In this document: positions 1 to 64,000 of the stretch, piece by piece
How positions within the stretch are numbered: the first letter of the stretch is position 1
Layout of the letters: the number at the start of each line of letters is the position of its first letter
Source: a bacterium
GTDB taxonomy: Bacteria > Patescibacteriota > Doudnabacteria > UBA920
Assembly: GCA_021825655.1 (NCBI GenBank)
Contig: JAKAGU010000001.1
Location: forward strand, 50,358 to 114,357
DNA: 64,000 nt
Direction of reading: 5' to 3'
Notes under the pieces: model-generated
Databases searched by the model: none
What the model saw: only the letters and a program-made list of their open reading frames with translations
What the model was told of the DNA's origin: nothing
Program-made: the position numbers and the translations under genes

Positions 1-207
1 GCCACCAACAGCACGCCATTTTTCAAATCCATGGCCCGGGTTAAGTCTTTAGCTTCAAGAATGAACCCTGAAGCGGCCTTTTCCCAATTCTTTAGAACCT
101 TATACCGATTAAAGGCTCCAACCAGTTTTTTTTCTTTGGCCGCATGACCAATAGCGCGCTCCAGGCTTTCAAATGATTTGTACATTGTGTTTGTTTTTTA
201 AATAAAT

Positions 208-1302
208 TTATTCCTGCGGTTTCTCCTCCACCGTAGCCGGGCTCAGAGTAATATGCTGGGCGGGCATTTCCAGGGGGTGGGTGGTGGTGATAAAAGTTTG
301 AAAACGGTTTTGCAGGTACTTCAGCAAAAAGGTTCTGCGGGTATCGTCCAGTTCGGAAAGCACGTCATCTAAAAGCAAAATCGGCTTATCTTCTCCGCGG
401 CTCAGGTAGTCGAGTTCCAAAATTTTTAAAGCCAATACCTGGCTTCTGAGTTCGCCGCGGGAAGAAAACGGGGACAAAAATAAGCCCTCGCTTTTCAAAG
501 AAAAATCGTCCCGGTGAGGCCCGACCAGGCAGGAACCGGCTAACGTTTCCCTGCTTTTTAGCGCTTCGAGTTTGACGCTAAAAGCCTGAGTTATTTCCTC
601 TAAAGTTTCGCCGGCTAAACTGTCGTAAGTCACCTCAACGGGCCGATGGAACCCCGAGATGGTGGTGTAAATATCGGAGATGCTTTGGTTGAGAAAATTT
701 ATAAACTGGCGGCGGGCAAAAATCAAACGGCTGCCAAGTGCCACCAACTGCTGGTTCCACTCGTGCAGGCTGTTTACCGCCCCGGTGTTGCCTGCGCGAA
801 TATCGGCCAACAGGCGGTTTTTTTGGTAAAGAACTTTTTTATACTGGGCAATGTCTTCCAGGTACTCCGGGCTTTTTTGGGAAAGCACCATGTTCAAATA
901 CTTGCGCCGGGTTTCGGGCGACTTGCTGAACATGTCCACGTCCGATGGGTCAAAAATAACCACCCGTAAAAACCCCTGGGCTTCGCGCCTTTTGGTTTTT
1001 ACCCCGTCAATTAAAAAATTGGCGTAAATTTTTTCCCGTCTGGAAAGGAAAATATCCAGCTGATGGCTCTCCCCTTCTCTTTCCACCAACATGCGGATTT
1101 CGGCACTAGCGGAGTCTTTTAAAAAAATAAATTCGTTATCGTCCCGAAAAGACTTGAATAAAGAGGCAAAATAGATGGACTCCAGCAGGTTGGTTTTACC
1201 CACGGCGTTCGGCCCGGTCAAAACCACCGTGTCGCTGGAAATTTTTAAATCTAAATCGGGGTAATTGCGGAAGTTTTTTATCTGAATATTTTTTACTTTC
1301 AT
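208..1302 (-). CDS. recF: DNA replication and repair protein RecF
   Basis: 364 aa with an N-terminal Walker A (GPNAVGKTN) and SMC-like RecF architecture. Sits next to dnaN and dnaA. Confidence 0.9.
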   Translation of the reverse strand: MKVKNIQIKNFRNYPDLDLKISSDTVVLTGPNAVGKTNLLESIYFASLFKSFRDDNEFIFLKDSASAEIRMLVEREGESHQLDIFLSRREKIYANFLIDGVKTKRREAQGFLRVVIFDPSDVDMFSKSPETRRKYLNMVLSQKSPEYLEDIAQYKKVLYQKNRLLADIRAGNTGAVNSLHEWNQQLVALGSRLIFARRQFINFLNQSISDIYTTISGFHRPVEVTYDSLAGETLEEITQAFSVKLEALKSRETLAGSCLVGPHRDDFSLKSEGLFLSPFSSRGELRSQVLALKILELDYLSRGEDKPILLLDDVLSELDDTRRTFLLKYLQNRFQTFITTTHPLEMPAQHITLSPATVEEKPQE

Positions 1303-1306
1303 GAAA

Positions 1307-2407
1307 TTAGTTCTTGATGGGCATTACCAAATAAAGATAACTGTCATTGTTTTCAGGGGTAAGCAGGCTGGGAGAACTGTCGTTGGTAACTTTTATAACC
1401 ACGTTTTCAGCAGTCAGGTTAGCCAAGCACTCCAACAGATAGTGAAAGTTCACCATCAGTCCCCCGTTTTGGCCTTCCACCCGCGAAGGCAGCTCCACTA
1501 CGCTTTTCCCCAACTCACCAGACTCGGTGTGCAGAACCAAAGCCTGGGCGCTGCTGTCATACTCAACCTTAACACTGGCGTTGTTTTGGCTAAACACCCC
1601 ACCCGCCCGCAAGCCATTAACCAAAGCCTGGCGGTTGGTGGTAATGGTGGTGGTGAACTCGCTGGGAATAATTTGTTCATAAGGCGGATATTCCCCGTCA
1701 ATTAAGCGGCTGACAATCTGGGTGTTGTTTAAAGTAAAAGAAATCTGGGTCTCGTTTACGGCAATCTGCACCTGGCCTTCTTGGGTACCAATATTCCTGG
1801 ACAGCTCAATGATTGTTTTTTGGGGTAGGATCAAACTGTGCGGTAGGTTGGGGTTTTCGCTTAAATTCAGCTTTTTTTCTGCCAGGCGGTACCGGTCGGT
1901 GGCAGCAATTTTCAAAACACCACCCTCAGTCTTAAACAATACCCCGGAAATTTCCGGCTGGGTTTGGTTGGTAGAAACCGCAAACACCACCTGGGTTAGG
2001 GCCTGCTTCAGCTCTTGGGAGGAAAGGGAGAAGTTTTTTACATTTTCCACCTCTGGTATCAGCGGGAACTCTTCCGCGGGCAAGGTCTTGATGGTGGTGT
2101 GGTAATTTTCTGTTTCCACCGACAACTCTGTTTCTTTGGTTTCAAGGGTAATGTTTTTGTTGGGAAGGCTACCAACCAGGTCACTTAGGGTTTTACAAGC
2201 TACTGTAACAACCCCCTCTTCTTCCACCTTGCACCTCACATAGGTTGTTACCGCAATCTCCAGGTTGGTTGAAGATATTTTCAGCAAGCCATTCTCGGTT
2301 TTTAACAACACGTTGCTTAAAATCGGCAGACTTACACTTGAAGAAATAATTCTTCCCACAGAGACTAAACCGGTTTTTAGGTTTTCCTGGGTGCAGATTA
2401 CTTTCAT
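1307..2407 (-). CDS. dnaN: DNA polymerase III beta sliding clamp
   Basis: 366 aa with beta-clamp fold signatures, in the canonical dnaA-dnaN-recF order. Confidence 0.9.
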   Translation of the reverse strand: MKVICTQENLKTGLVSVGRIISSSVSLPILSNVLLKTENGLLKISSTNLEIAVTTYVRCKVEEEGVVTVACKTLSDLVGSLPNKNITLETKETELSVETENYHTTIKTLPAEEFPLIPEVENVKNFSLSSQELKQALTQVVFAVSTNQTQPEISGVLFKTEGGVLKIAATDRYRLAEKKLNLSENPNLPHSLILPQKTIIELSRNIGTQEGQVQIAVNETQISFTLNNTQIVSRLIDGEYPPYEQIIPSEFTTTITTNRQALVNGLRAGGVFSQNNASVKVEYDSSAQALVLHTESGELGKSVVELPSRVEGQNGGLMVNFHYLLECLANLTAENVVIKVTNDSSPSLLTPENNDSYLYLVMPIKN

Positions 2408-2632
2408 ATATTTATATATAAATAATTTAATACAAAATAATAATAAGCGCTGTGGATTTGTGGATTAGCGGGATATACCAGTAATTTATCAATTTTTTCG
2501 TTTTGGCTTGTTGATAAAACAAGAACAAGTGTGGAAGATTTTATCCGCAGGAAAGTGAAGAAGAAACAAAAAACTTCATCCCCAACAATACCAACAGACA
2601 ACTACCATACAAATACACAACCTTACCCCCAG
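2408..2632. promoter_or_regulatory. dnaA-dnaN intergenic origin-type region (DnaA-box cluster plus AT-rich unwinding element)
   Basis: Tandem TGTGGATTTGTGGATTAG at about 2451-2468 and a TTATCCGCA variant at about 2541-2549. A nearly pure AT stretch (atatatttatatataaataatttaatacaaaataataataa) at about 2405-2445 matches a DNA-unwinding element. Confidence 0.6.
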
Positions 2633-3979
2633 CTATATAAACAGTTTATCCAGAATTAAATCCATCTCCTGTTTGAAGCCGTCTTTATCCTTAACTAAAG
2701 TCTCCATTTTTTCTACTGCATGCATTACAGTCGTGTGGTCACGCCCCCCAAAAAAATCACCAATTGAAGGGAAGGAGCTGTCCAGCTCCCGGCGAATAAG
2801 ATACATGGCTATCTGCCTTGGTTTTACAAATTCTTTTTTTCGCGACTGTTTTACCAGGTCTTCCATAGAGATGTTGTAGAATTCGGCGACCACCTCGGCA
2901 ATTTTTTTCGCTGAGGTGACTTTCTTTTTAGCCCCGACAATACTGGCCAAAATCCCTTTAGCCTGCTCCAAAACCAACCCCCGGTTATCCATTTGTTGAT
3001 AAATCGCCAGGCGGTTAAGTGCCCCTTCCAACTCTCGAACGTTATTTTGGATGTTTTCCGCGATATAAAAGAGGATTTCTTCCGGCATCTGCACCCCGCG
3101 TTTTTCCATTTTAGTGCGTAAAATTGCCATGCGGGTTTCGAGATCGGGCGCTTGGATATCCGCAATCATCCCCCACTCAAACCGGGAGATCAGCCGCTGT
3201 TCTATGGCCGGAATTTCTTTCGGCGGCCGGTCGGAGGTGATGATGATTTGCTTTCCGTTGTCGCGTAATTCGTTGAAAGTATGGAAAAATTCTTCCTGGG
3301 TGCCTTCCTTGCCCGCCAAAAATTGGATATCGTCTATAAGCAAAGCATCCACTTCACGGTAGGCTTTTTTAAAATCATCCATGCGCTTCTGGCTGATAGC
3401 GTTAATATAGTCGTTGGTAAATTTTTCACTTGTAACATATAGAATTTTTTTATGGCTGGATTCCAGAATGCGGTGCCCCACAGCCTGCATTAAATGGGTT
3501 TTACCTAAACCCACCCCGCCGTAAATGAAGAGCGGGTTGTATTGCGTGCCCGGATTTTTTGCCACAGCCTGGCTGGCTGCGTGGGCAAGCTCGTTATTTT
3601 TTCCGATTATCAGGGTTTCAAAAGTGTATTTTGGGTTTAAACCAGAGGTAAAAGCCGAGGGTCTCTCCTTGGTAAGGCCGGCACTCTCGGATTTTTTGAA
3701 CATATTGGTTTGCTGGCTGGCCTGTGTTGTGGGTTGGTTGCCAAGTTGGTATCTAATTTCTTTAATCTCTGGGGCAATCCCTTTCAGGCTTTTAAGCATT
3801 TCTTGGTGGTACTTAGCAGAAATCCAGTCGCGGTTGAAAGCGCTGGGTACGCCGATGATGATATGGTCCGCACCTCTTTCTAGGATGAGTGTGTTCTTAA
3901 ACCAGGTATTAAAGTTGGCCTTGCTCAGTGAAACTTCTAGACTGCCTAAGATTGCTTGCCAGAGCTGCTGATTAGTCAT
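2633..3979 (-). CDS. dnaA: Chromosomal replication initiator DnaA
   Basis: 448 aa with AAA+ Walker A ([10 protein letters not shown]) and the C-terminal DnaA DNA-binding signature. Confidence 0.95.
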
Positions 3980-4234
3980 ACTTTTGTTTCTAAAAATGGC
4001 GGTTCAATGGTTAAAAACACGTGTCTTATCTATTCTAACAGCCAGTTATCAACATGTAAAATTCATTTTTTTGCGCTTATTAATAAGGAAAAACTATTTA
4101 TCTGTTTATATCGTGTGGATAAATTGTGGGTTGGTCCAGGTTCCGAATTATCTTTGGCTTAGAATTGACTTTAACACCTGTTTTTTAGTATAATTAGCCA
4201 AGATATTATTAAAAAGTGAGAGAGGATTTCGCGT
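3980..4234. promoter_or_regulatory. rpmH-dnaA intergenic region with DnaA boxes and rpmH promoter
   Basis: Perfect DnaA box TGTGGATAA (reverse complement of TTATCCACA) at about 4114-4122. TTATCAACA at about 4046-4054 and several TTATCT-type half matches. rpmH promoter TTGACT, 18 nt spacer, TATAAT at about 4165-4194. Confidence 0.6.
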
Positions 4235-4369
4235 ATGAAGCGAACTTATCAACCCAAAGTTAAGCGCAGAAAGCGCAGGCATGGTTTCATGAAGCGCATG
4301 CAAACCAAAACCGGCCGCAATGTTTTGGCCAGAAGAAGGGCAAAAGGCAGAAAAAAATTGAGCGTTTAA
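4235..4369 (+). CDS. rpmH: 50S ribosomal protein L34
   Basis: 44 aa ([44 protein letters not shown]). Below the ORF-track size cutoff. Canonical position upstream of rnpA. Confidence 0.85.
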
Positions 4370-4378
4370 TTTTTCAGA

Positions 4379-4735
4379 GTGATGTTTAAAAAAGAACACC
4401 GCCTGGCCAAAACCAAAGATGTAAAAGCGGCATTTGAGCAAGGTCGGGGTTTTTTTAACCCTTATTTTTCAGTCAGGCATAATGCCAAAACAGGGCAGCA
4501 AAGGCGTTTTACAGTCGTGGTTTCTACTAAAGTGTCAAAAAACGCCACCCGACGTAATCGTTTAAAAAGGTTAGTAAGAGAGTTTGCCCGCATAAATATG
4601 GCAAATTTTTTACCCGGTGACTATATTTTGGCCTTAAAACCAAAAGCCAACCAATTACCAGACCCAGAAGTGGTGGTGGTTTTGAGTAAGCTCCTTATCC
4701 AAGCCAAAGTTTATGAAAATAAGAGAATTGTCTAA
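4379..4735 (+). CDS. rnpA: Ribonuclease P protein component
   Basis: 118 aa basic protein with an RnpA-like RNR motif region, immediately after rpmH. The first Met in the ORF track is a GTG. Confidence 0.85.
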   Translation: MMFKKEHRLAKTKDVKAAFEQGRGFFNPYFSVRHNAKTGQQRRFTVVVSTKVSKNATRRNRLKRLVREFARINMANFLPGDYILALKPKANQLPDPEVVVVLSKLLIQAKVYENKRIV

Positions 4736-4970
4736 AAATTTATTACTGGGATTGATTGGTTTGTACCAAAGATCCCTCTCCCCCGATCATGGCTGGTTTA
4801 AGCACCGACATCCCCATGGCTATTGTCGGTTTTACCCGAGTTGCAGCGAGTATGCTCGCCAGGCGGTAACCAAGCACGGCGCGGTTAAGGGGGCTGGTTT
4901 GAGCGCAGCACGGCTCTTAAGGTGCCACCCCTGGGCTCAGCCGAAGGTTGACAATGTACCCAATTCTTAA
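4713..4970 (+). CDS. yidD: Membrane protein insertion efficiency factor YidD
   Basis: 85 aa with the conserved YidD/haemolytic-domain motif (HGYCRFYPSCSEYA). Overlaps the rnpA 3' end as in many bacteria. Confidence 0.85.
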   Translation: MKIRELSKNLLLGLIGLYQRSLSPDHGWFKHRHPHGYCRFYPSCSEYARQAVTKHGAVKGAGLSAARLLRCHPWAQPKVDNVPNS

Positions 4971-4985
4971 TTTTAAACCAAACCC

Positions 4986-5696
4986 ATGTTTCTTGTTTCT
5001 CTGTACAACGAAATCATCTATCGTCCCCTTCTAAACCTTTTGGTTTATTTTTACCACTACATTCCCGATATTGGAGTGGTGATTGTGCTTTTAACCATAC
5101 TGATTAGGCTGCTTATGGCGCCCAGCTTCCATAAGTCTTTAAAGAGCCAGAAGGCAATGACCGAGCTGCAGCCTAAGCTTAATGAGGTTAAGGAAAAGTA
5201 TAAGGATGACAAGGAAGGCCAGGCGCGGGCTATGATGCAGTTGTATAAAGACCACCAAATTAACCCGCTTTCTTCCTGTTTGCCTCTTTTGGTCCAGTTT
5301 CCCATCTTAATTGCCCTTTATCAGGTTTTCAGCAAGGCTTTAAACAATCACTTAACCGGTTTGTATGCTTTTGTACCCAAACCGGAGACCATCAACCCCT
5401 TCTTTTTACACCTAATGGATTTGTCCAAACCCAGCATAGTTTTGGGCGTGCTAGCCGGCTTGGCCCAGTTCTGGCAGTCGAAAATGATGCTGCCCAAAAC
5501 TTCAGCAGCTTCGCAGGATGCAACCACCAAAGCAATTCAGATGCAAACCACCTATTTTTTGCCTATTGTTTCCGTGGTGATTGCCATTAAGTTGCCGGCT
5601 GGCCTGCCTTTGTACTGGCTGGTGACAACTCTCTTCGCCGTCGGCCAGCAGTATTGGCTGGTGAAAAGACAGCAACCCCAGGCTCCGCGTTCTTAA
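4986..5696 (+). CDS. yidC: Membrane protein insertase YidC/Oxa1 family (short form)
   Basis: 236 aa polytopic protein of Oxa1/YidC type in conserved rnpA-yidD-yidC synteny. Confidence 0.85.
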   Translation: MFLVSLYNEIIYRPLLNLLVYFYHYIPDIGVVIVLLTILIRLLMAPSFHKSLKSQKAMTELQPKLNEVKEKYKDDKEGQARAMMQLYKDHQINPLSSCLPLLVQFPILIALYQVFSKALNNHLTGLYAFVPKPETINPFFLHLMDLSKPSIVLGVLAGLAQFWQSKMMLPKTSAASQDATTKAIQMQTTYFLPIVSVVIAIKLPAGLPLYWLVTTLFAVGQQYWLVKRQQPQAPRS

Positions 5697-5764
5697 ATTT
5701 TGGCGATTAGTTTCAGCGGCCATACTTTTCGCCGCTGGCTACTAATTACTAAATCTCGAAATCC

Positions 5765-6235
5765 ATGACCGACTACAATAAGATAGAAGCCGTCAAACAG
5801 ATAATCGGCCAAACCTTAGACCATCTCGGCGTACCCGGCAAGGTGGAGTTTGAAGAAAGTATTACCAAAGGGCTGATTTTTAATATTTCTTCCCCGGAAT
5901 CTTTTATGTTGATCGGCCGCCAGGGCGCCACCCTGCATGCTTTGCAGGTTTTGGTGCAGAATATCGCCGTCAAACAATTGGGCGGCCAGGAGCCGTTTTG
6001 GTTTACCTTAGACGTGGATGATTATAAGCGCAAGCGGGAATGGTATTTGAAAGAAACAGCCAAAGCTGCGGTAGACCATTTGAAAAAAACCGATAAGCCG
6101 GTGCGGCTGGAGTCGATGCCGGCTTACGAGCGCCGGTTTGTACATGCTTATCTGCAGGAGCATTTTCCCGATGTGGAAAGCGAGAGCCAGGGCGAAGACC
6201 CCCATCGGAAAATTGTTATTCGGTTTAGACGCTAA
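5765..6235 (+). CDS. jag: Jag/KhpB-like RNA-binding protein (KH plus R3H domains)
   Basis: 156 aa with a C-terminal R3H-like motif (ERRFVHAYL...HRKIVI). Conserved position after yidC. Confidence 0.75.
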   Translation: MTDYNKIEAVKQIIGQTLDHLGVPGKVEFEESITKGLIFNISSPESFMLIGRQGATLHALQVLVQNIAVKQLGGQEPFWFTLDVDDYKRKREWYLKETAKAAVDHLKKTDKPVRLESMPAYERRFVHAYLQEHFPDVESESQGEDPHRKIVIRFRR

Positions 6236-6243
6236 CCCATTTA

Positions 6244-6279
6244 AAAAACCCCGTCCTCCTTAGGAGGACGGGGTTTTAT
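6244..6279. terminator. Bidirectional intrinsic terminator
   Basis: aaaaaaCCCCGTCCTCCttaGGAGGACGGGGtttta lies between the convergent jag (+) and aldo/keto reductase (-) genes. Confidence 0.7.
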
Positions 6280-6280
6280 T

Positions 6281-7165
6281 TTAAGCCAGCGGGATGGTGT
6301 CTGAAATGTTTTCTTGGTGCGAAAAGTCTGTTTGCAGTTTTTTTACGTCTTCGGGCGCCATTGCCCAATCTAAAGCCCCCAGGTTTTCTTTTAAATGTTC
6401 CTGGTTGCTGGTTTTGGTCAGGGTAACAACGTTGGGTTGCATAACTAGCCAGTTGATGGCAATTTGGGCAGGTGTTTTTTTGTATTTGCCACACAACTTT
6501 TGAATCAAAGGTTCGCTGTCCAGGTCGGTTTTTCCTCGGGTAAGACTGCCCATGCCCAGCGGGCGCCAAGCAACCAGAAAAATGTCATTCGCCTGGCAAT
6601 ATTCAAGCAGTCCGGACTTTTCAGGTTCTCTAAACCTTACGCTGTAGTGGACCTGGGTTGCCTCAATAGGGTGCCGGGCCAGGTCCTGGGCCTGTTTGGT
6701 GTGCTCAAGGTTGAAATTACTGATACCCAGGTGTTTAATCAGCCCTTCATCAGCCAGCTCGTCCAAAGCTTTCATGCACTCCCCAATTTTTTCCTCTCCG
6801 GGGTAGCGGTGGAGGTAATAAAGGTCCAAGTAATCCGTGCCCAGTCTTTTTAAACTTGCCAAAGCCGCTTTTTTGATGTCCTGGTAGTTTAAGTGGGTCT
6901 GTTGCGCTTTGGAAGAAATAAATAGTTTTTTTCTGTCCTGGCCTAAAATTGCCTGGCCCACAAATTTTTCAGCCTGCCCGGCGGCGTAAACTTCGGCCGT
7001 ATCGATTGCGGTAATGCCTGAGTTAAGGGCTGATTTTATGGCCCCAATGTCTTTTAAATCGTCGTTATTTGGATCAGGTTCGTTGCGCCCGCCCATTGCC
7101 CAAGTGCCCAGTCCTAGCACGGGCAGCTCAAGTCCGGTTTTAAGTTTTTTTATGGGGATACTCAC
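6281..7165 (-). CDS. Aldo/keto reductase family oxidoreductase
   Basis: 294 aa. The N-terminus (LPVLGLGTWAMGG) and overall pattern are typical of the AKR family. Confidence 0.8.
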   Translation of the reverse strand: MSIPIKKLKTGLELPVLGLGTWAMGGRNEPDPNNDDLKDIGAIKSALNSGITAIDTAEVYAAGQAEKFVGQAILGQDRKKLFISSKAQQTHLNYQDIKKAALASLKRLGTDYLDLYYLHRYPGEEKIGECMKALDELADEGLIKHLGISNFNLEHTKQAQDLARHPIEATQVHYSVRFREPEKSGLLEYCQANDIFLVAWRPLGMGSLTRGKTDLDSEPLIQKLCGKYKKTPAQIAINWLVMQPNVVTLTKTSNQEHLKENLGALDWAMAPEDVKKLQTDFSHQENISDTIPLA

Positions 7166-7168
7166 GGT

Positions 7169-8359
7169 CTAGATGATTAAGGAGAGGGTGAGCCAAAATA
7201 TTAACGCCAAATCATTTTTAAAATATGGGTTGTCAATCTGGCCTTGGACCAGCAGGGTTATTATAAACAGCACCGCTCCTAAGCCGAAGGCGTTCCGGCG
7301 GTTTTTAACGCCCTGGTACAGCGCCAGAACAGATAAGCCAATAAAGCTTAACATGCCCAACAGTCCGGTTTCCACCCAAAAATCCAAGAAGATGTTGTGG
7401 GGGAAATTGTGCGTGTCCAGGTTGGGGTCGGTGTTGAGCTGCGGCCATTTTGTGGCAAAGCCGGTTAATCCCAAGCCGAAAATCGGTGACTGTTTTACGC
7501 CCTTAAGCCCTGTATTCCAGAGCGATAGGCGCGATACGGCCGATTTCTCGCCCAGGAAAGGCAAGATTACTCGATAACGGAGGTTGGGGGTAATTAATAC
7601 TATACCCGCCAGCGCCACGCCCGCCAGCAAAGCTGCGTACCTGAGCTTTTTATCTCCAGCGATTAGCACGTACAAGCCTATCCCCACTGCCAAACCCAAC
7701 CAGCCGGCCCGGGACATGGACAAAAATAACCCGACTGCTCCGAGCAGCCAGAACATAAAAAGTTTTTGGGTTAGCGGCAGGTGTTTGTAGCTGCGCACCC
7801 GTTCCATGAGGTCGGGCACCAGAAAAGCGAGCAATGGGGCGCTAAATAAAGCATAAAAATTTGGGTGCCCAAAAAAACCCAGTGCGCGCTTGGGTTCTAC
7901 GGCATTGCCCCAGTATTGGGGCGGCAGGCCGAAAAGCGTAAAGTATTGGACAATTGACCAGACGCCCATAATTCCCAGCAGCAAATAGGCGGCGTAAGTC
8001 CAAGCGTTTTTTGTGCCAGGGTTTCTGTGGAAAAGGTAGCCAAATAAAAAGAACAGGCTGATAGGCTGGAAAATAAGCACGATAAATTGCCCCAGGTTTT
8101 TTTGGGAAAAGCCCGGAACAAAAAGCGAGATCGCGCCTGCCAAAAAAAACAGGCCTACCAGCCCCAGCCACCATTTATTTAAGGACTTCAGCCAGAACCA
8201 AAAATCAGCCAGTTTTTGCTGCCGGGCAAAGTAATAGGCGAAACATAGCCAAACCAAGGCCACCCAAACCATTAACAGGTTTAGGGGCACTGGCCCGATG
8301 CTAAAACGTAATGCGTAAGCGGGGGCAAGGAGTAGGGTACAAAAGATTAAGTAAGACAT
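7169..8359 (-). CDS. O-antigen ligase (Wzy_C) family polytopic membrane protein
   Basis: 396 aa with about 10-12 predicted TM helices and a Wzy_C-like central loop (SMSRAGWLGLAVG). Tightly packed with the AKR and PBP1A genes, 3-4 nt gaps. Confidence 0.6.
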   Translation of the reverse strand: MSYLIFCTLLLAPAYALRFSIGPVPLNLLMVWVALVWLCFAYYFARQQKLADFWFWLKSLNKWWLGLVGLFFLAGAISLFVPGFSQKNLGQFIVLIFQPISLFFLFGYLFHRNPGTKNAWTYAAYLLLGIMGVWSIVQYFTLFGLPPQYWGNAVEPKRALGFFGHPNFYALFSAPLLAFLVPDLMERVRSYKHLPLTQKLFMFWLLGAVGLFLSMSRAGWLGLAVGIGLYVLIAGDKKLRYAALLAGVALAGIVLITPNLRYRVILPFLGEKSAVSRLSLWNTGLKGVKQSPIFGLGLTGFATKWPQLNTDPNLDTHNFPHNIFLDFWVETGLLGMLSFIGLSVLALYQGVKNRRNAFGLGAVLFIITLLVQGQIDNPYFKNDLALIFWLTLSLII

Positions 8360-8362
8360 GGT

Positions 8363-11245
8363 TTAAGGCACAGAGACTTTAATTTTAGGTGTGGTCAGGC
8401 CGGTGCTGGTGCGGGCAAATACCGAATATTCACCGCTGCCCGGCGACTTGGTCCAATCAATGGTGTATTGGTAGCGGCCGCTGAAGTTGCCCAGGTTTTG
8501 CGCCTGGCCAATTGGTTTGGGTGTGCCGCCTTTCGTGTTTTGGTAATAGAAATTTACGGCGTCGTAGTTCTCGGCGCTTTCAGCTTTCAAGCTGACCGGG
8601 AAAAGAATGAGGCTGGAGCCGCTGGGCTCGGTGATGGTAATGGGTTCGTTCAGAGCAAACTTAAGATTTATGCTGGTGTCCGCGGTTTTGTTGTAAACGT
8701 CCGTGGCGCGCACGGCCAAAATGTGCGTACCATCGCTGTACTTTTTATTTATATCTAGAATGTACGGGCTGGCAGTGAGGGTTGCCGCCTCCTGGCCGTC
8801 CACAGATATGGTAACTTTGCTTAACTGGTTTTCGGAACTGGCCGAAACCACAACCCGCAAAGGCAGGCTGGAAATAGTCTGGCCGTCAACGGGCTCGACA
8901 ATGTCCACGCTAGGCGGTCCGCCGGGCGTACCGTTGTTGCTCTGGGGATTGTAGGTAATGGTGCTGGGCGGGTAGACATAACCCTGCGCCTGAGCCCAGG
9001 CGATAACCGGGTTCTCCCAATCGGGATTGTCCGGTCGCTCGCTGTGAAAGACGGTAAAATTTTTGTAGACAATCTTGTCTTTGGGTGTGTCCTGGGTCGC
9101 GGGCTGGTCTGTGGTGCTGTCGTATGGCAGGGAGATGTGCACGTCGTCATACTGCGTGGGGGCATTGTAGCTGGCAAACGTTTCCACTTTGGTGGAGGGG
9201 GTTAAGCCGGTGGGGAGCTTGCCGGAAACCGCATCCACAGTTACTTGCTGAATGCCGTCCGGAGCTTTAAATTCTTCTGCGGGCTTGCCTTTTAAAGCCT
9301 CTTTCATAAAACGGTTCCAAATGGGCGCGGCCACCAAAACGCCGTCCGCGCCTTTTTTCATGTCTGTATTGGGCGTGCCGGCTCCGGGGTTGTTACCTGC
9401 CCATACGCCGGCAACCAAACTGGGAGTAAAGCCCATAGTCCAGCCATCGTGCCAGTTCTGGGTGGTGCCGGTCTTGGCAGCCACTGGCCGGTCAGGCAGG
9501 GTGAGCGGCGAATTAGGGCCAAAGACATAAGTGCGCGCAGCATTATCGCTCATTACGTTTGTCAGCAGGTACACCGCTTCAGGGTTGAGTATGGGCTGGC
9601 TGTGCTGCTGGTATTCTTCCAGGGTGTTGCCGTCCTTGTCCTCAATTTTTAATATAAAAGCTTTTTCGTTTTTTACTCCCCCGTTGGCCAGGGTGGCATA
9701 AGCAGAGACGTGGTCGATAAGCTTAACTTCACAACCGCCTAAAACCAGAGATAAGCCGCAGTCGGCCATGGGACTGGTGATGCCTAAGCTTCGCGCGGTT
9801 TGGACCACATTATCGACGCCGACCAAAGACAGGGTTTTGACGGCCGGAATATTTAAGCTGCCGGCCAAAGCCTGGCGCATGGATACCGGGCCGCGCTGTT
9901 TGCCGTCGTAGTCTTGCGGTTTGTATTCCTTGTCCCCGAATTTGCCGAAATTGGTTTCTACGTCCATCAGCATGGTGGCGGGGGCGTATTTGTAATCAGG
10001 GCCAAAGGCGGTCACGTATGCGTAGGGTTTAAAGCTGCTGCCGGGCTGGCGCGGCGCAATGGCTACATTGTAATTGGGTTCAAAAAGGCAGTCCCGCCCG
10101 GGCGTGCAATTTTTTGGCTCCGGGTCGCCAAAGTAATCCTTACTGCCCACCATGGCCAGAATTTGGCCGGTCTTCGGGTCTTCAGCCACCAAGGCGGCGT
10201 TATAAGCGTTGTATTTTTTTGCGTTCGCTTCGGCGCCTTGCTTCACTGCGTCTTCAGCAATTTTTTGCAGGTTTAAGTCCAGGGTGGTATAAACTTTTAA
10301 TCCGCCTTCTTCCAGAGTTTTTTCACCGTACTTTTTAGCCAGATAGTCCTGGACCATCATGGAAAAATGAGGGGCCTGGATGCCGGTGGTGACGTTCAAG
10401 AAGGCCACCTCTTCCTGCCGGGCTTGGGTTTCCTGGTCTTTGGTGATGTAGCCCTGGTCGCGCATTAGCGAGAGGATAGTGTTTTTGCGGTTGTCCAAAG
10501 CCTGGCGGTTGGGACCAAAAGGATTGTAATAAGTGGGGGCCTGGGGCATGGCGGCCAGGTACGCGCTCTCCGCCAAATCCAGGTCCTTTGCCGACTTGTT
10601 AAAATAGGACCGGCTGGCCGCCTCTACGCCGTAAGCGTTGCGGCCGTAAGGGATTTCATTCAGGTACATCTGCAGTACCTGGTCTTTGGTAAAGCGCGAA
10701 TCTATCGCCACGGCCAAAATCAATTCCCGGATTTTTCGGTCCCAGGATTTGTTGTTGGTAAGAATCGCGTTTTTTACCAGCTGTTGGGTAATTGTGCTGC
10801 CGCCCTGGGCTTTGCGGCCGCTGAGTACATCCACCACTGCCGAACGCAGAATCCCGGTTATAGAAATCCCCCCATGTTTGTAAAAGTCCTTATCTTCCAC
10901 CGCAATCGTGGCGTGTTTTAAGTTGTCCGTAATTTGGTCAAGGTTAACCTGGGTGCGCTTAATTTCGCCATGAATTTCATACAGCAGTTGCCCGTCGCGC
11001 GCAAAAATTTTTGTTGATTCAGCCACGTTGCGGTCCATGAGCCGGTTCGGGTCGGGCAAATCTTTGGCATAATATAAAAATAGGATGGCAATGCCCAATA
11101 CGCCCAAAGCAGCGAGTCGGAACAGCCAGGTTAAGGTTTTTCGCCAGTTCCAGCGGAAAGGTAATTTAGCTTTTCCCGTGGTGCGGCTTTTAACCACCGG
11201 CTTGGACGCGGGCCGGTCTTTGGTTTTAAACGAGTAAATTTTCAT
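8363..11245 (-). CDS. Penicillin-binding protein 1A (bifunctional transglycosylase/transpeptidase) with a roughly 300 aa C-terminal extension
   Basis: 960 aa with an N-terminal TM anchor, GT51 motifs (EDKDFYKHGGI...GGSTITQQLVKN), a transpeptidase domain, and a Ser/Thr-rich beta-rich C-terminal tail. Confidence 0.85.
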   Translation of the reverse strand: MKIYSFKTKDRPASKPVVKSRTTGKAKLPFRWNWRKTLTWLFRLAALGVLGIAILFLYYAKDLPDPNRLMDRNVAESTKIFARDGQLLYEIHGEIKRTQVNLDQITDNLKHATIAVEDKDFYKHGGISITGILRSAVVDVLSGRKAQGGSTITQQLVKNAILTNNKSWDRKIRELILAVAIDSRFTKDQVLQMYLNEIPYGRNAYGVEAASRSYFNKSAKDLDLAESAYLAAMPQAPTYYNPFGPNRQALDNRKNTILSLMRDQGYITKDQETQARQEEVAFLNVTTGIQAPHFSMMVQDYLAKKYGEKTLEEGGLKVYTTLDLNLQKIAEDAVKQGAEANAKKYNAYNAALVAEDPKTGQILAMVGSKDYFGDPEPKNCTPGRDCLFEPNYNVAIAPRQPGSSFKPYAYVTAFGPDYKYAPATMLMDVETNFGKFGDKEYKPQDYDGKQRGPVSMRQALAGSLNIPAVKTLSLVGVDNVVQTARSLGITSPMADCGLSLVLGGCEVKLIDHVSAYATLANGGVKNEKAFILKIEDKDGNTLEEYQQHSQPILNPEAVYLLTNVMSDNAARTYVFGPNSPLTLPDRPVAAKTGTTQNWHDGWTMGFTPSLVAGVWAGNNPGAGTPNTDMKKGADGVLVAAPIWNRFMKEALKGKPAEEFKAPDGIQQVTVDAVSGKLPTGLTPSTKVETFASYNAPTQYDDVHISLPYDSTTDQPATQDTPKDKIVYKNFTVFHSERPDNPDWENPVIAWAQAQGYVYPPSTITYNPQSNNGTPGGPPSVDIVEPVDGQTISSLPLRVVVSASSENQLSKVTISVDGQEAATLTASPYILDINKKYSDGTHILAVRATDVYNKTADTSINLKFALNEPITITEPSGSSLILFPVSLKAESAENYDAVNFYYQNTKGGTPKPIGQAQNLGNFSGRYQYTIDWTKSPGSGEYSVFARTSTGLTTPKIKVSVP

Positions 11246-11308
11246 AACTTAATTATAACGGTTTTCCTCTAAAAATGGTATAATGCAGAAAGCATTAAGA
11301 ACTATGCC

Positions 11309-12475
11309 ATGGACAACATTCAAGAACTGCTTAGCCGGGGGGTGGAAGAGGTTATCGAACGTGAAAAACTGGAAGCTGTGCTGAAGGGCAAAAAGAAACT
11401 CAGAGTCAAGCTGGGGATTGACCCAACCAGCCCCAATATCCACATTGGCCGGGCGGTGGTGCTGTGGAAGCTGCGTGCTTTTCAAGAATTGGGCCACAAG
11501 GTGATATTTATTGTGGGGGATTTTACCGGCCTGATCGGCGACACCTCGGACAAGGATGCGGAACGGCCCATGCTTTCGGAAAAACAGATTGCGGTTAACC
11601 TGAAAACTTACTTTGAGCAGGCCTATAAAATTTTGGACAAGAAAAAAACTGAAGTTTATTACAATTCCAAATGGCTGAAGAAGCTTGGTTTTGCGGAAAT
11701 CGGCCGCCTGGCCGACTTATTCAGCTTGCACGAGTTTGAAGCCCGGGAAAATATTGCCAAACGCCTCAAATCCGGCAAGCGCGTGTCTTTGCGCGAGCTG
11801 CTGTATCCCCTGATGCAGGGCTATGACAGCGTGGCCGTGAAAGCTGATGTGGAATTGGGCGGTACCGACCAACGGTTTAACCTGTTGGCGGGCCGGGTTA
11901 TCCAGCCCGCATATGGGCAGTCTCCCCAAAATATTTTGACCATGACTTTAATGGAGGGCACGGATGGCCGCAAGATGTCGTCTTCTTGGGGCAACACTAT
12001 TAACATTACTGCCGAACCCAATGATATGTTCGGCAAGGCCATGTCCATTCCGGACGACTTGATAAAAAAATATTTTATCTTAGCTACGCGCGTGCCTCTT
12101 GCTGCGATAGACGAGATTGTCCGCAGCAATTCCAACCCGCGTGACCAAAAAATGCGCCTGGCCCTTGAAATTACCAGATTGTACCACGGCGCAAAAAAAG
12201 CCGAGATTGCAAAACAGGCTTTCGTAAGCCAATTTAGCAAAGGCGAATTGCCTGAAGATATCAAAACAAAGACATTAAAGGCCGGCAGATACCAGCTTTT
12301 GGATATTTTAATTGAAACAGGCATAGTGGGCAGCAAGTCCGAAGGACGGCGGTTGTTTGAACAAAACGGCGTTAAGTTAAACCAAAAAACAACCAAAGAC
12401 GCTTTGGTGGTTTTGGATGGAAAGAGTGAGATTTTGCTGCAGGTGGGAAAAAGAAAATTTCTTCGCGTAAAATAA
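11309..12475 (+). CDS. tyrS: Tyrosine--tRNA ligase
   Basis: 388 aa class I aaRS with a HIGH-type motif (PNIHIGRAV), a KMSSS variant of KMSKS, and a C-terminal S4-like domain. Confidence 0.8.
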   Translation: MDNIQELLSRGVEEVIEREKLEAVLKGKKKLRVKLGIDPTSPNIHIGRAVVLWKLRAFQELGHKVIFIVGDFTGLIGDTSDKDAERPMLSEKQIAVNLKTYFEQAYKILDKKKTEVYYNSKWLKKLGFAEIGRLADLFSLHEFEARENIAKRLKSGKRVSLRELLYPLMQGYDSVAVKADVELGGTDQRFNLLAGRVIQPAYGQSPQNILTMTLMEGTDGRKMSSSWGNTINITAEPNDMFGKAMSIPDDLIKKYFILATRVPLAAIDEIVRSNSNPRDQKMRLALEITRLYHGAKKAEIAKQAFVSQFSKGELPEDIKTKTLKAGRYQLLDILIETGIVGSKSEGRRLFEQNGVKLNQKTTKDALVVLDGKSEILLQVGKRKFLRVK

Positions 12476-12508
12476 AAAAAGCCCTCCGTTTAACGGAGGG
12501 CTTTTTGT
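12474..12508. terminator. Bidirectional intrinsic terminator
   Basis: aaaaaaaGCCCTCCGTTtAACGGAGGGCtttttgttt. The stem overlaps the ruvC stop codon. Confidence 0.7.
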
Positions 12509-12984
12509 TTGGGGAAGTGCCAGCCCGCGCAGAGGGCAATGGCCAGCGCATCAGCCGCATCATCAGGTTTGGGGATTTTTGTAAGACCGAAGGTTTTTTG
12601 CACCACGTATTGGACCTGTTTTTTGTCGGCTTTCCCGTAGCCGCAAATAAAGTTTTTTACCTGCAACGGCGTAAATTCCAGAATCGGCAGTTTATGCTTT
12701 TGGGCCAGAAACAGCACCACTCCCCTGGCTTGGGATACGGTCATCACCGTTTTCTGGTTGGTGGTAAAAAAAAGTTTTTCTATGCCTACGGCCGCGGGCC
12801 TGTGTTTTTTTATAAGGCTTTCCAGGTCCTGGCCTAAAATTTCCAAGCGCTCCGCGTCAGAAAGCATTTTTTTTGTGGCAATAACCCCGTATTCCAGAAT
12901 TCCAAAGCCGTTTTTGGCCTTGGTTTTTTGGATAACACCGTAACCGGTTGTGGCAGTGCCCGGGTCAATCCCTAAAATTACCAT
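12490..12984 (-). CDS. ruvC: Crossover junction endodeoxyribonuclease RuvC
   Basis: 164 aa. The N-terminal MVILGIDPGTATTGYGV motif is diagnostic of the RuvC/RNase H fold. Confidence 0.85.
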   Translation of the reverse strand: MVILGIDPGTATTGYGVIQKTKAKNGFGILEYGVIATKKMLSDAERLEILGQDLESLIKKHRPAAVGIEKLFFTTNQKTVMTVSQARGVVLFLAQKHKLPILEFTPLQVKNFICGYGKADKKQVQYVVQKTFGLTKIPKPDDAADALAIALCAGWHFPKQKALR

Positions 12985-12987
12985 ACA

Positions 12988-13491
12988 TTATTTGCCGATT
13001 AGCCCCGGCAAGGCTTCAATGCTCAAGATAGGCGAATAAATATCCTCCAGGTTTTCGCGCTCAATTAGGAGGGTAAAATGTTCCTTAATCCGCCAGTTCC
13101 GCTGCTCCCAGGCTTCCAAGAAGATTTTAGCCGTAGGAATGAGCGGCAAAAAAGCCAGTTGTGCCACTGGTACGGTTTCTACCCGGCCTTCGTTGCAGAC
13201 TAAAGGCTCGCCAATATACAGGCCGGAAAATTGGTAGAGAATTTTTTTTTGGTTGATTATTATCCGGCCAAATTCCTTGAGTTTTATCTGGGTCAAGCCC
13301 GTCTCCTCGGTCAGTTCGCGGTAGGCTCCCTGGACGTGGGTCTCCCCCACTTCTACTTTCCCACCGAAACCGGTAAACAGGTTGGGGGCAAACTTCTTAT
13401 TTGGCGACCTCCTGAGCAGGTGGAAGCAGGTGGGTTTGCTCTTGTCGGCCAGGAAAATGGTGGTATATTTTTCTGTGTCTGTTTCATTCAT
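12988..13491 (-). CDS. NUDIX hydrolase
   Basis: 167 aa with a Nudix box (GGKVEVGETHVQGAYRELTEETGL). Confidence 0.75.
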   Translation of the reverse strand: MNETDTEKYTTIFLADKSKPTCFHLLRRSPNKKFAPNLFTGFGGKVEVGETHVQGAYRELTEETGLTQIKLKEFGRIIINQKKILYQFSGLYIGEPLVCNEGRVETVPVAQLAFLPLIPTAKIFLEAWEQRNWRIKEHFTLLIERENLEDIYSPILSIEALPGLIGK

Positions 13492-13500
13492 GGGCTGTGT

Positions 13501-14223
13501 TTAAAGGTTGGCTGAGGTATGTACGGAAATAACGTCTTCGTCGTTCTCCAATTCAGCAAATAAGGCGTCCACTTTGGGTTTTTGCTCCTCAGTGAGGTCG
13601 ACGCCCTGGCTGGACTCTTTGATAATATCCGCTCGGGCAATTTTAGCACCTGCAGCCAAAAGCGCGGTTTTGGTTTTTTGTAAATCATTGGGCAGAGTGT
13701 AGACTTCCAGTCCTTCTTCGGATTCGCGCACGTCGTCTGCGCCTGCGTCTATGGCGGCCAGTTGGATTTCTCCCAAGTCAGGTCGGTCTCGTTCCACCAA
13801 AATTTGGCCTTTGGTGTTAAACTGCCAGGCTACGGAACCCTGTGCGCCCATGTTACCGCCATGCTTGGCAAAAATATGTTTAATGTTATTGGAAGTGCGA
13901 TTGGTGTTATCGGTGGCAACTTCCACCAAGAAAGCCGTGCCGAACGGGCCATAGCCTTCGTAAGCGACTTCTTTAATTTGGCCTGCGCTGCCTCCGGCGG
14001 CAGCTTTGATGGCCCGGTCGATGTTATCGTTGGGCATCCCCTGGTCTTTGGCATAATCCACGGCGGCTTTTAGTTTGTAGTTAACCATGGGGTCACCGCT
14101 GCCTCCGCCTTCTTTCACGGCAATGGAAATTTTTTTAGAAAGTTTGGAAAACAGCAGGCCGCGCTTTTGGTCGGCTGCGCCTTTAGTCCTTTTAATCTGT
14201 GCCCATTTGGAATGTCCCGACAT
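13501..14223 (-). CDS. YebC/PmpR family DNA-binding transcriptional regulator
   Basis: 240 aa. The N-terminal MSGHSKWAQIKRTKG is a YebC family signature. Confidence 0.85.
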   Translation of the reverse strand: MSGHSKWAQIKRTKGAADQKRGLLFSKLSKKISIAVKEGGGSGDPMVNYKLKAAVDYAKDQGMPNDNIDRAIKAAAGGSAGQIKEVAYEGYGPFGTAFLVEVATDNTNRTSNNIKHIFAKHGGNMGAQGSVAWQFNTKGQILVERDRPDLGEIQLAAIDAGADDVRESEEGLEVYTLPNDLQKTKTALLAAGAKIARADIIKESSQGVDLTEEQKPKVDALFAELENDEDVISVHTSANL

Positions 14224-14224
14224 G

Positions 14225-14890
14225 CTATTTGAATGAAATTAAGACTGTAAATTCTCCTTTTATTGCGGGCCTGTCCTTCAGCTGGTTCAAGACTTCGTAG
14301 GGCGAGCCACGCAAAAATTCTTCATGAAGCTTGGTCAGCTCCCGGGCAACGGCAACCTGGCTATTGGGAAAGGCGTTAGCTACGTAGTTGAGGGTTTTTA
14401 TGATGCGTTCAGGGGATTCATAAAAAATAGCCGTAGCCTCGGCATTTTGGGCTGCCTGGAGCGCGGACACGGTTTTAGCCGCGGTCTTCTGCAAGAAGCC
14501 TAAAAATAAGAATCTGTCCGTGGGCAGGCCGGAGGCGGACAGCGCGGTTACGGCTGCGTTGGCCCCGGGCAGGGGCACCACGCTCACATTTTCTTTCACG
14601 CATTCCCGCACCAGGCGGAAGCCCGGATCCGAGACGCCGGGCGTGCCCGCATCTGTAATCAGACAGCCGTCGGCTTTGCCCAAGCGCCGGGTAAGGTCTT
14701 TGACCACTTGCTGTTCATTATGCTCGGCAAACTGTACCATTTCTTTTGGCCAGGCGCCAATGTGTTCCAATAGCCGCCTGGAATAATGCGGATTTTCAGC
14801 AATTATAAACTCGCACGCTTTAAGGCTTTCAATAGCGCGCTGGGTAATATCTTTCAAATTGCCGATGGGTGTGGCGACGATGTATAACAT
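14225..14890 (-). CDS. rsmI: 16S rRNA (cytidine1402-2'-O)-methyltransferase RsmI (tetrapyrrole methylase fold)
   Basis: 221 aa with an RsmI-like N-terminus (LYIVATPIGNLKDIT...). Confidence 0.8.
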   Translation of the reverse strand: MLYIVATPIGNLKDITQRAIESLKACEFIIAENPHYSRRLLEHIGAWPKEMVQFAEHNEQQVVKDLTRRLGKADGCLITDAGTPGVSDPGFRLVRECVKENVSVVPLPGANAAVTALSASGLPTDRFLFLGFLQKTAAKTVSALQAAQNAEATAIFYESPERIIKTLNYVANAFPNSQVAVARELTKLHEEFLRGSPYEVLNQLKDRPAIKGEFTVLISFK

Positions 14891-14921
14891 ACACCTTATT
14901 TTAACCTAAATTCTCAAATAG

Positions 14922-14985
14922 AAAAACCCCTGCGGGTTCGCCTAGCCGTCGGGCTTATTGGCGAAACAGGGGTTTTGAAAAGCGA
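14922..14985 (-). terminator. Long hairpin plus U-tract terminator downstream of the cofE-like/protease operon (minus strand)
   Basis: aaaaaCCCCTGcgggttcgcc...ggcgaaaCAGGGGtttt read on the minus strand is followed by tttttctatttg. Confidence 0.5.
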
Positions 14986-15177
14986 AAGAAGAGTCCTTTA
15001 ACCTAAAGATTCACCTTTAGGCCAATTACCTCGAAATTGAAGTAATTATAGCGCACCCTGACGGGTACGTGGTTAAAACCTATTTAGTTGGGTTTTATTT
15101 TTGTTTCTTCTTTGAAAGACAAGAAGAACTCACTTTTCTATAGGTATTATAGCAAATTTTTCGGCACTTGTAAAGAC

Positions 15178-15885
15178 CTATCTGACCGGTTTAAAAACTT
15201 TGAGCAGGGGCGCGTACTTGTCTTCTGTTCTGGGCACAACTATTTTTTTGTAAGCGGACTTTTGCGTAAATTCCGCAAACTTTGCGTTGCGCAGAATTAA
15301 CAGCGGAGTGCTTTCGCCGCTCTCCCCCATAAGCAGTACGGCCATGGCAGCCAGCGAGTCGAGCGCATTGGCCCGGGTAAATTTCAGCGGCCGGCGGAAC
15401 ACATCGTTTTTTCCGCGGTAGTCAATTAACGGCTCTAAGCCAAAACTGCCGATAGCTGTGCCTACCGTGCCGTACCTGAGCGGCGTGGAATGCGTGTCTG
15501 TGGCGATTATTGCCAGGCGTTTCAGCTGGTGGCGGTTTTTAAGTTTTTGCCATATTTGTTTCAAAGTGGCTTCAATCCGGTTAGGCCATAGCACGTAATA
15601 GCCGTTGCCGTTGCTCGAATCAATGCCGGCATTGGAAACCAAAATATTGTTTTTAATGGTCAGGCGGGTTTTTGGAACATATTCATCCGCCTCTTTTTTT
15701 ATTAGGGCCAGCTTGTCGGTGCCGGGGCCGTCCTTTATGCACCGGCCTTGGCCGATGGCCATAACCTTGGAGGTGATGAAAACAATATCGCCTTCGCGCA
15801 GCCGGGGCAGGTGCTGTTCCAGCAGCTGGAACAGGTCGTCTTTAGGCGGCAGGAATTTTCGGGTTTTGATTTTTATAAAGTGCAT
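15178..15885 (-). CDS. CofE-like gamma-glutamyl ligase family protein (F420-0:gamma-glutamyl ligase fold)
   Basis: 235 aa. Motifs resembling CofE/pfam01996 (ITSKVMAIGQGR, SNAGIDSSN, ATDTHS). The substrate is unknown in a non-F420 organism. Confidence 0.5.
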   Translation of the reverse strand: MHFIKIKTRKFLPPKDDLFQLLEQHLPRLREGDIVFITSKVMAIGQGRCIKDGPGTDKLALIKKEADEYVPKTRLTIKNNILVSNAGIDSSNGNGYYVLWPNRIEATLKQIWQKLKNRHQLKRLAIIATDTHSTPLRYGTVGTAIGSFGLEPLIDYRGKNDVFRRPLKFTRANALDSLAAMAVLLMGESGESTPLLILRNAKFAEFTQKSAYKKIVVPRTEDKYAPLLKVFKPVR

Positions 15886-15887
15886 AA

Positions 15888-17516
15888 TCAGGAATGCGCA
15901 AAAGCTTGGTTGATCTCGGTTTCTTCCCAGCCCGCCCGCTGCAGTTCTTCCCGGATTTGCTGGTCAGTCAGTTCTACATTTCGGGCCTGTGTGATGAAGT
16001 CCACCAAGTGGGGGTGGGGCAGGTTTAAGGATAAGCGGCTCTGGGCATGCAGCTCTGTTTCCGGCAAAGGCAGGGGCGTGCCCGCGGCCTCCATTTTTTT
16101 AAGCAGCTCGTTTTTATGGTCTTCTTCGGCCTGTAGTTCAATTTCCAAAGCTTGGATTTGCTGCTCATCTTTTTTTAGGCGCCGGTAGAGGTGTTCTAAG
16201 GCCAGCAGGGCCAGGAGGATTAAAAGCAGCCGCCCGCCGACTACAAACCAGGTAAAAGCGTCAACCTTTTTGATGCTGGCCCAGAACTGCTGCCCCGCGC
16301 TGTCCAGGGATGTCCCGGCCGCAATTAAGTTTTCGCAGTTGGTGGTGTAATTGTCGAAGATCTTAGTACTGGTAAAATTTGGGTTTAGTTCCGCCGCTGC
16401 ATCAAAACTCTTCATAGCTTTTTGGCACTGCCGGGTGCGATAGTAGCCCGCAGCCTGTCGGAAGATTTCTGCGTACGGCCCTTCCGTATTGTTGACGTTG
16501 TTCTTTGTCAAAAACTCTTTGGCCAGATTAATAGGGATGGCAAAAGCAAAGTTGTCGCCTTTTTGCCTTAAGGCGTCGCCGGTCTGGAACGTAATAATGC
16601 CGATTACCCGGCCGTCTTTGTCCAAGAGGGGGCCGCCCGAAGAACCTTGGGAAATTTTAGCGTCGGTTTGAAAAATTTTAAACTCTTTGCTCTGGGCGAA
16701 CTTCAGCGCGCTGACCAGCCCTTGGGTGAGGGTGGCTTCGAGCGGGCTGCGGCCGTTGACTTCCGCGGTGGACGGAAAACCAAAGACCAGAATTTTATCA
16801 CCCGTGCTTACTTGGTTGCTGTCTCCCAGCAGTAGGGCCGGCAAGTTGCCCGCCTGGATTTTAATCAGGGCAACGTCCTTTTCGTCCGCGGCAAAATTAT
16901 TATTGGCACTGACTATGCTGGCCTCAAAACCGGTTTTCAATAACGAGGTCAGGTATTCCTGGGAGTCCGAGGGGTTGAGCACAGTGAGTTTGCTGACAAT
17001 ATTAAACTGTACCCGGTTTTTTAATGCTGCCAGGGAGTTTTGGTAAAAGTTATTAAAATTGTCAGCGTCTTTAAAATTTTGAAGCAAGGTTTGGTCGTCG
17101 AGACTGCCGAGTTTGGCTTGGAGCGCATTGTTTAAGAGTTCTTCCAAATAGCTTTCTTTAATGCTCTCTTCCGTGGCCACGTGGGCGTTGGTCAAAATAT
17201 AGCCGTCGGGGTTGACTACAAAGCCGCTGCCGCTCAGGTAGACATCAACTTTTTCCGCTTGTTGTGGCTGGTTGTCGGGAAAAACCAAAGCCGCTGCCGC
17301 CAAGTTTATTTCAAAATTCGGCAAAGTAACCTGGCCGCTGGCATGGTTGATAATCCGGACAATGCTCGGCTTGATCATTTGAGCCAGGTCCTGTTGGTCC
17401 AGCGGCTGGGCCGGGCCAGGCGCTTGAGCCTTTAAGCTGAGGTAGGCAGCCAGGCCGCATAAAAAAACGGCAAAAACCGCCACCAAGAATTTGGAATTGT
17501 ATTTTAGTTTCGTCAT
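15888..17516 (-). CDS. Membrane-anchored trypsin-like (S1C, HtrA-like) serine protease with a C-terminal TM helix and cytoplasmic tail
   Basis: Catalytic motifs GYILTNAHV and DAKISQGSSGGPLL. No PDZ domain is apparent. Start placed at the internal ATG (MTKLKYNSKFLVAVFAVFLCG, a signal anchor). The ORF-track extension up to 17738 is antisense to tRNA genes and is rejected. Confidence 0.7.
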   Translation of the reverse strand: MTKLKYNSKFLVAVFAVFLCGLAAYLSLKAQAPGPAQPLDQQDLAQMIKPSIVRIINHASGQVTLPNFEINLAAAALVFPDNQPQQAEKVDVYLSGSGFVVNPDGYILTNAHVATEESIKESYLEELLNNALQAKLGSLDDQTLLQNFKDADNFNNFYQNSLAALKNRVQFNIVSKLTVLNPSDSQEYLTSLLKTGFEASIVSANNNFAADEKDVALIKIQAGNLPALLLGDSNQVSTGDKILVFGFPSTAEVNGRSPLEATLTQGLVSALKFAQSKEFKIFQTDAKISQGSSGGPLLDKDGRVIGIITFQTGDALRQKGDNFAFAIPINLAKEFLTKNNVNNTEGPYAEIFRQAAGYYRTRQCQKAMKSFDAAAELNPNFTSTKIFDNYTTNCENLIAAGTSLDSAGQQFWASIKKVDAFTWFVVGGRLLLILLALLALEHLYRRLKKDEQQIQALEIELQAEEDHKNELLKKMEAAGTPLPLPETELHAQSRLSLNLPHPHLVDFITQARNVELTDQQIREELQRAGWEETEINQAFAHS

Positions 17517-17621
17517 GTTTTCTTTTTTGCAGTGTAACATAAAGCTGTAGAAAAAGCATCCCGGGGGGCGTTGAAAAAGCCCGCTAAATAAACTATAATA
17601 AGGTGAGCCAGAAAATTTTCG

Positions 17622-17690
17622 GGCGTAAGCTTGGGTTGGTAGAGCGGACGTCTTATACACGTCTGGTCCTAGGCCCGCCCCGTCACCCTT
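17622..17690 (+). pseudogene. Truncated or degenerate copy of tRNA-Ile(UAU): 5' two-thirds retained, no T-arm or acceptor 3' strand
   Basis: About 36 nt (ggttggtagagcggacgtcttatacacgtctggtcc) are identical to the downstream tRNA, and the flanking 5' portion is similar. The 3' part diverges (ctaggcccgccccgtcaccc) and cannot form a T-arm. Confidence 0.5.
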
Positions 17691-17698
17691 TAGTAAAT

Positions 17699-17774
17699 GC
17701 GCGCGTAGCTCAGTTGGTAGAGCGGACGTCTTATACACGTCTGGTCCCAGGTTCGAGTCCTGGCGCGCGCACCA
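17699..17774 (+). tRNA. tRNA-Ile (anticodon UAU), CCA encoded
   Basis: Folded by hand: acceptor gcgcgcg/cgcgcgc, D-arm gctc-agttggta-gagc, anticodon stem gacgt/acgtc, loop cTTATac (U33, anticodon TAT, A37), T-arm ccagg-ttcgagt-cctgg, then ACCA. Confidence 0.8.
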
Positions 17775-17824
17775 ATAACCAACAATTTTGGGTGACTGGG
17801 TGAAAGTCCTAGTACGCCCACCAA

Positions 17825-17850
17825 AAACCCCCGAAAGGTCGGGGGTTTTT
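17825..17850. terminator. Bidirectional intrinsic terminator
   Basis: aaaaaCCCCCGAaaggTCGGGGGttttt between the tRNA-Ile gene and the convergent HAD hydrolase gene. Confidence 0.7.
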
Positions 17851-17851
17851 A

Positions 17852-18445
17852 TTATGCGCTCACTTTGAGTTTTTTGAGAAAAGCTTCGAGCTTATGAACG
17901 TTCTTTTTGTATTGGAACGTGTGCATGCCCAAGCGTTTGGCTGGGATGAGATTTTTTTTCTTGTCGTCGACCAGAATGGTTTGTGCGGGTTTGAGTTTGA
18001 ATGTTTTAATCACGTAGTTATAAATATTCAAATTCGGTTTGCGCATGCCGACTTTGGAAGAATTTACAAAAGGCAGGCTGCCAAAAGTTATTCCGAGTTT
18101 TTTGGCAATAAAAGCGGGCCCGTTTTTGCTGTTGTTGGACAAAATAATGACTTGGTATTTTTGCGCGAGCCGGTTGGCCAGCTTCCAAGTGGGTTTAAAT
18201 AATTTGAAGCCGGTGATGACTTGCCTGATTTGGGTTTCGGCCACCTGGGGCGTGACTTGCTGGCTCAGTAATTTGCAGTATTCTTCAATCGTACATTGGT
18301 TCAAGTCATCCATGCGGCAAATTTTTCGAAAGGCCAGAGCCTGTTTGGCGCTCCAAAGCCGGGAGTATTTGTTTTCAAATTCTTTGGATGTGTCGCTGAC
18401 TAGCACATCGCCAAAGTCAAAAATAATGGCTGTGATATCGGGCAT
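17852..18445 (-). CDS. HAD superfamily hydrolase
   Basis: 197 aa with an N-terminal DxD motif (IIFDFGDVLV) and HAD core motifs. Confidence 0.75.
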   Translation of the reverse strand: MPDITAIIFDFGDVLVSDTSKEFENKYSRLWSAKQALAFRKICRMDDLNQCTIEEYCKLLSQQVTPQVAETQIRQVITGFKLFKPTWKLANRLAQKYQVIILSNNSKNGPAFIAKKLGITFGSLPFVNSSKVGMRKPNLNIYNYVIKTFKLKPAQTILVDDKKKNLIPAKRLGMHTFQYKKNVHKLEAFLKKLKVSA

Positions 18446-18484
18446 CTTTTTAAAAAGGGCTCTTTTAGGAGCCCTTTGTTATGG

Positions 18485-20950
18485 TTAGATGATTGTTGCA
18501 GAAGCGACCTTGTCCCCTTCGTCCAGGCGCATGACGCGTACGCCCTGGGTGGCGCGGCCGAGGGTAGAAACCGAATTGAGCGGCGTGCGGATGGTTTGGC
18601 CCGCTTTGGAGATAATTACCAAATCATGTTCTTCTTTGTTGTTTAGAATATACATGGCCACAATTTTGCCCGTTTTAGGCGTAACCTTCAGTGTTTTAAT
18701 GCCGCTGCCCGAACGCTTCTGGACTTTGTAATATGCGGCTTCGGTTTTTTTACCCAGCCCGTTTTCAGTAACAATTAGAACTTCCAGGTCTTTGACGTTT
18801 ACTTCTTTGCGGATAATGTCCATGGAAATAATCTGGTCGCCCTTCTTAAGGCGCATGCCCGTCACTCCGGCCGCAGACCGGCCCATGGGGCGGACGTCTT
18901 TTTCCGAAAAGCGGATGGCTTGGCCGTTTTCCGTGGACAGCATTACCTGGTCGTCGCCCGCGGAAATATCCACCCACTTGAGTTCGTCCCCGTCTTTCAG
19001 GTTTAAGGCAATCATACCCGTGCGGCGCACTTTTGCAAATTCTTCCCGCGCGGTTTTCTTAATCAACCCGTTCCGGGTGGCCATAATGAAGTATTTGGCC
19101 GAAGTTTTTTTGGACATGGTGAGCACGGCCTGGGCGGTTTCGCCGCCTTGCAGCTGCAAAAAGTTAACCAGTGCTTGGCCTTTGGAGGTCCGGCTGCCCT
19201 CGGGCAGCTCGTATACCTTGGTTTGGAAGACCCTTCCCCGGTTGGTGAAAAACAGGATGTCGTCGTGGGTGTGGGAAGAAATAAGTTTGTCGACCACATC
19301 CTCCTCTTTCAGGGTTTGGCCAATCACCCCTTTGCCGCCGCGAGCCTGCTGGCGGTATGTGTCCGGAGCCAGCCGTTTGACGTAGCCGGACTTGGTAATG
19401 GTAATAATCACATTTTGTTCCGGGATCAGGTCTTCGGCCGAGAAGGTGCCGACCGCATGTTTGACGACCTGGGTTTTCCTTTCATCGCCGTATTTTTCTT
19501 TGAGCTCCAACACTTCGTTTTTAATGATGCCTAAAATTAACTTTTTGGAAGAAAGGATTTTCTCCAGTTCCGCAATCAAAGCCTTTTTTTCTTTAAGTTC
19601 ATCGTCGATTTTTTTCCGTTCCAGTCCGGCCAGTGTCTGCAAGCGCATTTCCAAAATTGCGTCGGCCTGGATTTCGCTGAGCTTGAATTTTTTAATCAAA
19701 TTCGCCTTGGCTTCTTCCTTGGTCGGGCTTTTTTTGATGGTGTTAATAACCTCGTCAATGTGGTCCAGGGCTTTTTTCAGACCTTCCAGAATATGGGCCC
19801 GTTCCTTGGCTTTTTTCAGTTCATACTCCGTGCGGCGGCGCACCACAATCTGGCGGTGCTCCAGGTATTTTTCTAACACGGTTTTCAGGTTGAGGACATG
19901 GGGTTCAATGCCATCCACCAGGGCCAGCATATTCATGTGGAAGGTTTCCTGCAGCTGGGTGTAGGAAAACAGCTGGTTTAAAATTTTGTTGGGCAGGCCG
20001 TCTTTTTTAATGTCCACCACAATACGCACGCCGTCCTTATCGGATTCGTCGCGCACATCACGGATACCCTCGATTTTTTTATCTGAGACCAGTTGTGCAA
20101 TTTTTTCCAGCAGGGTGGCCTTGTTAACGCGGTACGGAATTTCGTGGACGAGAATTTGGAAAGTACCGCTTTTGGTTTCCACAATGTCGGTTTTGGCCCG
20201 CATGACGATGCTTCCCTTGCCGGTGGCATAGGCGTTTTTAATGGCGTTGATGTCATAGATGATGCCGCCAGTGGGGAAGTCCGGGCCTTTAATGAATTCC
20301 AACAAATCTTCCACGGTAATTTCCGAATCGTTAATCAGTGCCACGACGGCATCGCAGACTTCGGTCAGGTTATGGGGCGGGATGTCGGTTGCCATGCCTA
20401 CGGCAATGCCCAGAGTCCCGTTTAGTAATAAATTCGGCAGCTTGCCGGGCAGCACGGCCGGTTCCTTGCGGGTGGCGTCATAGTTGTCGCGCCAGTCCAC
20501 AGTTTCCTTGTCGAGGTCCAGGAGAATCTCTTCCGCGGGCGCAGACATGCGGGCTTCCGTGTACCGCATAGCCGCAGCGCCGTCACCGTCCATGGAACCG
20601 AAGTTGCCTTGGCCGTCAATTAGCCGGTAGCGCATGGCAAAGCTTTGGGCCATGTGAACCATGGAGTCGTATACGGCAATATCCCCGTGCGGGTGGTATT
20701 TTCCCAGCACATCACCCACCACAGCCGCTGACTTTCTGAATTTTACATTGTGGCGCAGGCCCATTTCATGCATGGCGTAAAGAATTCTGCGGTGCACAGG
20801 CTTCAGGCCGTCGCGAACATCGGGCAAGGCACGGGAGACAATCACGCTCATCGCATAATCCAAATAGGATTCTTGCATTTCCGTCTGAATGTCGCGGTCT
20901 TTCAGCAAGCCGATGTTATCCTTTAGAGGTTCGTTGGAGTCTTTGGGCAT
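18485..20950 (-). CDS. gyrA: DNA gyrase subunit A
   Basis: 821 aa. Region around the active-site Tyr ([28 protein letters not shown]) and a C-terminal beta-pinwheel. Confidence 0.9.
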
Positions 20951-20970
20951 AGGGTTTAAGAGGTGTTGAG

Positions 20971-21534
20971 TTAGATGTTTTGGACTTTAGTTTGTTGTGA
21001 AATTTTTTGCAGAACGCTGCGCGTTTTTTGAATTCTCTCCATCCAAATTGAGACGCGGAAAGGAAATTTTTCTAAATCTTGGGGCAGATCCTCTGCCAGC
21101 CAGTGCTGTTCCAGTTCCTGGAAAAGCGCGTTTGTCAGATTTTTTATGCTCGGGGTCTCAGGTTCTCCTTTTGAGCTGTTACCCAAGAGCCGAAGCTCTT
21201 TTTCCCAGTTTTCCAGAAGCCTGGCCTGCTCCGCCTGTTCCTGGGGTGTGCCGGTAAAATTAGCCGGCTGCATCAGTAACTGTTTTTTCCAGACGTTTTC
21301 CTGAAAGCTTTGCCAGAGTTGGTTTTGGGCTTTGCGCCGCTCGTGTAAGTTGCCCAGTTGGTGGCTATCACCCAGTTTTTTTACAATGGGCCGGCTGGTT
21401 AACAGCCATTCGTAGAGTGCGGAGAGTTCTTTGTCTTGTTTTTTCAAGTAATCGGCGCTGGCCTGGGAAATTGACTCAGAAGACTCTGGGGTTTCCACGG
21501 ACAGGAGATTCTCCCTGTTCCCTAAGTATTTCAT
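20971..21534 (-). CDS. Hypothetical coiled-coil protein
   Basis: 187 aa, Gln/Glu/Leu-rich with heptad-like spacing. No recognisable motif. Confidence 0.4.
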
Positions 21535-21537
21535 GCG

Positions 21538-21747
21538 CTATTGTTTTTTCCCGAAACTGTTTTTTACGTCGCCAAAACCCCGGTAGATAACCTGGAAGAG
21601 CGAAGTGTCTTTGGGAACGTTTTTGGAATAGCGGCTAGTCAGAACCCAAACCAACACCAGCAGCGCAGCCGTAATTATAACCGCTCCCCAGATGATGCGG
21701 ATTTTTTCCGAATGGGATTTTTTTTGCAGGCGTTCTAAGAGTCCCAT
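21538..21747 (-). CDS. Hypothetical small membrane protein (1 TM)
   Basis: 69 aa with one hydrophobic helix (IIWGAVIITAALLVLVWVL). Tightly packed between neighbouring genes. Confidence 0.35.
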   Translation of the reverse strand: MGLLERLQKKSHSEKIRIIWGAVIITAALLVLVWVLTSRYSKNVPKDTSLFQVIYRGFGDVKNSFGKKQ

Positions 21748-21749
21748 GG

Positions 21750-22376
21750 CTATCTTAAGGGTTCAAGGATGATTAATTTTACACCTTCTTCCACCAGATC
21801 TTTTTTCTTCAAAGTCAGCTTGTCGGTCTCCTCTTTCTTGCCGCCCATTTCCTTGATGAATTTTTCCAGGGGATCCAGATCCAAGATTAAATCCTTCATT
21901 CTGTAATGGGAAGGGATGATTATTTTTGGCTCGATGGCGTTTACCGCTTTGCTGGCCGCGCTGGCCGACATGACGGTGTTCCCGCCCACCGGTAGGATTA
22001 AGATGTCGATGTCCCCTAAAGATTCCAACTCCTCTTCTTTCAGGTTCATTTCTTTTATATGGGTAAGGTTCAGGATGCGGATGTCTTCGCTTTCAATCAA
22101 AAAAGCCGTGACATAGTGGTCTTCCTGTTTTAGGGGTAGGCCGGTGATGGTGACGCCTTTGATATCGTATTCACCCGGGTCGAACACCTCAAAATATTCG
22201 CCGGAGATGCCCGAAACCGCGCTATAAAGGCTTTTATTTTTTTGGGATAAAACTAAAATATCGGCTTGGCCCCTTGGCGGCACCAGTCCGGAGTCTTTAT
22301 GAAAAGGGTCGGTAATAATGGTGGCGTTTTTGGTGGAGATTTTAAAACTGGACAGGCCGAAGTATTGGATTTGCAT
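21750..22376 (-). CDS. MBL-fold metallo-hydrolase (UPF0173-like)
   Basis: 208 aa with beta-lactamase-fold features (ADILVLSQKN...ILPVGGN...IIIPSHY). Confidence 0.6.
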   Translation of the reverse strand: MQIQYFGLSSFKISTKNATIITDPFHKDSGLVPPRGQADILVLSQKNKSLYSAVSGISGEYFEVFDPGEYDIKGVTITGLPLKQEDHYVTAFLIESEDIRILNLTHIKEMNLKEEELESLGDIDILILPVGGNTVMSASAASKAVNAIEPKIIIPSHYRMKDLILDLDPLEKFIKEMGGKKEETDKLTLKKKDLVEEGVKLIILEPLR

Positions 22377-22507
22377 AAGTAGGACTTTTCGGGTTAAACA
22401 AAAATAAAAAACCTTAATGAATTGAGGGTTTTTAACCCGATGTAGGTACCTCCATTATAGCCTTTTTTATGCCAAAAAGCAAAGGTTTTTTCTCTTTTTT
22501 AGGCCTT

Positions 22508-22536
22508 GCCAAAAGGCCCGGTTTTTGGTAGAATAC
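22508..22536 (+). promoter_or_regulatory. Putative sigma70-type promoter for rpsA
   Basis: TTGCCA, 17 nt spacer, TAGAAT upstream of the rpsA leader. The leader contains a long-range inverted repeat (aagtgcct ... aggcactt). Confidence 0.4.
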
Positions 22537-22720
22537 GAGAGCTTACATTGGGTAAGTGCCTGCAAGTAAAAAATATTAATCCCCGGTAAGCTTTAAGTTT
22601 TTTAGGCACTTTAATAATTAATCGTGTGGTTATTAATATTGCTCTTATTCCATCGGCTGCAATAGTCGATTTTTATTTGGATTAGCAAAGTAATACGCGA
22701 TTAAAGAAAGTATAATTATT

Positions 22721-23914
22721 ATGTCAGAAGAAGCACAAGTTACCCCACAGGTCCCGCAGCCAGTGGTGTACAGCCCAGCAGCCCAGAAAGCCCAGACCAT
22801 GCAGGAGTTGCTGTCCTCGGGTGTGGAAATTAAGGTCTTAAAGGCCGGCGACATGGTGGAAGGCTCGCTTATTTCCGTGGGCAAAAACGAAGTTTATGTG
22901 GACTTGGAAGGCTATGGCGTTGGCGTGGTCCGCGGCCGCGAACTTTATGACGACCAGGCTACCCTAAACGCCTTGAAGCCCGGCGACAAGGTGTTTGTGT
23001 CTGTCGTGGACCCGGAAAACAAAGATGGTATTGTGGAGTTGTCCATGCGCCAGGCCGGCCAGGAGCGGGTATGGCAGACCATCAAGGACAAGATGGACAA
23101 AAAAGAAGTGGTCCGCACCAAGATCCTGGAAGCCAACAAGGGCGGTTTAATGGTGGAGATAAACGGCGTTGTTGGTTTTTTGCCGGTCTCCCAGCTTTCC
23201 CTGGAGCATTATCCCCGGGTGGAAGATGGCGACAAGAACAAAATCTTGCAAGTGCTGCAGTCTTACGTCGGCCAGTTGTTCGATGTTCAGATTATTACCG
23301 CTGACAGCGAAGAAGAAAAGCTAATTGTCAGCGAAAAAGCCGTGTTTGAAGAAGAAATGGAAGCCAAACTGTCCAAACTTAAAATCGGCCAGGTGGTGGA
23401 AGGTATGATTACCGGCGTGGTGGATTTTGGCGCTTTCGTGAAGTTCGGCGAACTGGAAGGTTTGGTGCATATTTCCGAATTAGCCTGGCAGCGCATTGAA
23501 AATCCCAAAGACATTGTGCATGTTGGCCAGAAAGTCACGGCCAAAGTTATTTCCATCGATAAGGGCCGGGTTTCCCTGTCCATTAAACAGCTCATGGAAG
23601 ACCCTTGGCTGGAAGCCGTGAAAAAATACCAGATCGGCCAGAAGATTACGGGCCGGGTTACCAAGTTGATGCCCTTTGGCGTGTTTGTGGAATTGGATAA
23701 AAACATCCAGGGTTTGGCCCATATTATGGAATTGTCCCACGAAGCGGTTAAAAATCCGGAAGAAGTGCTGAAAGTCGGCGAAGAAAAAGAATTTAAAATA
23801 ATTTCCATTGAGCCGGCGGAGCACCGTTTGGGTTTGTCTTTGCGGGCTTTGCAGGAGCCGCCGAAAAAAGCAGAAGAGAAGCCGGTGGCAACCGAAGCGG
23901 CACCTCAGGCTTAA
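22721..23914 (+). CDS. rpsA: 30S ribosomal protein S1 (4 S1 domains, short form)
   Basis: 397 aa with repeated S1 OB-fold motifs (GxV...GAFV.F/L...GLVH.SE). Confidence 0.85.
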   Translation: MSEEAQVTPQVPQPVVYSPAAQKAQTMQELLSSGVEIKVLKAGDMVEGSLISVGKNEVYVDLEGYGVGVVRGRELYDDQATLNALKPGDKVFVSVVDPENKDGIVELSMRQAGQERVWQTIKDKMDKKEVVRTKILEANKGGLMVEINGVVGFLPVSQLSLEHYPRVEDGDKNKILQVLQSYVGQLFDVQIITADSEEEKLIVSEKAVFEEEMEAKLSKLKIGQVVEGMITGVVDFGAFVKFGELEGLVHISELAWQRIENPKDIVHVGQKVTAKVISIDKGRVSLSIKQLMEDPWLEAVKKYQIGQKITGRVTKLMPFGVFVELDKNIQGLAHIMELSHEAVKNPEEVLKVGEEKEFKIISIEPAEHRLGLSLRALQEPPKKAEEKPVATEAAPQA

Positions 23915-23930
23915 GCCTGTTTCCGCTAAC

Positions 23931-23967
23931 CTAAAACCCCCTCTCCGCATTAGGAGAGGGGGTTTTA
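23931..23967. terminator. Intrinsic terminator after rpsA
   Basis: aaaaCCCCCTCTCCgcattaGGAGAGGGGGtttta. Confidence 0.7.
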
Positions 23968-23978
23968 GTATTTCGGCT

Positions 23979-24203
23979 TTACATTGCCGGTTTGGCATCG
24001 CACATCTTGCAGGTCTTTTTGTGGGTGAAGGCTTCGTACAAAGCGGCTAAGCCTACGAGGAGGTAGACGAGCATTTCCAAGGTTGGCCACTTGCCAACCA
24101 GGACATTGACCAGGTTAAACTTAAAGGCCACCAAGCCCCAGTTCAGCCCGCCGATGACAAGCAGGACAAAACTAATCATATGCATCATTTTCATTTTAGT
24201 CAC
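23979..24203 (-). CDS. DUF378-family small membrane protein
   Basis: 74 aa. IGGLNWGLVAF...LVGLAALYEAF matches the DUF378 two-helix pattern. Confidence 0.6.
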   Translation of the reverse strand: MTKMKMMHMISFVLLVIGGLNWGLVAFKFNLVNVLVGKWPTLEMLVYLLVGLAALYEAFTHKKTCKMCDAKPAM

Positions 24204-24290
24204 CCCCTCTCTTTCAAGGTTTGAGTAAAATATTCTCTATCTATAGTATACCAGCTTTTGGCAAGTTTTCTGGCGGAGTTATCCAGTTCT

Positions 24291-24324
24291 ATAAAAAAAT
24301 CGCCTTATTTAGGCGATTTTTTGA
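24291..24324. terminator. Bidirectional intrinsic terminator
   Basis: aaaaaaAATCGCCttatttAGGCGATTttttg between the DUF378 gene and the decarboxylase gene. Confidence 0.6.
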
Positions 24325-24326
24325 AT

Positions 24327-25715
24327 TTACCAGCCAAACATTTTCCCCACTTCTTCCGGGTTTTCCCGGCGGCGGGCCACTTTTATTTCCCCGTTTTGGG
24401 CAATCAGCTTAGCCGGGCTGGACAAGAGGCAGTGATGGGAGGCCAGCGAATCTTGGTAGGCGCCAGTGTCTAAAAAGGCAATGTAAAGTTCGTCAGTCTC
24501 CGACAGCCGGGGCAGCAGGATGTAGCCGCCGCCAGCCGTGTATTTGTCGTCAGAGTCACAGGAGCTGCCGGCCAGCCAGACTTTCTCCAGCTTTCTCGTA
24601 GTCATTTGGTTAATGGGGACCACGTGCCATTTTTGATGTATGGCCCAGGTGTCAATGAGGTCGTTCATAAAACTGCCGTTGACCACGTACCATTTGTTTT
24701 TGCCTTTATTCTCCACGGTCTTTTCAGCCAGGATTTTGTAAATAGTCAGCTGCGCCGGAGCGGCCACATAACGACCCCACTCCACGATTAGGTTGGGATG
24801 TTTGACGCCCAAACGGTCGCAGTGGCTCTTGGCATTTTTAATTAAGTGTTGAATCAGGTTTTTAGCTGAATAGAAATGTTTGCGCTTCTCGTAAGGCACG
24901 CCCGCTCCCCCGCCCATATCAATCGTGTCCAGGCCCGGGTTTTTTTCCCGCAGCTTGGCATAGAGCTCGATGGCGCGTTTTAGGGGCTTGACCAGCCCGT
25001 CCATTTTTTCGATCTGGCTGGAGATGTGGTAGTGGAGCACGGACAGGCCCCTGACTTTGCCCAGGCGCAGCAGCTCTTCTTCCGTAAAGCCGAAACGGTT
25101 GAACTTTTTATCCCAATGGCTGTTGATTTTGATGTTGAGGTTGACCCGGATGCCGACTTCGCCTTTGAACTTTTTTAAGCGCTCCAGCTCCGTATAGTCT
25201 TCAATAATCGGGATAACAATCAGGCCCTTGCCTTTCAGCTCCTCAATCAGGCTAATGTATTTTTCCGTCTTGGGGCCGTTGCAGATAACCCGGATTTTGG
25301 CATTAAACTTGTCTTGCTCAATCATGCGTTTAACCAAAAACAGCTCATTGGCGCTGGAAACTTCCAAGTTGGCGCCTTCGGCTACGGCCGGCAGGACAAA
25401 TTCCTTGTTCTGGTTAACCTTCATGGCATAGTGGTAGTAGAAGCGCGCCTTATAATTCAGGACTTTAATGTAGGCGTTGAAGGTTTCAATCAAATCCCGC
25501 ACCCGGTTTTCGATAATCGTCGGAAACATGATTTCCGTGCTGGAGCCGTATTTTTTGACAATGTCAAAAATGTTGTATTGGAAGTTGCCTTCCCTTACAA
25601 TCAGTTCGCCGTCAGGGCTGATATCAAAATTTTGGGTATTGTATTCTTCAATGCCCAGCTTCCAGAATTTTTTGAACCCGTTCTTTTTTTTGGCTGCGGT
25701 CTTGGTGGTCATCAA
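24327..25715 (-). CDS. PLP-dependent decarboxylase of the Orn/DAP/Arg decarboxylase fold, arginine decarboxylase (SpeA)-like
   Basis: 462 aa. The N-terminal region resembles SpeA (YNIFDIVKKYGSSTEIMFPTIIENRVRDLIETFN). Also has Gly-rich GGGAGVPY and a C-terminal SSCDSDD motif. Starts at TTG/ATG. Confidence 0.6.
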   Translation of the reverse strand: MMTTKTAAKKKNGFKKFWKLGIEEYNTQNFDISPDGELIVREGNFQYNIFDIVKKYGSSTEIMFPTIIENRVRDLIETFNAYIKVLNYKARFYYHYAMKVNQNKEFVLPAVAEGANLEVSSANELFLVKRMIEQDKFNAKIRVICNGPKTEKYISLIEELKGKGLIVIPIIEDYTELERLKKFKGEVGIRVNLNIKINSHWDKKFNRFGFTEEELLRLGKVRGLSVLHYHISSQIEKMDGLVKPLKRAIELYAKLREKNPGLDTIDMGGGAGVPYEKRKHFYSAKNLIQHLIKNAKSHCDRLGVKHPNLIVEWGRYVAAPAQLTIYKILAEKTVENKGKNKWYVVNGSFMNDLIDTWAIHQKWHVVPINQMTTRKLEKVWLAGSSCDSDDKYTAGGGYILLPRLSETDELYIAFLDTGAYQDSLASHHCLLSSPAKLIAQNGEIKVARRRENPEEVGKMFGW

Positions 25716-26000
25716 ATTTAAATTAATTAACTGCTAAGAGTACAGTATTTTTTGGAATTAGTCAACCCTTTGAGCCGGATAAAAAAAGACCCGTTCAGCT
25801 GGAACGCGTCTCATGTTGAATTAAGCCATTGGCTTGACCGCTTTGGTTGTGGACGGAGAAGGCTAAGTTGTAATTTTGGTTCAACTCCAGAAAATGAATA
25901 ACAAACGTAATTTATCACCAAAGAAAAACCTTGTCAAATTGAGCTTTTGAGCTTGATTTTATGAGGTATTTTGAGTAGAATTATAAGGCTTTATGCTCCG

Positions 26001-26076
26001 GGCGCATGGGCGAAGCATCTAACGCAGCGGTCTGCAAAACCGCGATTCATGGGTGCAAATCCCATCTGCGCCTCCA
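26001..26076 (+). tRNA. Probable tRNA-Cys (anticodon GCA), non-canonical D-loop and T-loop
   Basis: Hand fold: anticodon stem gcggt/accgc with loop cTGCAaa, T-arm atggg-tgcaaat-cccat, acceptor ggcgcat/ctgcgcc with one mismatch, discriminator U73 typical of tRNA-Cys, CCA. The D-loop lacks GG and position 54 is G, so confidence is lower. Confidence 0.6.
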
Positions 26077-26083
26077 AAAGCTT

Positions 26084-26170
26084 GCCCAGGTGGCGGAACT
26101 GGTATACGCTACAGACTTAAAATCTGTCGCCCGCAAGGGATTGAGGGTTCGATTCCCTCCCTGGGCACCA
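26084..26170 (+). tRNA. tRNA-Leu (anticodon UAA), class II with long variable arm
   Basis: Acceptor gcccagg/cctgggc, anticodon stem acaga/tctgt with loop cTTAAaa, variable arm cgcccgcaagggat, T-arm gaggg-ttcgatt-ccctc, ACCA. Confidence 0.85.
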
Positions 26171-26206
26171 CGTGTTTCCGTAAAATCTATAAATAGCAGT
26201 TTACAT

Positions 26207-26248
26207 AAACAACACCCCCGCCTAAAAGGCGGGGGTGTTGTTTATTGT
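26207..26248. terminator. Bidirectional intrinsic terminator
   Basis: AACAACACCCCCGCCtaaaaGGCGGGGGTGTTGTTtattg after the tRNA pair. Also serves the convergent secreted-protein gene. Confidence 0.7.
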
Positions 26249-26252
26249 AATA

Positions 26253-26954
26253 TTATTTAATAGCCAGTTCCGGAAAAGTGGTTAAGGCTTCGGCCGGAGC
26301 TTGGGTGTTGTTCTGGGCCGCCAAAGCGAGTTTCTCGTTTTGGGCTTCAGAAGTAAGCACCATTAATTCAGCGTATTTCTGTTTGGCTCCGTACACCCAG
26401 GCGGCTGAACCGGGCTGTACGTATACGCCCCTCATTTTTTCAAAAGTGGCGTATTTATCTTTGTAGATGGGCTTTTCCAGCAATTGGCACATGTCTTTAA
26501 ACCACTCTAATTTGCTGGAATATTTGCGCCAGGACGGATGCCCCGGCTCCACGCCAATGCCGCTGCAGTTATTGTCTGCGCAGTAACGGCCGAAATTGCT
26601 TTCGACCCAGGAAACCGCTAGCGCTCTCTGCCACTGGGGCTGCTGGATAATCTCGTTTGAGTACTGGGCCAGCGGCGAGTCGTGTTCTTCCAGGTAAGCC
26701 TTTAACTTAATGGCAAGCGGGTCAGTGGAGGTAATTTGCTCAAAAGCAATGGAATTTTGGTTTTCAGTCTGATTGGCTGATAGTTTTGAAGAATCGTTGA
26801 TTTCAAAAACTAGAGCGCCATTTTCCCTATTGACCGGACCTTCTGCGGCTAAAGTGATTTCAGGATAAATCGCAGGGGTCAGCGCAACCAGTGCCACAAG
26901 AACTGACAAAACGTGCTGGTTGCAGGCGGCCTTGAGGGCTAAAAGAGCTTTCAT
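26253..26954 (-). CDS. Hypothetical secreted protein (signal peptide, Cys-containing domain)
   Basis: 233 aa with an N-terminal signal sequence (MKALLALKAACNQHVLSVLVALVAL) and a conserved-looking WVESNFGRYCADNNCSGIG segment. Preceded by a roughly 350 nt structured leader. Confidence 0.5.
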   Translation of the reverse strand: MKALLALKAACNQHVLSVLVALVALTPAIYPEITLAAEGPVNRENGALVFEINDSSKLSANQTENQNSIAFEQITSTDPLAIKLKAYLEEHDSPLAQYSNEIIQQPQWQRALAVSWVESNFGRYCADNNCSGIGVEPGHPSWRKYSSKLEWFKDMCQLLEKPIYKDKYATFEKMRGVYVQPGSAAWVYGAKQKYAELMVLTSEAQNEKLALAAQNNTQAPAEALTTFPELAIK

Positions 26955-27294
26955 TTATAGAATCAAACCCCTTTCTCCCCTATTGCCTTATTTGTCCTAC
27001 TTAGGACAAGAAAGACAATCAGTCTATTAAAGTGCGACCGTTGACCGGTATCAGCTTTTTGGTGAAATGGTAAAAAGTGGATACCACAGTCGCCCCGCCT
27101 TAGCGGGGTAAAATGCCTTTTGGCCTCTTTTTTATAAGGATATTCAGTAATAAAAAAGAGTGCCATCTAGCACTTTCTGAATTAATTATACCCTTTTTAG
27201 CCTAGTTTTTCAAGCCCTTTTTATCGATTTATGGCTTAAATAAGCCAAACAACCTTTTTTCGGTTACAAGCATGGGAAAAACAGGTAAAAAAAT

Positions 27295-27327
27295 TAAGAA
27301 AAAAACCCTCTTGTTTAAGAGGGTTTT
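27295..27327 (-). terminator. Intrinsic terminator downstream of the 27344..28225 gene (minus strand)
   Basis: Minus strand reads AAAACCCTCTTaaacaAGAGGGTTttttttt. Confidence 0.6.
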
Positions 27328-27343
27328 AGTCAGTTTTATTAAA

Positions 27344-28225
27344 TCAAACTTTTTCGCCCCGCAAGGCTCGATAGAGCACGTAGCCGTAAACGAGCGTGAG
27401 CGGAGTGAGTACAAAAGATATAAGATTGCTTAATAAAGGGATAAATGAGGTGATAATTGCGATTCCGTAAACTATGACCCCGATCAAAAGGTACTTTTTA
27501 AACACCTCCCATAACCTGCCTTGGACATAGGCTTTGCTTTTTTTAAGCGCAACCGTGTTGTAAAGGTTTTCGCAGATCACGACAAACATTGCCTGGCTGA
27601 ACCAGAGGGCAAAAAGTATGCCCGGAATGATAAAAAGTATCATGCCGCCGGCGATTGCCAGTCCAGCTAGCAGGCTGGTGGTGAAGAAAGTGCCCAAGTG
27701 GGGTTGGGCCCGTTTAAAGGCTTCCTGGAAAGTCAGGTTTTCCTGATGGTCTTTTATTACGAAAATTTGGGCCACCGAGCTCCAGACTCCGAAATAAACC
27801 AGCACGACCAACATTATCAGAAGCAGGATAGCGCCGGTGCCAACAGAGGTAAAAAAGCCGCCATGGCCGGTTCTGGTCAGGAACACTCCTCCGCCGAACA
27901 GCAGGCCGAAAACCAGCATGATGGCCCCAGGCACCGCAGTGATGCCCAAAAGCAACCAGAATTTTTCCTGGTAAATTTTCCAGGCAGTTTTAAGGATTTC
28001 CGTGGCCGGGGGGAGGGCCGCTTCTCCGGCCGGGCCAGCAGGAGCTGCGCCCAGACCCAGCTGGATGTCGGCTTCTTGCCAACCGGACTGTCTTAAGGCT
28101 TGGGCAATTTGTTCGCTGGTTTTGCCCGCCTGTTGTTGCCGCTTGATGTAATCAAGCATTTCCGGGGTTGTCATTTTAGTTTCGTTAAAGATAACTTTGT
28201 TCCAGTATAGCATTTTAACCAACAA
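27344..28225 (-). CDS. Hypothetical polytopic membrane protein with an N-terminal cytoplasmic ~35-aa GW-motif domain
   Basis: 293 aa. The likely true start is an internal ATG (MTTPEMLDYIKRQQQAGKTSEQIAQALRQSGWQEADIQ), followed by 5-6 TM helices. The N-terminal domain is homologous to the C-terminal tail of the protease at 15888..17516. Confidence 0.5.
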   Translation of the reverse strand: MLVKMLYWNKVIFNETKMTTPEMLDYIKRQQQAGKTSEQIAQALRQSGWQEADIQLGLGAAPAGPAGEAALPPATEILKTAWKIYQEKFWLLLGITAVPGAIMLVFGLLFGGGVFLTRTGHGGFFTSVGTGAILLLIMLVVLVYFGVWSSVAQIFVIKDHQENLTFQEAFKRAQPHLGTFFTTSLLAGLAIAGGMILFIIPGILFALWFSQAMFVVICENLYNTVALKKSKAYVQGRLWEVFKKYLLIGVIVYGIAIITSFIPLLSNLISFVLTPLTLVYGYVLYRALRGEKV

Positions 28226-28254
28226 AAAACACCTCTATGTAGAGATGCTTTTTG

Positions 28255-28328
28255 TGGAGCGGCTAAGGGGAATCGAACCCCTATCCTCTCCATGGCAAGG
28301 AGAAGTTCTACCATTGAACCATAGCCGC
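28255..28328 (-). tRNA. tRNA-Gly (anticodon GCC)
   Basis: Reverse complement folds as acceptor gcggcta/tagccgc, anticodon stem tctcc/ggaga with loop tTGCCat, T-arm agggg-ttcgatt-cccct, then TCCA. Confidence 0.85.
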
Positions 28329-28367
28329 AAGTAGAAAAATTATATCAAACGTACTGATTTTTTCAAA

Positions 28368-28442
28368 TGGTGCCTCGGGTCAGAATCGAACTGACGACGC
28401 CAGCCTCTTCAGGGCTGCGCTCTGCCACTGAGCTACCGAGGC
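28368..28442 (-). tRNA. tRNA-Phe (anticodon GAA)
   Basis: Reverse complement folds as acceptor gcctcgg/ccgaggc, D-arm gctc-agtggca-gagc, anticodon stem cagcc/ggctg with loop cTGAAga, T-arm gtcag-ttcgatt-ctgac, then ACCA. Confidence 0.85.
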
Positions 28443-28468
28443 GCAATAGTATTTGTGTAAGTTTACAC

Positions 28469-28545
28469 TGGTGGGCGGTATAGGATTCGAACCTATGACC
28501 TCCTCGGTGTAAACGAGGCGCTCTAACCAGCTGAGCTAACCGCCC
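28469..28545 (-). tRNA. tRNA-Val (anticodon UAC)
   Basis: Reverse complement folds as acceptor gggcggt/accgccc, D-arm gctc-agctggtta-gagc, anticodon stem cctcg/cgagg with loop tTTACac, T-arm atagg-ttcgaat-cctat, then ACCA. Confidence 0.85.
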
Positions 28546-28563
28546 TCGCGCCCACATAATATA

Positions 28564-28881
28564 TCAAAACATGACGTTTTTGGCAAGACTCTCAGAGAGT
28601 CCGGTTAAGGCTTCGATGCTATCCTCGGGCACGCTTTTACAGCGGGCGCGGGCGCCGCAATCCTGGCAAACATGGAGAATGTGGTATTCGCCCTTTTGGT
28701 ATTCTACGCCCACCGGCTCCATCATGCCGCCGCAAGGGTTGCCCCGGTCGCCGGGGTAATTGTCCACGTGCCGGCTCCACAGGCATTTGGGGCAGTGGTT
28801 GGTGTAGCCGTTGCCTTTGACTTTGGTTTTGCAATGTCCGCAAACAAAGTCTTCAATGGTACGTTGGAATTTTTTAGGCAT
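28564..28881 (-). CDS. RNHCP-domain zinc-ribbon protein
   Basis: 105 aa with CxxC...NHCPKC...CxxC cysteine pairs (FVCGHCKTKV, YTNHCPKCLW, CQDCGARARC) matching the RNHCP motif. The gene is GC-rich, about 57-60%. Confidence 0.6.
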   Translation of the reverse strand: MPKKFQRTIEDFVCGHCKTKVKGNGYTNHCPKCLWSRHVDNYPGDRGNPCGGMMEPVGVEYQKGEYHILHVCQDCGARARCKSVPEDSIEALTGLSESLAKNVMF

Positions 28882-29033
28882 GTTTATATTTTACCAAAAT
28901 ACTTATAAATGTTAAGGAGCGCGAGTCCTCTGCTTTTTTGGGCAGAGAAATCGCGCTCCTGGTTGTAGGGTTTGCTGTACGTACGGTGTCGCCGGCTGCT
29001 TCCTTGTCAGCCGCTAGCCGCGCAGGTTGGTGG

Positions 29034-29798
29034 TTAGACTGCGCTTGGTGCTTCCATTGCAGCCTTGAGTTCCGGCCAGTGATCTTTGGGTTTTTTCACC
29101 CATTGGCCGGCTGCGATGTACCTTGCAACCATCGGGTCGTCCTGCCGGTACTGAGCGGTTGGAATCCACTTGTAGCAGAGGATGGGCACGCTGGTCCCGT
29201 CCGGGCATTCGAACAGATCTTTGCCGGAACGGTTGAACGCGCAGGTGATGGCCACCAGTTTGGCGCCGAAGCTTTGGATGACTTCCCAAGCTTTGCCCGT
29301 GGTTGACAGGTTGTTGACCACGTCCTCGCTGAGGACGGCGAGGTCGCCCGAGAAGAGTTCGTGCCGATCCATAATGAGGTGCGATTTTTCCCGGCTAGTT
29401 GCCGTCTCGGCCTCGTCAACCTTCTTTTCCATGAACACGGTGCGGCGGTTGGCCAGCCGACCGATGTCCCCGGAAAGCAGTATCCCGCCCATGGGTGCGC
29501 CGATGACCGCGTCGAAATCAATTTCTCCGCCGGCAAGCATCCCAAGGATGCCTCTGGCGAAGAGGTCGCGGACATGGGGGAAGCGTTCAGCCCGGGCAAA
29601 GTTGTAGTACACATCGCCGACGTACTGAAGCTGATGGCCGTGGCCGTCGTCGTAACGGCCGGCGTAGCCGACCAGGGGCCCGGCGTAGTTGCCTGCCGAA
29701 TCCTTGGGGCACTGGTAGTAGCCGTCGCATTTGGTCAGAATATCCAGAGCTTCGTCGTCCTGGTTAATCTGCGCAGCGAGGGTGGCTTTTCGATGCAT
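29034..29798 (-). CDS. Type I phosphoribosyltransferase-like protein (orotate phosphoribosyltransferase-like)
   Basis: 254 aa with a PRPP-binding-loop-like motif (DLAVLSEDVVNNLSTTGKA) and a PRTase-like core (AVIGAPMGGILLSG). Translationally coupled to the upstream gene (TAAccATG). Confidence 0.55.
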   Translation of the reverse strand: MHRKATLAAQINQDDEALDILTKCDGYYQCPKDSAGNYAGPLVGYAGRYDDGHGHQLQYVGDVYYNFARAERFPHVRDLFARGILGMLAGGEIDFDAVIGAPMGGILLSGDIGRLANRRTVFMEKKVDEAETATSREKSHLIMDRHELFSGDLAVLSEDVVNNLSTTGKAWEVIQSFGAKLVAITCAFNRSGKDLFECPDGTSVPILCYKWIPTAQYRQDDPMVARYIAAGQWVKKPKDHWPELKAAMEAPSAV

Positions 29799-29800
29799 GG

Positions 29801-30619
29801 TTAGTCGTCTCCTTCGCTGTGTTGGTTAACGGCTTCGAGGATGTTGTCCGCTACGAGTTCGGCGGCCGCCACTACGTCTGTCGCGCCGGTAATATCCCGG
29901 CCCACGACTACGCCATTGGCGCCGTCACGGATGGAGTTGCCCGGGGCGCTGACTGCCTTTTGGTCTTGCTTGCTGGAGCCAGGCAGACGCACGCCGGGGG
30001 TGTAGATGAGAAACAGCGGTCCGCAGGCTGCGCGGATTGCCGTAACCTCCAGGGGTGAGGCAATGACGCCATCGCAGCCATGTCGTTGGGCCAGCTTGGC
30101 AAGCCGGACCACAATTTCCAGGCGGCGCGGCTCAGTATCGTCTTCGGCTTTGAGCCCGAGTTGGACGAGGTCGTCTTCACCCAGGCTGGTGAGCAGGGTC
30201 ACTGCAATCAGCAGGGGCTTCTGTTCCAGGCCGAGCTGGGCCGATATCTCATCCACGGCCTGTCGTGCCGCCTTGAGGGCAGGCGGCCCGGCAAAAGCGT
30301 GGACGTTGAACATGAGCGGCTGGAGCCGACAGATGGCCTTGCTGGCGCCGGCAACGGTGTTGCCGATGTCCGCGATTTTGCCATCCACGAACTCGAGGTT
30401 GTTGAAGGCGGAAAACAGCGTCCGCAGTCGGACCAGGGTATGGAAAGCGCTGTCCTGGCCGGTCGTGATGAGGGTTGAGAACATGGAGTAAATGAACTCA
30501 AAGCCGATCTTGAATCCGCCGACGTAGCCCTTGAGCTTGGCTACGAGCTCGATCGCCTTCTCCACGTCATTAACGTCGAGTGCTACAATAACGCGCTCGC
30601 GCGCGCCTTGTCTGGTCAT
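29801..30619 (-). CDS. Orotidine 5'-phosphate decarboxylase-like protein (type 2-like)
   Basis: Start chosen at the internal ATG (MTRQGARERVIVALDV...). Active-site motif DxKxxDIG.T (FVDGKIADIGNTV) and N-terminal VIVALDV...GGFKIG are diagnostic of the OMPDC fold. Gene GC about 60-63%. Confidence 0.7.
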   Translation of the reverse strand: MTRQGARERVIVALDVNDVEKAIELVAKLKGYVGGFKIGFEFIYSMFSTLITTGQDSAFHTLVRLRTLFSAFNNLEFVDGKIADIGNTVAGASKAICRLQPLMFNVHAFAGPPALKAARQAVDEISAQLGLEQKPLLIAVTLLTSLGEDDLVQLGLKAEDDTEPRRLEIVVRLAKLAQRHGCDGVIASPLEVTAIRAACGPLFLIYTPGVRLPGSSKQDQKAVSAPGNSIRDGANGVVVGRDITGATDVVAAAELVADNILEAVNQHSEGDD

Positions 30620-30728
30620 GATTGTTCTCTCTTTCACGTGAAATGAAAAGAAGACACGACTTGTACAGCTTATCGTGCCTCCTTTAAGGTGGGGCAATTA
30701 TATACCCTAAAGACCTTTTAATCAAGGC

Positions 30729-30757
30729 TTGAAAAAAGGTTTGGATTTGGGTATAAT
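30729..30757 (+). promoter_or_regulatory. Sigma70-type promoter for tRNA-Leu(GAG)
   Basis: TTGAAA, 17 nt spacer, TATAAT about 20 nt upstream of the tRNA 5' end. Confidence 0.5.
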
Positions 30758-30777
30758 TGGTAAGCAATTTTGCATGA

Positions 30778-30864
30778 GCCCAGGTGGCGGAATTGGTATA
30801 CGCACTACCTTGAGGTGGTAGCGCTCGCAAGGGCATGGAGGTTCGAGTCCTCTCCTGGGCACCA
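30778..30864 (+). tRNA. tRNA-Leu (anticodon GAG), class II
   Basis: Acceptor gcccagg/cctgggc, anticodon stem ctacc/ggtag with loop tTGAGgt, long variable arm cgctcgcaagggcat, T-arm ggagg-ttcgagt-cctct, ACCA. Confidence 0.85.
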
Positions 30865-30929
30865 AAATACTCCGGTAATTCGGAGTGTTTTTAATTTCAA
30901 GGTATAATATAGGTAATTAAACTTATCTT

Positions 30930-31490
30930 ATGTATAACATCCCGGTAATCTTAGGCAGTGTGCGCGAAGGCCGCCGGAGCCTCGCTCCAGCCCAGTATCT
31001 TGTTAAGAAGCTGCAAGGCCTGGGCCACCAGAGCCAGCTGGTGGACTTTAAAGAAATGCCGTTGCCGTTTTATAACGCACCCACCGTGCCCGTGGTCTAC
31101 TATAAAACCGCTTACCCTGACCCCAATGTCCAGAGGTGGAGCGAGCTTGCCCGTTCAGCCCACGGTTTTATTATTGTGACGCCCGAATATAACCACGGTT
31201 ATCCGGCTGTGTTGAAAAACGCCCTGGATTGGCTGTATTTGGAATTTGAGCATAAGGCGTTTGGTTTGGTCGGGGTGTCCAACGGGTCCGTGGCCGGAGC
31301 CAGGGTCATTGAGCAGCTCAGGACCGTGATAGAAAATTTTGGCGCACTGGCTGTAAGGGAAACCGTAATGCTGGGACCGATTGATAAATATTTTGATGCA
31401 ACTGGCAAGCTTTTGGACGATGCGCTGGATAAGCGCGTAACCGGGCTTATTGAGAGTGTGGTTTGGTGGTTAAAAAAATTGCAAGCATAA
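30930..31490 (+). CDS. NAD(P)H-dependent FMN reductase (flavodoxin-like fold)
   Basis: 186 aa with family motifs (ILGSVREGR...IVTPEYNHGYPAVLKNALDWL). Confidence 0.75.
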   Translation: MYNIPVILGSVREGRRSLAPAQYLVKKLQGLGHQSQLVDFKEMPLPFYNAPTVPVVYYKTAYPDPNVQRWSELARSAHGFIIVTPEYNHGYPAVLKNALDWLYLEFEHKAFGLVGVSNGSVAGARVIEQLRTVIENFGALAVRETVMLGPIDKYFDATGKLLDDALDKRVTGLIESVVWWLKKLQA

Positions 31491-31520
31491 AAAGACCCCG
31501 CCGCCGGCGGGGTCTTTTTA
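31489..31520. terminator. Bidirectional intrinsic terminator
   Basis: aaaaGACCCCGCCGccggCGGCGGGGTCttttta between the FMN reductase gene and nrnA. Confidence 0.7.
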
Positions 31521-31522
31521 TG

Positions 31523-32476
31523 CTAACTGATTTGCAGTTCGCCGCTGAGCTTCCGGCTGATTTTGCCGTTCAACGAGAAGCCGGCTGCCAGTTTGTGGCC
31601 GCCACCGCCGAAGAGCCGGGCGATTTTGGAAACATCCACGTCCTTGTGCGTGTCGCTTCTTAGGCTGCCTTTGATAACCGCACCATCCTGCCTGATGAAG
31701 AGGGCAAACCGGGCTTCCGGCATGGTGTTTAAGGTTTCTACAAAGCCTTCAAAAGCTGACTTGGGCAGTTCGCCCAAATCCAACAAATCTTCCTCGGTAA
31801 TGGCCGCGCTGATAATCCGGCTGCTTGGGTCAAAACGGGAGTTTTCCATGGCCCGGGCCCAGGCTTTTAGCACCTGGGGCTTTTTGTTTTTAAAAGTGTG
31901 CCGGGTAATTTTGTTGGTGCGCGCCCCTTTGTGCATCAAGTCTGCCGCTGCCATAAGGGTGGAGCTCTGTGTATTGGCGTGCATAAAGCTGCCGGTATCG
32001 GTAATGATCCCGGTCAGCAAACAAGCGGCGATATCCTGGGTGATAGGCCATTGGCAGAAATTAAAAAAATCATAAACAAGTTCGGCAACCGAGGACTTGG
32101 TCTTGTCCACCAGATTTACCTTACCGAAAAAAGTGTTGTCCGGATGATGGTCAATGTTGATGCTGGGGATGTCCAAGCTGACAATCTCGTCCAGGCCGCT
32201 GCGCTCTTTATTGGAACAGCCAAATGTAATTAGCAGGTCATAGTTGTTGGGTTGGGGCACGCTGTCTTGTATTTTGCCGCTGCCGGGTAAAAATTTTAGC
32301 GCTTCAGGTACGCCGTACTTGATGACGGCCGTAACTTGTTTGTCCTGGCTTTCCAAAAAGTGCGTGAAAGCCAAAAGGCTTCCGCCGTCATCCCCGTCCA
32401 TGCGTTCGTGCATGGAGAGCAGGATTTTGCGGGCCTGTTCAATGAGTTTTTTTGCATTTATAAAATCTGTTTCCAT
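31523..32476 (-). CDS. nrnA: DHH/DHHA1 phosphoesterase, NrnA-like oligoribonuclease/pAp phosphatase
   Basis: 317 aa with a DHH motif (NIDHHPDN), a DGDxxGS-like motif (MDGDDGGSLLAF) and a DHHA1 GGGH motif (FGGGGHKLAAG). Confidence 0.75.
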   Translation of the reverse strand: METDFINAKKLIEQARKILLSMHERMDGDDGGSLLAFTHFLESQDKQVTAVIKYGVPEALKFLPGSGKIQDSVPQPNNYDLLITFGCSNKERSGLDEIVSLDIPSINIDHHPDNTFFGKVNLVDKTKSSVAELVYDFFNFCQWPITQDIAACLLTGIITDTGSFMHANTQSSTLMAAADLMHKGARTNKITRHTFKNKKPQVLKAWARAMENSRFDPSSRIISAAITEEDLLDLGELPKSAFEGFVETLNTMPEARFALFIRQDGAVIKGSLRSDTHKDVDVSKIARLFGGGGHKLAAGFSLNGKISRKLSGELQIS

Positions 32477-32492
32477 ATCCTGAAATTTGGTG

Positions 32493-32888
32493 TTAGGCGG
32501 CTGTTTTTTTCCTTTTTTTTGTTGCGGGCTTGTTCTGTTCTTCTTCAGCGTGCACGCGCCTTACCAGCTCGTCGATATGCTCGGCATAGCGGGGGCTGGT
32601 GTCCAGGAAAAATTGCAACCGCGGGACGATTTTGGTGGTAAATTTTTGGTTGAGTTCGCCCTGGATGTGGTACAGGCTGCGGTTAATATGGTCCAGGATT
32701 TTCTGGTCATCGCCGCCAAAAATAGAGATCCAGACTTTGGCCCAGCGGAGGTCGCGGCTGGCTTCCACTTTGGAGATGGTTACCAGGCCGTTTGCCGGCT
32801 CCAAGAATTCCAACAAAATCGGGCCCAGCGCCTGCTGGATGAAGGAGTTGACTTTGGCAATGCGGTTAGTATCTTTTTTGGGTTGCAT
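32493..32888 (-). CDS. rbfA: Ribosome-binding factor A
   Basis: 131 aa with an RbfA KH-like fold pattern. Immediately downstream of infB. Confidence 0.85.
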   Translation of the reverse strand: MQPKKDTNRIAKVNSFIQQALGPILLEFLEPANGLVTISKVEASRDLRWAKVWISIFGGDDQKILDHINRSLYHIQGELNQKFTTKIVPRLQFFLDTSPRYAEHIDELVRRVHAEEEQNKPATKKRKKTAA

Positions 32889-32989
32889 AAGTTTAAGCTT
32901 TTAACATTAGAGTATATCGAAAAACGCCCCTGCTGGCAAGGGCGCTATGTGATAAGACTCGTTAAGACAAAGATATTGCCCACTTTTTG

Positions 32990-34921
32990 TTAGAGGGTTT
33001 TGGGTTTAATTTTTTCCTCGAAGCTTTCCAGAATATCATTAACCTGCAGCTTAACCGGCGTTTTTATCCGCATTCCGAACTCGTTTCCTGCAGTAACGCT
33101 TTTGGCCATTACCTTGCTTTGCTGCAGTTCCAAAATTTCGCCCCGGCCCAGTTCTGCGCCTTCCCGGGAAACCAGGATTTGTCCGTTCTTTTTAATTTCG
33201 CCGTCATTAACCCGGCCGCCAATAATCATTTCGCCTTTTTCCGTCCGGAAGATTGCCAGGATTTTGGCGCGGCCAAAACTGACCTTTTCCAGCTCGGGGG
33301 TAAACATTTTAATTACAGCGCTGGTGACGTCTTCAATCAGTTCGTAAATTACGTCGTAAGGGTCAATTTGGACGTTTTTTTGTTTGGCCAGGCTAATGGC
33401 TTTCGGGTTAATTTTGGTGCGGAAGGCAATCACGCTGGCGCGGGAGTTGCCGGCCAGCAGCACATCGGATTCGTTAACCTCGCCTACGCCTTCGCTTAAA
33501 ATGTTGATTTTGACCTCATCATTTTTGAGTTTGGAAATCGATTGTTTGATGGCTTCCAGCGACCCGGCCACATCCGTTTTCAGTATCAGGTTGAGAGTCT
33601 TGGTTTCCATGTCACCAGACAGCCGCAGAGTGTGGGAGAGTTTGTGGCTGCGGTTCTTGCGCTGGGCGGCTAGGGCGATGTTTTTGGCTTCGTCCAAAGA
33701 GGCGATGGTCTGCAAAATATCCCCGGCCTGGGGCAGTTCGGAAAAGCCGGAAATTTGCGCGGGCTGGGCAGGCAGGACTTCTTTCAATTTGCGGCCGTTT
33801 TCGTCTTCCAAAGACCTGACCCGGCCAAAGGCCGGCCCGGCGGCAATAATGTCCCCGACCCGCAAAGTGCCGTTTTGGATAACTACCGTGGCGGTTGGGC
33901 CTTTGCCCTGAGTGACCTTGGATTCAATAATCGTACCCACGGTTTTGCCCGCTGGATTGGCTTTGAAGTCTTCCAGGTCCGCAGTCAGCAGGATCATTTC
34001 CAGCAGCCCGTCGATGCCCTTGTTCTGTTTGGCGGAAATTTCGCAGGCAATGGTTTTGCCGCCCCATTCTTCGGTCAGGACGCCGTGGCCGGCCAATTCT
34101 TGCTTGACCTTCATGACGTTGGCTTCGGGTTTGTCCACTTTGTTGATGGCCACAATCATGGGGGTGCCGGTAAACTTGGCGCGGTTGATGACTTCCAGGG
34201 TTTGGGGGCGCACGCCGTCATCAGCTGCCACAACCAGGACGATTATATCCGTAACGTTGGCTCCGCGGGCGCGCATTTCGGAAAAAGCCTCGTGTCCCGG
34301 GGTGTCCAAAAAAGTAATATAGCGCCCGTTCTTTTTAATCTGATAGGCGCCAATGTGCTGGGTGATGCCGCCGCTCTCCCCTTCCGCGACTTTGGTTTTG
34401 CGGAGGGTGTCGAGCAGGGTGGTTTTGCCGTGGTCTACATGGCCCATAATGGCGACAATCGGCGGCCGGCTTTTTAGGTTTTCCGCTTTTTCTGCGTCCG
34501 AAACTTCCTGTAAAAAACCCGTACCGTACTCTTTTACTGTCTGGTCAGTTTCCGTCGCCACTTCAAAACCCAAGTCCTGGGCCACAATGCTGGCGGTTTC
34601 AAAGTCCACCTCTTCGTTGATGGTAGCCATGATGCCGTTTTTAATCAGCACTTTAATCACATTAACGACAGGCAGTTTTAAGAGTTCGGCAAAATCCCTC
34701 ACTTTTATAAAACTGGGCAGTTTGATGATTTTAGGTTCAACGTCTTGCTCTTGGGGCTTTTGGCTGCCGCTGTTCTCCGTCAAGGTTTCCAGAATTTTTT
34801 TGGCCAAATAGTTGTCGACTTTGTTGGCTTTGGGCGAAATGAAAAACCCTTTCTCGCGGGCGCGGGAACGCAATTCCTGGATGGATAGATTGAGTTGTGA
34901 GGATAGAGAGGAAAGGTTCAT
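32990..34921 (-). CDS. infB: Translation initiation factor IF-2
   Basis: 643 aa with a GTPase domain ([27 protein letters not shown]) and C-terminal IF2 domains. Confidence 0.9.
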
Positions 34922-35096
34922 AATGCGGAAAAACTATTTATAACTTATTAACTTTACCAGAATTTTTAATAAAAATCAAGGAAGGTTTTTGCCTGCCGGA
35001 AGTTGGGTTCGCGCGCAAAAAACCCGCCGTTCCCTTCTTTGGGTGCGGCAGGCGCCGTATTAAAGCAAAGTGGTTTTTAGAAAAACCAGCGGGGAA

Positions 35097-35939
35097 TTAA
35101 AAAGTCCGGTTTTTGCCTACTATCAGGCGGAGGCGCTGTGGAATCAATTCAACGGCCGCCGGGAATTTGGCCACAATCCTGCCCAGCATGGTCAGGGGCG
35201 TGCCTCGGGGCTCCAAAAAGTCAATCTTGCGGCATTTAATAACCGTGGTGTTGGGGATTTTTTCCAAATTACCCGAAACGATATCCTGCCGGTACCTTAA
35301 GATTTGCATTTTGGACATTTTTTCCAAAATCAGGAGGTCAAGGTGGCTGTCCGTAGGGTCCGCAATTTTTTGGCCGGAGGCCGAAGCGGAACGGATGTTA
35401 ACGGCTAAGCCGCCCAGGGCAGCAATGCTTAGGTTGTAGGAATCATCAATGCGGATGGTGTAGTTTTTGGCTTCAGAGGAGAGTAGTTTTAGGGCTGCAT
35501 ACCAGCTCAGGCTTTTTAAATTGTGGCTGGTCACCCCAAACTCCAGGTAGTTGATAAAAAAATTGTTGGAAATTTTTGCCAGGTCGATTTTTTCAATTCT
35601 CCTGGCCGCAATGGTTTTGGCCCCGATATAAATATTTTCAATGCCCAGGATTTTGGAAAGGAAGGATTTTTCGTCCAGGGGAACAAAACCCAAGGTAAAA
35701 TCGCGGCCTTTCAAAGAGGCCAGCATGAGGTTAAAAGTGTCGTCAGAGCCGCAGGCAACCAGGGTTTTGGCGCCGCGCTGGCTGGCCGTATCGACCAGGT
35801 CAGCGACGGAGCGCAGGGGGGTAACCCGCGCCGCTTCGCCCGAAATTTTAAATTCCGCAAAGTAACCCAAAGCTTCGGTCTGCAGCCTTTCGAATTTGTC
35901 CATGGGCAGGTTGCCCTGGTCGAAAATATAGTAGTACAT
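35097..35939 (-). CDS. Diacylglycerol-kinase-catalytic-domain (YegS/DAGK_cat)-like lipid kinase family protein with a degenerate GGDG motif
   Basis: 280 aa. LVACGSDDTFNLM sits in the position of the GGDGT motif. Overall DAGK_cat-like organisation. Assignment is tentative. Confidence 0.45.
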   Translation of the reverse strand: MYYYIFDQGNLPMDKFERLQTEALGYFAEFKISGEAARVTPLRSVADLVDTASQRGAKTLVACGSDDTFNLMLASLKGRDFTLGFVPLDEKSFLSKILGIENIYIGAKTIAARRIEKIDLAKISNNFFINYLEFGVTSHNLKSLSWYAALKLLSSEAKNYTIRIDDSYNLSIAALGGLAVNIRSASASGQKIADPTDSHLDLLILEKMSKMQILRYRQDIVSGNLEKIPNTTVIKCRKIDFLEPRGTPLTMLGRIVAKFPAAVELIPQRLRLIVGKNRTF

Positions 35940-35999
35940 AGGCGCAGTCTGTGTAACCGCGCAGGCCTGTTATTGCCTGCGTTTAGAACGAAGCCGGGT

Positions 36000-36407
36000 T
36001 TATTCTTCGCTTTCCGGTTCTTCGTGGGTGGGCGTAACAGCCTTTTTGCCGTTACCGTTGCTCGGGTTCATAGTGCACTTGCCGGTAAACTGGGCCCCGT
36101 CTTCGACCCTCAGAATCTGGCAGGAGATATCTCCGGTGATTTTAGCCGTATTTTGCAGGATGAGGTGGCCGGTAACTTTGATGTTGCCTTGGACTTCCCC
36201 GCCGATTACGCTATTGCCGGCCAGAATGTCGGCGGTAATATGCGAGCCGTTCATTACGAATACGCTTTGGCTGGTCTTTACCTTGCCGGTAACATAGCCT
36301 TCGATTTTTATATTGCCGTCGCTGTTCAGGTCGCCCTGTATTTTAACACTGGGGCCAACCACGGTTTCCGCCTGTTGATTCAGGCTTTCGTCTGAAAACT
36401 TGTCCAT
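36000..36407 (-). CDS. Bactofilin family cytoskeletal protein
   Basis: 135 aa beta-helical repeat pattern (G.V.G.I.G...) flanked by N- and C-terminal tails, typical of bactofilin/DUF583. Confidence 0.7.
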   Translation of the reverse strand: MDKFSDESLNQQAETVVGPSVKIQGDLNSDGNIKIEGYVTGKVKTSQSVFVMNGSHITADILAGNSVIGGEVQGNIKVTGHLILQNTAKITGDISCQILRVEDGAQFTGKCTMNPSNGNGKKAVTPTHEEPESEE

Positions 36408-36461
36408 AGGATTCCTTTTTCGCTGAAGACTCAGCGGTTAATTGCGGATGCGGTTTTGGTT

Positions 36462-36986
36462 TTAGTTAAATTTGGTGTTAGCCAGAGCAATGGCGTGCTC
36501 TTCCTCTTCGGTGAGCTGGGTTTCGGCCTTGCCGTGAGCCAGCTGTTTGGCGTAAATGCGGTTTTGCTCCCGGCCGTGCATGGAAGTGATTACCACTCCG
36601 GTGTTGTGCCCGTCGAGCAGTGCCAAAGTGAAACTAAAATTGCCCCCGCCATCTGCGAATGGGTTAAACCGGTGTACGCCAATTTGCTGGATGGCAAAAG
36701 TCGAGCTGGTCTTCAGGGAGGCCAAGCTAGCTTCCAGCACGGTTTTTTCGTCTTCCAGGAGCTGGAGTTTCTGCGTAAGTTCCATAAGGACGTTTTCCAG
36801 ATCGCGCCCGTTCCGGCCTGCAAAAAAAGCCTTGCGCACCCGGTTGAAAGCCAGGTTTTGCCAAAACAAAAACCCAATCAAAAACAGGCAGATTAGGCTT
36901 AAAATCAAGGCAAAGAGGCTTAGGTTGGTGATGGTGGTTGGCATTTTTGGCTTTGTTATTGTAACACTCTTAAAGGTTGCTTTCAA
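36462..36986 (-). CDS. DUF4446-family membrane-anchored protein
   Basis: 174 aa with an N-terminal TM helix, then VHRFNPFADGGGNFSFTLALLDGHNTGVVITSMHGREQNRIYAKQL, which matches the DUF4446 conserved core. Confidence 0.5.
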   Translation of the reverse strand: MKATFKSVTITKPKMPTTITNLSLFALILSLICLFLIGFLFWQNLAFNRVRKAFFAGRNGRDLENVLMELTQKLQLLEDEKTVLEASLASLKTSSTFAIQQIGVHRFNPFADGGGNFSFTLALLDGHNTGVVITSMHGREQNRIYAKQLAHGKAETQLTEEEEHAIALANTKFN

Positions 36987-37068
36987 ATGGCTAAAATGTT
37001 AAAATACCCCTGCTTCTCTCCTGCCATCCAAGGCAAAAGCAGCGTTAATTTAGACTTAAAGCAACCTT

Positions 37069-37272
37069 ATGAGCAAGAACCGAAATTCTTCTAGCCCCAA
37101 ACCCGTGAGTTCTCCGGAACTGCAAGCGGCCGAGCATGTGATTATCAGCCACGACTTGTGGAAAGTGCTTATTTTAAATGTGATTTATCTGGCGGGCCTT
37201 TTGGCTTTGTATTATGCCAACCAACAAACCCATTTTTTGGAAAATTGGTTCAGCAAACTCATGAGCATGTAA
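37069..37272 (+). CDS. Hypothetical small membrane protein
   Basis: 67 aa with one TM helix (VLILNVIYLAGLLALYY). Followed by a strong terminator. Confidence 0.35.
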   Translation: MSKNRNSSSPKPVSSPELQAAEHVIISHDLWKVLILNVIYLAGLLALYYANQQTHFLENWFSKLMSM

Positions 37273-37285
37273 GCTTTCGGATTTA

Positions 37286-37316
37286 ATAACCGGCCACTCT
37301 GGCCGGTTTTTTGTTT
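37286..37316 (+). terminator. Intrinsic terminator
   Basis: AACCGGCCactctGGCCGGTTttttgttttt. Confidence 0.65.
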
Positions 37317-37318
37317 TT

Positions 37319-38875
37319 GTGATACAATATATCATATATGATATATTAACTTTTATTACTATGACTACCCAAAAGATGATTGGCCAGCTAATCTCCAGAC
37401 TCCGCGAACAAAAGGGTCTGACCCAGGCGCAGTTTGCGAGAAGCCTTAAAACCAGCCAGTCCGCCGTGGCCCGCATGGAAAACGGTTTGCAGAACCTGAG
37501 TACGGAAATGCTGGAAAAAATTGGGGACATACTGAAAAAACCCCTGATTGCGCTGGCGGGAGACTCGGTTAATTTAAGGATTGAGGGCGGCCACAAATTG
37601 TCCGGCCGGGTTGCCACCAACACTTCCAAGAACGCCGCCATGGGCCTTTTGGCCGCCAGCTTGTTGAACGCCGGGCAGACTACCTTAAAAAACGTGCCAA
37701 GAATTGAAGAGGTTAACCGGATGCTTGAGGTGCTTTCAAGCATCGGAGTCAGGGCTGAATGGCAGGGCCAGGATTTAAAAATTACACCCCCGAAAAAATT
37801 CAATCTCAAGAACCTAAATGCCGAAGCCGCGGTCAAAACCCGCAGTATTTTAATGCTTATCGGGCCGTTGGTGCATTTGTTTAGGCATTTTAAGTTGCCG
37901 GTTGCCGGCGGCTGCAAGTTGGGTGCGCGCACTATCCGCCCGCATTTATATGCTTTAGAGAAGCTGGGTGTGAATATCCAGACCAGCCACGACCAGTATG
38001 ATATTAGCGTGCAGGGTTTGGCGTCCGCAGAGGTAGTTCTTTATGAAACCGGCGATACGGTAACGGAAAACGCTCTGCTGGCCGCGGCCAAATTGCCGGG
38101 TAGGACCGTTATCAAATATGCCTCCTCGAATTATATGGTCCAGGATGTATGCTTCTTTTTGGAAAAGTTGGGCGTGCGGGTTGAAGGTTTAGGCACTTCC
38201 ACTCTGGTTGTTCATGGCAAGCCGGAAATTAAGGCGGACGTGGAGTACTATTTAAGCGAAGACCCGATTGAGTCCATGCTTTTTTTGTCCATTGCTGCTA
38301 CCACGAATTCCAGCATCACCATTGAGCGCTGCCCTATAGATTTTTTGGAACTGGAACTGCTTAAGCTGGAAAAGATGGGCTTGAAATTCCAAATCCAAAA
38401 ACACTATAAAGCCCGCAACGGCCGGACTAACCTGGTGGATATAAAAACTTTGCCTTCCAAGCTTACGGCTTTGGAAGAAAAGATTCATCCCCTGCCTTAC
38501 CCCGGCATTAACATAGATAACTTGCCGTTTTTTGTCCCAATTGCCACGCAGGCCGAAGGCTCTACCCTGATTCATGATTGGGTCTACGAAAACCGGGCCA
38601 TCTATTATTTGGAATTATCTAAACTTAGGGCCAATATCATCCTGGCCGATCCGCATCGGGTGTACATTGAGGGGCCTACGGAGTTGCGCGCGGCCGAGGT
38701 AATTTGTCCCCCAGCCTTAAGGCCAGCAGCAATTATTCTGATTGGCATGCTGGCGGCCAAAGGCACTTCGGTGTTGCGGAACGTGTACTCCATTTCCCGC
38801 GGCTACGAGGATCTGGTTAACCGGTTAAAAAAACTGGGCGCAAAAATTGAAATCATCAACAGTCTTGGTATATAG
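37319..38875 (+). CDS. murA: UDP-N-acetylglucosamine 1-carboxyvinyltransferase (MurA) with an N-terminal XRE-type helix-turn-helix fusion
   Basis: The likely start is the internal ATG near 37358 (MTTQKMIGQLISRLREQKGLTQAQFARSLKTSQSAVARMENG, an HTH_3/XRE pattern). The EPSP-synthase-fold MurA body begins at LRIEGGHKLSGRVATNTSKNAAMGLLAASLL. The catalytic Cys loop is retained (LPVAGGCKLGARTIRPH). Confidence 0.8.
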   Translation: MIQYIIYDILTFITMTTQKMIGQLISRLREQKGLTQAQFARSLKTSQSAVARMENGLQNLSTEMLEKIGDILKKPLIALAGDSVNLRIEGGHKLSGRVATNTSKNAAMGLLAASLLNAGQTTLKNVPRIEEVNRMLEVLSSIGVRAEWQGQDLKITPPKKFNLKNLNAEAAVKTRSILMLIGPLVHLFRHFKLPVAGGCKLGARTIRPHLYALEKLGVNIQTSHDQYDISVQGLASAEVVLYETGDTVTENALLAAAKLPGRTVIKYASSNYMVQDVCFFLEKLGVRVEGLGTSTLVVHGKPEIKADVEYYLSEDPIESMLFLSIAATTNSSITIERCPIDFLELELLKLEKMGLKFQIQKHYKARNGRTNLVDIKTLPSKLTALEEKIHPLPYPGINIDNLPFFVPIATQAEGSTLIHDWVYENRAIYYLELSKLRANIILADPHRVYIEGPTELRAAEVICPPALRPAAIILIGMLAAKGTSVLRNVYSISRGYEDLVNRLKKLGAKIEIINSLGI

Positions 38876-38883
38876 GCTGAAAT

Positions 38884-38914
38884 AAAAATACCCGCCGTTC
38901 GGCGGGTTTTTTTA
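38884..38914. terminator. Bidirectional intrinsic terminator
   Basis: aaaaatACCCGCCGttcGGCGGGTttttttatt between murA and the convergent tRNA-Ala. Confidence 0.6.
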
Positions 38915-38918
38915 TTAT

Positions 38919-38992
38919 TGGTGGACCTGGGGGGAATCGAACCCCCGCCTCGGCAATGCGAATGCCGCGTAATACCACTTTACTACAGGCCC
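38919..38992 (-). tRNA. tRNA-Ala (anticodon CGC)
   Basis: Reverse complement folds as acceptor gggcctg/caggtcc with the G3:U70 alanine identity pair, anticodon stem cggca/tgccg with loop tTCGCat, T-arm ggggg-ttcgatt-ccccc, then ACCA. Short D-loop and variable loop give 74 nt. Confidence 0.75.
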
Positions 38993-39036
38993 TAAATTAC
39001 TGTCTAATTTTATCTGATTATGTTAAATTAGTAAAT

Positions 39037-39507
39037 ATGTTAAAGGTACGGATTATAACTCTAGGCAAGTTTAAAGAAAAAGCTTTTTTGGAATTGGAAA
39101 AAGAGTATTTAAAGCGCCTCTCCCCTTTCGCTAAAATAAAAATTGTCGAATTGCCCGAAGAGCCCTACCGCAGCCACGATGACGCGGAAAAAATTAAGCA
39201 GAAAGAAGCGGAAAAAATCGTTAAGCAGCTGCCGGAAGATGCTTTGGTAATGCTTTTGGAAGAAAAAGGCACCCTCAGGAGCTCTAGAGATTTTGCGAAT
39301 TTTGTTGAACGCGTGGGCGGTTTTGGCAGAGAACTGGTGTTTGTGTTGGGCAGCGGTTTGGGGTTGCATAGCAGCCTGAAAGAACATGCTAATTATTCCA
39401 TTTCGCTTTCCCCTCTTACCTTTACCCATAATTTTGCCCGCGTGCTTTTGGAAGAGCAGCTCTACCGGGCCTGTACACTAATTAACCACAAAGACTACCA
39501 TAAATAG
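39037..39507 (+). CDS. rlmH: 23S rRNA (pseudouridine1915-N3)-methyltransferase RlmH (SPOUT)
   Basis: Start at the internal ATG (MLKVRIITLGKFKEKAF...). RlmH-like C-terminal motifs (FVLGSGLGL...ISLSPLTFTH). The longer ORF-track N-terminus overlaps the tRNA-Ala gene and is rejected. Confidence 0.8.
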   Translation: MLKVRIITLGKFKEKAFLELEKEYLKRLSPFAKIKIVELPEEPYRSHDDAEKIKQKEAEKIVKQLPEDALVMLLEEKGTLRSSRDFANFVERVGGFGRELVFVLGSGLGLHSSLKEHANYSISLSPLTFTHNFARVLLEEQLYRACTLINHKDYHK

Positions 39508-39525
39508 ACAGTGGATTTTGCAGAA

Positions 39526-39561
39526 TAAAAAAACAGCCCGTTGGAATGGGCTGTTTTTTTA
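39526..39561. terminator. Bidirectional intrinsic terminator
   Basis: aaaaaaACAGCCCGttggaatGGGCTGTttttttag. Confidence 0.65.
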
Positions 39562-40875
39562 GTTTGCGGAAGCTTGGGCAGGCGGTTTCGTGGCCAGCGC
39601 AGCTGCGCCCAGAAAAACCCAAAGCAGTAGCTGGGTTTGTTCAAGCGTGTAAAAATAGTGGTCAAACTGCATGAGGACAAAAATGGCAAAATAAAGCGAA
39701 AGTAACAGCATGCCCAAAAGACTGCCTTGCTTGGCAAGCCGTATCGCGGCTGGAACGTCTCGCCAAAACAGCCACAGTAGTATAAGCATGCCCGGCAAGC
39801 CTAATTCTGCGGCTGAGAGCAAAAAGTAGTTATGTACTGGTTGTTTTTCCCAGGGCTGCAACCTTTGGTTCAGGAATTGTTCCATATGAAGCACGCTCTC
39901 CCCTATTCCAACCCCAAACACTGGGTGGGTTTGAACCATTTTTAAACCAGCTTCGTTGTATTTCATTCTTTCCAGCGTGGAATTATCAGTGATTGTTGCC
40001 CGGGTGGAGAGCCAGGGCCAAAAAATTAACAAGCAAGAAATTATTGTGAGCGTAATGGCGAGCACAGGCAAACGCAAGCCCTGTGTTTTTTTTAGAATCA
40101 AAAAAATAAGCAAGGCCCCAAGCCCCCCAAGCCCTGCCAAATAGCCTGCCCGGGAAAAGGTTACCGTAAGACCAAAAAGGTTAAGCACGAGGAGGCAGGT
40201 GGCAAAAACTTGTCCAAATTTCTTTGGTGCGCTTAGAAGTAGGTATAGGGATATTACAGCAGATATTGCCAGAAAAGCTGAAAGCAGGTTGGGGTGGGGA
40301 AAGGTTCCATAACTGCGGATGTATACTGTTCCACTTGAAACAATTTTTGCTACCCCAGAAATACTGGGCCCAATCAGGTTTTCGCCCAGCCACTTTAGTC
40401 CAACTGACCTTTGCAACCAGAACTGAACCAGCCCCAAAATTGATTCAAGTGAACCTAGGCTGGCAAAAAGCCAAGCTAGCTGTTGTTTATTGGAAATCTT
40501 TCCAAGCATGATAACCGTTGTTCCATATGCAACAAGTAATTCCGCATATTTAAAGAAAAAATATAGGTTTAAGGATTTATAATCTTGAAAATGGATAATT
40601 AAGCCTAAAATAAGCCAAAAAATGAGTATTACAGGCTTTCTCACCACGTGGTAGAATGACTTTAATTCTCCACCACGTGGTAGAAATAAGCAGCACCACG
40701 TGGTGAGAAGTAATAAATCGCTTAAATATAAGGAAAATGAAGTAAAATCTGAATATGCCCCGGTTTGGTAAGCTGAATTTGAAAAAAACACATGCCTTAG
40801 GGGCAGGAACATACTAATAATGAATAAAAAAAAGCTTATTTTAGCGGCTTTTTGGAAAGTTTCCCGTGAAAACAT
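39559..40875 (-). CDS. O-antigen ligase (Wzy_C) family polytopic membrane protein (second copy in window)
   Basis: 438 aa with multiple TM helices and a Wzy_C-like loop (TFSRAGYLAGLGGLG). The 5' end of the ORF contains three ACCACGTGGT palindromes in different reading frames, so the N-terminus is uncertain. Confidence 0.55.
   Translation of the reverse strand: MFSRETFQKAAKISFFLFIISMFLPLRHVFFSNSAYQTGAYSDFTSFSLYLSDLLLLTTWCCLFLPRGGELKSFYHVVRKPVILIFWLILGLIIHFQDYKSLNLYFFFKYAELLVAYGTTVIMLGKISNKQQLAWLFASLGSLESILGLVQFWLQRSVGLKWLGENLIGPSISGVAKIVSSGTVYIRSYGTFPHPNLLSAFLAISAVISLYLLLSAPKKFGQVFATCLLVLNLFGLTVTFSRAGYLAGLGGLGALLIFLILKKTQGLRLPVLAITLTIISCLLIFWPWLSTRATITDNSTLERMKYNEAGLKMVQTHPVFGVGIGESVLHMEQFLNQRLQPWEKQPVHNYFLLSAAELGLPGMLILLWLFWRDVPAAIRLAKQGSLLGMLLLSLYFAIFVLMQFDHYFYTLEQTQLLLWVFLGAAALATKPPAQASAN
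40636..40705. repeat. Three direct copies of a ~16-bp element, each centred on the perfect 10-bp palindrome ACCACGTGGT (CACGTG core)
   Basis: tCTCACCACGTGGTAGAAtg, tCTCCACCACGTGGTAGAAat and agCAGCACCACGTGGTGAGAAg. Core-to-core spacings are about 29 and 23 bp, not multiples of 3. Confidence 0.6.
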
Positions 40876-40988
40876 ATATACTATTTACAAAATAAACAAT
40901 TTATGGTATAATATATTATAAAGAAATTTGCCGAATCCATAGGCATTTTATCATGCTCTGGGTTTATGATATAATTTTCGGGTCTAAC

Positions 40989-41063
40989 GCCTTCGTAGCT
41001 CAATGGATAGAGCAAATCCGTCCTAAGGATGAGATGTAGGTTCGATTCCTACCGAGGGCACCA
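40989..41063 (+). tRNA. tRNA-Arg (anticodon CCU)
   Basis: Acceptor gccttcg/cgagggc (one G-U pair), D-arm gctc-aatggata-gagc, anticodon stem aatcc/ggatg with loop gTCCTaa, T-arm gtagg-ttcgatt-cctac, then ACCA. The upstream region has a TATAAT-like -10 (tatggtataat). Confidence 0.8.
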
Positions 41064-41081
41064 AAATTAAACAAAAAAACC

Positions 41082-41345
41082 ATGATTGAGCCAGAACTCA
41101 AGACCCAATTAGAAAAAATCGACAACCATTTGGTTGGTATTTTTCATAAGACCGAGAGTCTGTGGCGGGCTTTTGTTCGGGGAATGCTGCAGGGCATTGG
41201 GAGTATTGTTGGGATTGCGCTGGCAATTTTGGTGATTGGCTGGATTCTGAATGTTTTGGGTATAATTCCCGGGATCAGAGAACAGGCCCAAGAGTGGCAG
41301 AGTTTGTGGAAGCAAACACTTGAACAAGTTCAAAAAGTCAGGTAA
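41082..41345 (+). CDS. Hypothetical small membrane protein
   Basis: 87 aa with one TM helix (IGSIVGIALAILVIGWILNVLGII) flanked by charged segments. Sits between two tRNA genes. Confidence 0.4.
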   Translation: MIEPELKTQLEKIDNHLVGIFHKTESLWRAFVRGMLQGIGSIVGIALAILVIGWILNVLGIIPGIREQAQEWQSLWKQTLEQVQKVR

Positions 41346-41364
41346 AATTAGGCGTACCTAGTCA

Positions 41365-41440
41365 GGGCCATTAGCTCATTTGGTAGAGCGCTTCCATGGC
41401 ATGGAAGAGGCGACCGGTTCAAATCCGGTATGGTCCACCA
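41365..41440 (+). tRNA. tRNA-Ala (anticodon GGC)
   Basis: Acceptor gggccat/atggtcc with G3:U70, D-arm gctc-atttggta-gagc, anticodon stem cttcc/ggaag with loop aTGGCat, T-arm accgg-ttcaaat-ccggt, then ACCA. Confidence 0.85.
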
Positions 41441-41443
41441 TCA

Positions 41444-41473
41444 CAAAACCCGCGTTAAGCGCGGGTTTTGTGT
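41444..41473 (+). terminator. Intrinsic terminator after tRNA-Ala(GGC)
   Basis: caaAACCCGCGttaaGCGCGGGTTttgtgt. Confidence 0.6.
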
Positions 41474-41516
41474 ATCTGTATAGTATAATAAAGATAAGAA
41501 GTTTAAATACAAAAAA

Positions 41517-41747
41517 ATGGCAGACTATAACCAGGAACAAGCCGACGCCAGGCACCGCGAAAGGCGCGACCGGCTGCAGTCCATGAGAAACGAGCTGAGC
41601 GATGTTTTGAATGATTATTACGAAAGTTTTCCGGAAAACGAAACAGGGGAGAGGGACTTGGAATACAGGATCGAGGAAAGGCTGAGAAGGCTGGAGCGGG
41701 AAATGGACGCCTTTATTGCAGATTTTAGAAACCTGGCCAACAGATAA
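41517..41747 (+). CDS. Hypothetical small highly charged protein (predicted helical/coiled-coil)
   Basis: 76 aa, Arg/Glu/Asp-rich (RHRERRDRLQSMRNELSD...RLRRLEREMDAF). No recognisable motif. Lies between tRNA-Ala and tRNA-Pro. Confidence 0.35.
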   Translation: MADYNQEQADARHRERRDRLQSMRNELSDVLNDYYESFPENETGERDLEYRIEERLRRLEREMDAFIADFRNLANR

Positions 41748-41816
41748 CTGGCCCGTGTTTTTATGGGCTTGCTGTATTGCCAAAAACCCAATAAATCTTT
41801 ATAATTAGGGCTGTTT

Positions 41817-41890
41817 CGGGATGTAGTATACCGGTAGTACGCGCGCTTCGGGTGCGTGAAGACAGGGTTCGATTCCCTGCATCCCGACCA
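41817..41890 (+). tRNA. tRNA-Pro (anticodon CGG)
   Basis: Acceptor cgggatg/catcccg, anticodon stem cgcgc/gcgtg (one G-U pair) with loop tTCGGgt, T-arm caggg-ttcgatt-ccctg, then ACCA. The D-stem is short. Confidence 0.75.
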
Positions 41891-41896
41891 TGATTG

Positions 41897-41925
41897 AACC
41901 CCGGCAAAACCGGGGTTTTGTCTTA
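41897..41925 (+). terminator. Intrinsic terminator after tRNA-Pro
   Basis: aaCCCCGGcaaaaCCGGGGttttgtctt. Confidence 0.6.
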
Positions 41926-41950
41926 GGTTGACTAGTGTTATGATTTAAAT

Positions 41951-42712
41951 ATGGATCAACAGGTAATTATAGGTAGCCATCTTATTAGTTTTAAGAGTCT
42001 AAATTTTCAAGCGGGCAGGACCGCGATAGTGTTTTTGCATGGATGGGGAAGCAGCAAAGAAGCTTGGCAGGGGATTGAGACGCGATTGAAAACTACGGAC
42101 CAAGCCGTCCTTGCTTTGGATTTGCCGGGTTTTGGCGCATCCCCTTTGTCCAGGCAGGATTTGTCCATTGCGGATTACGCGGCCATTGTGGCCGGGTTTG
42201 TAAAGAAGCAGGATTTGGCCAAAGTTAATATTGTGGGACATTCTTTTGGTGGCCGGATTGGTATAAAGCTGGCCGCCCAGTATCCCGAGTTGGTTGCGAA
42301 ATTGGTTTTGGTGGACAGCGCGGGCTTTGCCATGGAAAGCAGAAAAAAAAGCGGATACGGATTTGTCGCCAAGCTGGTAAAGCCATTTTTTAAGCCCGCC
42401 TCTATGCAGGGTTTAAGAAAGTGGGTTTACAAGCTGATTGGTGCAGAAGACTATTTGGCCACTCCGGCCCTGCAAAAAACTTTTATAAAAGCGGTGGGCG
42501 AGGATTTGGCCGGGGACATGAAAAAAATTGCGTGCCCCACGCTTGTTGTTTTTGGCGAAAAAGACACGGATACGCCCCTGGAGTTTGGTGAACGCATGCA
42601 TAAGCTGATTGCGGGCTCTGAGTTTCACGTGTTGGCCGACGCGGGGCATTACAGTTTTTTGGACAAGCCTGAGGAATTTACCATACTTTTAAAAGAATTT
42701 ATTAGGCAATGA
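41951..42712 (+). CDS. Alpha/beta hydrolase fold protein
   Basis: 253 aa with HGWGSS, nucleophile elbow GHSFGG, and a C-terminal Asp/His region (DAGHYSF). Confidence 0.7.
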   Translation: MDQQVIIGSHLISFKSLNFQAGRTAIVFLHGWGSSKEAWQGIETRLKTTDQAVLALDLPGFGASPLSRQDLSIADYAAIVAGFVKKQDLAKVNIVGHSFGGRIGIKLAAQYPELVAKLVLVDSAGFAMESRKKSGYGFVAKLVKPFFKPASMQGLRKWVYKLIGAEDYLATPALQKTFIKAVGEDLAGDMKKIACPTLVVFGEKDTDTPLEFGERMHKLIAGSEFHVLADAGHYSFLDKPEEFTILLKEFIRQ

Positions 42713-44133
42713 AATTTTTTACCGCTGTACCCAAATATCAGCTGTATTTGCTGCAGCTGGAAAATTACGAACTAACCAGGTTCTGGAAGCTGCTTTTTAA
42801 AAAAGGGTTTTTACCCCAACCTCAGCAAAGAAAGAACCTGGTCTGGACAGGGAAAGCCGCGGCAATTTTCGTCCTGGCAGAGCTTTTTAATGTGCTAATG
42901 GGCGCCCTGTTTTTTTTGTTCTACAGGTTTGGTCTGGGCATTTTTTATGCCGCTGGTTTGGGCGTGCTGCTCTTTTTTGTTTTGAAAAGCCTGCCGTTTT
43001 TCGCTTACAGTTTGGCTGTAATAATCTTGTGGCCGTTGGACTGGTTGTTGAAACGAGTTTTGGTTTTCAGGGCGCGCCATAAGATTAACGCCATGCCGAC
43101 GCTAAAAGTTATCGGCATAGCGGGCAGCTACGGCAAGACTACCATGAAGGAGGTTCTGTCAGGGGTTTTAAGCACGAAACTGAAAGTGGCAGCCACGCCG
43201 GAAAGCGTAAACACGCCCGTGGGTATTGCCCGATGGGTGCTGAAAAACATAAACCCTTCGGTTGAGGTGGCTGTGGTGGAGATGGGCGAGCACTACAAAG
43301 GCGATGTGGAAGAAGTGTGCGCCATTGCCAAACCTGACATTGCTGTAGTCACTGGCATTAACGAGGCGCATTTGGAAAGAATGAAAAGCCCGGAGAGTGT
43401 GATTGATACCATTTTTGAAATTGTTTCTTCTTCTAAGCCCGGCGCTTTGGTGCTGCTGAATGCGGACGATGAGAATGTGGCCGGGAATTTTAAGCAGTAT
43501 ATCTGGCCGGACCACAAGGTTGAAAGGTACAAGACGGAAGATTTAAGGAACAGCAGTTTTAATTCACAAACTTTACAGTGGGAAGCGGAGGTGGAGAACT
43601 TCGGACAAATAAAGATTAGTTTGCTCGGAAGTTATGCTTTGGGCGATGTAAGTGCAGCCATAAAAATTGCCAAAAGCCTTGGTATAAGTAATGAAGAGGT
43701 TAAGAAAGGCGTGGAAAAAATTCAGCCGGTGGAACACCGTTTGCAGCCCATTAAATCCGCTGGCGATATTTTGGTGATTGATGATGCCTATAATGGCAAT
43801 TCAACCGGGGTGACTGAGGCAATTAGGGCCCTGTCACGTTTTTACGGCCGGAGAAAAATTTATATTACACCCGGCCTGGTGGAAACTGGCAGCCGGGCTG
43901 CGGAGGTGCATAGACAAATTGGCCGGGAATTGGCAAGCACGGCGGATTTGGTTATCCTGATAAAGAACAGCGTGACGCCGTTCATTGCGGAAGGGCTTAA
44001 AGCGGCCGGGTATGCTCCGGAAAAAATTGTTTGGTTTGATACGGCCCAGGCAGCGCATGAAGATTTAAAAAATATTTTGAAGCCCAAGGATGTTGTTCTG
44101 TTCCAGAATGACTGGGGCGACCAGTATTTATAG
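42709..44133 (+). CDS. murF: Mur ligase family protein, MurF (UDP-MurNAc-tripeptide--D-Ala-D-Ala ligase)-like, with an N-terminal membrane-spanning extension
   Basis: 474 aa. The first ~120 aa contain 2-3 hydrophobic helices. The ATP-binding motif IGIAGSYGKTT and Mur-ligase middle and C-terminal domains follow. Immediately upstream of ddl, the classical murF-ddl arrangement. Confidence 0.65.
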   Translation: MKFFTAVPKYQLYLLQLENYELTRFWKLLFKKGFLPQPQQRKNLVWTGKAAAIFVLAELFNVLMGALFFLFYRFGLGIFYAAGLGVLLFFVLKSLPFFAYSLAVIILWPLDWLLKRVLVFRARHKINAMPTLKVIGIAGSYGKTTMKEVLSGVLSTKLKVAATPESVNTPVGIARWVLKNINPSVEVAVVEMGEHYKGDVEEVCAIAKPDIAVVTGINEAHLERMKSPESVIDTIFEIVSSSKPGALVLLNADDENVAGNFKQYIWPDHKVERYKTEDLRNSSFNSQTLQWEAEVENFGQIKISLLGSYALGDVSAAIKIAKSLGISNEEVKKGVEKIQPVEHRLQPIKSAGDILVIDDAYNGNSTGVTEAIRALSRFYGRRKIYITPGLVETGSRAAEVHRQIGRELASTADLVILIKNSVTPFIAEGLKAAGYAPEKIVWFDTAQAAHEDLKNILKPKDVVLFQNDWGDQYL

Positions 44134-44147
44134 GTAATCATATCCAT

Positions 44148-45338
44148 ATGGAAAAAAATAAAAAAACCATTGGCGTGTTCTTTGGCTCCGGCAGCCCGGA
44201 ACATGATGTGTCTATCATTACAGCGCAATTAATCATCTCCGGGCTTAAGGGTTTGGGCTATCCCGTGGTGCCCGTGTACATTACCAAGAAAGGCCAGTGG
44301 CTCCTAGGCGAGGATTTGGGCAATTTAAAGATGTTCACCGATCCCAACAAGAAAGTGGAAGAGGTTAAAAATTTTGCCCACTATTTTTTGGATATGGAAG
44401 AATCGTCCGGCAAAATGGTGTTTAAGAAAAAGGGTTTGGCCGGCAAGACCGTTACTATCGATTTGGCTTTCCCCGCGCTTCACGGTTCGTTTGGCGAAGA
44501 CGGGACCATCCAGGGGATGTTTGAAATGCTGGGTGTGCCCTATGTGGGGTGCAATGTGCCGGCTTCGGCTGTGGCCATGGACAAAGCCCTGACCAAACAG
44601 GTCATGCAGGCAAGCCAGATACCCACCACCAAGTTTGTGGTCTTTACCAAAACTGATTGGGAAGGGGATAAGCAGGGCGTGCTGACAAAGGTGAAAACCA
44701 ATTTGGCTTGGCCTATGTTTGTAAAACCCGTGCACTTGGGCTCATCCATTGGCATTGGCAAAGCCAAAGACGACAAGGCCTTGGAGGAAAAAATTGAAGT
44801 GGCGCTATTTTATGACCACAAGGTTCTGGTGGAAGAAGGAGTTAAGGAAGTTATGGACGTGACCTGCTGCCTGATTGGTAACGAAAAGTTACGGACCTCG
44901 GCGCTCCAGGAGTCGGTCTACAATGCCGACCTGTTTGATTTCGAAGAAAAATATCTGAAAGACGGCGGGGCGCAGACAGGTAAGGCGCAAAACAGCCTGG
45001 TGATTCCGGCGCGCCTGGATGAAACAACCACGAAACAGATTCAGGAAACGGCCAAGCAGGTGTACCGGGCTTTGGGGTGCACTGGTATTGCGCGCGTGGA
45101 TTTTCTTTATGACAAACAATCTAAAATGTTTTACGCCAACGAAGTTAATCCTTTGCCGGGCACTTTATACCACCATTTGTGGAAAGCTTCGGGTTTGGAG
45201 TTGCCGGAGCTTTTGCAGCAGCTTGTGCGTTTGGCTGAAGAGCATTACCAAAAACAGCGCGAAGTGAACTACACTTTTGAATCTTCTTTGTTGAAGAGCC
45301 TGAATTCGACCAAGCTCAATTCGCAAAAGCTGAAATAG
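44148..45338 (+). CDS. ddl: D-alanine--D-alanine ligase
   Basis: 396 aa ATP-grasp protein with an N-terminal Ddl pattern (IGVFFGSGSPEHDVSI) and C-terminal ATP-grasp motifs. Confidence 0.85.
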   Translation: MEKNKKTIGVFFGSGSPEHDVSIITAQLIISGLKGLGYPVVPVYITKKGQWLLGEDLGNLKMFTDPNKKVEEVKNFAHYFLDMEESSGKMVFKKKGLAGKTVTIDLAFPALHGSFGEDGTIQGMFEMLGVPYVGCNVPASAVAMDKALTKQVMQASQIPTTKFVVFTKTDWEGDKQGVLTKVKTNLAWPMFVKPVHLGSSIGIGKAKDDKALEEKIEVALFYDHKVLVEEGVKEVMDVTCCLIGNEKLRTSALQESVYNADLFDFEEKYLKDGGAQTGKAQNSLVIPARLDETTTKQIQETAKQVYRALGCTGIARVDFLYDKQSKMFYANEVNPLPGTLYHHLWKASGLELPELLQQLVRLAEEHYQKQREVNYTFESSLLKSLNSTKLNSQKLK

Positions 45339-45416
45339 CGTTACATAACTAATTTGGGCCTGCTTGAAATAAACACGGTGAAACGCTTTAAGCTTTCGCC
45401 GTGTTTTATATAGAAC

Positions 45417-46034
45417 ATGAATTTAAAATTTGAAAAAGCAAAACTTAATAGCGGTGTCCGCTATGTTATTGGCTGCGACGAAGTCGGCCGTGGCAGTTTG
45501 GCCGGACCGGTGGTTGCGTGCGCGGTCGCGCTGGACATAAATTGTAAGAGCATGGGTTTGGGAGAGGTCAAAGACAGCAAGCAGCTGCTGCCTGCCAAAA
45601 GACGCGAGTTAAGTGCGCTTATTAAAGAAAGAGTTTGTGCTTGGGCCGTGGCGGAAGTGCAGCCGGCAACAATCGATAAGATGAATATCCATCACGCAAC
45701 TTTGCTAGCCATGAGGCGGGCCGTGGAAAAAATCTTGAAGGCTGTTCCATCCGAAACATGTTTGGTTTGCGTGGATGGAAAATTCATCATTCCAAAGTTT
45801 GGTATAAAACAGCAAGCAGTTGTGGGCGGCGACAATAAAATTTTTTCCATTGCCGCAGCTTCTATAGTTGCCAAAGTGCATCGCGACAAGTTAATGGAAA
45901 AGTTGGACAAGGTTTATCCGGAGTACGGCTTTGCCAAGCATAAAGGTTATGGAACGTTGCATCATAGGCAGGCGATTAAAAAATCCGGCATGAGCCCCGT
46001 GCACAGGAAGACTTTTTGCAGCCATTTGGTCTAG
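45417..46034 (+). CDS. rnhB: Ribonuclease HII
   Basis: 205 aa with an N-terminal GCDEVGRGSLAGPVV motif diagnostic of RNase HII. Confidence 0.85.
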   Translation: MNLKFEKAKLNSGVRYVIGCDEVGRGSLAGPVVACAVALDINCKSMGLGEVKDSKQLLPAKRRELSALIKERVCAWAVAEVQPATIDKMNIHHATLLAMRRAVEKILKAVPSETCLVCVDGKFIIPKFGIKQQAVVGGDNKIFSIAAASIVAKVHRDKLMEKLDKVYPEYGFAKHKGYGTLHHRQAIKKSGMSPVHRKTFCSHLV

Positions 46035-46056
46035 GTGCACCTTTAAGAAACGTTTC

Positions 46057-46086
46057 ATCAGCCGCTTTATTAAAAGCGGTTTTTTG
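46057..46086 (+). terminator. Intrinsic terminator after rnhB
   Basis: tcAGCCGCTTTattaAAAGCGGTttttttg. Confidence 0.6.
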
Positions 46087-46241
46087 ATTATAATAGTGTA
46101 AGTTTGTAGGGTTCCCAAAAATTAGGAGCGCAGGCATCCGAAGGATGGCGAGCACGGATTTTTGGGAAAGAGGAAGGCTTTCGGGGCTAGTGAGTTTTGA
46201 GCCGAAGGCCAAAACGAACAAGCATAAGATAAGCCTGACGA

Positions 46242-46332
46242 GGAGAGGTCGCATAGTGGTCTAGTGCGCTGGTCTCGAAAACCGGTAAGGGCCAAAAGCC
46301 CTTCGAGGGTTCGAATCCCTCCCTCTCCGCCA
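46242..46332 (+). tRNA. tRNA-Ser (anticodon CGA), class II
   Basis: Acceptor ggagagg/cctctcc, anticodon stem ctggt/accgg with loop cTCGAaa, long variable arm (taagggccaaaagcccttc), T-arm gaggg-ttcgaat-ccctc, discriminator G, CCA. Confidence 0.8.
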
Positions 46333-46343
46333 GTAAATAACCA

Positions 46344-46601
46344 TTGATGCATTATTTTTATATTTTGAAATGCCGGGACAAGAGCCTCTATAGCGGCGTG
46401 GCTAAGGACTTGGAGAAAAGAGAAGCGGTTCATAATTCAGGCAAAGGCTCCAAGTACGTTTGGGCGCATGGGGGCGGCAAAATTATTTACTCGGAAAAAT
46501 TTAAGACAATTGGCAAGGCTTTACGTAGGGAAGCGGAAGTGAAGAAATTTTCCAGGCGAGAAAAATTGGGTTTGATAAAGCTTGCCAAAAGGAAGAAATA
46601 A
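46344..46601 (+). CDS. GIY-YIG nuclease family protein (small, YhbQ/UPF0213-like)
   Basis: 85 aa. YFYILKCRDKSLYSGVAKDLEKR matches the GIY-YIG core. Starts with TTG or ATG immediately after tRNA-Ser. Confidence 0.65.
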   Translation: MMHYFYILKCRDKSLYSGVAKDLEKREAVHNSGKGSKYVWAHGGGKIIYSEKFKTIGKALRREAEVKKFSRREKLGLIKLAKRKK

Positions 46602-46959
46602 TTCTATGGATTTCAAATTCACCGACCAGGCTTTTGAAAACGAGTATCCCAAACTGGTCAGGGACAATATTCCGGCACTCTACAAAGCACGGACAGGCAA
46701 GGATGCGAAAATTGAAACCATCAAGTCAGACGAGGAGTTTTTGAAGTTCTTGCTAAAAAAGATGGTGGAAGAAGCCAGGGAATTGGAGTACTCTGTAAAA
46801 GCGGGCAATACGCAGGAAGAGCTGGCGGACATTTTCGAAATTATTGCGGCAATTTTGGACCTAAAAGGTTGGAGCCTTGAAGGTGTTGCAAGAGTCCAAA
46901 AAGACAAGCGGGCCAAGAATGGCGCGTTTGAAAAGCGGATAATCCTTTTGGAAAAATAA
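46582..46959 (+). CDS. MazG-like nucleotide pyrophosphohydrolase (all-alpha NTP-PPase) family protein
   Basis: 125 aa. EYPKLVRDNIP...EELADIFEIIAAI...RAKNGAFEKRIIL resembles the MazG/HisE-type NTP pyrophosphatase core. Overlaps the 3' end of the GIY-YIG ORF. Confidence 0.55.
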   Translation: MPKGRNNSMDFKFTDQAFENEYPKLVRDNIPALYKARTGKDAKIETIKSDEEFLKFLLKKMVEEARELEYSVKAGNTQEELADIFEIIAAILDLKGWSLEGVARVQKDKRAKNGAFEKRIILLEK

Positions 46960-46979
46960 CCAATAACCATCTAATTAAC

Positions 46980-47714
46980 ATGCAAAACAAAACCATACTT
47001 ATAAGCGGGGGAGTTACGGGCATTGGCGCGGCCACGGCTTTGGAGTTTCTGGAGCACGACTGGCAGGTTTCGGTTTTTAGCAACATGAAGGAAAATAACG
47101 AAGAATTTTTGAGGCTCGCCAAGTCGCAGGGCCTCTCCAGGGGCTTGTTAGTTTTAGATGCCGATATCACCAGGGAAAAAGATTTAAAAAAAGTCGTGGC
47201 TGAGACTAAAAAGAAGTTTAAGACAATTGACGTGCTGTTTAACAACGCCGGCATGGGCTATTTTACGGAAGCCGACAAGGTGGATGTGAAAAAGTTCGAC
47301 CAGATGATGGAGGTGAATGTGATCGGCATGGCGGATTTGACCAAGCAGGTTATCCCAATAATGAAGAAGCAGAAGCACGGCCAGATAATCAACAACTCCT
47401 CCATTGCGGGCAAGGTTGGGCATGCCAAAAGCGAATTCTACGCGGCTACCAAGTCCGCGGTTATGCGCTACTCGGAAGGCCTTAGGGCCGAACTGCAAAA
47501 GTTCGGCATCAAAGTCGCGGTGATTTATACCAGCACGGTGAAAACCGGCTTTTGGAGCAAAAAAGAATACAGCCGCCGCAAGAAAGAAAACTGGAAAGGC
47601 AAAGACCCGGTATTCTTAACTACCCAGGATTTGGCACGCACCGTGCAGTTTATAGTGGATCAGCCGGATCACAGTGCGGTCGAGGAAGTTACTATTATGC
47701 CGTTCGGCAAATGA
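46980..47714 (+). CDS. SDR family NAD(P)-dependent oxidoreductase
   Basis: 244 aa with a Rossmann motif ISGGVTGIG, NNAG, and the catalytic Y...K (YAATKSAV). Confidence 0.8.
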   Translation: MQNKTILISGGVTGIGAATALEFLEHDWQVSVFSNMKENNEEFLRLAKSQGLSRGLLVLDADITREKDLKKVVAETKKKFKTIDVLFNNAGMGYFTEADKVDVKKFDQMMEVNVIGMADLTKQVIPIMKKQKHGQIINNSSIAGKVGHAKSEFYAATKSAVMRYSEGLRAELQKFGIKVAVIYTSTVKTGFWSKKEYSRRKKENWKGKDPVFLTTQDLARTVQFIVDQPDHSAVEEVTIMPFGK

Positions 47715-47715
47715 T

Positions 47716-49038
47716 ATGGAAAAGTATTTTGGTGAAGAGACAAAAAAAGCCCTGCGCAATTTTCCATTTTCCACGCACCCCGTGAAAATGGAATTTATTT
47801 TGGCTATAGTAAAAATCAAGAGAGCCGCCGCCCTTGCAAATTTTAAGGCCGGCAACTTTAAGCGGCCGGTAAGCAACGCGATTATTAAAGCTTGCGATGA
47901 GGTTCTGTCCGGCAGGATAAAAGGCCAGTTTCCGCTATCTTCGTTCCAGGGCGGCGCCGGCACGGCCATTAACATGAATGTAAATGAGGTACTGGCTGCG
48001 CGGGCCACGGAAATTCTGGGTGGAAAAACTTTAGTGCACCCCAATGACCATGTGAATTGCAGCCAGTCCACCAACGATGTTAACCCTTCGGCCATAAAAG
48101 TGGCAGTGCGCGGTTTGCTTTTGGAACTGGACGCAGCTTTGGCCGGGCTTATAAAAACTTTCGAAACCAAAGCCAGGGCATTTTCCGGAACCGTCAAGCT
48201 GGGCCGGACACATTTGCAGGACGCAGTGCCTACGACTTTGGGGGCGGAGTTTGGGGCGTATGCGGAAAATTTGAAGGGCCACAAAAATACCTTGGAAGCT
48301 GCCCGTGGCTATTCAGAAATTTTGAATTTGGGCGGCACCGCCATCGGCAATTCAGCTAATGCCAGCCCTAAATATATAAAAGAAGTTTTTGCGGAATTAA
48401 ACAGGGTAACTAGGAGCCGGTTTGCGCCAGCGAAAAATTTTATGGCCAAAACGGGGTCGCACACGGACTTTGTAGCAATTTCTCAGGCAGTCACGGCCTT
48501 AAGCGTTGAACTGTCCAAAATTGCCAACGATTTTAAGCTTATGGCTTCGGGCCCGCGCGGAGGACTTGGAGAGCTGGTGTTGCCTGAATTGCAAAAAGGC
48601 TCATCCATTATGCCGGGTAAAATAAACCCGGTCCTGCCGGAAACCTTGAACCAACTGTATTTTTTGGTTTCAGGCAATAATTTGACGATAGAAAAAGCGT
48701 CCGAAGCTTCGCAGTTGGAACTGGGCGTAATGCTACCCGTGATTGCCGATCGTTTATTGGAGTCCGTTAAGCTGGCGGCCGAAAGCGTAAGGCAATTTGA
48801 TAAGTTTTGCGTAGCCAAGGTTAAAGCGGACGCCAAGCAATGCCGCGAACATTTGGAAAATTCGACTGCTTTTGCAACTTTCCTTACCCCAAAGTATGGG
48901 TATGACCGCATTAGCCAGCTGGTGAAGGCGGCGGTCAGAAATCACACCTCGTTCAAACAAGAGGTGCTGTCCAGCGGCCTGATGAAACCGGCTGAATGGC
49001 AGAGTTTCGTGCAGGGCGTAACCAAAAAGATAAGGTGA
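47716..49038 (+). CDS. aspA: Aspartate ammonia-lyase-like protein (fumarase/aspartase class II family)
   Basis: Start at the ATG (MEKYFGEE...) one nt after the SDR stop. Family signature GSSIMPGKINPVLPE. N-terminal FQGGAGTAINMNVNEV and overall similarity favour aspartase over fumarase C. Confidence 0.7.
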   Translation: MEKYFGEETKKALRNFPFSTHPVKMEFILAIVKIKRAAALANFKAGNFKRPVSNAIIKACDEVLSGRIKGQFPLSSFQGGAGTAINMNVNEVLAARATEILGGKTLVHPNDHVNCSQSTNDVNPSAIKVAVRGLLLELDAALAGLIKTFETKARAFSGTVKLGRTHLQDAVPTTLGAEFGAYAENLKGHKNTLEAARGYSEILNLGGTAIGNSANASPKYIKEVFAELNRVTRSRFAPAKNFMAKTGSHTDFVAISQAVTALSVELSKIANDFKLMASGPRGGLGELVLPELQKGSSIMPGKINPVLPETLNQLYFLVSGNNLTIEKASEASQLELGVMLPVIADRLLESVKLAAESVRQFDKFCVAKVKADAKQCREHLENSTAFATFLTPKYGYDRISQLVKAAVRNHTSFKQEVLSSGLMKPAEWQSFVQGVTKKIR

Positions 49039-49643
49039 AATATATTGATTTAACCCAGGTGCTCCGGGCGGGTATGCCGGTGTTTCCCGGCGACCCGGCT
49101 GTGGGGCTAAAAACAGCAACGGCCTCCCCCCAGGTGACGGAAGTTATTTTTGGCACGCACAGCGGGACCCATTTGGACGCGCCTAGCCATTTTTTTCCAG
49201 ACGGCAAAAAGTTGTCCGACTTTGCCGTGGAGAGCTTTGTGGGAAAAGGGGTCCTCTTGGATGTGCGCGGCAAAAAAAATATCGACAAAGAAATTTTATT
49301 GCATGCGGAAATTAAACCCGGAGATATTGTACTTATATACACAGGCTGGCAAGGAAAATATGGGACTAAAGAATACTTTAAGGATTATCCGGTTGTATCG
49401 GAGGGGCTGGCAAAAGAACTCGTGCGCCTACAGGTTAAAATGCTGGGGATAGATACTCCAAGCCCGGATAAAGAGCCCTTTTTGGTCCACGAGACCTTGC
49501 TCCAAAAAGAAATTTTAATTTTGGAAAATTTGTGCAACTTAGAAAAATTGTTAAAGACTAAAGATTTTGGAATTATCGCTTTGCCCTTAAGGCTGGAAAC
49601 GGACGGCGGCCCGGCCAGGGTGGTGGCAAAAATTTATGAATAA
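49035..49643 (+). CDS. Cyclase family protein (kynurenine formamidase-like, PF04199-type)
   Basis: GTG start overlapping the lyase stop (GTGA). HxGTHxDxPxH metal-binding motif (HSGTHLDAPSHF) and an N-terminal MPVFPGDP pattern. Confidence 0.6.
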   Translation: MKYIDLTQVLRAGMPVFPGDPAVGLKTATASPQVTEVIFGTHSGTHLDAPSHFFPDGKKLSDFAVESFVGKGVLLDVRGKKNIDKEILLHAEIKPGDIVLIYTGWQGKYGTKEYFKDYPVVSEGLAKELVRLQVKMLGIDTPSPDKEPFLVHETLLQKEILILENLCNLEKLLKTKDFGIIALPLRLETDGGPARVVAKIYE

Positions 49644-49980
49644 ATTCGGTGTGGTGCTTATTGTATTTTTCGGTGAGGCGCTAATGATCCTTGCCGAAAT
49701 GTGGGGCGCCAGGCACTACCAGCCCGGCGCATTTTGGAATGTTTTTTTCAAAATGCTGGCGGTCATGGGGGCGGGCGGAGCTTTGCTGGTGGCGGGGTAT
49801 GTGCTGGGCTATTCCAGCTTTAAGAACATCTGGGTGGTCAGCGTAGTTTCCATCACCTCGATTTTAATTATTGAGCCAACCTTAGCTTATGTGATTTTTC
49901 AGCAGACTCCCACCAAGGGGGCTGCCGCGGGCCTGCTGCTTGGTGCGTTGGGCTTGGCCCTGTCCTTATTTTGGAAATAG
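49636..49980 (+). CDS. Hypothetical 4-TM membrane protein
   Basis: 114 aa with four hydrophobic helices. Its start overlaps the cyclase stop (ATGAATAA). Confidence 0.45.
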   Translation: MNKFGVVLIVFFGEALMILAEMWGARHYQPGAFWNVFFKMLAVMGAGGALLVAGYVLGYSSFKNIWVVSVVSITSILIIEPTLAYVIFQQTPTKGAAAGLLLGALGLALSLFWK

Positions 49981-49985
49981 CTTTT

Positions 49986-51089
49986 ATGAAAAAAGTTTTG
50001 ATTTTTTACACCTCGGTGGGCCTGGGCCACAAGTACATTGCGGAAAATATCGGCTGGCAGCTGGGGCAGGCCGGGTTAGAGGTGCGCCTGGAGGATGTTT
50101 CCAAAGTACAGGACGGCAAGTTTGCCAGAACCCTGATCGGGGTGCATTGGTTTATAAACCGGTACCTGCCTTTTGTCTGGAGCTGGCTGTACAAAAGCCG
50201 GCTGGTTAATTTTTTAATCTCACCCCTGCGTTTGCCGCTGGCCGCCCGGAATTCCGGGCGCGTTGAAAAACTGATTCTGGCATACCGGCCTGATATGGTC
50301 ATTACCACCCAGACCACGGCCTCCGCTGCGGTTGCGTATTTGAAAAAGCGAGGGGTCTACACCCGGCCGTTTGGCATTGCCTTTTCGGATTTTCACCTGC
50401 ACCGTTTCTGGTTGTATGACCAGGCGGATTTTTACCTGGCTAATATTTTGGAGCAAAAAACAGAAATGCTGCGCCTGGGCATTTTGCCTGAAAAAATTTA
50501 CGTGTGCGGCATGGCCCTGCAGCCGCAGCCGGAAGTGGATACGGCGGCGATAAAAGAAAAGTTGGGCATAGTCCCAGTAGAGAAGGTAGTGCTTGTCGGC
50601 AGCGGTTCTTTGGGCACGGGTTTGAATGAGGAGTTAATCCGAAATATATCCAGCCTGCAAAAGGTAAGGGTGCTTGTGGTGTGCGGCAAGAACGAAGGTT
50701 ACAAAGAACGCCTAATGCAAAAATTTGTCCAAACCAATATCAAGATCTTCGGTTTCTATTCGCCCATGAGCGAACTTTACGCGATTGCGGATATATATGT
50801 CGGCAAGCCGGGCGGTCTCACCACGGCTGAGGCTTTGTCCTGGAATCTCCCACTGCTGGTCACCCACTGGTTGCCGGGGCAGGAAGAGCTGAATGTCGAA
50901 TATTTAAAAAACCGCCGTTTGATTATGCTGGCAGGCAATGCGGTCGCTCAGGTTAAACAGGAAATTGACACCGGCGAGTTTAAAAAGCAGCTGGCCATAA
51001 ATTCGGCGGCGGCCCGGTTGGTTAGGCCCGAATTTAGCGTTCAAACGGCCGTTTTGCGGGTGCTTCACGGTTTGACTAATCGCGGCTGA
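49986..51089 (+). CDS. GT28-family diacylglycerol glycosyltransferase (UgtP/MGDG-synthase-like)
   Basis: ATG start (MKKVLIFYTSVGLGHKYIAENIG...). MGDG-synthase-like N-terminal domain plus GT28 C-terminal domain. Confidence 0.65.
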   Translation: MKKVLIFYTSVGLGHKYIAENIGWQLGQAGLEVRLEDVSKVQDGKFARTLIGVHWFINRYLPFVWSWLYKSRLVNFLISPLRLPLAARNSGRVEKLILAYRPDMVITTQTTASAAVAYLKKRGVYTRPFGIAFSDFHLHRFWLYDQADFYLANILEQKTEMLRLGILPEKIYVCGMALQPQPEVDTAAIKEKLGIVPVEKVVLVGSGSLGTGLNEELIRNISSLQKVRVLVVCGKNEGYKERLMQKFVQTNIKIFGFYSPMSELYAIADIYVGKPGGLTTAEALSWNLPLLVTHWLPGQEELNVEYLKNRRLIMLAGNAVAQVKQEIDTGEFKKQLAINSAAARLVRPEFSVQTAVLRVLHGLTNRG

Positions 51090-51141
51090 TTGTTTATCAT
51101 AACCTTGCAAAGGTTTGAGGATTAATTTCGCGCGAGATTTT

Positions 51142-51702
51142 ATGGCAAAGAAAGAAAAAACTTCGTTTTTTGGGAAAATTATGGGCGGTAATGTTACGGA
51201 AGAAATGCCTGAAAAAGTCGCTGTTTCACATATCCAAGAAACCGAATACGAAGAAGAGCTGACTCCGGAAGAAGAAGTTGAAGAGCAAGATATGGTTGTG
51301 GAGGCCGTGGAACCCGTGCCCACAAAACCGGAACAGCCTGCGCAGCAGGGCGATGACTGGATGGCTGACTACGAAGGACAGCTGAATATTGATATGTACC
51401 AGACCAAGGACAACGTTATTATCAAATCGACGATTGCCGGCGTCCGGCCTGAGGATATTGATATCACGGTAGCCAACGACATGGTTACGGTAAAAGGCGC
51501 CCGCAGGAAAGAAGAGAATGTGGCGGAAGATGACTATTTCTACCAGGAATGCTATTGGGGCGGTTTTTCCCGCAGCGTGATTGTGCCGGTGGATATTGAC
51601 AGCGAGCATATTGAAGCCGATTTGAAAGACGGAATATTAACCATAATTATTCCCAAAGCGGCCAAGGCCAAAACCAAAAAAGTGAAAGTTAAGGGCCTGT
51701 AA
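51142..51702 (+). CDS. Hsp20/alpha-crystallin family small heat-shock protein with an acidic N-terminal extension
   Basis: ACD motifs (DMYQTKDNVIIKSTIAGVRPEDIDITV...FSRSVIVPVDIDSEHIEADLKDGILTIIIPK). The ATG start is chosen over the upstream TTG. Confidence 0.75.
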   Translation: MAKKEKTSFFGKIMGGNVTEEMPEKVAVSHIQETEYEEELTPEEEVEEQDMVVEAVEPVPTKPEQPAQQGDDWMADYEGQLNIDMYQTKDNVIIKSTIAGVRPEDIDITVANDMVTVKGARRKEENVAEDDYFYQECYWGGFSRSVIVPVDIDSEHIEADLKDGILTIIIPKAAKAKTKKVKVKGL

Positions 51703-51716
51703 TCCAATACTTTTTT

Positions 51717-51754
51717 CCCCTGGAAACCTTTTGGTTTCCAGGGGAATTTCTTTT
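51717..51754 (+). terminator. Intrinsic terminator after hsp20
   Basis: CCCCTGGAAACCttttGGTTTCCAGGGGaatttctttt. Confidence 0.6.
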
Positions 51755-51820
51755 GCCGGACGTGTGGCAAGGCCGGAGGAAAAATGCTAAAATAAACCTG
51801 CTGAATATAACTCTTATATA

Positions 51821-54064
51821 ATGAAAAAAGACAAAAAGCCTGAAGAAAAAAACAAGCTCCAGCCGCCCCGACTCAACCTTTCAGCCGAAGCTAAGCGCGG
51901 AATAGCCGTTGTGGTTTTTGCTACCCTTGCCGTTATTACTTTTTTGGCTGTGGTAGAATTGGCCGGCTCGCTGGGAGCGGCTCTGCTTTCGGGGCTGAAA
52001 TGGATTTTTGGGGTACTGGCCTATTTCGTACCGATTTTTTTGCTGCTGATCGCCTGGCTGTTGGCCAACCACCGCATGCCGCATGACGATGAAGACCGGG
52101 GAGAGGACCGCGGGTTTTATTGGCGGGTCTATCTGGGCTCCCTGCTGATGCTGGGCAGCATTGCGGGCCTGGTCCATATTTTTTATTTGAAAAACGGCAG
52201 CACGGCCTGGGATTTGGTGGCTGCCGGCAAGGGCGGAGGATTTTTGGGTGCCGGTTTTGGCGGCGCAGCTTTTGGCTTGCTGGATTTTTGGGCGGGCGGC
52301 AGCCTGCTTTTGGCCATTTTGGTGATTGGGGCTTTGATGGCCTTCAATGCGCCTTTGCACAAATTGTGGTTTAAGGACAAAGAGCAGCAGCCTGAAGAAG
52401 CGGAAAAGAAAGCCAAGGCGGGCGAGGTGAAGATTAATGCCATGGCCAGCGAGGGGTTTGTGAGCAATAAGGTTTTGGATCGGAACAAAAAATTGAAGGA
52501 AGACTTGGACGAGGGAGAGGTTTCTGTACCTGAACCGGTCCGGGAAAAACTTGAAACCAAAATTATCAACGCGGGCGGCGCTTCTAAGGCTATTGAGCTG
52601 GATACGGTCAAGGTAGACAATAAAATAGACTACAAGCTGCCCTCGTTTGACCTTTTAGAACAGGGCGCCAGCGACGTGGATAGCGGCAACATTGAAGTGA
52701 ATATTGAAATTATCAGGAAGACCTTGGCCGATTTCGGCATTGAGGTGGAAATGGGTGAGGTGAATGTGGGGCCGACCGTTACCCAGTATACTTTGCGTCC
52801 GGCCACGGGCGTCCGACTGAACCAGATTGCCGCGCTGCAAAACGACCTGGCTTTGGCGCTCTCCGCGCATTCTATCCGCATGGAATTGCCCATTCCGGGC
52901 AAGGCCTTGGTCGGTATTGAAGTGCCGAATAAATCTACGGCCATCGTGCGCTTGCGCGATGTCATGCAGACGCAAGAATTTGTAAACCACAAAAGCAAGT
53001 TGGCCTTTGCTTTGGGCAGGGACGTGGCCGGACATACCATGGTCGCGGATTTGGCCAAGATGCCCCACCTGCTGATTGCAGGCGCCACTGGCACGGGCAA
53101 GAGCGTGGGGATTAACAGCCTGCTGATTTCCCTGCTGTTCCGCAATACGCCGCAAGACGTGAAGTTTATTGTTGTGGACCCAAAAAGGGTGGAGCTGAAT
53201 TTGTATAACGGCATTCCACACCTACTGACTCCGGTCGTCATTGACCACGAAAAAGCGGTGAATGCCCTGAAATGGGCGGTTTCGGAAATGGAACGGAGGT
53301 ATAAGCTGCTTTCCGAGGTCGGCAAGCGCAATATTATAGAGTATAACGAGTCGAACGAGCTGAAGATGCACTACATTGTTATCATTGTGGACGAATTGGC
53401 CGACTTAATGGCTGTTGCCCAGGCTGATGTGGAAGCGGCGATTGTGCGTTTGGCGCAAATGGCCCGCGCTGTGGGGATTCATCTGGTCTTGGCCACGCAG
53501 CGGCCCAGCGTGGAAATTATTACCGGTTTGATTAAAGCCAACATCACTTCCCGCATTGCCTTTGCCGTGGCCAGCCAGATTGACAGCCGGACTATTTTGG
53601 ACGGCTCAGGCGCGGAAAAACTGCTGGGTAACGGCGACTTACTGTTCACTTCCGCGGAATTCAACAAGCCCAAGCGCGTGCAAGGCGCATACATAGGCGA
53701 AAAAGAAGTTAAGAAAGTGGTGGACTTTTTCAAAAACCAGGCGGGCGCGGTTATTTATAACGAGGAGATTTTGGAAAAGCCGAAAAAATCCATGGGTATT
53801 CCTGGTTTCGAAGGCGACGAGGATACTGACCCGTTGTTCGAAGAAGCCAAGGAAGAGGTTCAGCGCATGGGCAAGGCTTCCACAACTCTACTGCAGAGGC
53901 GGCTGAGGATTGGTTATGCGCGCGCGGCCCGGATTATGGACATGCTGGAGCAGGCCCAGATTATTGGTCCGGGCGAGGGTGCCAAGCCCCGTGAAGTTTA
54001 CGGGGCCATTCCCCAGGCAGAGAAGGCCGAATACGGGGTGGAAGAGGATAGCGAGGAAGTGTAA
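51821..54064 (+). CDS. ftsK: DNA translocase FtsK/SpoIIIE
   Basis: 747 aa with N-terminal TM helices, linker, motor domain Walker A (GATGTGKSV) and Walker B (IIVDELADLM), and a C-terminal gamma winged helix. Confidence 0.9.
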   Translation: MKKDKKPEEKNKLQPPRLNLSAEAKRGIAVVVFATLAVITFLAVVELAGSLGAALLSGLKWIFGVLAYFVPIFLLLIAWLLANHRMPHDDEDRGEDRGFYWRVYLGSLLMLGSIAGLVHIFYLKNGSTAWDLVAAGKGGGFLGAGFGGAAFGLLDFWAGGSLLLAILVIGALMAFNAPLHKLWFKDKEQQPEEAEKKAKAGEVKINAMASEGFVSNKVLDRNKKLKEDLDEGEVSVPEPVREKLETKIINAGGASKAIELDTVKVDNKIDYKLPSFDLLEQGASDVDSGNIEVNIEIIRKTLADFGIEVEMGEVNVGPTVTQYTLRPATGVRLNQIAALQNDLALALSAHSIRMELPIPGKALVGIEVPNKSTAIVRLRDVMQTQEFVNHKSKLAFALGRDVAGHTMVADLAKMPHLLIAGATGTGKSVGINSLLISLLFRNTPQDVKFIVVDPKRVELNLYNGIPHLLTPVVIDHEKAVNALKWAVSEMERRYKLLSEVGKRNIIEYNESNELKMHYIVIIVDELADLMAVAQADVEAAIVRLAQMARAVGIHLVLATQRPSVEIITGLIKANITSRIAFAVASQIDSRTILDGSGAEKLLGNGDLLFTSAEFNKPKRVQGAYIGEKEVKKVVDFFKNQAGAVIYNEEILEKPKKSMGIPGFEGDEDTDPLFEEAKEEVQRMGKASTTLLQRRLRIGYARAARIMDMLEQAQIIGPGEGAKPREVYGAIPQAEKAEYGVEEDSEEV

Positions 54065-54101
54065 GCCATTAATTTTTTCCGGCTGAATCCAGGAAACAAG
54101 C

Positions 54102-55076
54102 ATGGTTTTTGAAAAGAAAAAAATTCGAATGGAAACTTTGTCTGAATATCTGTCAGCCGTCCGGCAGGGTGCCGGGCTGTCATTGGCTGAGGTTTCCGGC
54201 AAGACCGGCATTAAGCAGGTGTTTTTGGAAAATCTGGAAGCCGGCAATTTTTCGCATTTGCCAGCCGATGTATATGTGTGCGGTTTTCTCAGGCAGCTGT
54301 CGGAAATGTACCGCGTGGAAGCCGCCAGCCTGATTGAACAGTTTAAAAAAGAAAAAGGCATCTACGGCCAGCTGCAGGGCAAAGTGCTGGCCAGGCAGCG
54401 CGGCTGGAAAAGGTTTTTTGACCGCCTGACAATTACGCCCAAGATTTTAACCCTGGTGCTGGCCGTAATTTTTGTCAGCGCCAGCGTGGCTTACATTGTC
54501 TGGCAGGTCTTTTCCATCAACCGCATGCCGACCCTGGAAATAACAGAGCCCCAGCCGAACCAGGTGATAAAAAATTCTTTTGTGAAAGTTAAGGGCAAGA
54601 CCGATCCCGGCATGTCCGTAACGGTAAATGGCCAATCGGTTTTTGTGGAAAGCGACGGCGGTTTTGAGACCCAGCTCAGCCTGACTTCCGGACCAAAAGA
54701 TATTACGGTAGCGGCTAAAAACAAGTTTGATAAAAGCGTGGCTAAAAACGTAACCATTATCGGCGAAGTGGACTCTGCGGTATTGGCTGCCAGCATTCAA
54801 AACAAGGTTCAGCTGGTGCTGAATTTTTCGGGTAATGTGGATTTGGCTTATGTTTTAGACGACGGCCAGAAAAATAAGATTGCCTTTCACAAAGGCGACG
54901 CCAAAACCCTTTTGGCAGAAAATAAAATCAGCATATCAGTCTCTGATGCGGGGGCGACATCGGGGGTGCTAAACGGCCAAGCGCTGGGGGCTCTGGGCCG
55001 CCCAGGGGAAGCCCTGTCGGATATTCCGTTCTCCGCAGATGCGGTTGCGCCCACAGGGGACAAAAACGGCAAGTAA
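54102..55076 (+). CDS. rodZ: RodZ-like cytoskeleton-associated protein (HTH_XRE plus TM plus C-terminal beta domain)
   Basis: 324 aa. N-terminal HTH (LSEYLSAVRQGAGLSLAEVSGKTGIKQVFLENLEAGNF), a single TM (ILTLVLAVIFVSASVAYIVW), and a Ser/Thr-rich extracytoplasmic domain. Preceded by a good SD-like aggaaa. Confidence 0.6.
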   Translation: MVFEKKKIRMETLSEYLSAVRQGAGLSLAEVSGKTGIKQVFLENLEAGNFSHLPADVYVCGFLRQLSEMYRVEAASLIEQFKKEKGIYGQLQGKVLARQRGWKRFFDRLTITPKILTLVLAVIFVSASVAYIVWQVFSINRMPTLEITEPQPNQVIKNSFVKVKGKTDPGMSVTVNGQSVFVESDGGFETQLSLTSGPKDITVAAKNKFDKSVAKNVTIIGEVDSAVLAASIQNKVQLVLNFSGNVDLAYVLDDGQKNKIAFHKGDAKTLLAENKISISVSDAGATSGVLNGQALGALGRPGEALSDIPFSADAVAPTGDKNGK

Positions 55077-55226
55077 ACTTTTTTTGAGTGGATATCTTTT
55101 ATTTTCCCTCGTATTTTTCCAGGAAAATGGGCGAAATTAAGCCATTGACTTTTGGTGAACGATTGTATACCATTATTATATTGAGCAATAACAGCCAGAA
55201 ACCAAAATACTAACAGGTTAAAATAT

Positions 55227-56282
55227 ATGGCCAAAAATACCAAAGCCCCTGCTGAAACGGGCAAATGGAAAGCGGTTGAGTCAGCGCTTGACCAGATAAA
55301 AGACAAGTTTGGCGACGGGAGCATTATGAAGCTCTCGGACACCAAAACCTTGGACATTGAAACCACGCCGTCCGGCAGCATTTCTTTGGATATCGCCTTG
55401 GGCGCGGGCGGCATACCCAAAGGCCGGGTAATTGAAATTTATGGTCCTGAGAGTTCAGGTAAAACCACTTTAACTTTGCATATGATTGCGGAGGTGCAGA
55501 AAAAAGGCGGCCTGGCGGCTTTTATTGATGCCGAGCACGCGCTTGATCCGGAATACGCAAGACGCATCGGCGTCCGCTTGGAAGACTTGTTGATTTCACA
55601 GCCGGACAACGGCGAGCAGGCTTTGGATATTTGCGAAACTCTGGTGAGGAGCAACGGGTTGGACCTAATTGTCATTGACTCTGTGGCCGCGCTGACTCCG
55701 CGCAACGAAATTGAAGGCGAGATGGGTGATTCGCACATGGGCTTGCAGGCCCGGCTAATGAGCCAGGCTCTAAGGAAGCTGACCGCCATAATTTCCAAAA
55801 CCCATACCACCGTGATTTTTATCAACCAGATTCGCATGAAAATCGGCGTGATGTTCGGCAACCCGGAAACCACCACGGGCGGCAATGCTTTGAAATTTTA
55901 CGCTTCGGTCAGAATCGAGGTTAGGCGGATTGCCCAGATTAAAGCCGCGGAGAAAATTATCGGCAACCGGGTGAAAGTGAAGATTGTAAAAAATAAGATT
56001 GCCCCGCCTTTCAAAACCGCTGAATTTGATATTATGTATAACGAAGGTATCAGTGCGGCCGGCGACCTGCTGGATACGGGGGTGGCCCTGGGGGTGATTG
56101 AGAAGTCCGGCAACACCCACCTATTCGGTGAAGTTAAGCTGGGGGTGGGCCGGGAAAACGCCAAAAATTTTTTGAAAGACAATCCGAAAGTTTTTAAAGA
56201 CGTGGACAAAGCCGTGCGCGATAAAGTCAAAAGCGGGGAGGCGGTGCCAAGCAAACCGGAAGCCGCTGACGAGTCCGAATAA
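55227..56282 (+). CDS. recA: Recombinase RecA
   Basis: 351 aa with Walker A (GPESSGKTT) and the RecA signature ([14 protein letters not shown]). Confidence 0.95.
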
Positions 56283-56288
56283 GATTTT

Positions 56289-56321
56289 GGCCCCTGCGGC
56301 TTGCCGCAGGGGCTTTTTTAT
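56289..56321 (+). terminator. Intrinsic terminator after recA
   Basis: GGCCCCTGCGGCttgCCGCAGGGGCttttttattt. Confidence 0.65.
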
Positions 56322-56340
56322 TTGAAAGTTAAATGATAAA

Positions 56341-58797
56341 ATGCAAGCTATGGGCACTGACAGACAAAGAAAATTAGCCAAAACTGGTTTTGTAAAGACT
56401 ATGAAAAAGCCTGGTATAAAAAAAATTGTTGAACCAGAAAACGAGGATGACGGCGCGCCGGTTTATTGCAGTCTGGATATTGAAACTACCGGTTTTGATC
56501 CGCTGACTGAAGAGATTTTGGAAGTCGGGTTCGTTTTCTTTAAAGCAACATCCGAGGGCCTGAAGCCGTTTCAGGAGTGGACTCAGGTTTTTTGCCCCAG
56601 CAAGCCGGTCAGTCCGAAAATTCTTGGCTTGACCGGGATTACTCCCAAAGAGCTGGCGGCCGCCCCGCAGTTTAAGGAGTTTAAAGATTTTTTGCAGGAA
56701 AAACTTGGCAATGCGGTGATTGTCGGCCACAACATAGCGTTCGATATTAAATTTTTGGAAAATTTCGGGATTAAGTTTTCTGGGGGCCAGCTGGATACTT
56801 TAGAGCTGGTGCAGTGGCTGCTGCCTTCCCACCATTCGTACAACCTGGAAAACTTGATGCACTTTTTTAAAATCCCTCATGAAGAGGCTCACCGGGCATT
56901 GGCTGACGCCAAAGCCGCGTTGCTGGTTTTGGAAAAACTTCTAGGACTTTATGCCGGGCTGCCCAGCCAAACCAGCGCCAGAATTTTAGAAATTGTCAAA
57001 CCTTTTCATTTTTCCTGGGCGCGGCTGCTTCCGGCTGCGGCCAATTTTAAGCCAAAGGCAGCGGCTTTGGGCAAAAAAAAAGCCCCGGAACGCAAAAAAC
57101 CAGCGAAGGCTGCCGGGGAATTCGAAGCTTTTAAACTTGCTCCGGGGATTTTGTATGACTTTCCTCTGTTTTCGCAGTATGCCGGTTGTTTGCTGGAAAA
57201 ACTAAAAGCCGCAAAACGCAAGAGTTTGCTGGTTGTGCCAAAGAAACAGCAAGTGATGGACATTTGGCGCTCCGGCCAGGCCCAAAGCGTATTTTTACCT
57301 GCTGAAAGTTTTGACCCCGCGCGTTTTGAAGCCATGCTGAATAAGGGCCAGCACACGCCGGAAGAAGCTAAGTTCTTGCTCAAGCTTTTGGTCTGGCAGG
57401 CTACGAATTGGCAACAACAGGGCTTGGGCGATTTAAACCTCACTTTTTTTGGAGGCCAGTTCAAATCCGCCGTTGCCCGGAGCGAGTTTTTGTTGGACGA
57501 AACAGCCAAGGTTTGGGTATGCGACACCCACACTTTTTTATCGCTGAGCCGCAATGGCGGGGCGCTGGCCGAACGCCTGGTCACGGTCATAGGCTTGCCT
57601 GAACTGGAAAACGCTTTAAGCCTGGGAATTAGCCACCGGGTTTCGTGGAGTTTTATCACCTATCTGCTAAAGTCCTATTACAATCCGGAAACTCAGACAG
57701 GCAGCCTAAGCTATGAAGCTACGGTGCAGAACGCCATTAATGAGGCCGATTTATTTTTTGGCTTGGCTAACGCTCTTTTAAAACAGAATCCCGCGGGGTT
57801 TGAATATTTTAAGGTTTTACCCGGCACGGAGCAGGCGGATAATTTTCAAAAGGTGAAACAAGCAGCCGCAAATTACGCTTTGAAATTATTGGAAACAGCG
57901 CAAAGCCTTGAAGCCGAAGCCTTGGCGGACACGGCGCGCAATTTGCAGGCATTTTTTGAAAACGTGCCCAATAGAGTAAAGTGGGTTGAATTGGCAGAGG
58001 GCCGTTGCATTTTTTATGACAATCCGGTGAATTTGAAAGAGCCTATGGAACGGGTAACGGCGGCCTGCGGCCAGTTGTGCTTTGCCGACAGCCTGTCCCA
58101 GCCCAAGGTGGTGGAGCTGTTTTTGTCCCGCTTGGGCCTGGATACTTTAAAAGTTAAAGGGGTACAGGCTGCTGCCCAGACCAGGCGTTTGCTCCAAGGT
58201 GATCTGTTTTCAGGCTGGCTGGGCCGGATAAAAGCCGAATGCCAGCTGCAGGCCAGCGGGCTTTTAGATTCTGAACTTAAGGCCTACCTGCAGCCCAGCA
58301 GCTTGCCTGCTGCGGTCCTGTTTGCCGGTCCCTTACAGGTTAAGGAATTTTATGAGAAGAACTACGAAGATCTCCAGGCGTATGCCAATGTCTTGAGCCA
58401 AAACCATTCCGGAGGCAGTAACAAGCTTTTTAGGAACTTTGAAATTTATCCGGAAAGCATCTTGCTGGCCACAGACAAGCTGATTTTGAAATATTTGACC
58501 GAGTCCGCGGGCAGCGCCTTAGATTTTTTGTCTGTAAAAACTCTGATTTTGGGCCACCTGCCTTTTGAACAGTACACGCACCCCTATTTGGAAGCGGTAG
58601 CAGGCACCTATGAACGGCCGTTTGAACAGTTCAGTCTGCCTCGGGCTGTATACAATTTAATCAGAATTTTACGCTTTTTCTATACTAACAAGCTAAAACA
58701 CGTGGTAATAGCCGACCCTAAGCTTTCTAAGGAATATGCCAGTGCCTTTGTTGCTTTGGTCCAAAAAATCCCGGGTTTTCGGGTTAAAGTGGGTTAA
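56341..58797 (+). CDS. DinG-like protein: N-terminal DEDDh 3'-5' exonuclease domain fused to a Rad3/DinG-like helicase-like domain with degenerate ATPase motifs
   Basis: 818 aa. Exo I DIETTG, Exo II HNIAFDIKFL and Exo III HRALADAKA are intact. The C-terminal ~600 aa resemble the DinG helicase C-region (motif VI-like RILRFFYTNKLKHVVIADPKL, motif V-like AAVLFAGPL) but no Walker A GxGKT/S is found, and WVCDTHTF replaces DEAH. Confidence 0.6.
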   Translation: MQAMGTDRQRKLAKTGFVKTMKKPGIKKIVEPENEDDGAPVYCSLDIETTGFDPLTEEILEVGFVFFKATSEGLKPFQEWTQVFCPSKPVSPKILGLTGITPKELAAAPQFKEFKDFLQEKLGNAVIVGHNIAFDIKFLENFGIKFSGGQLDTLELVQWLLPSHHSYNLENLMHFFKIPHEEAHRALADAKAALLVLEKLLGLYAGLPSQTSARILEIVKPFHFSWARLLPAAANFKPKAAALGKKKAPERKKPAKAAGEFEAFKLAPGILYDFPLFSQYAGCLLEKLKAAKRKSLLVVPKKQQVMDIWRSGQAQSVFLPAESFDPARFEAMLNKGQHTPEEAKFLLKLLVWQATNWQQQGLGDLNLTFFGGQFKSAVARSEFLLDETAKVWVCDTHTFLSLSRNGGALAERLVTVIGLPELENALSLGISHRVSWSFITYLLKSYYNPETQTGSLSYEATVQNAINEADLFFGLANALLKQNPAGFEYFKVLPGTEQADNFQKVKQAAANYALKLLETAQSLEAEALADTARNLQAFFENVPNRVKWVELAEGRCIFYDNPVNLKEPMERVTAACGQLCFADSLSQPKVVELFLSRLGLDTLKVKGVQAAAQTRRLLQGDLFSGWLGRIKAECQLQASGLLDSELKAYLQPSSLPAAVLFAGPLQVKEFYEKNYEDLQAYANVLSQNHSGGSNKLFRNFEIYPESILLATDKLILKYLTESAGSALDFLSVKTLILGHLPFEQYTHPYLEAVAGTYERPFEQFSLPRAVYNLIRILRFFYTNKLKHVVIADPKLSKEYASAFVALVQKIPGFRVKVG

Positions 58798-58918
58798 TTC
58801 AACAGGTTATCCACAAGTTATAAAAAAGCATTATAATAGCTTAAATCAGCATATTTAATCAAGAAAATTTGAATTTTTCTTATAAATAAGCCATTTATTT
58901 TTAGCATCAGAGCATATT

Positions 58919-58952
58919 CTTGACACGCCGTAAATACCCTGATATGATGAAT
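58919..58952 (+). promoter_or_regulatory. Near-consensus sigma70-type promoter
   Basis: TTGACA, 17 nt spacer, TATGAT. Perfect DnaA boxes at about 58808-58816 (TTATCCACA) and about 58963-58971 (TGTGGATAA) flank it. Confidence 0.5.
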
Positions 58953-58954
58953 AT

Positions 58955-59395
58955 ACTGAAGTTGTGGATAAAGAGCACTTTAAAAACTCAATAACTGGAC
59001 TGAGGAAAATAGCCTTAAATTGTTGAGATTGAAGGTTGCTTTCCTCTTAACTCCTCGTCATAGCCTGTCCAATCCAGGCTGATTGCAAAACAAAAACAAA
59101 AAAATGAAGTTGCCTCTCATCCCCATGAAGGCAAAAGGCTGTTTCAAAATAAAACATGCCCCAAAAATTGTTAGGTCTTCGGACCCCAAGAGGAGTTTTG
59201 AGTGCAGTTTTAAAGCAGATTGGGCATAAAACGCTTCTCTTTGGCTGTTATGCCAAAGAAGGCCTGAATCGCCAGAGTGTTGGCTTCTGCGTAACTAGTT
59301 TACGCGGATACCATCCGAGTGATTTGGGTTACAAGCGCCCAAGGACGGCTGACATATTATTTTAATTTGCAGCGCCCGTCGGGGCGCTTTTTCAT
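58955..59395 (+). ncRNA. Candidate unclassified structured RNA (~440 nt) or long regulatory leader
   Basis: No ORF of 60 aa or more on either strand across about 660 bp. Bounded by a consensus promoter and an intrinsic terminator (AGCGCCCgtcgGGGCGCTttttc). Contains at least five perfect hairpins (agcctg/caggct, GGTC-UUCG-GACC, ctttggc/gccaaag, gcgtaa/ttacgc, and the terminator). Confidence 0.3.
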
Positions 59396-59461
59396 TTGTA
59401 TTGGAATTTCGGGTGGGTTATAATATCGGCACAGCCTAAAAAATTTAAAAAGACTCTATAT

Positions 59462-59767
59462 ATGTTATCGCAAACATTTGTTGAAGAAATGAAGCAGAAG
59501 CTGCTTGACGCCAAGGCCAAGTTTGAGCAGGACCTGGCCGGGCTTTCGCCGCACACCGAGCTCGGCAACGGCATGGACGAAAGCGCTGAAGAGCTGGAAA
59601 TAGACGAGGTTAACCAGGATATGATTGTGCGCCTCAATGCGGATCTGGCAAAAATTGCCAAAGCCCTGGAGAAAATTGAAAAGGGCACCTACGGTACGGA
59701 TGACGCGGGCCAGGAAATTACCGAAGCCCGGCTGAAAGCTTTACCCTGGGCTGACAAGGCAATGTAA
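59462..59767 (+). CDS. DksA/TraR (YocK-like) family protein lacking the Cys4 zinc finger
   Basis: Start at the internal ATG (MLSQTFVEEMKQKLLD...). The C-terminal EKIEKGTYGTDDAGQEITEARLKALPWA aligns with the DksA/TraR zinc-finger region, but all Cys are replaced. Confidence 0.5.
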   Translation: MLSQTFVEEMKQKLLDAKAKFEQDLAGLSPHTELGNGMDESAEELEIDEVNQDMIVRLNADLAKIAKALEKIEKGTYGTDDAGQEITEARLKALPWADKAM

Positions 59768-59789
59768 AGGGCGCAAACCAGCAAGTTTT

Positions 59790-60209
59790 ATGATAAAAGA
59801 CTCGATATCCAAATTATGGCAAGGGTGGGCTTGGGTTCCGGTCTTTTTTTTATTGGTGGCCGCCGACCAGTACACCAAATTCTTTGCCCGCAACATTTTT
59901 TTAAACAACCGCTTTGCCTTTAGCCTACCGGTTCCCGTTTGGGCCATGTATGGAATTTATGCCGCTGTGCTGTGCAGCAGCATGGCGTATTTTTTAAAGC
60001 GCCGTGAAAGTATGGGCTTGTGGCCGCGCCTGGCTTGGGTGCTAATCTGGGCCGGGGCTGTGTCAAACGTAGGCGAACGCCTGGTGCTGGGCTACGTTCG
60101 GGATTGGTTCTATATTCTAAACGGCGTGTTCAATCTGGCCGACGGTTTTATCATATTGGGTATACTTATATTATTGCTTCGGCATAATCCAGCCGATAAT
60201 AACGCGTAG
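59790..60209 (+). CDS. lspA: Lipoprotein signal peptidase (signal peptidase II)
   Basis: 139 aa 4-TM protein with LspA motifs (GAVSNVGERLVLGYVRDWF, FNLADGFI). Confidence 0.8.
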   Translation: MIKDSISKLWQGWAWVPVFFLLVAADQYTKFFARNIFLNNRFAFSLPVPVWAMYGIYAAVLCSSMAYFLKRRESMGLWPRLAWVLIWAGAVSNVGERLVLGYVRDWFYILNGVFNLADGFIILGILILLLRHNPADNNA

Positions 60210-60223
60210 GTATTTTTAAATTT

Positions 60224-61729
60224 ATGATTGCCAAGGTTTATTCCGCTGCGGTCATTGGCCTGGATGCAGCGCGGGTAGAAGTGGAGGCCGATGTGTCCAA
60301 CGGCCTGCCAACAACTATAGTGGTGGGGCTGCCTGATGCGGCAGTGCAGGAATCCCGCGAGCGGGTGAAAGCCGCAATCAAAAATTCCGGGCTAAACTAT
60401 CCGCCCACGCGCGTGTCTGTGAACCTCGCGCCGGCCGACGTGCCGAAACTGGGTACGGTTTTCGACCTGCCCATTGCCCTAGCCGTGCTCTTGGCTTCCG
60501 AACAAGTGGCTTTTTCGCCTGAACACCGAATGTTTTTAGGCGAACTTTCCTTGGACGACCGCCTCCGCAGCGTGCCCGGCGTTTTGGCTGTGGCTTTAGC
60601 CGCCCGGGCCAGAGGAGATGTGGAAATTTTTGTACCGGCGGAAAATGCCGCAGAAGCGGCCCTGGTGGCGGGGCTCAAAGTTTTTGCCGCGCCCAGCCTG
60701 AAGGTTTTGCTGGAACATCTTTTGGGCGTTAGGCTAATTGTGCCGGAGCCGGAAATCCAAGCAGATAAGATTTTTAAAAATAGCCAGCCCATTTTGGACA
60801 TGAAAGATATTGCCGGACAGGAAATGGCCAAGCGGGCTTTGGAAATTGCAGCTGCGGGCGGCCATAATGTGCTGGTCAGCGGTCCGCCCGGCAGCGGCAA
60901 AACCCTATTGGCCCGAGCCATGACGGGCATTTTGCCCGATTTGTCCATGGAAGAAGCTTTGGAGCTCACAAAAATTTACAGTATTTCCGGAAAACTTGCC
61001 GGCAGTTTTGTGACCAGCCGGCCCGTGCGCAGCCCGCACCATACAACCTCGAATGTGGCCTTGGTCGGCGGCGGCGCTTTTCCCCGCCCGGGCGAGATTA
61101 CCTTGTCCCACCGGGGTATTTTATTTTTGGACGAATTTCCCGAATTTCCCCGCAACGTGCTGGAAGCCTTGCGCCAGCCTTTGGAGGACGGCGTGGTAAC
61201 GGTTTCCCGCGCTTCCGGCAGCCTGACTTTCCCCGCCAAATTTACTTTGGTGGCGGCCCAGAACCCTTGTCCCTGCGGCTATTATGGCGACAGTCAAAAG
61301 CGCTGTCAGTGCACGCCCGCGCAAATTTTTAAATACCAGAAGAAAATTTCCGGTCCGCTTTTGGACCGGATAGACTTGCACGTGGAGGTGCCGCGGCTGC
61401 CTTACGAAAAATTGGCCGCTGAAAACCGGGGAGAGGTATCGGCGGTGTTTAAGGCCCGGGTGGAGAAGGCGCGCGGCGTGCAGTCTGCCCGGTTTGGCCG
61501 CGCCAAAACCAATTCCGAAATGAGCCTGGTGGAATTGAGGCAATATTGCGCTTTGGCTGAACCCGAACAGGTACTGCTCAAGCAGGCCATGAAGCAGTTT
61601 GGGTTTTCGGGCCGCAGCCTTCACCGCATTTTGAAAGTGGCCCGCACTATTGCCGATCTTTCCAGCAGCGAAAGTATTGCCCTTGAGCACCTGGCCGAAG
61701 CCGTGCAGTATCGGCCAAAAACCGAGTGA
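60224..61729 (+). CDS. comM: YifB/ComM family Mg-chelatase-like AAA+ ATPase
   Basis: 501 aa. N-terminal Lon-like domain (MIAKVYSAAVIGLDA), Walker A GPPGSGKT, C-terminal ChlI-like domain. Confidence 0.85.
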   Translation: MIAKVYSAAVIGLDAARVEVEADVSNGLPTTIVVGLPDAAVQESRERVKAAIKNSGLNYPPTRVSVNLAPADVPKLGTVFDLPIALAVLLASEQVAFSPEHRMFLGELSLDDRLRSVPGVLAVALAARARGDVEIFVPAENAAEAALVAGLKVFAAPSLKVLLEHLLGVRLIVPEPEIQADKIFKNSQPILDMKDIAGQEMAKRALEIAAAGGHNVLVSGPPGSGKTLLARAMTGILPDLSMEEALELTKIYSISGKLAGSFVTSRPVRSPHHTTSNVALVGGGAFPRPGEITLSHRGILFLDEFPEFPRNVLEALRQPLEDGVVTVSRASGSLTFPAKFTLVAAQNPCPCGYYGDSQKRCQCTPAQIFKYQKKISGPLLDRIDLHVEVPRLPYEKLAAENRGEVSAVFKARVEKARGVQSARFGRAKTNSEMSLVELRQYCALAEPEQVLLKQAMKQFGFSGRSLHRILKVARTIADLSSSESIALEHLAEAVQYRPKTE

Positions 61730-61772
61730 TGGTGGCGGCGGGCACCTCGGTGTTGTATAATAAGGTTAAGTT

Positions 61773-62681
61773 TTGAAAATTGAATTACCCAAACAATTAC
61801 CCACTATGGCGCAAAAGAAAGTTCGTAAAGCAATCATTCCCGCAGCAGGTTTTGGCACCCGGTTTTTGCCGGCAACGAAAGCCATGCCCAAAGAGATGCT
61901 GCCCATCGTCGACAAACCCATCATCCAGTACGTGGTGGAAGAGGCGGTTGCTGCAGGCATTGAAGATATTGTAATAGTGACCGGCTGGCATAAGCGCACT
62001 ATTGAAGACCATTTTGATTATCCGTTTGAACTGGAAAAACGCTTGGAGCAGGCCGGCAAGCACGAGCAGGCGGAAGAAGTCAGGAAGATTGCCGAGCTTG
62101 CGAATTTTATTTATATTCGCCAAAAGGGCACGTACGGCAATGGCACGCCCGTGCTTAACGCCCGCCAGGTTATCGGCGACGAGCCGTTTGCCGTGCTGTG
62201 GGGCGATGAATTTATTTACTCCAACCCTCCGCGGCTCAAACAGATGATGGACGCCTGGGAAAAGTACGGGGTCCCCAATATTTCCGCAGTCCGGGTTCCC
62301 GAGTCATCGGTGGATCGTTATGGCATTGCGGATATTTCAGACGTCGCACCCGGGGTGTTTAAAATCAACAAGATGGTGGAAAAACCGGCTATTGGCACGG
62401 CGCCTTCCAATTTGGCCGCGCATGGCGCCTATATTATGCCGCCGCGGATTTTTGACCTGCTGTCCGAAGCCAAACCGGGCAAGGGGGGAGAGATTTGGCT
62501 GCCCGAAGCCGTGGACAAGCTGGCTCAGGAACAGGATGTTTACGCGATTGAAATTCAAAACGGCCGCTACTATGACACGGGCAACAAGCTGGAATATTTG
62601 AAAGCCGTGGTGGAGTTCGGTCTCAAGCATGAAGATTTGCGCCAGGAATTTTCCGGGTATTTAAAAAATTTGAAAATATAA
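61773..62681 (+). CDS. galU: UTP--glucose-1-phosphate uridylyltransferase
   Basis: 302 aa. KAIIPAAGFGTRFLPATKAMPKEMLPIVDKPIIQY is the GalU signature. The likely ATG start is 11 codons into the tracked ORF. Confidence 0.85.
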   Translation: MKIELPKQLPTMAQKKVRKAIIPAAGFGTRFLPATKAMPKEMLPIVDKPIIQYVVEEAVAAGIEDIVIVTGWHKRTIEDHFDYPFELEKRLEQAGKHEQAEEVRKIAELANFIYIRQKGTYGNGTPVLNARQVIGDEPFAVLWGDEFIYSNPPRLKQMMDAWEKYGVPNISAVRVPESSVDRYGIADISDVAPGVFKINKMVEKPAIGTAPSNLAAHGAYIMPPRIFDLLSEAKPGKGGEIWLPEAVDKLAQEQDVYAIEIQNGRYYDTGNKLEYLKAVVEFGLKHEDLRQEFSGYLKNLKI

Positions 62682-62694
62682 AACCAAATCTTTT

Positions 62695-63999
62695 ATGAAA
62701 CAAAAACCTTTAGCCCGTTTTTATAAAATCGCCGCCGTAGTTATGTCCGTAGCCTTTCTGGCAGCGGGCTGCGGCTCAAAGAGCACCGGCAACACCGGGC
62801 CGATAACCATCAAAATTTGGAAGACGTTTGAAGACAGCGACAACCTGCAGGCGCTTTTTGACGAGTATCAGCAGAAGCACCCGAACGTGCAAATTGTTTA
62901 TACCAAGAAAAACGTCGACACTTATGAAGCCGATTTGGTGGACGCCCTGGCTTCCGGCAGCGGACCGGATATTTTTTCCATCCACAATGACTGGCTGCCC
63001 AGGTACTTGGACAAGATTTCGCCCGCGCCCGACGCCACTTTTTTGTACAAGGACTACAAGAACACCTTCGTAGATACGGTGGTGCAGGATTTCACCAAGG
63101 ACAATAAAATTTACGGCACAGCCATGGCTGTGGATTCTTTGGGCCTTTATTACAACAAGGACATTATGGGCAGCGCAGGTATTGCCGTGCCGCCAAAAAC
63201 TTGGGACGAGCTGGCCGCGCATGTCCAACGGCTTAAGAAGAGCGACGGCAAGGGGTATTTTACCCGCAGCGGCGTAGCCATGGGTACCAACAGCAATGTG
63301 AACCGGGCCGTGGATATTTTGTATTTGCTCATGCTGCAGAAACGGACCGTACCGTTTAATGCGGACGGTACTGAGCCCATGTTCAACCAGGACATCAGCG
63401 CTAACGGTAACCGGGTTTATCCCGGGCAGGCGGCTTTGGACTTTTATACTTCGTTTGCCAATCCGGTCAGTATGAATTACAACTGGAACGCCCGCAGCGA
63501 CTACTCCATTGATGCGTTTGCCAACGGCCGGGCTGCCTATCTCTACTCTTATTCCTATACCCGGCAGTCCTTGCTGCAAAAAAACCCTAACCTGAATTTT
63601 GATGTGGCGCCGGTGCCCCAGCCGGATTTGGACCAGCCCGCCGTCAACTTTTCCAACTACTGGGGCGAGGTGGTATCCAAGCAGAGCAAAAACCAGGCCG
63701 TGGCCTGGGATTTGCTTAAATTTTTGTCCAGCAAAAATTCCCTGGACAAGTACTATGCCAAAAACAAGCAGCCGTCTTCCCGGAAAGACATGATTGAGTT
63801 GCAGATTAACGATCCGGAAATTGGCGTGTTTGCCAATGCCAACTTGACGGCCAAGTCTTTTTATAAGCCCAGCCAGGTGAAGATTGATGATATTTTTGCC
63901 AAGGCTATCGACAATGTCATCCTAAACGGCGTGAGTATTAATGACGCCATGTCGCAAGCCGAACAGCAAGCCGCAGTGGTGGCCAGGAGCTACCAGTAG
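62695..63999 (+). CDS. ABC transporter extracellular solute-binding lipoprotein (family 1, carbohydrate-type)
   Basis: 434 aa with a lipoprotein signal and lipobox (VAFLAAGCGS). SBP_bac_1-like fold. Complete within the window (stop at 63997-63999). Confidence 0.75.
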   Translation: MKQKPLARFYKIAAVVMSVAFLAAGCGSKSTGNTGPITIKIWKTFEDSDNLQALFDEYQQKHPNVQIVYTKKNVDTYEADLVDALASGSGPDIFSIHNDWLPRYLDKISPAPDATFLYKDYKNTFVDTVVQDFTKDNKIYGTAMAVDSLGLYYNKDIMGSAGIAVPPKTWDELAAHVQRLKKSDGKGYFTRSGVAMGTNSNVNRAVDILYLLMLQKRTVPFNADGTEPMFNQDISANGNRVYPGQAALDFYTSFANPVSMNYNWNARSDYSIDAFANGRAAYLYSYSYTRQSLLQKNPNLNFDVAPVPQPDLDQPAVNFSNYWGEVVSKQSKNQAVAWDLLKFLSSKNSLDKYYAKNKQPSSRKDMIELQINDPEIGVFANANLTAKSFYKPSQVKIDDIFAKAIDNVILNGVSINDAMSQAEQQAAVVARSYQ

Positions 64000-64000
64000 C

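What the first reader, a model, noticed from the sequence alone, without database searches (positions are those of the whole stretch)
15888..16010. Conserved ~35-aa GW-motif domain shared by two unrelated membrane proteins
The C-terminal tail of the HtrA-like protease (PHLVDFITQARNVELTDQQIREELQRAGWEETEINQAF) and the N-terminus of the polytopic membrane protein at 27344..28225 (PEMLDYIKRQQQAGKTSEQIAQALRQSGWQEADIQLGL) align without gaps. The shared pattern is P-x-h-h-D-[FY]-I-x8-T-x-[QE]-Q-I-x3-L-[QR]-x-[AS]-G-W-[QE]-E-x-[DE]-I. In both proteins the domain lies on the predicted cytoplasmic side next to a TM helix. I cannot assign it to a named family. It could be a small regulatory or partner-binding module that links the two proteins. 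The protease itself is unusual: signal anchor, trypsin domain with no PDZ, then a TM helix, a coiled coil and this domain.
Basis: seen in the sequence. Interest (0 to 1): 0.5.

Follow-up and report, generated by a model that had tools for sequence, protein, structure and literature searches.

The report
Uncatalogued cytoplasmic three-helix domain on membrane proteins
The 40-residue "GW" segment shared by the protease and the membrane protein is a real, independently folding three-helix domain, shaped like a RecX repeat, that sits on the cytoplasmic end of thousands of different membrane proteins in ultra-small bacteria (CPR/Patescibacteria) and DPANN archaea, is absent from Pfam and NCBIfam, and has no known function.

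Summary
The last ~44 residues of the membrane-anchored trypsin-like protease (15891-16022, minus strand) and the first ~44 residues of the four-TM protein (28043-28174, minus strand) are two copies of one domain. BLASTP on the pair gives E=1e-8. An HMM built only from orthologues of the membrane protein finds the protease tail at E=1.5e-5, with the next best hit in the window at 0.6.

An exhaustive profile search found 5108 representative proteins (E<=1e-3). Among the best 149, most carry one copy at the extreme N-terminus, followed by a P/S/T/A-rich linker and a TM helix. Others carry 2-7 tandem copies in a C-terminal tail behind a signal anchor, a large ectodomain and a TM helix. Positive-inside statistics (p=9e-13) and the ectodomain types place the domain in the cytoplasm.

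The domain is acidic, so DNA binding is unlikely. I infer a protein-docking or oligomerisation module. Nothing links the two window proteins specifically. This is a new, uncurated family with a known fold.

The parts
15891..16022 (-). C-terminal copy of the three-helix 'GW' domain (protease residues 499-542)
28043..28174 (-). N-terminal copy of the same domain (membrane protein residues 1-44)
15888..17516 (-). Gene for the membrane-anchored trypsin-like (HtrA-like, PDZ-less) serine protease, 542 aa
   Evidence: ORF list. Start confirmed by a public gene call of the identical 542-aa product. Pfam Trypsin_2 E=1.3e-27, no PDZ at E<=10. The motifs TNAHV, DVALIKI and GSSGGPL, which resemble those around the catalytic His, Asp and Ser of trypsin-like proteases (my reading from memory, not tested), are visible in the sequence.
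17421..17501 (-). N-terminal signal anchor of the protease (residues 6-32)
   Evidence: Hydropathy scan. Preceded by MTKLKYNSK, which has three Lys.
16596..17231 (-). Trypsin_2 catalytic domain (residues 96-307), predicted extracytoplasmic
   Evidence: Pfam PF13365, 97.7 bits.
16185..16265 (-). Second TM helix of the protease (residues 418-444)
   Evidence: Hydropathy scan. Followed by EHLYRRLKKD, which is positive-inside.
16023..16184 (-). Charged, probably helical cytoplasmic linker, then a Pro-rich stretch (residues 445-498)
   Evidence: Read from the sequence only. Coiled-coil character not tested.
27344..28174 (-). Gene for the 276-aa polytopic membrane protein (DUF975/UPF0259/GPDPase_memb-like core)
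   Evidence: ORF list. Four hydrophobic blocks at residues 71-263. Pfam matches are sub-threshold in the window protein, but orthologue P0012 reaches GPDPase_memb at 32.1 bits against a cut-off of 29.6.
27965..28042 (-). Ala/Pro/Gly-rich linker between the N-terminal domain and TM1 (residues 45-70)
   Evidence: Alignment of orthologues shows variable length and sequence here. Family-wide, the linker has a median of 30 aa and is P/S/A/T-rich.

Best explanation
Shown: the segment is one copy of a widespread, autonomous domain of about 44 residues that folds as a three-helix bundle. Its consensus is M-x-N-Q-Q-L-L-D-Y-I-K-Q-Q-x3-G-x-S-x-E-x-I-x3-L-x3-G-W-x3-D-I-x-E-A-F. Helix 2, the G-W turn and helix 3 form a helix-turn-helix-like unit, and the fold is that of a RecX repeat.

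The domain is always tethered by a flexible linker to the cytoplasmic end of a membrane protein. There are two arrangements. In the first it is at the extreme N-terminus, before a signal-anchor or the first TM helix (the window's DUF975-like protein). In the second it is in the C-terminal tail, behind a signal anchor, an ectodomain and a TM helix (the window's protease, and DPANN giant surface proteins with 2-7 tandem copies).

Inferred: because it is acidic and is attached to many unrelated ectodomains and polytopic cores, it most likely acts as a cytoplasmic protein-protein docking or oligomerisation module. It would bind a common cytoplasmic partner or other copies of itself. In this way it would position, cluster or regulate the surface proteins that carry it. 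A functional analogy is the Pex14 N-terminal three-helix domain, which docks peptide motifs next to a TM helix. In the window it would tether the extracytoplasmic protease and the polytopic protein to the same cytoplasmic partner class, without implying that the two interact with each other.
For: Real and significant.

Modular: present in orthologues of the membrane protein down to 38% identity and absent from more distant homologues (P0017, P0019-P0025). Absent from the distant trypsin relatives at loci L064-L094.

Widespread: 5108 representatives at E<=1e-3 and 273 at E<=1e-10 among 1.84 billion.

Architecture: 117 of the best 149 have one copy at residues 1-43. In 97 of these a hydrophobic segment follows, and the median linker is 30 aa. 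All but one of those without a following hydrophobic segment are proteins of 117 aa or less, probably fragments. C-terminal copies follow a signal anchor, an ectodomain and a TM helix.

Cytoplasmic side: K+R count is 2.92 on the domain side against 1.31 on the far side of the first TM, n=102, Wilcoxon p=9e-13. For C-terminal copies the counts are 2.69 on the tail side against 1.69 on the ectodomain side. Partner domains beyond the TM helix are families I take to be extracytoplasmic from general knowledge of them: Beta_helix, NosD, Big, PGF-pre-PGF, PsbP_2, DcrB, LpqN, BNR, TSP3.

Acidic: mean net charge is -2.2, and helix 3 carries conserved D36 and E39.
Against: No binding partner, complex or phenotype is known, and gene neighbourhoods show no recurrent partner gene. 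The docking role is inferred from fold analogies and architecture only. A folded domain placed on many proteins could have other roles, such as fixing topology, acting as a spacer or controlling stability. The RecX relationship rests on fold similarity plus weak sequence signals (hhalign probability 28%), so the analogy to RecX-type filament binding is not established. The positive-inside analysis depended on how TM boundaries were set: a cruder version showed no bias.
Confidence: 0.5

Rival explanations
1. Topology or insertion determinant. A fast-folding acidic domain at the very N-terminus would keep the N-terminus in the cytoplasm, or be recognised by a targeting factor, so that the following signal anchor inserts N-in/C-out.
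For: 117 of 149 top hits start the domain at Met1, and a signal-anchor-like TM follows after about 30 residues. Residues 3-13 are strongly conserved right from the N-terminus.
Against: The same domain occurs after the last TM helix in C-terminal tails, including the window's protease. It also occurs in tandem arrays of 2-7 copies. In those positions it cannot act as an N-terminal insertion signal.
Confidence: 0.15
2. Homotypic clustering or a rigid spacer. Copies pack on each other, as the three repeats of RecX do. This would dimerise carriers or build a rod-like cytoplasmic tail with no separate partner.
Against: Most carriers have a single copy on a long flexible linker. No oligomer prediction or co-variation analysis was possible here.
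Confidence: 0.2
3. Membrane-tethered nucleic-acid-binding helix-turn-helix, in the manner of ToxR/CadC or anti-sigma-type signalling proteins.
For: Helix 2, the G-W turn and helix 3 follow the classical HTH turn pattern. There are weak sub-threshold hits to HTH_33, MerR, RPA_C, RepB_primase_C and RecX. The layout of N-terminal domain, TM helix and variable ectodomain resembles one-component membrane sensors.
Against: Net charge averages -2.2, and the would-be recognition helix is acidic. No sigma factor or regulated operon lies next to the window genes or in related loci. Copies also occur in arrays on giant adhesin-like proteins.
Confidence: 0.07
4. Chance similarity, or a generic charged helix or coiled coil with no domain identity.
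For: The only significant sequence hits in the PDB are de novo designed helical repeat proteins with idealised helix-loop-helix sequences. The pair shares only 11 identities.
Against: Independent HMMs retrieve each copy. There are thousands of homologues with an invariant pattern: Y9, G17, I23, L27, G31 and W32 are each at 90% or more. The compact fold is predicted with confidence.
Confidence: 0.01

Closest known systems
RecX three-helix repeats (Pfam RecX_HTH1/2/3; PDB 3c1d, 3dfg, 3e3v)
   Different: From general knowledge, RecX is a soluble, basic protein of three repeats that binds RecA filaments. This domain is acidic, usually single, and tethered to membrane proteins. The window copies score 13.6 bits against a cut-off of 26.
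Pex14 N-terminal domain (PF04695; PDB 3ff5, 2w84, 5aon)
   Different: Eukaryotic peroxisomal protein. No significant sequence match: 3 of 103 members at E>0.02. Peptide binding was not tested here.
Ltp-type HTH repeat of phage superinfection-exclusion lipoproteins (PDB 4eqq)
   Different: From the entry's description and general knowledge, Ltp repeats are extracellular, on a lipoprotein. This domain is cytoplasmic. The Ltp family is not among the families listed in the Pfam scans.
DUF494 (Smg) N-terminal region
   Same: The most frequent weak sequence match: 46 of 103 members at E<1, aligned on the L-x3-G-[FW]-x3-D-I motif.
   Different: In scans of the isolated domain the match never reaches the curated cut-off (17.4 bits against 22.6 for the protease tail); the only above-cut-off score is a summed partial match in the three-repeat protein P0035 (25.6 bits). 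Smg is a soluble protein of unknown function, so the match explains nothing.
Small cytoplasmic head modules on RDD/DUF4190-type membrane proteins, such as zinc ribbons
   Same: Same architectural slot: a short cytoplasmic module, a linker, then RDD, DUF4190, DUF2339, or a TM helix plus a PsbP/DcrB-like ectodomain. The comparison with zinc ribbons rests on general knowledge of these architectures.
   Different: Different fold: all-alpha with no metal ligands.

Membership tests
RecX (PF21982/PF02631/PF21981) | Three-helix repeat fold | tested here: met
RecX (PF21982/PF02631/PF21981) | Sequence match above the curated cut-off | tested here: not met
   RecX_HTH1 scores 13.6 bits against a cut-off of 26 for the protease tail. 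15 of 103 family members match at E<1. hhalign against E. coli RecX gives probability 28% and pairwise E=6e-4.
RecX (PF21982/PF02631/PF21981) | Soluble protein of three tandem repeats | tested here: not met
   There is a single copy tethered to TM helices in both window proteins.
RecX (PF21982/PF02631/PF21981) | Binds and inhibits RecA filaments | not testable with these tools
   Needs biochemistry. The domain's acidic charge differs from RecX, which I recall as basic.
Pex14 N-terminal domain (PF04695) | Pfam model match | tested here: not met
   3 of 103 members match, best E=0.021.
Pex14 N-terminal domain (PF04695) | Three-helix bundle that binds WxxxF/Y peptides | tested here: inconclusive
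DUF494 / Smg (PF04361, NF002897) | Model match above the curated cut-off | tested here: not met
   17.4-17.5 bits against a cut-off of 22.6. The match covers only profile positions 15-43 of 153.
UBA-like domains (PF00627 and relatives) | Model match | tested here: not met
Listeria-type GW cell-wall-binding module | SH3-like beta module of about 80 aa, extracellular (as I recall it) | tested here: not met
   This domain is 44 aa, all-alpha and cytoplasmic. No GW family appears among the families listed in the Pfam scans. The shared 'GW' dipeptide is a coincidence of naming.
HtrA/DegP (S1C) proteases, for the carrier protein | Trypsin-fold catalytic domain | tested here: met
   Trypsin_2 E=1.3e-27. 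The motifs TNAHV, DVALIKI and GSSGGPL, which resemble those around the catalytic His, Asp and Ser of trypsin-like proteases (my reading from memory, not tested), are visible in the sequence.
HtrA/DegP (S1C) proteases, for the carrier protein | One or two C-terminal PDZ domains | tested here: not met
   No PDZ match at E<=10. A weak TPR-like helix pair, a TM helix and the tail follow instead.
DUF975 / UPF0259 (YciC) / GPDPase_memb membrane proteins, for the second carrier | Pfam model match above the cut-off | tested here: inconclusive
   The window protein scores 15.2 bits against 29.6. Orthologue P0012 scores 32.1 bits against 29.6. Many orthologues carry precomputed PF06790/PF10110 hits.

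The most novel reading that the evidence does not exclude
The domain is a lineage-spanning cytoplasmic address tag of ultra-small, episymbiotic prokaryotes (CPR bacteria and DPANN archaea). It would couple surface proteases, adhesin-like giant proteins and polytopic membrane proteins to one conserved intracellular partner, for example a filament-forming ATPase, by analogy with RecX binding to RecA. This would form a previously unrecognised system that organises the cell surface from the inside.
Probability: 0.12. Interest if true: 0.75.

Novelty: new variant of a known kind. Interest (0 to 1): 0.45.

Why it matters
CPR bacteria and DPANN archaea are widely regarded as a large, poorly characterised part of microbial diversity, and their surface and membrane proteins are thought to mediate attachment to host cells (general knowledge, not tested here). 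This work defines one compact domain that labels the cytoplasmic end of thousands of such proteins. That gives annotators a new family to curate. It gives a simple way to predict membrane topology for these carriers: the domain marks the cytoplasmic side. It also gives experimenters a single bait for finding a cytoplasmic partner that may organise the cell surface. If the partner is conserved, the domain would give a handle on many otherwise unrelated hypothetical proteins.

Tried and rejected
- Word-indexed homologue searches with the 47-aa domain and with the 11-sequence domain profile found nothing or one protein. The index needs several shared 5-mers, so short domains are invisible to it. 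The exhaustive HMMER search was needed.
- PDB sequence searches with the profiles gave only de novo designed helical repeats and weak noise. I rejected these as homologues: they are idealised helix-loop-helix sequences.
- The afdb50 library was not available.
- A diverse 78-sequence alignment had no stretch conserved enough for the locus scan. A narrower alignment (A7) worked but probed only the NQQLLDYI subfamily, so the taxonomic picture is a sample.
- The metagenome scan with the protease returned only distant trypsin-domain relatives that lack the tail. Conservation of the protease-tail fusion in orthologues could therefore not be checked.
- The viral contig scan found no confirmed hit.
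- Five literature searches, including one for the consensus peptide, found no description of the domain.
- A first positive-inside count with merged TM windows showed no bias. I replaced it with a count around the best 19-residue core.
- The anti-sigma and membrane-bound regulator idea was rejected on charge, copy number and neighbourhood.

Full report
**1. What is in the window**

The minus-strand ORF 15888-17738 contains a tRNA-Ile gene on the opposite strand at its 5' end. The real gene therefore starts at MTKLKY (17516) and encodes 542 aa. A public gene call gives the identical product.

The protease has these parts:
- a signal anchor at residues 6-32;
- a Trypsin_2 domain at residues 96-307 (E=1.3e-27), with the motifs TNAHV, DVALIKI and GSSGGPL, which resemble those around the catalytic His, Asp and Ser of trypsin-like proteases (my reading from memory, not tested);
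- no PDZ match even at E<=10;
- a weak TPR-like stretch;
- a second TM helix at residues 418-444;
- a charged linker;
- the tail ...PHLVDFITQARNVELTDQQIREELQRAGWEETEINQAFAHS.

The second protein (27344-28174, minus strand, 276 aa) begins MTTPEMLDYIKRQQQAGKTSEQIAQALRQSGWQEADIQLGL. An Ala/Pro-rich linker follows, then four hydrophobic blocks related to DUF975/UPF0259/GPDPase_memb membrane proteins.

**2. Is the similarity real?**

- BLASTP on the two segments gives 11/34 identities, 23/34 positives and E=1e-8 for the pair.
- An HMM built only from ten N-terminal domains (the window membrane protein's own and those of nine orthologues) finds the protease tail at E=1.5e-5 among 1190 six-frame pieces of the window. 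The next piece is at 0.6.
- An HMM built from 101 family members found elsewhere, with neither window sequence, scores the tail at 44.3 bits (E=7e-13) and the N-terminal copy at 63.5 bits.
- No third copy exists in the 64 kb.

**3. Is it a discrete domain?**

Orthologues of the membrane protein keep the N-terminal segment down to 38% overall identity. More distant homologues of the same membrane core (P0017, P0019-P0025) lack it entirely. Distant relatives of the trypsin domain in soil metagenomes lack the tail.

A 12-sequence profile was searched exhaustively against 1.84 billion cluster representatives. It found 5108 proteins at E<=1e-3 and 273 at E<=1e-10, ranging from 58 to 5173 aa.

Column statistics on 103 members show an invariant skeleton. 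Y9, G17, I23, L27, G31 and W32 are each at 90% or more. D8, K11, Q12, E21, D36, I37 and F41 are strongly preferred. The protease copy deviates at G17, where it has Glu.

**4. Architecture and topology**

Of the best 149 hits, 117 carry one copy at the extreme N-terminus (residues 1-43).
- In 97 of these a hydrophobic segment follows, after a P/S/A/T-rich linker with a median length of 30 residues.
- All but one of those without a following hydrophobic segment are proteins of 117 aa or less, probably fragments.

The others carry 2-7 tandem copies, and two kinds can be told apart.
- CPR-type proteins have two or more copies at the N-terminus.
- Large proteins have an N-terminal signal or TM segment, a big ectodomain, one TM helix and then a C-terminal tail made of the repeats. 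The window's protease has this topology, with one copy.

Three lines of evidence place the domain in the cytoplasm.
- Around the best 19-residue core of the first TM helix, K+R averages 2.92 on the domain side and 1.31 on the far side (n=102, Wilcoxon p=9e-13). A cruder boundary definition had shown no bias.
- For C-terminal copies the tail side is richer in K+R, 2.69 against 1.69.
- The domains beyond the TM helix belong to families I take to be extracytoplasmic from general knowledge: Beta_helix, NosD, Ig-like, PGF-pre-PGF, PsbP_2, DcrB, LpqN, BNR/Sortilin and TSP3. Polytopic partners include UPF0259/GPDPase_memb, RDD, DUF2339, DUF2157 and DUF4190.

**5. Fold**

AlphaFold2 on the two small alignments gives the same compact bundle for both copies.
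- Protease copy: helices at domain positions 4-15, 20-29 and 34-43, pLDDT 91.1.
- N-terminal copy: helices 4-15, 20-30 and 34-43, pLDDT 85.6.

hhalign places the family profile in register on repeat 2 of E. coli RecX ([34 protein letters not shown]). The pairwise E-value is 6e-4, but the probability is only 28% against a single-sequence template. I had typed the RecX sequence from memory and first verified it against 3c1d.

Helix 2, the G-W turn and helix 3 follow the classical helix-turn-helix turn pattern. I therefore take W32 to be a core residue rather than a ligand.

**6. Is it a named family?**

No.
- Pfam-A (2025 copy) run on 142 full-length carriers shows no family shared by more than 11 of them. 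That family is UPF0259, which is the membrane core and not the domain.
- Pfam run on 103 isolated domains at E<=1 gives only sub-threshold matches to small helical modules: DUF494/Smg in 46, RepB_primase_C in 40, RPA_C in 16, RecX_HTH1 in 15, and UBA and Pex14_N in a few.
- NCBIfam (2026) behaves the same way.
- Only proteins with several tandem copies pass a cut-off by adding up partial matches (RecX_HTH1 in two of them, RepB_primase_C, DUF494, DUF7626).
- PDB sequence searches return de novo designed helical repeats.
- Five full-text literature searches, including one for the consensus peptide, found nothing.

**7. Who has it**

A scan of 185,579 species-representative genomes with the single pattern NQQLLDYI gave 60 confirmed loci. 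Nearly all are in Patescibacteria/CPR lineages: Roizman-, Falkow-, Nomura-, Wildermuth-, Uhr-, Kaiser-, Adler-, Yanofsky-, Ames-, Komeili-, Veblen-, Taga- and Buchananbacteria, Saccharibacteria, Paceibacteria and Minisyncoccia. One is an archaeon.

A few MAGs carry other labels, such as 'uncultured Gammaproteobacteria', Spirochaetia and Melioribacter. These were not checked and may be mislabelled bins.

All five proteins with C-terminal tandem copies that carry a source name come from Woesearchaeota or Nanoarchaeota, which are DPANN archaea.

Carrier genes are usually solitary in their loci. One locus has two adjacent carriers, and one MAG contributed two contigs.

The window comes from MAG GCA_027341245.1, contig DAIENE010000004.1. 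Its gene order around the membrane protein is conserved in a relative with 57% identity.

**8. Mechanism**

Shown: the segment is a cytoplasmic, acidic three-helix module. Its mean net charge is -2.2. It is tethered by flexible linkers to many unrelated membrane proteins.

Inferred: it is a protein-protein docking or oligomerisation module. The reasoning has three parts. Promiscuous small cytoplasmic domains on bitopic proteins generally serve to recruit or cluster. The structural neighbours RecX, Pex14-N and TfuB1 RRE are known from the literature as protein- or peptide-binding three-helix units; this is general knowledge and was not tested here. The acidic would-be recognition helix argues against DNA binding.

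I put about 0.5 on this reading. The split between a common heterologous partner and self-association is unresolved.

Rivals:
- A topology or insertion determinant (0.15). The C-terminal and tandem occurrences weaken it.
- Pure homotypic stacking or a spacer (0.2).
- A membrane-tethered DNA-binding HTH (0.07).
- Chance or coiled coil (refuted).

Nothing supports this. The two proteins are simply two of many carriers.

**9. Verdict**

The domain is a new, large, uncurated family with a known (RecX-like) fold in a new context. Its function is unknown, and the proposed docking role is testable. Interest is moderate.

Noticed in passing
window 17699-17774 (+): A tRNA-Ile with anticodon UAU lies directly upstream of the protease gene, on the opposite strand. 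As far as I recall, a UAU-anticodon isoleucine tRNA is uncommon in bacteria, which usually read AUA with a lysidine-modified CAU tRNA. It may say something about AUA decoding in this lineage.
   Followed up: no
window 15178-15885 (-): A gene of the F420-0:gamma-glutamyl ligase (CofE-like, PF01996) family starts 2 nt after the protease stop codon, so it is probably co-transcribed. The same pair is adjacent on two public contigs. The role of a CofE-like enzyme in a reduced CPR genome is unclear.
   Followed up: no
window 26253-26954 (-) and L061 2642-3337: A 233-aa ORF with no Pfam match lies directly downstream of the membrane protein. Its position is conserved in a relative with 57% identity, within the syntenic block RNHCP, membrane protein, this ORF, Orn/Arg decarboxylase ... 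GyrA.
   Followed up: partly
window 15965-15973 (protease residues 515-517, loop 1 of the domain): The protease copy has Glu where 95% of family members have the loop-1 glycine (G17). It still scores 44 bits and is modelled with pLDDT 91.
   Followed up: partly
L009, L022, L030, L031, L036, L015, L023, L060: Some genomes that carry the domain are labelled Gammaproteobacteria, Spirochaetia, Melioribacter or Trueperaceae rather than Patescibacteria. These could be mislabelled or contaminated bins, or real spread outside CPR. L060 is only a weak partial match.
   Followed up: no
L016 516-1325 and 1712-2392 (+): Two adjacent genes in a Veblenbacteria contig both start with the domain. This is the only case of neighbouring carriers among 60 loci.
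   Followed up: no
PDB hits 5cwb, 8cws, 8cwy, 8vl3 (no window coordinates): The only significant sequence matches in the PDB are de novo designed helical repeat proteins (such as EIVEALKRSGTSEDEIAE). Helix 2, the turn and helix 3 of the natural domain are close to an idealised designed helix-loop-helix.
   Followed up: no
window, whole: There are twelve tRNA genes in 64 kb, including a Gly-Phe-Val cluster immediately upstream of the membrane protein gene at 28255-28545.
   Followed up: no

Follow-up and report, generated by a model that had tools for sequence, protein, structure and literature searches.

Several bacteria are known to read the isoleucine codon AUA with a tRNA-Ile whose UAU anticodon is encoded in the gene. 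Nine species without tilS use such a tRNA (PMC3575796), genes for TAT tRNAs have been reported in 19 species (PMC4013482), and the UAU tRNA has been described from 17 bacterial genomes and from Nanoarchaeum and Korarchaeum (PMC8450103). In Mycoplasma mobile, the isoleucyl-tRNA synthetase (IleRS) shows an adaptation, Arg865 (PMC3575796, PMC8450103). These known cases are isolated losses of tilS.

Genes for tRNAs are also places where recombination leaves scars. tRNA fragments produced by the integration of elements are on record (PMC9897764). At the Caldiarchaeum tRNA-Thr locus, a 5' fragment lies upstream of a variant gene, with a recombinase between the two (PMC3293823).

UAU-type AUA decoders and recombination scars at tRNA genes are thus both already known, and the locus described here combines them. 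It lies in a 64,000-nucleotide stretch of DNA that was analyzed as a whole (hereafter, the window). Our preferred explanation, which we consider probable, is that a foreign allele of tRNA-Ile(UAU) sits within the split remains of the resident allele and is the sole working gene. Like tRNA-Ile3 of Mycoplasma mobile, Bifidobacterium, Neorickettsia and Nanoarchaeum (PMC3575796, PMC8450103), the intact tRNA has a gene-encoded UAU, A73 and A37. As with the M. mobile type of decoder, AUA is used by the organism and should be readable without lysidine. Unlike those isolated cases, the tRNA belongs to a lineage-wide family found in at least 116 genomes, mostly of CPR (Patescibacteria).

Results

The intact tRNA-Ile(UAU) gene

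We found that the window contains an intact tRNA-Ile gene with a UAU anticodon. ARAGORN, run on the window, called a 76-nt tRNA-Ile(tat) at 17699-17774 on the + strand and drew it as a cloverleaf. The Rfam tRNA model (RF00005) scored the same interval at 72.2 bits, compared with a gathering score of 29, and the full model (1-71) was covered, placing the gene in the tRNA family. The anticodon loop is CTTATAC, with tat encoded at positions 34-36, as the first-pass annotation had read it. The gene has acceptor strands GCGCGCG/CGCGCGC, T-stem strands CCAGG/CCTGG, discriminator A73 and an encoded CCA. We refer to this allele as type B, and to this copy as the inner tRNA.

We compared the inner tRNA with the E. 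coli tRNA-Ile identity set, reportedly worked out by Nureki in 1994. A73, C4-G69, U12-A23, C29-G41 and A37 are present, and C38 replaces A38. The inner tRNA is presumed to be the functional AUA decoder. Such a decoder is needed, as AUA is in use: among the 1144 Ile codons in the long ORFs of the window, 159 are AUA (9.0 per 1000 codons). ARAGORN found no CAT tRNA within the 64-kb window, and no ORF with the PP-loop motif SGGxDS, taken as a sign of tilS, was found there. The motif scan of ~0.95 Mb of fetched CPR loci gave a lone TilS-like ORF, in a CAT-type locus (L117), and about one is expected at that size.

Two flanking pieces of a second tRNA gene

We found that the inner tRNA is flanked on both sides by pieces of another tRNA gene. 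Positions 17635-17673 and 17713-17751 form a direct repeat of 39 nt with one mismatch, of which 36 nt are exact, at a spacing of 78 nt. A direct repeat of 39 nt is far above chance expectation for a 451-nt region. The two near-identical copies that had been noticed earlier are therefore real as a sequence feature, with an exact repeat of 36 nt and copies 78 nt apart. Weaker homology of the upstream copy extends 5' to 17621 (GGGCGTA-AGCT) and 3' to 17677. The Rfam tRNA model did not call the upstream copy a tRNA even at E<=10. Its earlier description as a non-functional partial paralogue holds.

The upstream piece (17621-17677, + strand) is a pseudogene piece that is collinear up to 17673 with the intact tRNA of the closest relative (L129, below). 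In order, it contains the acceptor 5' strand GGGCGTA, a decayed D-arm, an anticodon arm with the loop CTTATAC, the variable region, the T-stem 5' strand CTAGG, and then CCCG where TTCG is expected. The rest of the same gene lies on the other side of the inner tRNA. A 19-nt piece at 17805-17823 (+ strand; AGTCCTAGTACGCCCACCA), immediately 5' of the terminator, consists of T-loop AGT, T-stem 3' strand CCTAG, acceptor 3' strand TACGCCC, and ACCA. It is identical at 19/19 positions to the 3' end of the L129 tRNA, which we call type A, and has 4 mismatches to the 3' end of the inner tRNA. When 17621-17677 was joined to 17805-17823, ARAGORN drew a 76-nt tRNA-Ile(tat) cloverleaf. The upstream copy had been thought to have lost its T-arm and 3' acceptor strand. 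This was incorrect: the 5' strand of the T-stem is still attached, and the missing 3' strands and CCA are at 17805-17823, 131 nt further on than the 5' piece. To judge from the sequence, the upstream piece is positions 1-53 or 1-57 of the resident tRNA-Ile(UAU), and not the stump of a tandem duplication.

The outer copy has several defects. U8 is missing, so that a single nucleotide, rather than two, separates the acceptor stem from the D stem, and there are the changes C13T and A14G and a CC at the T54-T55 positions. In L002 there is a SNP in the outer-copy D-loop, G17634T; this assembly (MAG GCA_021840085.1) is a second MAG with one SNP in the fragment. The 36-nt core of the outer piece is unchanged, yet its D-arm has 3-4 changes. 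This difference could reflect gene conversion or constraint, rather than simple decay.

The repeat does not come from assembly. It was found in four assemblies (L001, L002, L003 and L006), with ENA assemblies among the sources. In short-k assemblies, contigs end at the edges of the repeat, as computed from contig coordinates. Contig breaks of this kind are expected of a real 36-nt repeat and, together with its presence in four assemblies, argue against an assembly artefact.

The uninterrupted gene in related genomes

We found that the outer tRNA gene is uninterrupted in related genomes. The locus order gyrA-HAD-[tRNA]-protease-CofE-like-rsmI is in conserved synteny, and we took the orthologous interval from eight related populations by means of their protease homologues. 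All eight have one tRNA-Ile(UAU), with a TAT anticodon, in this interval. The closest relative is L129, with a protease 92% identical to that of the window; the nearest named relatives of the window protease are Doudnabacteria. L129, L139, L141 and L142 have the promoter/leader type of the window (TATAATAAGGTGAG), and in these four a type-A gene (GGGCGTATAGCTCAG...CTAGGTTCGAGTCCTAGTACGCCCACCA) runs uninterrupted, directly between promoter and terminator. The window is collinear with L129 up to 17673 and again from 17805, and L129 has only TTCG between. Compared with these four relatives, the window thus contains an insert of 131 nt (17674-17804, + strand) in place of the T-loop TTCG.

The two alleles are distinct. 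Type B differs from type A at 8 positions, all of them paired: 2, 6 and 7 with 66, 67 and 71 in the acceptor stem, and 50 with 64 in the T-stem. The inner tRNA matches, at 76/76 positions, the tRNA that L130 and L132 have at this locus. In a neighbor-joining tree of the nine loci based on a single protein, the protease, the window and L129 are sisters, the L130/L132 clade is sister to them, and L139, L141 and L142 are basal. The uninterrupted type A in L129 and in the basal L139, L141 and L142 indicates that type A is ancestral and the insertion derived. Given the tree, the uninterrupted gene of L129 also places the insertion after the split between the window and L129. The presence of the inner allele in another clade argues for lateral acquisition and against duplication in place.

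These results bear directly on the possibility, raised in the first-pass annotation, that the tRNA gene was duplicated in tandem at this site and that the upstream copy then lost its 3' part. In favor of such a history, the copies have the same orientation, a spacing of 78 nt and 36 nucleotides in common. However, they are different alleles with 8 differences at paired positions, and the inner allele is that of the sister clade, while the nearest relative has the outer allele only. Moreover, the intact gene is followed by the 3' part that the upstream copy was thought to lack, which makes the arrangement nested rather than tandem. With uninterrupted type A in four relatives as well, we regard tandem duplication as very unlikely. 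The nested arrangement is absent from the closest relatives; the gene to which the fragment belongs is whole in L129, L139, L141 and L142. The other early suggestion, a recombination scar, came close to the truth: filled and empty sites indicate that an intact gene was inserted into an old one. From these sequence comparisons, lateral recombination is the most likely route by which type B arrived.

We found no donor with a complete nested locus; L132 retains the 3' side only. A metagenome scan with a shared 32-mer gave six loci, none of them nested alike. One of the metagenome loci (L133) has a 5' fragment of another allele, and three (L135-137) have a 3'-end repeat behind a tRNA-Leu.

Contents of the insert

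We found that the insert consists of the inner tRNA between two short spacers. A 25-nt spacer (X) lies upstream and a 30-nt spacer (Y) downstream of the tRNA. Since 17621-17677 joined to 17805-17823 gives a cloverleaf, an alternative reading places an insert of 127 nt (17678-17804) between T-loop positions 57 and 58. The inner tRNA is enclosed by an 11-nt inverted repeat on the + strand, with left arm CCCCGTCACCC at 17678-17688 and right arm GGGTGACTGGG at 17790-17800. The arms are 91% complementary, more than expected by chance (p=0.0035, shuffle test), and are paired in the minimum-free-energy fold.

The 131-nt insert contains no ORF and no integrase. In 17500-17900 there was no Rfam intron or leader family and no second tRNA at E<=10, and covariance models did not assign the insert to group I or any other catalogued intron. 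Likewise, no Rfam families were found in the inserts of eight other CPR loci at E<=0.05. The spacers matched other parts of the window and the other loci only by 10-mers at chance level, indicating that the insert is not a repeated MITE. For spacer X, no significant homology to the leaders of the sister clade was detected (p about 0.3-0.4). Spacer Y together with the outer 3' piece gave an ungapped alignment with the L132 trailer in which 27/40 positions agree (p=0.003 by shuffling), which suggests that the L132 lineage once had type B followed by a type-A 3' end. In L132 this downstream spacer is still present, along with what remains, in decayed form, of a type-A 3' end.

T-loops and anticodon loops are said to be the classic crossover sites of tRNA-targeting integrases, a point credited to Williams (2002). 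The breakpoint of the insert is in such a loop. An integrase-borne element carrying its own tRNA-Ile(UAU) might have entered the T-loop and later been deleted to ~130 nt. There is precedent in the documented tRNA fragments left by integration (PMC9897764, PMC3293823). As in those cases, the window has a partial copy next to an intact gene for the same isoacceptor, a loop breakpoint, and a 5' fragment whose allele is not that of the gene downstream of it. Unlike those cases, the insert measures no more than 127-131 nt and contains no recombinase, and a whole foreign allele is flanked symmetrically by both halves of the old one. The intact gene is a self-consistent type B, not a hybrid of host and element. 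The neighbors, encoding gyrA, HAD, protease and CofE-like products, are housekeeping genes in conserved synteny, and the flanks of the insert are not repeated elsewhere in the window or loci. Nor did phage, plasmid or viral collections provide a source. BLAST of 17600-17850 against phage and plasmid sequences gave generic tRNA similarity only, and a scan of viral contigs gave six matches, mostly tRNA clusters of phages and giant viruses, that did not support an element-borne source. We therefore consider a decayed integrase element unlikely.

Promoter, terminator and predicted precursor

We found that the split gene retains the promoter and terminator of its uninterrupted relatives. A sigma-70-type promoter at 17571-17599 (+ strand; TTGAAA-17 nt-TATAAT, 11/12 matches) lies 5' of the outer 5' piece. 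No other promoter-like site was found on the + strand here (shuffled sequences gave a mean of 0.3 sites), and the arrangement TTGAAAAA...TATAAT is kept in 8/8 syntenic loci. At 17823-17850 there is a G+C-rich terminator hairpin, AAAAACCCCCGA-AAGG-TCGGGGGTTTTT, with 12-nt arms that are 100% complementary, followed by a T-run. All of the relatives have a hairpin at the same place. A simple terminator scan did not list this hairpin on the + strand. From its sequence and position, it is likely a bidirectional terminator common to the tRNA transcript and the convergent HAD hydrolase gene.

The inner tRNA has no promoter of its own and so is expected to be transcribed from the old one. Based on this arrangement, we infer a precursor of ~240 nt. 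Its leader would be ~92 nt, and most of this would come from the old 5' piece; the trailer would include the old 3' piece. The inner tRNA, with its CCA already encoded, would then be freed by RNase P and 3' trimming. The mature tRNA would read AUA through an unmodified or modified U34, as in Mycoplasma mobile, and it is probably the only AUA decoder.

Folding of the whole transcript is predicted to give one tRNA inside another (-103.9 kcal/mol, z=-5.35). Both the acceptor stem and the T-stem of the outer copy are paired in the predicted fold, as are the inverted repeat and the inner cloverleaf; 17805-17823 pairs with 17621-17627 and 17669-17673. This fold could indicate that the nested RNA is itself functional, either as an intron-like insert from which both tRNAs are made, or with the outer halves as a leader and trailer that control maturation. 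The better-than-chance inverted repeat and a perfect 14-bp helix between leader and trailer in L131 point in the same direction, and group I introns are frequent in tRNA genes of CPR (PMC13011429). However, even after ideal excision the outer copy would have no U8, no A14 and a non-canonical T-loop, and these defects argue against rejoining of the halves, for which we found no evidence. The insert has no group I or other Rfam family at E<=10, the arrangement is absent from the closest relatives, and the outer D-loop is polymorphic. We also know of no bacterial pathway that ligates such tRNA halves. Functional nesting is the least likely of the alternatives considered here, and we regard it as highly improbable.

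The locus resembles intron-containing, split and permuted tRNA genes (archaeal BHB introns; group I introns of Patescibacteria, PMC13011429) in having a loop interruption and pairable flanks. It differs from intron-containing genes in that neither a group I core nor any other known intron signature is present, the interrupted copy appears to be defective, and the "intron" holds a complete tRNA that needs no splicing.

The start of the protease gene

We found that the neighboring protease gene starts downstream of the region antisense to the tRNAs. The ORF at 15888-17738 (- strand) has 616 codons, and the peptide YKTSALPT occurs twice within the first 74. In an NCBI MAG (GCA_027341245.1, contig DAIENE010000004.1) the protease is annotated as 542 aa, and its homologues are 541-542 aa long at 100% coverage. 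Both the MAG call and the homologue lengths indicate that the true start is the ATG at 17516, giving an S1C/trypsin-like serine protease of 542 aa encoded at 15888-17516 (- strand). The 74-codon extension (17517-17738, - strand) is spurious. It runs antisense to the outer 5' piece and to the initial 40 nt of the inner tRNA; the first-pass annotation had likewise explained it as antisense to the two tRNA copies. Partial tRNA pieces and antisense ORF extensions are annotation traps. Here the protease start belongs at 17516, and the outer pieces should be annotated as pseudogene fragments.

Similar relics at other CPR loci

We found that partial copies next to other tRNA-Ile(UAU) genes are polar in the same way. 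Around 114 species-representative tRNA-Ile(UAU) genes, we looked up to 400 nt away for exact partial copies that were 12 nt or longer. All of the upstream partial copies (10/10) were 5' parts of the gene, and nearly all of the downstream ones (16/17) were 3' parts. The one exception, an apparent 5' piece downstream of the tRNA in L064, was rejected as a relic; it is a neighboring tRNA-Val with similar D-arm and T-arm sequence.

At three loci (L017, L046 and L085) the breakpoints coincide in the anticodon loop: the 5' piece ends with CTTA or CTTATA, and the 3' piece starts with TATAC. Inner and outer alleles differ at some loci among L017, L044, L046 and L085; in L017 and L044 the differences are in the acceptor stem, as in the window. 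Some of the inserts at CPR loci are common to several species. Other tRNAs in these loci have 3'-end repeats 60-200 nt downstream. The relics fit the known role of tRNA fragments as marks of recombination at tRNA genes (PMC9897764, PMC3293823), except that here the inserts are very small, have no recombinase and hold an entire replacement gene. L017 and L040 were considered as a second pair of filled and empty sites and rejected, because L040 is rearranged, with an inverted tRNA and an inverted 3' fragment.

UAU anticodons across CPR

We found that the UAU anticodon is common in the lineage. Species-representative genomes were scanned for a signature of the D-loop and anticodon loop, GGTAGAGC-N6-CTYATAC-N6-GGTC. 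Among the signature matches listed, 116/120 had TAT, representing at least 116 species genomes, mostly of CPR. The 80 listed records with titles were mostly MAGs of CPR/Patescibacteria, with a few labeled as DPANN archaea or otherwise. Named CPR groups among these records include Kaiser-, Pacei-, Nomura-, Sacchari-, Beckwith- and Kerfeldbacteria, and WWE3.

Published tRNA counts are consistent with this distribution. Table S2 of PMC13011429 (2026), on complete Patescibacteria genomes, gives ARAGORN counts per amino acid, not per anticodon. Among 61 complete genomes from that table, 37 of 61 have at least two tRNAs with Ile anticodons and at most two CAT tRNAs, 19 of 61 have one Ile tRNA and at least three CAT tRNAs, and 5 of 61 are mixed. 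The Doudnabacteria genome in the same table has two tRNAs with Ile anticodons and two CAT tRNAs. Read as counts per amino acid, these numbers suggest, indirectly, that many CPR classes have Ile(GAU) plus Ile(UAU), with fMet and Met as the only CAT tRNAs, and that other CPR, such as Saccharimonadia and JAEDAM01, keep the CAU/lysidine system. PMC13011429 does not discuss this split between Ile and CAT tRNAs. We found no literature linking CPR/Patescibacteria with tilS, lysidine or AUA decoding.

Direct reading of AUA had been described as an arrangement of a minority of bacteria. That holds for the published literature, with its nine species and 17 genomes. For this lineage, rarity is uninformative, as at least 116 species genomes, mostly of CPR, carry the same type. 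The tRNA-Ile(UAU) of the window is an ordinary member of a lineage-wide family that is rare among classical bacteria.

Discussion

Our results are most consistent with replacement of a tRNA gene from within. The ancestor would have had one tRNA-Ile(UAU) gene, of type A (GGGCGTA...TACGCCCACCA), lying between the protease and HAD genes with a strong promoter before it and a terminator after it. The T-loop of type A would then have received 127-131 nt of new DNA, comprising a complete type B allele, short spacers and the 11-nt inverted repeat. The inner type B would now be the working gene, and the outer copy the wreck of its predecessor.

Type B would have come from the sister clade, most simply by recombination of DNA that had been taken up. 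The nested arrangement may have arisen once and then passed to the ancestor of the window by homologous recombination, with the old tRNA halves and the terminator serving as recombination arms. The downstream spacer and the type-A 3' remnant of L132 indicate that a donor that was already nested could have transferred the arrangement.

The pair of empty and filled sites would document that an essential single-copy tRNA gene was replaced by a foreign allele, with the old copy destroyed on arrival. The locus would thus be a clean example of the lateral exchange of core translation genes between related uncultivated lineages, and relics of this kind are found repeatedly in the phylum.

A wider reading is possible, and we offer it tentatively: that tRNA genes in CPR turn over gene within gene, a whole foreign allele entering a loop of the resident gene and the halves of the old gene acting as homology arms by which the nested cassette passes from lineage to lineage through recombination of DNA taken up, and that whole classes do without lysidine and read AUA by a UAU tRNA. 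We did not find the searchable literature to discuss CPR classes that dispense with lysidine in favor of a UAU tRNA. If this reading is true, the polar relics around ~1/8 of the tRNA-Ile(UAU) genes surveyed would be traces of gene-within-gene turnover. Direct reading of AUA by a UAU tRNA is apparently normal in large parts of Patescibacteria, which bears on how reduced genomes avoid misreading between AUA and AUG, and on which tRNA-modification enzymes may be lost.

Nested tRNA-Ile(UAU) copies in other CPR species

We found intact tRNA-Ile(UAU) genes flanked by 5' and 3' pieces of tRNA-Ile(UAU) in five loci from other CPR species, all from the scan of species representatives (L017:1180-1390, L044:7570-7810, L046:4250-4600, L048:4240-4480 and L085:5700-5960). 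The break in the outer, split copy of these loci usually falls within the anticodon loop (CTTA/CTTATA | TATAC). The outer allele and the inner, intact allele of L017 and L044 have different acceptor stems. The outer copy of L046 has a second break, in the T-loop, made by a hairpin-rich stretch of ~100 nt. In one metagenome contig (L133:12130-12260), the intact gene is preceded at a distance of ~35 nt by a 5' tRNA-Ile(UAU) fragment. This fragment is from a different tRNA-Ile(UAU) allele and spans the D-loop, the 5' strand of the anticodon stem and CTTAT.

A locus related to L017, with homologous flanking genes, has an inverted arrangement. In this locus (L040:1133-1972), the tRNA-Ile(UAU) gene is inverted and identical in sequence to the outer allele of L017. 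An inverted 3' fragment of the same tRNA lies ~70 nt from the tRNA 3' end, and this layout suggests an inversion between tRNA copies.

Hairpins and repeats associated with the tRNA genes

In two species, the outer tRNA fragment is interrupted in its D-loop by a stretch of ~100 nt with three hairpins (L062:4825-4945 and L088:2320-2437; 90% identity between the two). The third hairpin has an apparent compensatory change. Weaker matches to the insert were found in L096:2988-3051 and L068:1016-1044, and its ending, ...tgtgac, is shared with the downstream inserts of loci L023 and L088. There was no match to the insert in Rfam. Possible identities for it are a small structured insertion element and an unclassified intron relic.

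In the sister clade of the window's own locus (L131:2665-3000 and L140:1-223), a ~95-nt leader precedes tRNA-Ile(UAU). Within it, a 7-bp hairpin, CTGCGCG...CGCGCAG, encloses a CTATAC motif and is possibly a decayed tRNA piece. The leader also pairs with the trailer in a perfect 14-bp helix (TTCCTGAATTTTCA with TGAAAATTCAGGAA).

Repeats of the 3' end were found behind other tRNAs. In a metagenome locus (L135:1487-1646), tRNA-Leu(UAA) is followed by 57 nt of hairpin-rich sequence and then by an exact 19-nt copy of its own 3' end. This copy begins in the T-loop, and L136 and L137 have the same arrangement. Similar 3'-end repeats are also present behind tRNA-Gly(GCC) in L136 and L137 and behind tRNA-Met in L048 and L067.

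Other features of the window

The window contains twelve tRNA genes in 64 kb. It also contains dnaA (window:2633-3979, minus strand), and the replication origin may therefore be near. Cumulative GC skew climbs over the entire window. A 518-aa protein (window:37319-38875, plus strand) looks like an unusual fusion of an N-terminal HTH_3 domain (residues 26-76) to a full EPSP-synthase/MurA-type domain (residues 89-503). In an 818-aa protein (window:56341-58797, plus strand), the recognisable domain, an RNase_T/DEDDh exonuclease, is confined to the first 200 residues, and the remaining ~600 residues had no Pfam match at E<=1e-5.

AUA decoding across the phylum

L117, from the species-representative scan, encodes on its plus strand a TilS-like N-terminal fragment with an SGGPDS PP-loop and ...GHNLDDQAET... 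This ORF shares an 8-kb locus with one CAT-anticodon tRNA (four were among the pattern-scan matches listed). No TilS-like ORF was seen in TAT-type loci in a scan of ~0.95 Mb of CPR loci, in which only ~1 was expected.

PMC13011429 does not discuss alternative AUA-decoding systems. In its Supplementary Table S2, which gives tRNA numbers per amino acid and not anticodons, the ARAGORN counts of 61 complete Patescibacteria genomes form two main groups, Ile 2 + CAT 2 versus Ile 1 + CAT 3. These groups run along class lines, and the pattern suggests that there are two alternative AUA-decoding systems inside Patescibacteria.

Follow-up and report, generated by a model that had tools for sequence, protein, structure and literature searches.

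A tRNA-bordered slot of Candidatus Doudnabacteria that probably holds an exchangeable two-gene operon for the end of UMP synthesis

Between two groups of tRNA genes of a Candidatus Doudnabacteria (CPR/Patescibacteria) bacterium lie three minus-strand genes, two of which resemble those for the conversion of orotate to UMP. Is this locus an island inserted next to tRNAs or a resident site, and do its genes make UMP? The stretch of DNA analysed as a whole, hereafter the window, is 64 kb long. The genes for tRNA-Gly(GCC) (28255-28328), tRNA-Phe(GAA) (28368-28442) and tRNA-Val(TAC) (28469-28545), all on the minus strand, and for tRNA-Leu(GAG) (30778-30864, plus strand) were found by ARAGORN, in agreement with Rfam, exactly where the original prediction had placed them. 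The tRNA-Gly/Phe/Val cluster (28255..28545), which belongs to the conserved backbone, and tRNA-Leu(GAG), transcribed away from pyrF, form the downstream and upstream borders of the slot, respectively. The three expected ORFs between them code for an RNHCP-domain zinc-ribbon protein of 105 residues (28564..28881, minus strand; PF12647, E 9e-27), a phosphoribosyltransferase (PRT)-like protein of 254 residues that we call E* (29034..29798, minus strand), and PyrF, of 272 residues (29801..30619, minus strand). We consider it likely that the last two genes form an operon that covers the two final steps towards UMP, residing in a conserved slot with exchangeable cassettes.

PyrF matches PF00215 (E 3e-41) and scores 131.6 bits with TIGR01740, over the cut-off of 92.3, and 173.7 bits with the strict equivalog model NF001273, just under the cut-off of 193. 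Translation of pyrF probably begins at the ATG at 30619, which gives the protein the length of its homologues, rather than at an upstream TTG at 30697. The active-site motif DxKxxD is present as predicted (FVDGKIADIGNTV), and together with the LTS, TPGVR, DQK and GR motifs it aligns to solved OMP decarboxylases (OMPDCs), all of these motifs being intact. PyrF is thus a normal OMPDC by sequence, which would convert OMP to UMP and CO2.

The E* protein is more divergent than the curated PyrE families. It falls under all NCBIfam pyrE cut-offs, with 39 bits for TIGR01367 against a cut-off of 150, and scores 16.6 bits with PF00156, under the cut-off of 26.3. Its AF2 model has a pLDDT of 94, and the solved structures that match it best are orotate phosphoribosyltransferases (OPRTs), namely 4paw (E 2e-12), 2wns and 2ps1. 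In the family alignment (A1), the acidic pair ED is conserved, together with a loop containing EKK and the motif NRS; the PRPP loop reads EDVVNNLSTT where DD-x-x-T-T-G-x-T is usual. Analyses of the genetic environments, limited to the 70 loci with enough flanking sequence, showed that E* adjoins an OMPdecase-family gene in 64, of subfamily 1 in 35 cases and of subfamily 2 in 29. In-frame E*-OMPdecase fusions occur in 13 loci, and P0118 also supports this linkage. E* holds the position of pyrE in two operons, pyrC-pyrB-pyrF-E*-pyrD (L007) and pyrC'-pyrF-E*-pyrB-purFDNL (L008), and a Lichenibacterium cluster has the order DHODH-like, OMPDC, E*, ATCase-like. Conversely, another OPRT type takes the position of E* in the related contig L004. 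The model and the structure matches support a predicted fold of the type I PRT kind, nearest to that of OPRTs, and the operon and fusion context supports the role of a pyrE. E* would thus be a pyrE analogue from an uncurated subfamily of divergent OPRTs of ~250 residues, common in CPR and presumably specific for orotate.

Several signals suggest that the two genes form one transcription unit. The pyrF stop codon TAA is followed by CC and the ATG of E*, and this TAAccATG junction supports the translational coupling proposed originally. A promoter-like site, TTGATT-17-TATAAT (30697..30725, minus strand), was detected by consensus scanning and is conserved in relatives. The leader between it and pyrF (30632..30685, minus strand), delineated by folding, conservation and covariation, comprises a hairpin of 13 bp (30647-30685), a U-run and the 12-nt palindrome TTTCACGTGAAA (30632-30643). 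It folds with an MFE of -19.3 kcal/mol (z -2.2) and is conserved upstream of all three classes of pyrF described below (8 loci), with 96% of cells paired and three pairs showing compensatory changes. Its covariation score, 0.212 against 0.115 in shuffled alignments, was matched by 1 of 500 shuffles, and the leader had no match among Rfam families. From these sequence features, it is likely to be a terminator-type attenuator or an operator. Directly 3' of E*, an inverted repeat (I1; 28915..28960, minus strand) with 19-nt arms that are 89% complementary forms a hairpin and is likely the terminator of the pair. With a tail of only moderate T content, it was not called as a terminator by the consensus scan. 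The hairpin is nevertheless kept, with compensatory changes, in the related contig L089, despite an E* of another class upstream. Positions 29034-30725 of the minus strand would therefore be a self-contained bicistronic pyrF-pyrE operon, composed of a sigma-70-like promoter, a leader with a terminator-type hairpin, pyrF, the coupled E* gene and a terminator hairpin.

We next considered whether the locus is a classical island, i.e. a block of all three genes recently inserted by the tRNAs from a high-GC donor whose composition it retains. No other part of the window deviates as strongly in composition as the pair, and the pair does sit between tRNA genes. The window has a GC content of 48.9%, the block from 28564 to 30697 one of 58.1%, and the highest-GC 2.1-kb stretch falls here (maximum 58.4%; mean 48.9, sd 3.0), in line with the original prediction of a GC-rich block. 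With the 51 ORFs taken as genes for reference (GC 49.7%, sd 3.4; GC3 0.591, sd 0.058), the excess is large for pyrF (60.9%, GC3 0.737) and E* (59.3%, GC3 0.729), whereas the RNHCP gene (54.1%, GC3 0.651) lies only ~1 sd over the mean. The compositional block is thus the two-gene pair, not three genes. The RNHCP gene also behaves differently from cargo: its product's identity tracks that of the flanks (86% between the window and L089, 92% between L001 and L026), a promoter-like site lies in front of it (TTAACA-16-TAAAAT, extended TG, 28888..28915, minus strand; a pattern match only), and it is kept in L091, whose slot lacks pyrF and pyrE. In Parcubacteria (L092) its neighbours are unrelated. 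The RNHCP gene is therefore a backbone neighbour outside the GC-rich cassette.

The GC excess itself does not point clearly to a donor. All relatives show it, at between +10 and +13 points, whichever allele class is present, and across the E* family it has a median of +6.5 points, with positive values at 87% of 71 loci; the GC3 excess of E* averages +8.6 points (68 loci), and the GC excess partly scales with host GC. Being found in every relative and across the family, it is no simple donor signature, contrary to what had been proposed, and instead of tracing back to a single recent donor it appears to accompany these genes repeatedly in CPR hosts that are AT-rich. Its source may be selection, a common gene pool of higher GC, or GC-biased gene conversion if the locus is a hot spot of recombination.

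The surroundings of the slot argue in the same direction. The order tRNA-Leu(GAG), pyrF-pyrE, RNHCP, tRNA-Val/Phe/Gly, between the same housekeeping flanks, was found in every related Doudnabacteria contig examined (L001-5, L009, L010, L021, L026 and L089/90), down to 75% IF2 identity, the full series of neighbours being IF2, RbfA, DHH/NrnA, FMN reductase, tRNA-Leu(GAG), slot, RNHCP and tRNA-Val/Phe/Gly. The tRNA-Gly/Phe/Val cluster has the same position in L001-L004, L089, L010 and L091, and tRNA-Leu(GAG) retains its position and orientation in L001-L004, L089, L010, L021 and L026. The exception is L091, a Doudnabacteria genome with a reversed tRNA-Leu(GAG) and an empty slot, which taken by itself would suit an insertion. 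No integrase was found at the locus, and the search for direct repeats revealed no copy of any tRNA 3' end; the sole candidate is a 12/13-nt match on the wrong (5') side of tRNA-Leu. As the slot is syntenic in all relatives, the flanking tRNAs, like the RNHCP gene, are ancestral neighbours, neither attachment sites nor cargo. A further point for a foreign origin is that the pyrF class of the window (class A, see below) is closer to ordinary PyrF from outside the CPR, with which it groups at 42-48% identity, than to the PyrF adjoining E* in other CPR (25-38%). Nevertheless, the island scenario is contradicted on two counts, 'recent' and 'three-gene cargo', and we consider it very unlikely. Of the horizontal acquisition originally proposed, the exchange of the pair stands, as described below, and the tRNA-targeted island does not: the slot is conserved, and its genes have repeatedly and independently been replaced by foreign versions.

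Comparisons among the relatives revealed an allele mosaic. Three classes of pyrF, 33-41% identical to one another, were distinguished: A (window, L089, L004 and L010), B (L001 and L026) and C (L009 and L021). E* falls into two classes with 41-48% identity, a (window, L001, L009 and L010) and b (L089, L026 and L021). All six combinations were found, plus a third PRT type. The comparison sequences are metagenome assemblies only, in which mis-assembly at tRNAs could in principle fake mosaics; three of the combinations, however, were each recovered from more than one independent assembly (L001/2/3, L089/90 and L004/5). In the most telling pair, L001 and L026, IF2 is 99% and pyrF 95% identical, and E* only 46%. 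The class phylogeny is based on pairwise identities and an unbootstrapped NJ tree of PyrF, in which classes A, B and C fall into separate regions, and each class has closer relatives outside the clade than inside.

Nucleotide comparisons locate some of the exchanges. Between the window and L089, positions 30230..30900 (~670 nt), which cover tRNA-Leu and the leader as well as the 5' half of pyrF, are 97-100% identical in sliding windows, and the flanks 55-83%; this tract marks a recent recombination. On the other side, blastn colinearity stops at 29831 and restarts at 29022. The intervening segment (29023..29830), a replacement the size of one gene whose ends were also defined by junction alignments, contains the last ~30 nt of pyrF and the whole of E*, of class a in the window and class b in L089 (46% amino-acid identity). 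The four-fold synonymous difference between the two is 0.18 for pyrF, versus 0.42-0.62 for IF2, orf280, DHH, FMN reductase and orf233, with intermediate values for RNHCP and RbfA (0.31 and 0.34, from ~35 sites each). Similarly, it is 0.07 for pyrF against 0.30-0.40 for the flanking genes between L001 and L026. Constraint on synonymous sites, instead of transfer, could account for part of the lowered values in pyrF.

Could the mosaic have arisen without transfer, from ancestral pyrF and pyrE paralogues sorted by differential loss, with selection behind the GC excess and the low synonymous divergence? Double-copy states do exist: immediately next to its slot, L004 harbours another, canonical prs-pyrE-pyrF-pyrD cluster, so that two pyrE/pyrF pairs stand side by side, and L006 and L023 carry two OMPdecase genes before E*. 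Nevertheless, L001 and L026, nearly the same organism, differ in E* class, which would mean that both classes had been kept until very recently. A synonymous divergence that is, in each of two independent pairs, three to five times lower for pyrF than for the larger genes on its flanks, the discrete tract with its sharp edges and the outside relatives of each pyrF class also speak against paralogy, which we regard as unlikely. The data fit better with horizontal exchange. The slot genes would be exchangeable cassettes, in which unrelated versions of pyrF and pyrE swap gene by gene, most likely through DNA uptake and homologous recombination. Anchors would be provided by the conserved leader/tRNA region, the junction of pyrF with pyrE and the intergenic stretch downstream, and double-copy intermediates and losses (as in the empty slot of L091) would both be occasional.

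What the pair does can be proposed from its components. Orotate and PRPP would yield OMP through E*, and PyrF would then give UMP, as originally suggested; the complete catalytic motifs of PyrF, the OPRT-like fold of E* and its pyrE position in operons and fusions support this assignment. We also considered that E* might act on a base other than orotate, with the OMPDC-like enzyme decarboxylating the product, in a modification, antimetabolite, defence or counter-defence role. The divergence of E* from curated pyrE models, its altered PRPP loop and its extra N- and C-terminal segments would be compatible with such a role, as would the turnover of the locus, typical of loci under diversifying selection, and the presence of such genes beside apparently canonical pyrimidine genes in L004 and possibly Lichenibacterium. 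In L004, given the second canonical cluster, the slot genes are possibly not simply redundant. However, PyrF retains all catalytic and phosphate-binding motifs and exceeds the cut-off of a pyrF model, E* occurs with pyrB, pyrC and pyrD in operons that have no other pyrE, it partners both PyrF subfamilies, and it is itself replaced by an OPRT in L004. No PADLOC or PHROG model of defence or phage functions matched, and we hold a role other than UMP synthesis to be highly improbable.

The operon may complete a de novo pathway or salvage orotate. In the salvage variant, the genome would lack pyrB, pyrC and pyrD and the operon would turn host-derived orotate into UMP. In keeping with the original prediction, no homologues of pyrB, pyrC, pyrD, prs, purF or purD were found across the window, and pyrB/C/D genes lie within 10 kb of E* at only ~15 of ~85 loci. 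Also compatible with salvage is a 2026 preprint according to which de novo nucleotide pathways are missing from 93% of Patescibacteria genomes and genes for nucleotide synthesis lie scattered (bioRxiv 10.64898/2026.06.21.733656). Nevertheless, bacterial pyr genes are commonly dispersed, and an orotate transporter was not identified. In close relatives, the same slot harbours pyrC (L010; TIGR00856, over cut-off) or pyrD and prs (L004), which points to a de novo context. Salvage is therefore a serious possibility, albeit not one that we favour.

Compared with known systems, the locus resembles integrase-mediated, tRNA-associated genomic islands in its position next to tRNAs, its compositional deviation and its presence/absence polymorphism. 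Unlike them, it has neither integrase nor att duplication, the tRNA orientation is wrong for insertion at a 3' end, and the tRNA neighbourhood is conserved in relatives. It also resembles xenologous gene displacement in situ and mosaic operons, a concept reportedly put forward by Omelchenko, Koonin and colleagues in Genome Biology in 2003, as genes of the same function and different origins swap at one operon position and their neighbours are inherited vertically. The density is unusual, however, with three pyrF and two E* classes in every combination, a third PRT and an empty state in one family-level clade, and the persistent GC excess and the leader kept across classes go beyond that concept.

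PyrF itself is a full-length match over the family cut-offs to PyrF subfamily 1 (PF00215, TIGR01740; solved structures 3tr2, 1eix and 1dbt). It shares with this subfamily the Asp of the N-terminal ALD motif, the Lys of FKIG, and the D-x-K-x-x-D, LTS, TPG(V/I)R, DQK and V(V/I)GR motifs, but it is ~35 residues longer than typical members, carries extra residues between the strand of the first Lys and that of DxK, and harbours DIGNT where others have DIPNT. For E*, the Thermus/Helicobacter-type OPRT (TIGR01367; PDB 4PAW, HP1257) is the best match in both sequence (E 2e-12, with the family profile) and fold (TM 0.76 on the target). The two share the type I PRT fold, hood and flexible loop. Their acidic pairs preceding the PRPP loop align, as do the N-R motifs that follow the last strand of the core, with just ~15-17% identity across the aligned structure. 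Unlike this type, E* has a β-rich N-terminal extension of ~40 residues (CxGYYxCPK...GPLVGYAG), a longer loop (EKK...RE.S...RH), the PRPP loop EDVxNNxSTT and a C-terminal extension of ~45 residues (PTxQYRQDDPxVA...GNVVWKPK..W). Lastly, many CPR relatives fuse OMPDC to E* with the decarboxylase at the N-terminus, like the bifunctional OMP decarboxylase/OPRT (NF004034, PRK05500), whereas the genes of the window are separate and translationally coupled, with an OPRT domain from another subfamily; eukaryotic UMP synthase (PDB 2wns, 3qw4) has the opposite domain order to these CPR fusions.

ARAGORN, with Rfam in agreement, placed the genes for tRNA-Gly(GCC), tRNA-Phe(GAA) and tRNA-Val(TAC) at 28255-28545 on the minus strand and that for tRNA-Leu(GAG) at 30778-30864 on the plus strand, with the positions and identities of the original prediction. 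Only three ORFs, all on the minus strand as predicted, lie between these tRNAs, and Pfam and NCBIfam searches accounted for each. They code for a protein with an RNHCP domain (28564-28881; PF12647, E = 9e-27), a divergent phosphoribosyltransferase (PRT)-like protein of 254 residues that we call E* (29034-29798; 16.6 bits with PF00156, below the cut-off), and the OMP decarboxylase PyrF (PF00215, E = 3e-41). The start of pyrF is most likely the ATG at 30619 rather than an upstream TTG, because homologues measure 266-272 residues. Both the decarboxylase motif FVDGKIADIGNTV and the TAAccATG junction that had been read in this region are present. The window was also said to hold no further pyrimidine gene, and searches for homologues of pyrB, pyrC, pyrD, prs, purF and purD found none within its 64 kb.

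Judged by its database homologues, the host belongs to Candidatus Doudnabacteria, a lineage of the CPR/Patescibacteria. The PyrF of the window scores 142.4 bits with PF00215 (cut-off 27) and 131.6 bits with TIGR01740 (cut-off 92.3). With the strict equivalog model NF001273 it reaches 173.7 bits, under the cut-off of 193, and the PyrF of a relative (L010) scores 193.7. Its motifs FVDGKIADIGNT, ALD, FKIG, LTS, TPGVR, DQK and VVGRDIT align with the solved proteins 3tr2, 3tfx and 27hh. In alignments to solved OMP decarboxylases (OMPDCs), PyrF conserves all motifs for catalysis and phosphate binding, among them the Asp-x-Lys-x-x-Asp of the active site, the Lys/Asp upstream of it and the Gly-Arg of the phosphate gripper.

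We analysed the genetic environments of E* in 70 loci with enough flanking sequence, using stop-to-stop ORFs and iterated HMMs. This procedure replaced greedy ORF calls with single-sequence phmmer searches, which overlooked subfamily 2 of PyrF and ran separate families together. A gene of the OMPdecase family directly adjoins E* in 64 of the 70 loci (subfamily 1 in 35, subfamily 2 in 29), and 13 in-frame fusions with OMPdecase were found. E* fills the pyrE role in pyrimidine operons, with the gene orders pyrC-pyrB-pyrF-E*-pyrD (L007), amidohydrolase-pyrF-E*-pyrB-purF-purD-purN-purL (L008) and, in Lichenibacterium minor (L056), DHODH-like, OMPDC, E* and ATCase-like. In the Doudnabacteria-like contig L004 the position after pyrF is held by another orotate phosphoribosyltransferase (OPRT), similar to PRK13809/TIGR00336. 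Based on this context, E* is likely to be a divergent OPRT, and the pair would convert orotate and PRPP to OMP and then to UMP. In the Lichenibacterium minor RmlP026 locus (L056, 5121-11806), as in three others (L069, L078 and L085), PEP-mutase-like and amidohydrolase-like genes precede the DHODH-like gene. The hosts of these four loci are free-living, high-GC Alphaproteobacteria, in which the E* cluster may encode a paralogous pathway of the pyrimidine type, in addition to the expected canonical one.

The base composition of the locus was compared with that of the window, whose GC content is 48.9%. Its most GC-rich 2.1-kb stretch (58.4%; mean over 2.1-kb stretches 48.9, sd 3.0) falls in this region. 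The genes of the pyrF-E* pair have GC contents of 59.3% and 60.9% and GC3 values of 0.73 and 0.74, against 49.7% (sd 3.4) and 0.59 (sd 0.058) for the 51 ORFs taken as genes, and the RNHCP gene reaches only 54% and 0.65. The GC shift predicted for the three-gene block therefore stands for pyrF and E* and not for RNHCP: the compositional deviation is confined to the pair. Elsewhere in the window, a tRNA-Ile gene with a UAU anticodon (tat) lies at 17699-17774, and a relative (L011) has one too. Such tRNAs are uncommon in bacteria, where AUA is usually decoded by a lysidine-modified CAU tRNA. Three minus-strand ORFs (208-1302, 1307-2407 and 2633-3979) resemble recF, dnaN and dnaA as judged from their N-terminal sequences alone. 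If these calls are correct, the window adjoins a replication origin; the cumulative GC skew rises monotonically over the entire window, with no switch.

The original prediction took the tRNA flanks and the GC shift as the signature of a horizontally acquired, tRNA-flanked island carrying RNHCP as cargo. These two features alone do not establish an integrase-type island, and the other evidence speaks against one. The order IF2, RbfA, DHH, FMN reductase, tRNA-Leu(GAG), pyrF, pyrE, RNHCP and tRNA-Val/Phe/Gly, followed further along the backbone by tRNA-Leu(TAA)/Cys, is common to the relatives L001-3, L004/5, L009, L010, L021, L026 and L089/90. The pair is missing from this slot, between tRNA-Leu(GAG) and RNHCP, only in L091, the most distant relative. 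No integrase or recombinase is encoded at the ends of the pair, the flanking ORFs being conserved backbone genes. A search of 27800-31300 for direct and inverted att repeats returned short matches only, and no second copy of a tRNA 3' end on the opposite side. The only candidate, a 13-nt match (92%) between 28922-28934 and 30844-30856 in the T-arm of tRNA-Leu, was rejected as lying on the wrong side: tRNA-Leu(GAG) is directed away from the pair, and the cargo is on its 5' side. The flanking tRNAs are thus ancestral neighbours.

RNHCP also belongs to the backbone. The protein of the window matches PF12647 with 93.3 bits (cut-off 24) and has >1100 homologues, for the most part in Patescibacteria. 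Its composition is near that of the host, its identity between relatives tracks that of the flanks, and it is retained in L091 despite the empty slot. We rejected RNHCP as a partner of the pair: the two are adjacent in the Doudnabacteria-like clade only, and RNHCP has unrelated neighbours in Parcubacteria. Our literature search on RNHCP biology returned nothing. PADLOC and PHROGs matched none of RNHCP, E* and PyrF, which gives no support to the proposed defence or counter-defence role. In L091 (1-12318; Doudnabacteria GCA_016788665.1), the orientation of tRNA-Leu(GAG) is reversed, and a GIY-YIG fragment, an OLD/AAA_15-TOPRIM (Gabija-like) gene and an Mrr_cat/nSTAND3 gene are found past tRNA-Val/Phe/Gly; this makes the tRNA region a hot spot of variation for defence genes as well.

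Pairwise identities sort the pyrF genes of the slot into three classes, A (the window, L089, L004 and L010), B (L001 and L026) and C (L009 and L021), with 33-41% identity between classes. The E* genes fall into classes a (the window, L001, L009 and L010) and b (L089, L026 and L021), which share 41-48% identity. Each of the six possible pairings of pyrF and E* classes occurs, in addition to class A with a third PRT type (L004) and the empty slot of L091. Chimeric contigs are argued against, because three of the class combinations recur in independent assemblies. An unbootstrapped NJ tree separates the three classes. Class A joins ordinary PyrF from outside the CPR, class B falls in with the canonical L004 PyrF and sequences from Kaiserbacteria and Paceibacterota, and class C clusters with other CPR sequences; best-hit identities are consistent with this placement.

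Two pairs of genomes illustrate the exchange. L001 and L026, which are nearly one organism, share 99% identity in IF2 and 95% in PyrF, but only 46% in E*; their difference at 4-fold synonymous sites is 0.07 in pyrF and 0.30-0.40 in the flanks. The window and L089 are 89% identical in IF2, 95% in PyrF and 46% in E*. Their DNA colinearity breaks ~30 nt before the pyrF stop codon and restarts 12 nt past that of E*, with the TAACCATG junction and the hairpin 3' of E* both conserved. The 4-fold difference is 0.18 in pyrF, 0.42-0.62 in five flanking genes, and 0.31-0.34 in RNHCP and RbfA, short genes with ~35 sites each. A sliding comparison revealed a discrete tract of 97-100% identity from ~30900 to ~30230, spanning tRNA-Leu, the leader and the 5' half of pyrF, with 55-83% and 80-89% identity on either side. 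The slot shows unusually dense xenologous replacement with a visible recent recombination tract, and horizontal exchange at the slot is real and proceeds gene by gene. What survives of the predicted horizontal acquisition is this exchange of the pair, seen in the mosaic classes and the recent tract, and not a tRNA island or a GC-donor event.

Some loci harbour double copies. The 949-kb contig L004 carries two pyrE/pyrF pairs back to back (6503-11441), with canonical prs-pyrE(Thermus type)-pyrF-pyrD on one strand and class-A pyrF with a 211-residue PRK13809-like OPRT on the other, which represents either redundancy or a displacement intermediate. Tandem OMP-decarboxylase genes precede E* in L006 (6221-7974; one of subfamily 2, one of subfamily 1) and L023 (8242-9854). 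These double-copy states look like displacement intermediates.

The GC content of the pair had been read as the mark of a high-GC donor. The pair is nevertheless richer in GC than its flanks in every relative, whatever the allele class: the excess is 12 points in the window and in L001, 13 in L026 and 9 in L010, and the pair has 60-61% GC in L089 (neighbouring genes 47-52%) and 56-60% in L004 (locus mean 44.8%). For 71 E* loci, the excess has a median of +6.5 points and is positive in 87%, and over 68 loci the GC3 of E* exceeds that of flanking genes by 8.6 points on average. The excess falls to zero in high-GC hosts. It is therefore a recurrent property of these genes in AT-rich CPR hosts and not one donor's fingerprint. 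Candidate explanations are GC-biased gene conversion at a recombination hot spot, a higher-GC gene pool, or selection. A gene for a PurF-like amidophosphoribosyltransferase lies 5' of IF2 in L001 (1553-2941) and L091 (92-1516), a position where the window has none, and that of L001 is GC-rich too (52% vs 42%). In the Doudnabacteria clade, variability and a GC shift may therefore extend to the genes of nucleotide synthesis as a group.

On the minus strand, the pair is preceded in turn by a promoter-like site (TTGATT-17-TATAAT, 30725-30697, from a consensus scan), a 13-bp hairpin (30685-30647, from folding and conservation), a U-run and a perfect 12-nt palindrome, TTTCACGTGAAA (within 30632-30725). 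The 5' arm of the hairpin is Shine-Dalgarno-like (AAAGGAGG). Between pyrF and E*, the stop codon is followed by CC and ATG, with AGGAG 10 nt 5' of the E* start. A repeat search identified a hairpin with 19-nt arms 3' of E* (28960-28915, minus strand), and the RNHCP gene has a promoter-like site of its own. All eight related loci keep the leader in front of pyrF, across the three unrelated pyrF classes; 96% of its hairpin cells are paired, with compensatory changes in three pairs. An Rfam scan of 27500-31500 returned the four tRNAs and sub-threshold noise only, with no PyrR-binding or other known leader. The leader may act as an attenuator or operator of a new kind for pyrimidine operons.

The locus thus combines an ordinary pyrF-pyrE function, an OPRT that is an uncurated variant, and a conserved slot. 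In relatives, the same slot harbours pyrC (L010, above the TIGR00856 cut-off) or pyrD, prs and a second pyrE/pyrF pair (L004). In many CPR genomes E* is found solely in a module of two genes, pyrF and pyrE, and further pyr genes are absent within 10 kb, which suggests either dispersed de novo genes or salvage of host orotate. A 2026 preprint reports the absence of de novo nucleotide pathways from 93% of Patescibacteria genomes, with genes scattered (bioRxiv 10.64898/2026.06.21.733656). In the literature we found general statements only, which describe de novo nucleotide synthesis as mostly missing from CPR bacteria and its genes as scattered; none linked CPR with orotate, pyrE or pyrF. Scanning metagenomes with the L010 PyrC for the upstream pathway of the clade gave matches of at most 48% identity in uninformative contexts.

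A bolder reading, which we consider rather improbable, is that in Doudnabacteria, and perhaps in CPR generally, the pyrF-pyrE cassette forms a recombination hot spot under diversifying or frequency-dependent selection. It would fit because unrelated versions shuffle in all combinations behind one conserved leader, presence and absence are polymorphic, and GC-biased gene conversion could have made the GC excess in every host. The driver might be orotate or uracil analogues from hosts or competitors, which OPRT and OMPDC would turn into toxic nucleotides, or else a reliance on orotate supplied by the host. On this reading a core metabolic step would act like a variable locus of the defence-island type, and the uncurated E* family would mark an overlooked orotate-to-UMP salvage in organisms thought incapable of nucleotide synthesis. 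Within an uncultivated lineage of symbionts, the locus provides a compact natural example of xenologous replacement one gene at a time. At stake is the nucleotide supply of CPR/Patescibacteria, since surveys count most of them as devoid of de novo synthesis. If annotation pipelines miss E* as the Pfam and NCBIfam cut-offs do, pathway surveys would undercount pyrE.

E* proteins form a family of ~250 residues found mainly in CPR genomes, with a few members elsewhere, e.g. in Lichenibacterium. The best match of the window protein in a collection of species-representative genomes is 75%. Its scores with curated models fall below the cut-offs (PF00156, 16.6 vs 26.3; TIGR01367, 39.3 vs 150.25; TIGR00336, 17.7 vs 106.8), and an iterated 'canonical PyrE' HMM was discarded when it drifted onto E*. 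Because E* misses these cut-offs and its PRPP loop is atypical, we infer PyrE membership from fold and context. The family alignment A1 reveals the private motifs GPLVGYAG, VGDVYYNFA, GAPMGG, EKK, EDVxNNxSTT, NRS, PTxQYRQDDPxVA and GNVVWKPK. The AlphaFold2 model (pLDDT 94.2, pTM 0.89) predicts a type I PRT fold, with OPRTs nearest among known structures. The top Foldseek matches are 4paw, 2wns and 2ps1 (E = 6e-10 to 2e-8), and 4paw also ranks first in a profile search of PDB sequences. These closest matches in sequence and fold, HP1257 (4paw), a human protein (2wns) and a yeast protein (2ps1), are all orotate phosphoribosyltransferases. The conserved N189-R190 of E* aligns with the N-R of HP1257, a hint of orotate specificity that is only suggestive. 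In the PRPP region, alignment A1 shows little or no variation at the acidic residues E158-D159; the loop reads NN-x-STT in E* instead of the TTG-x-T usual in PRTs.
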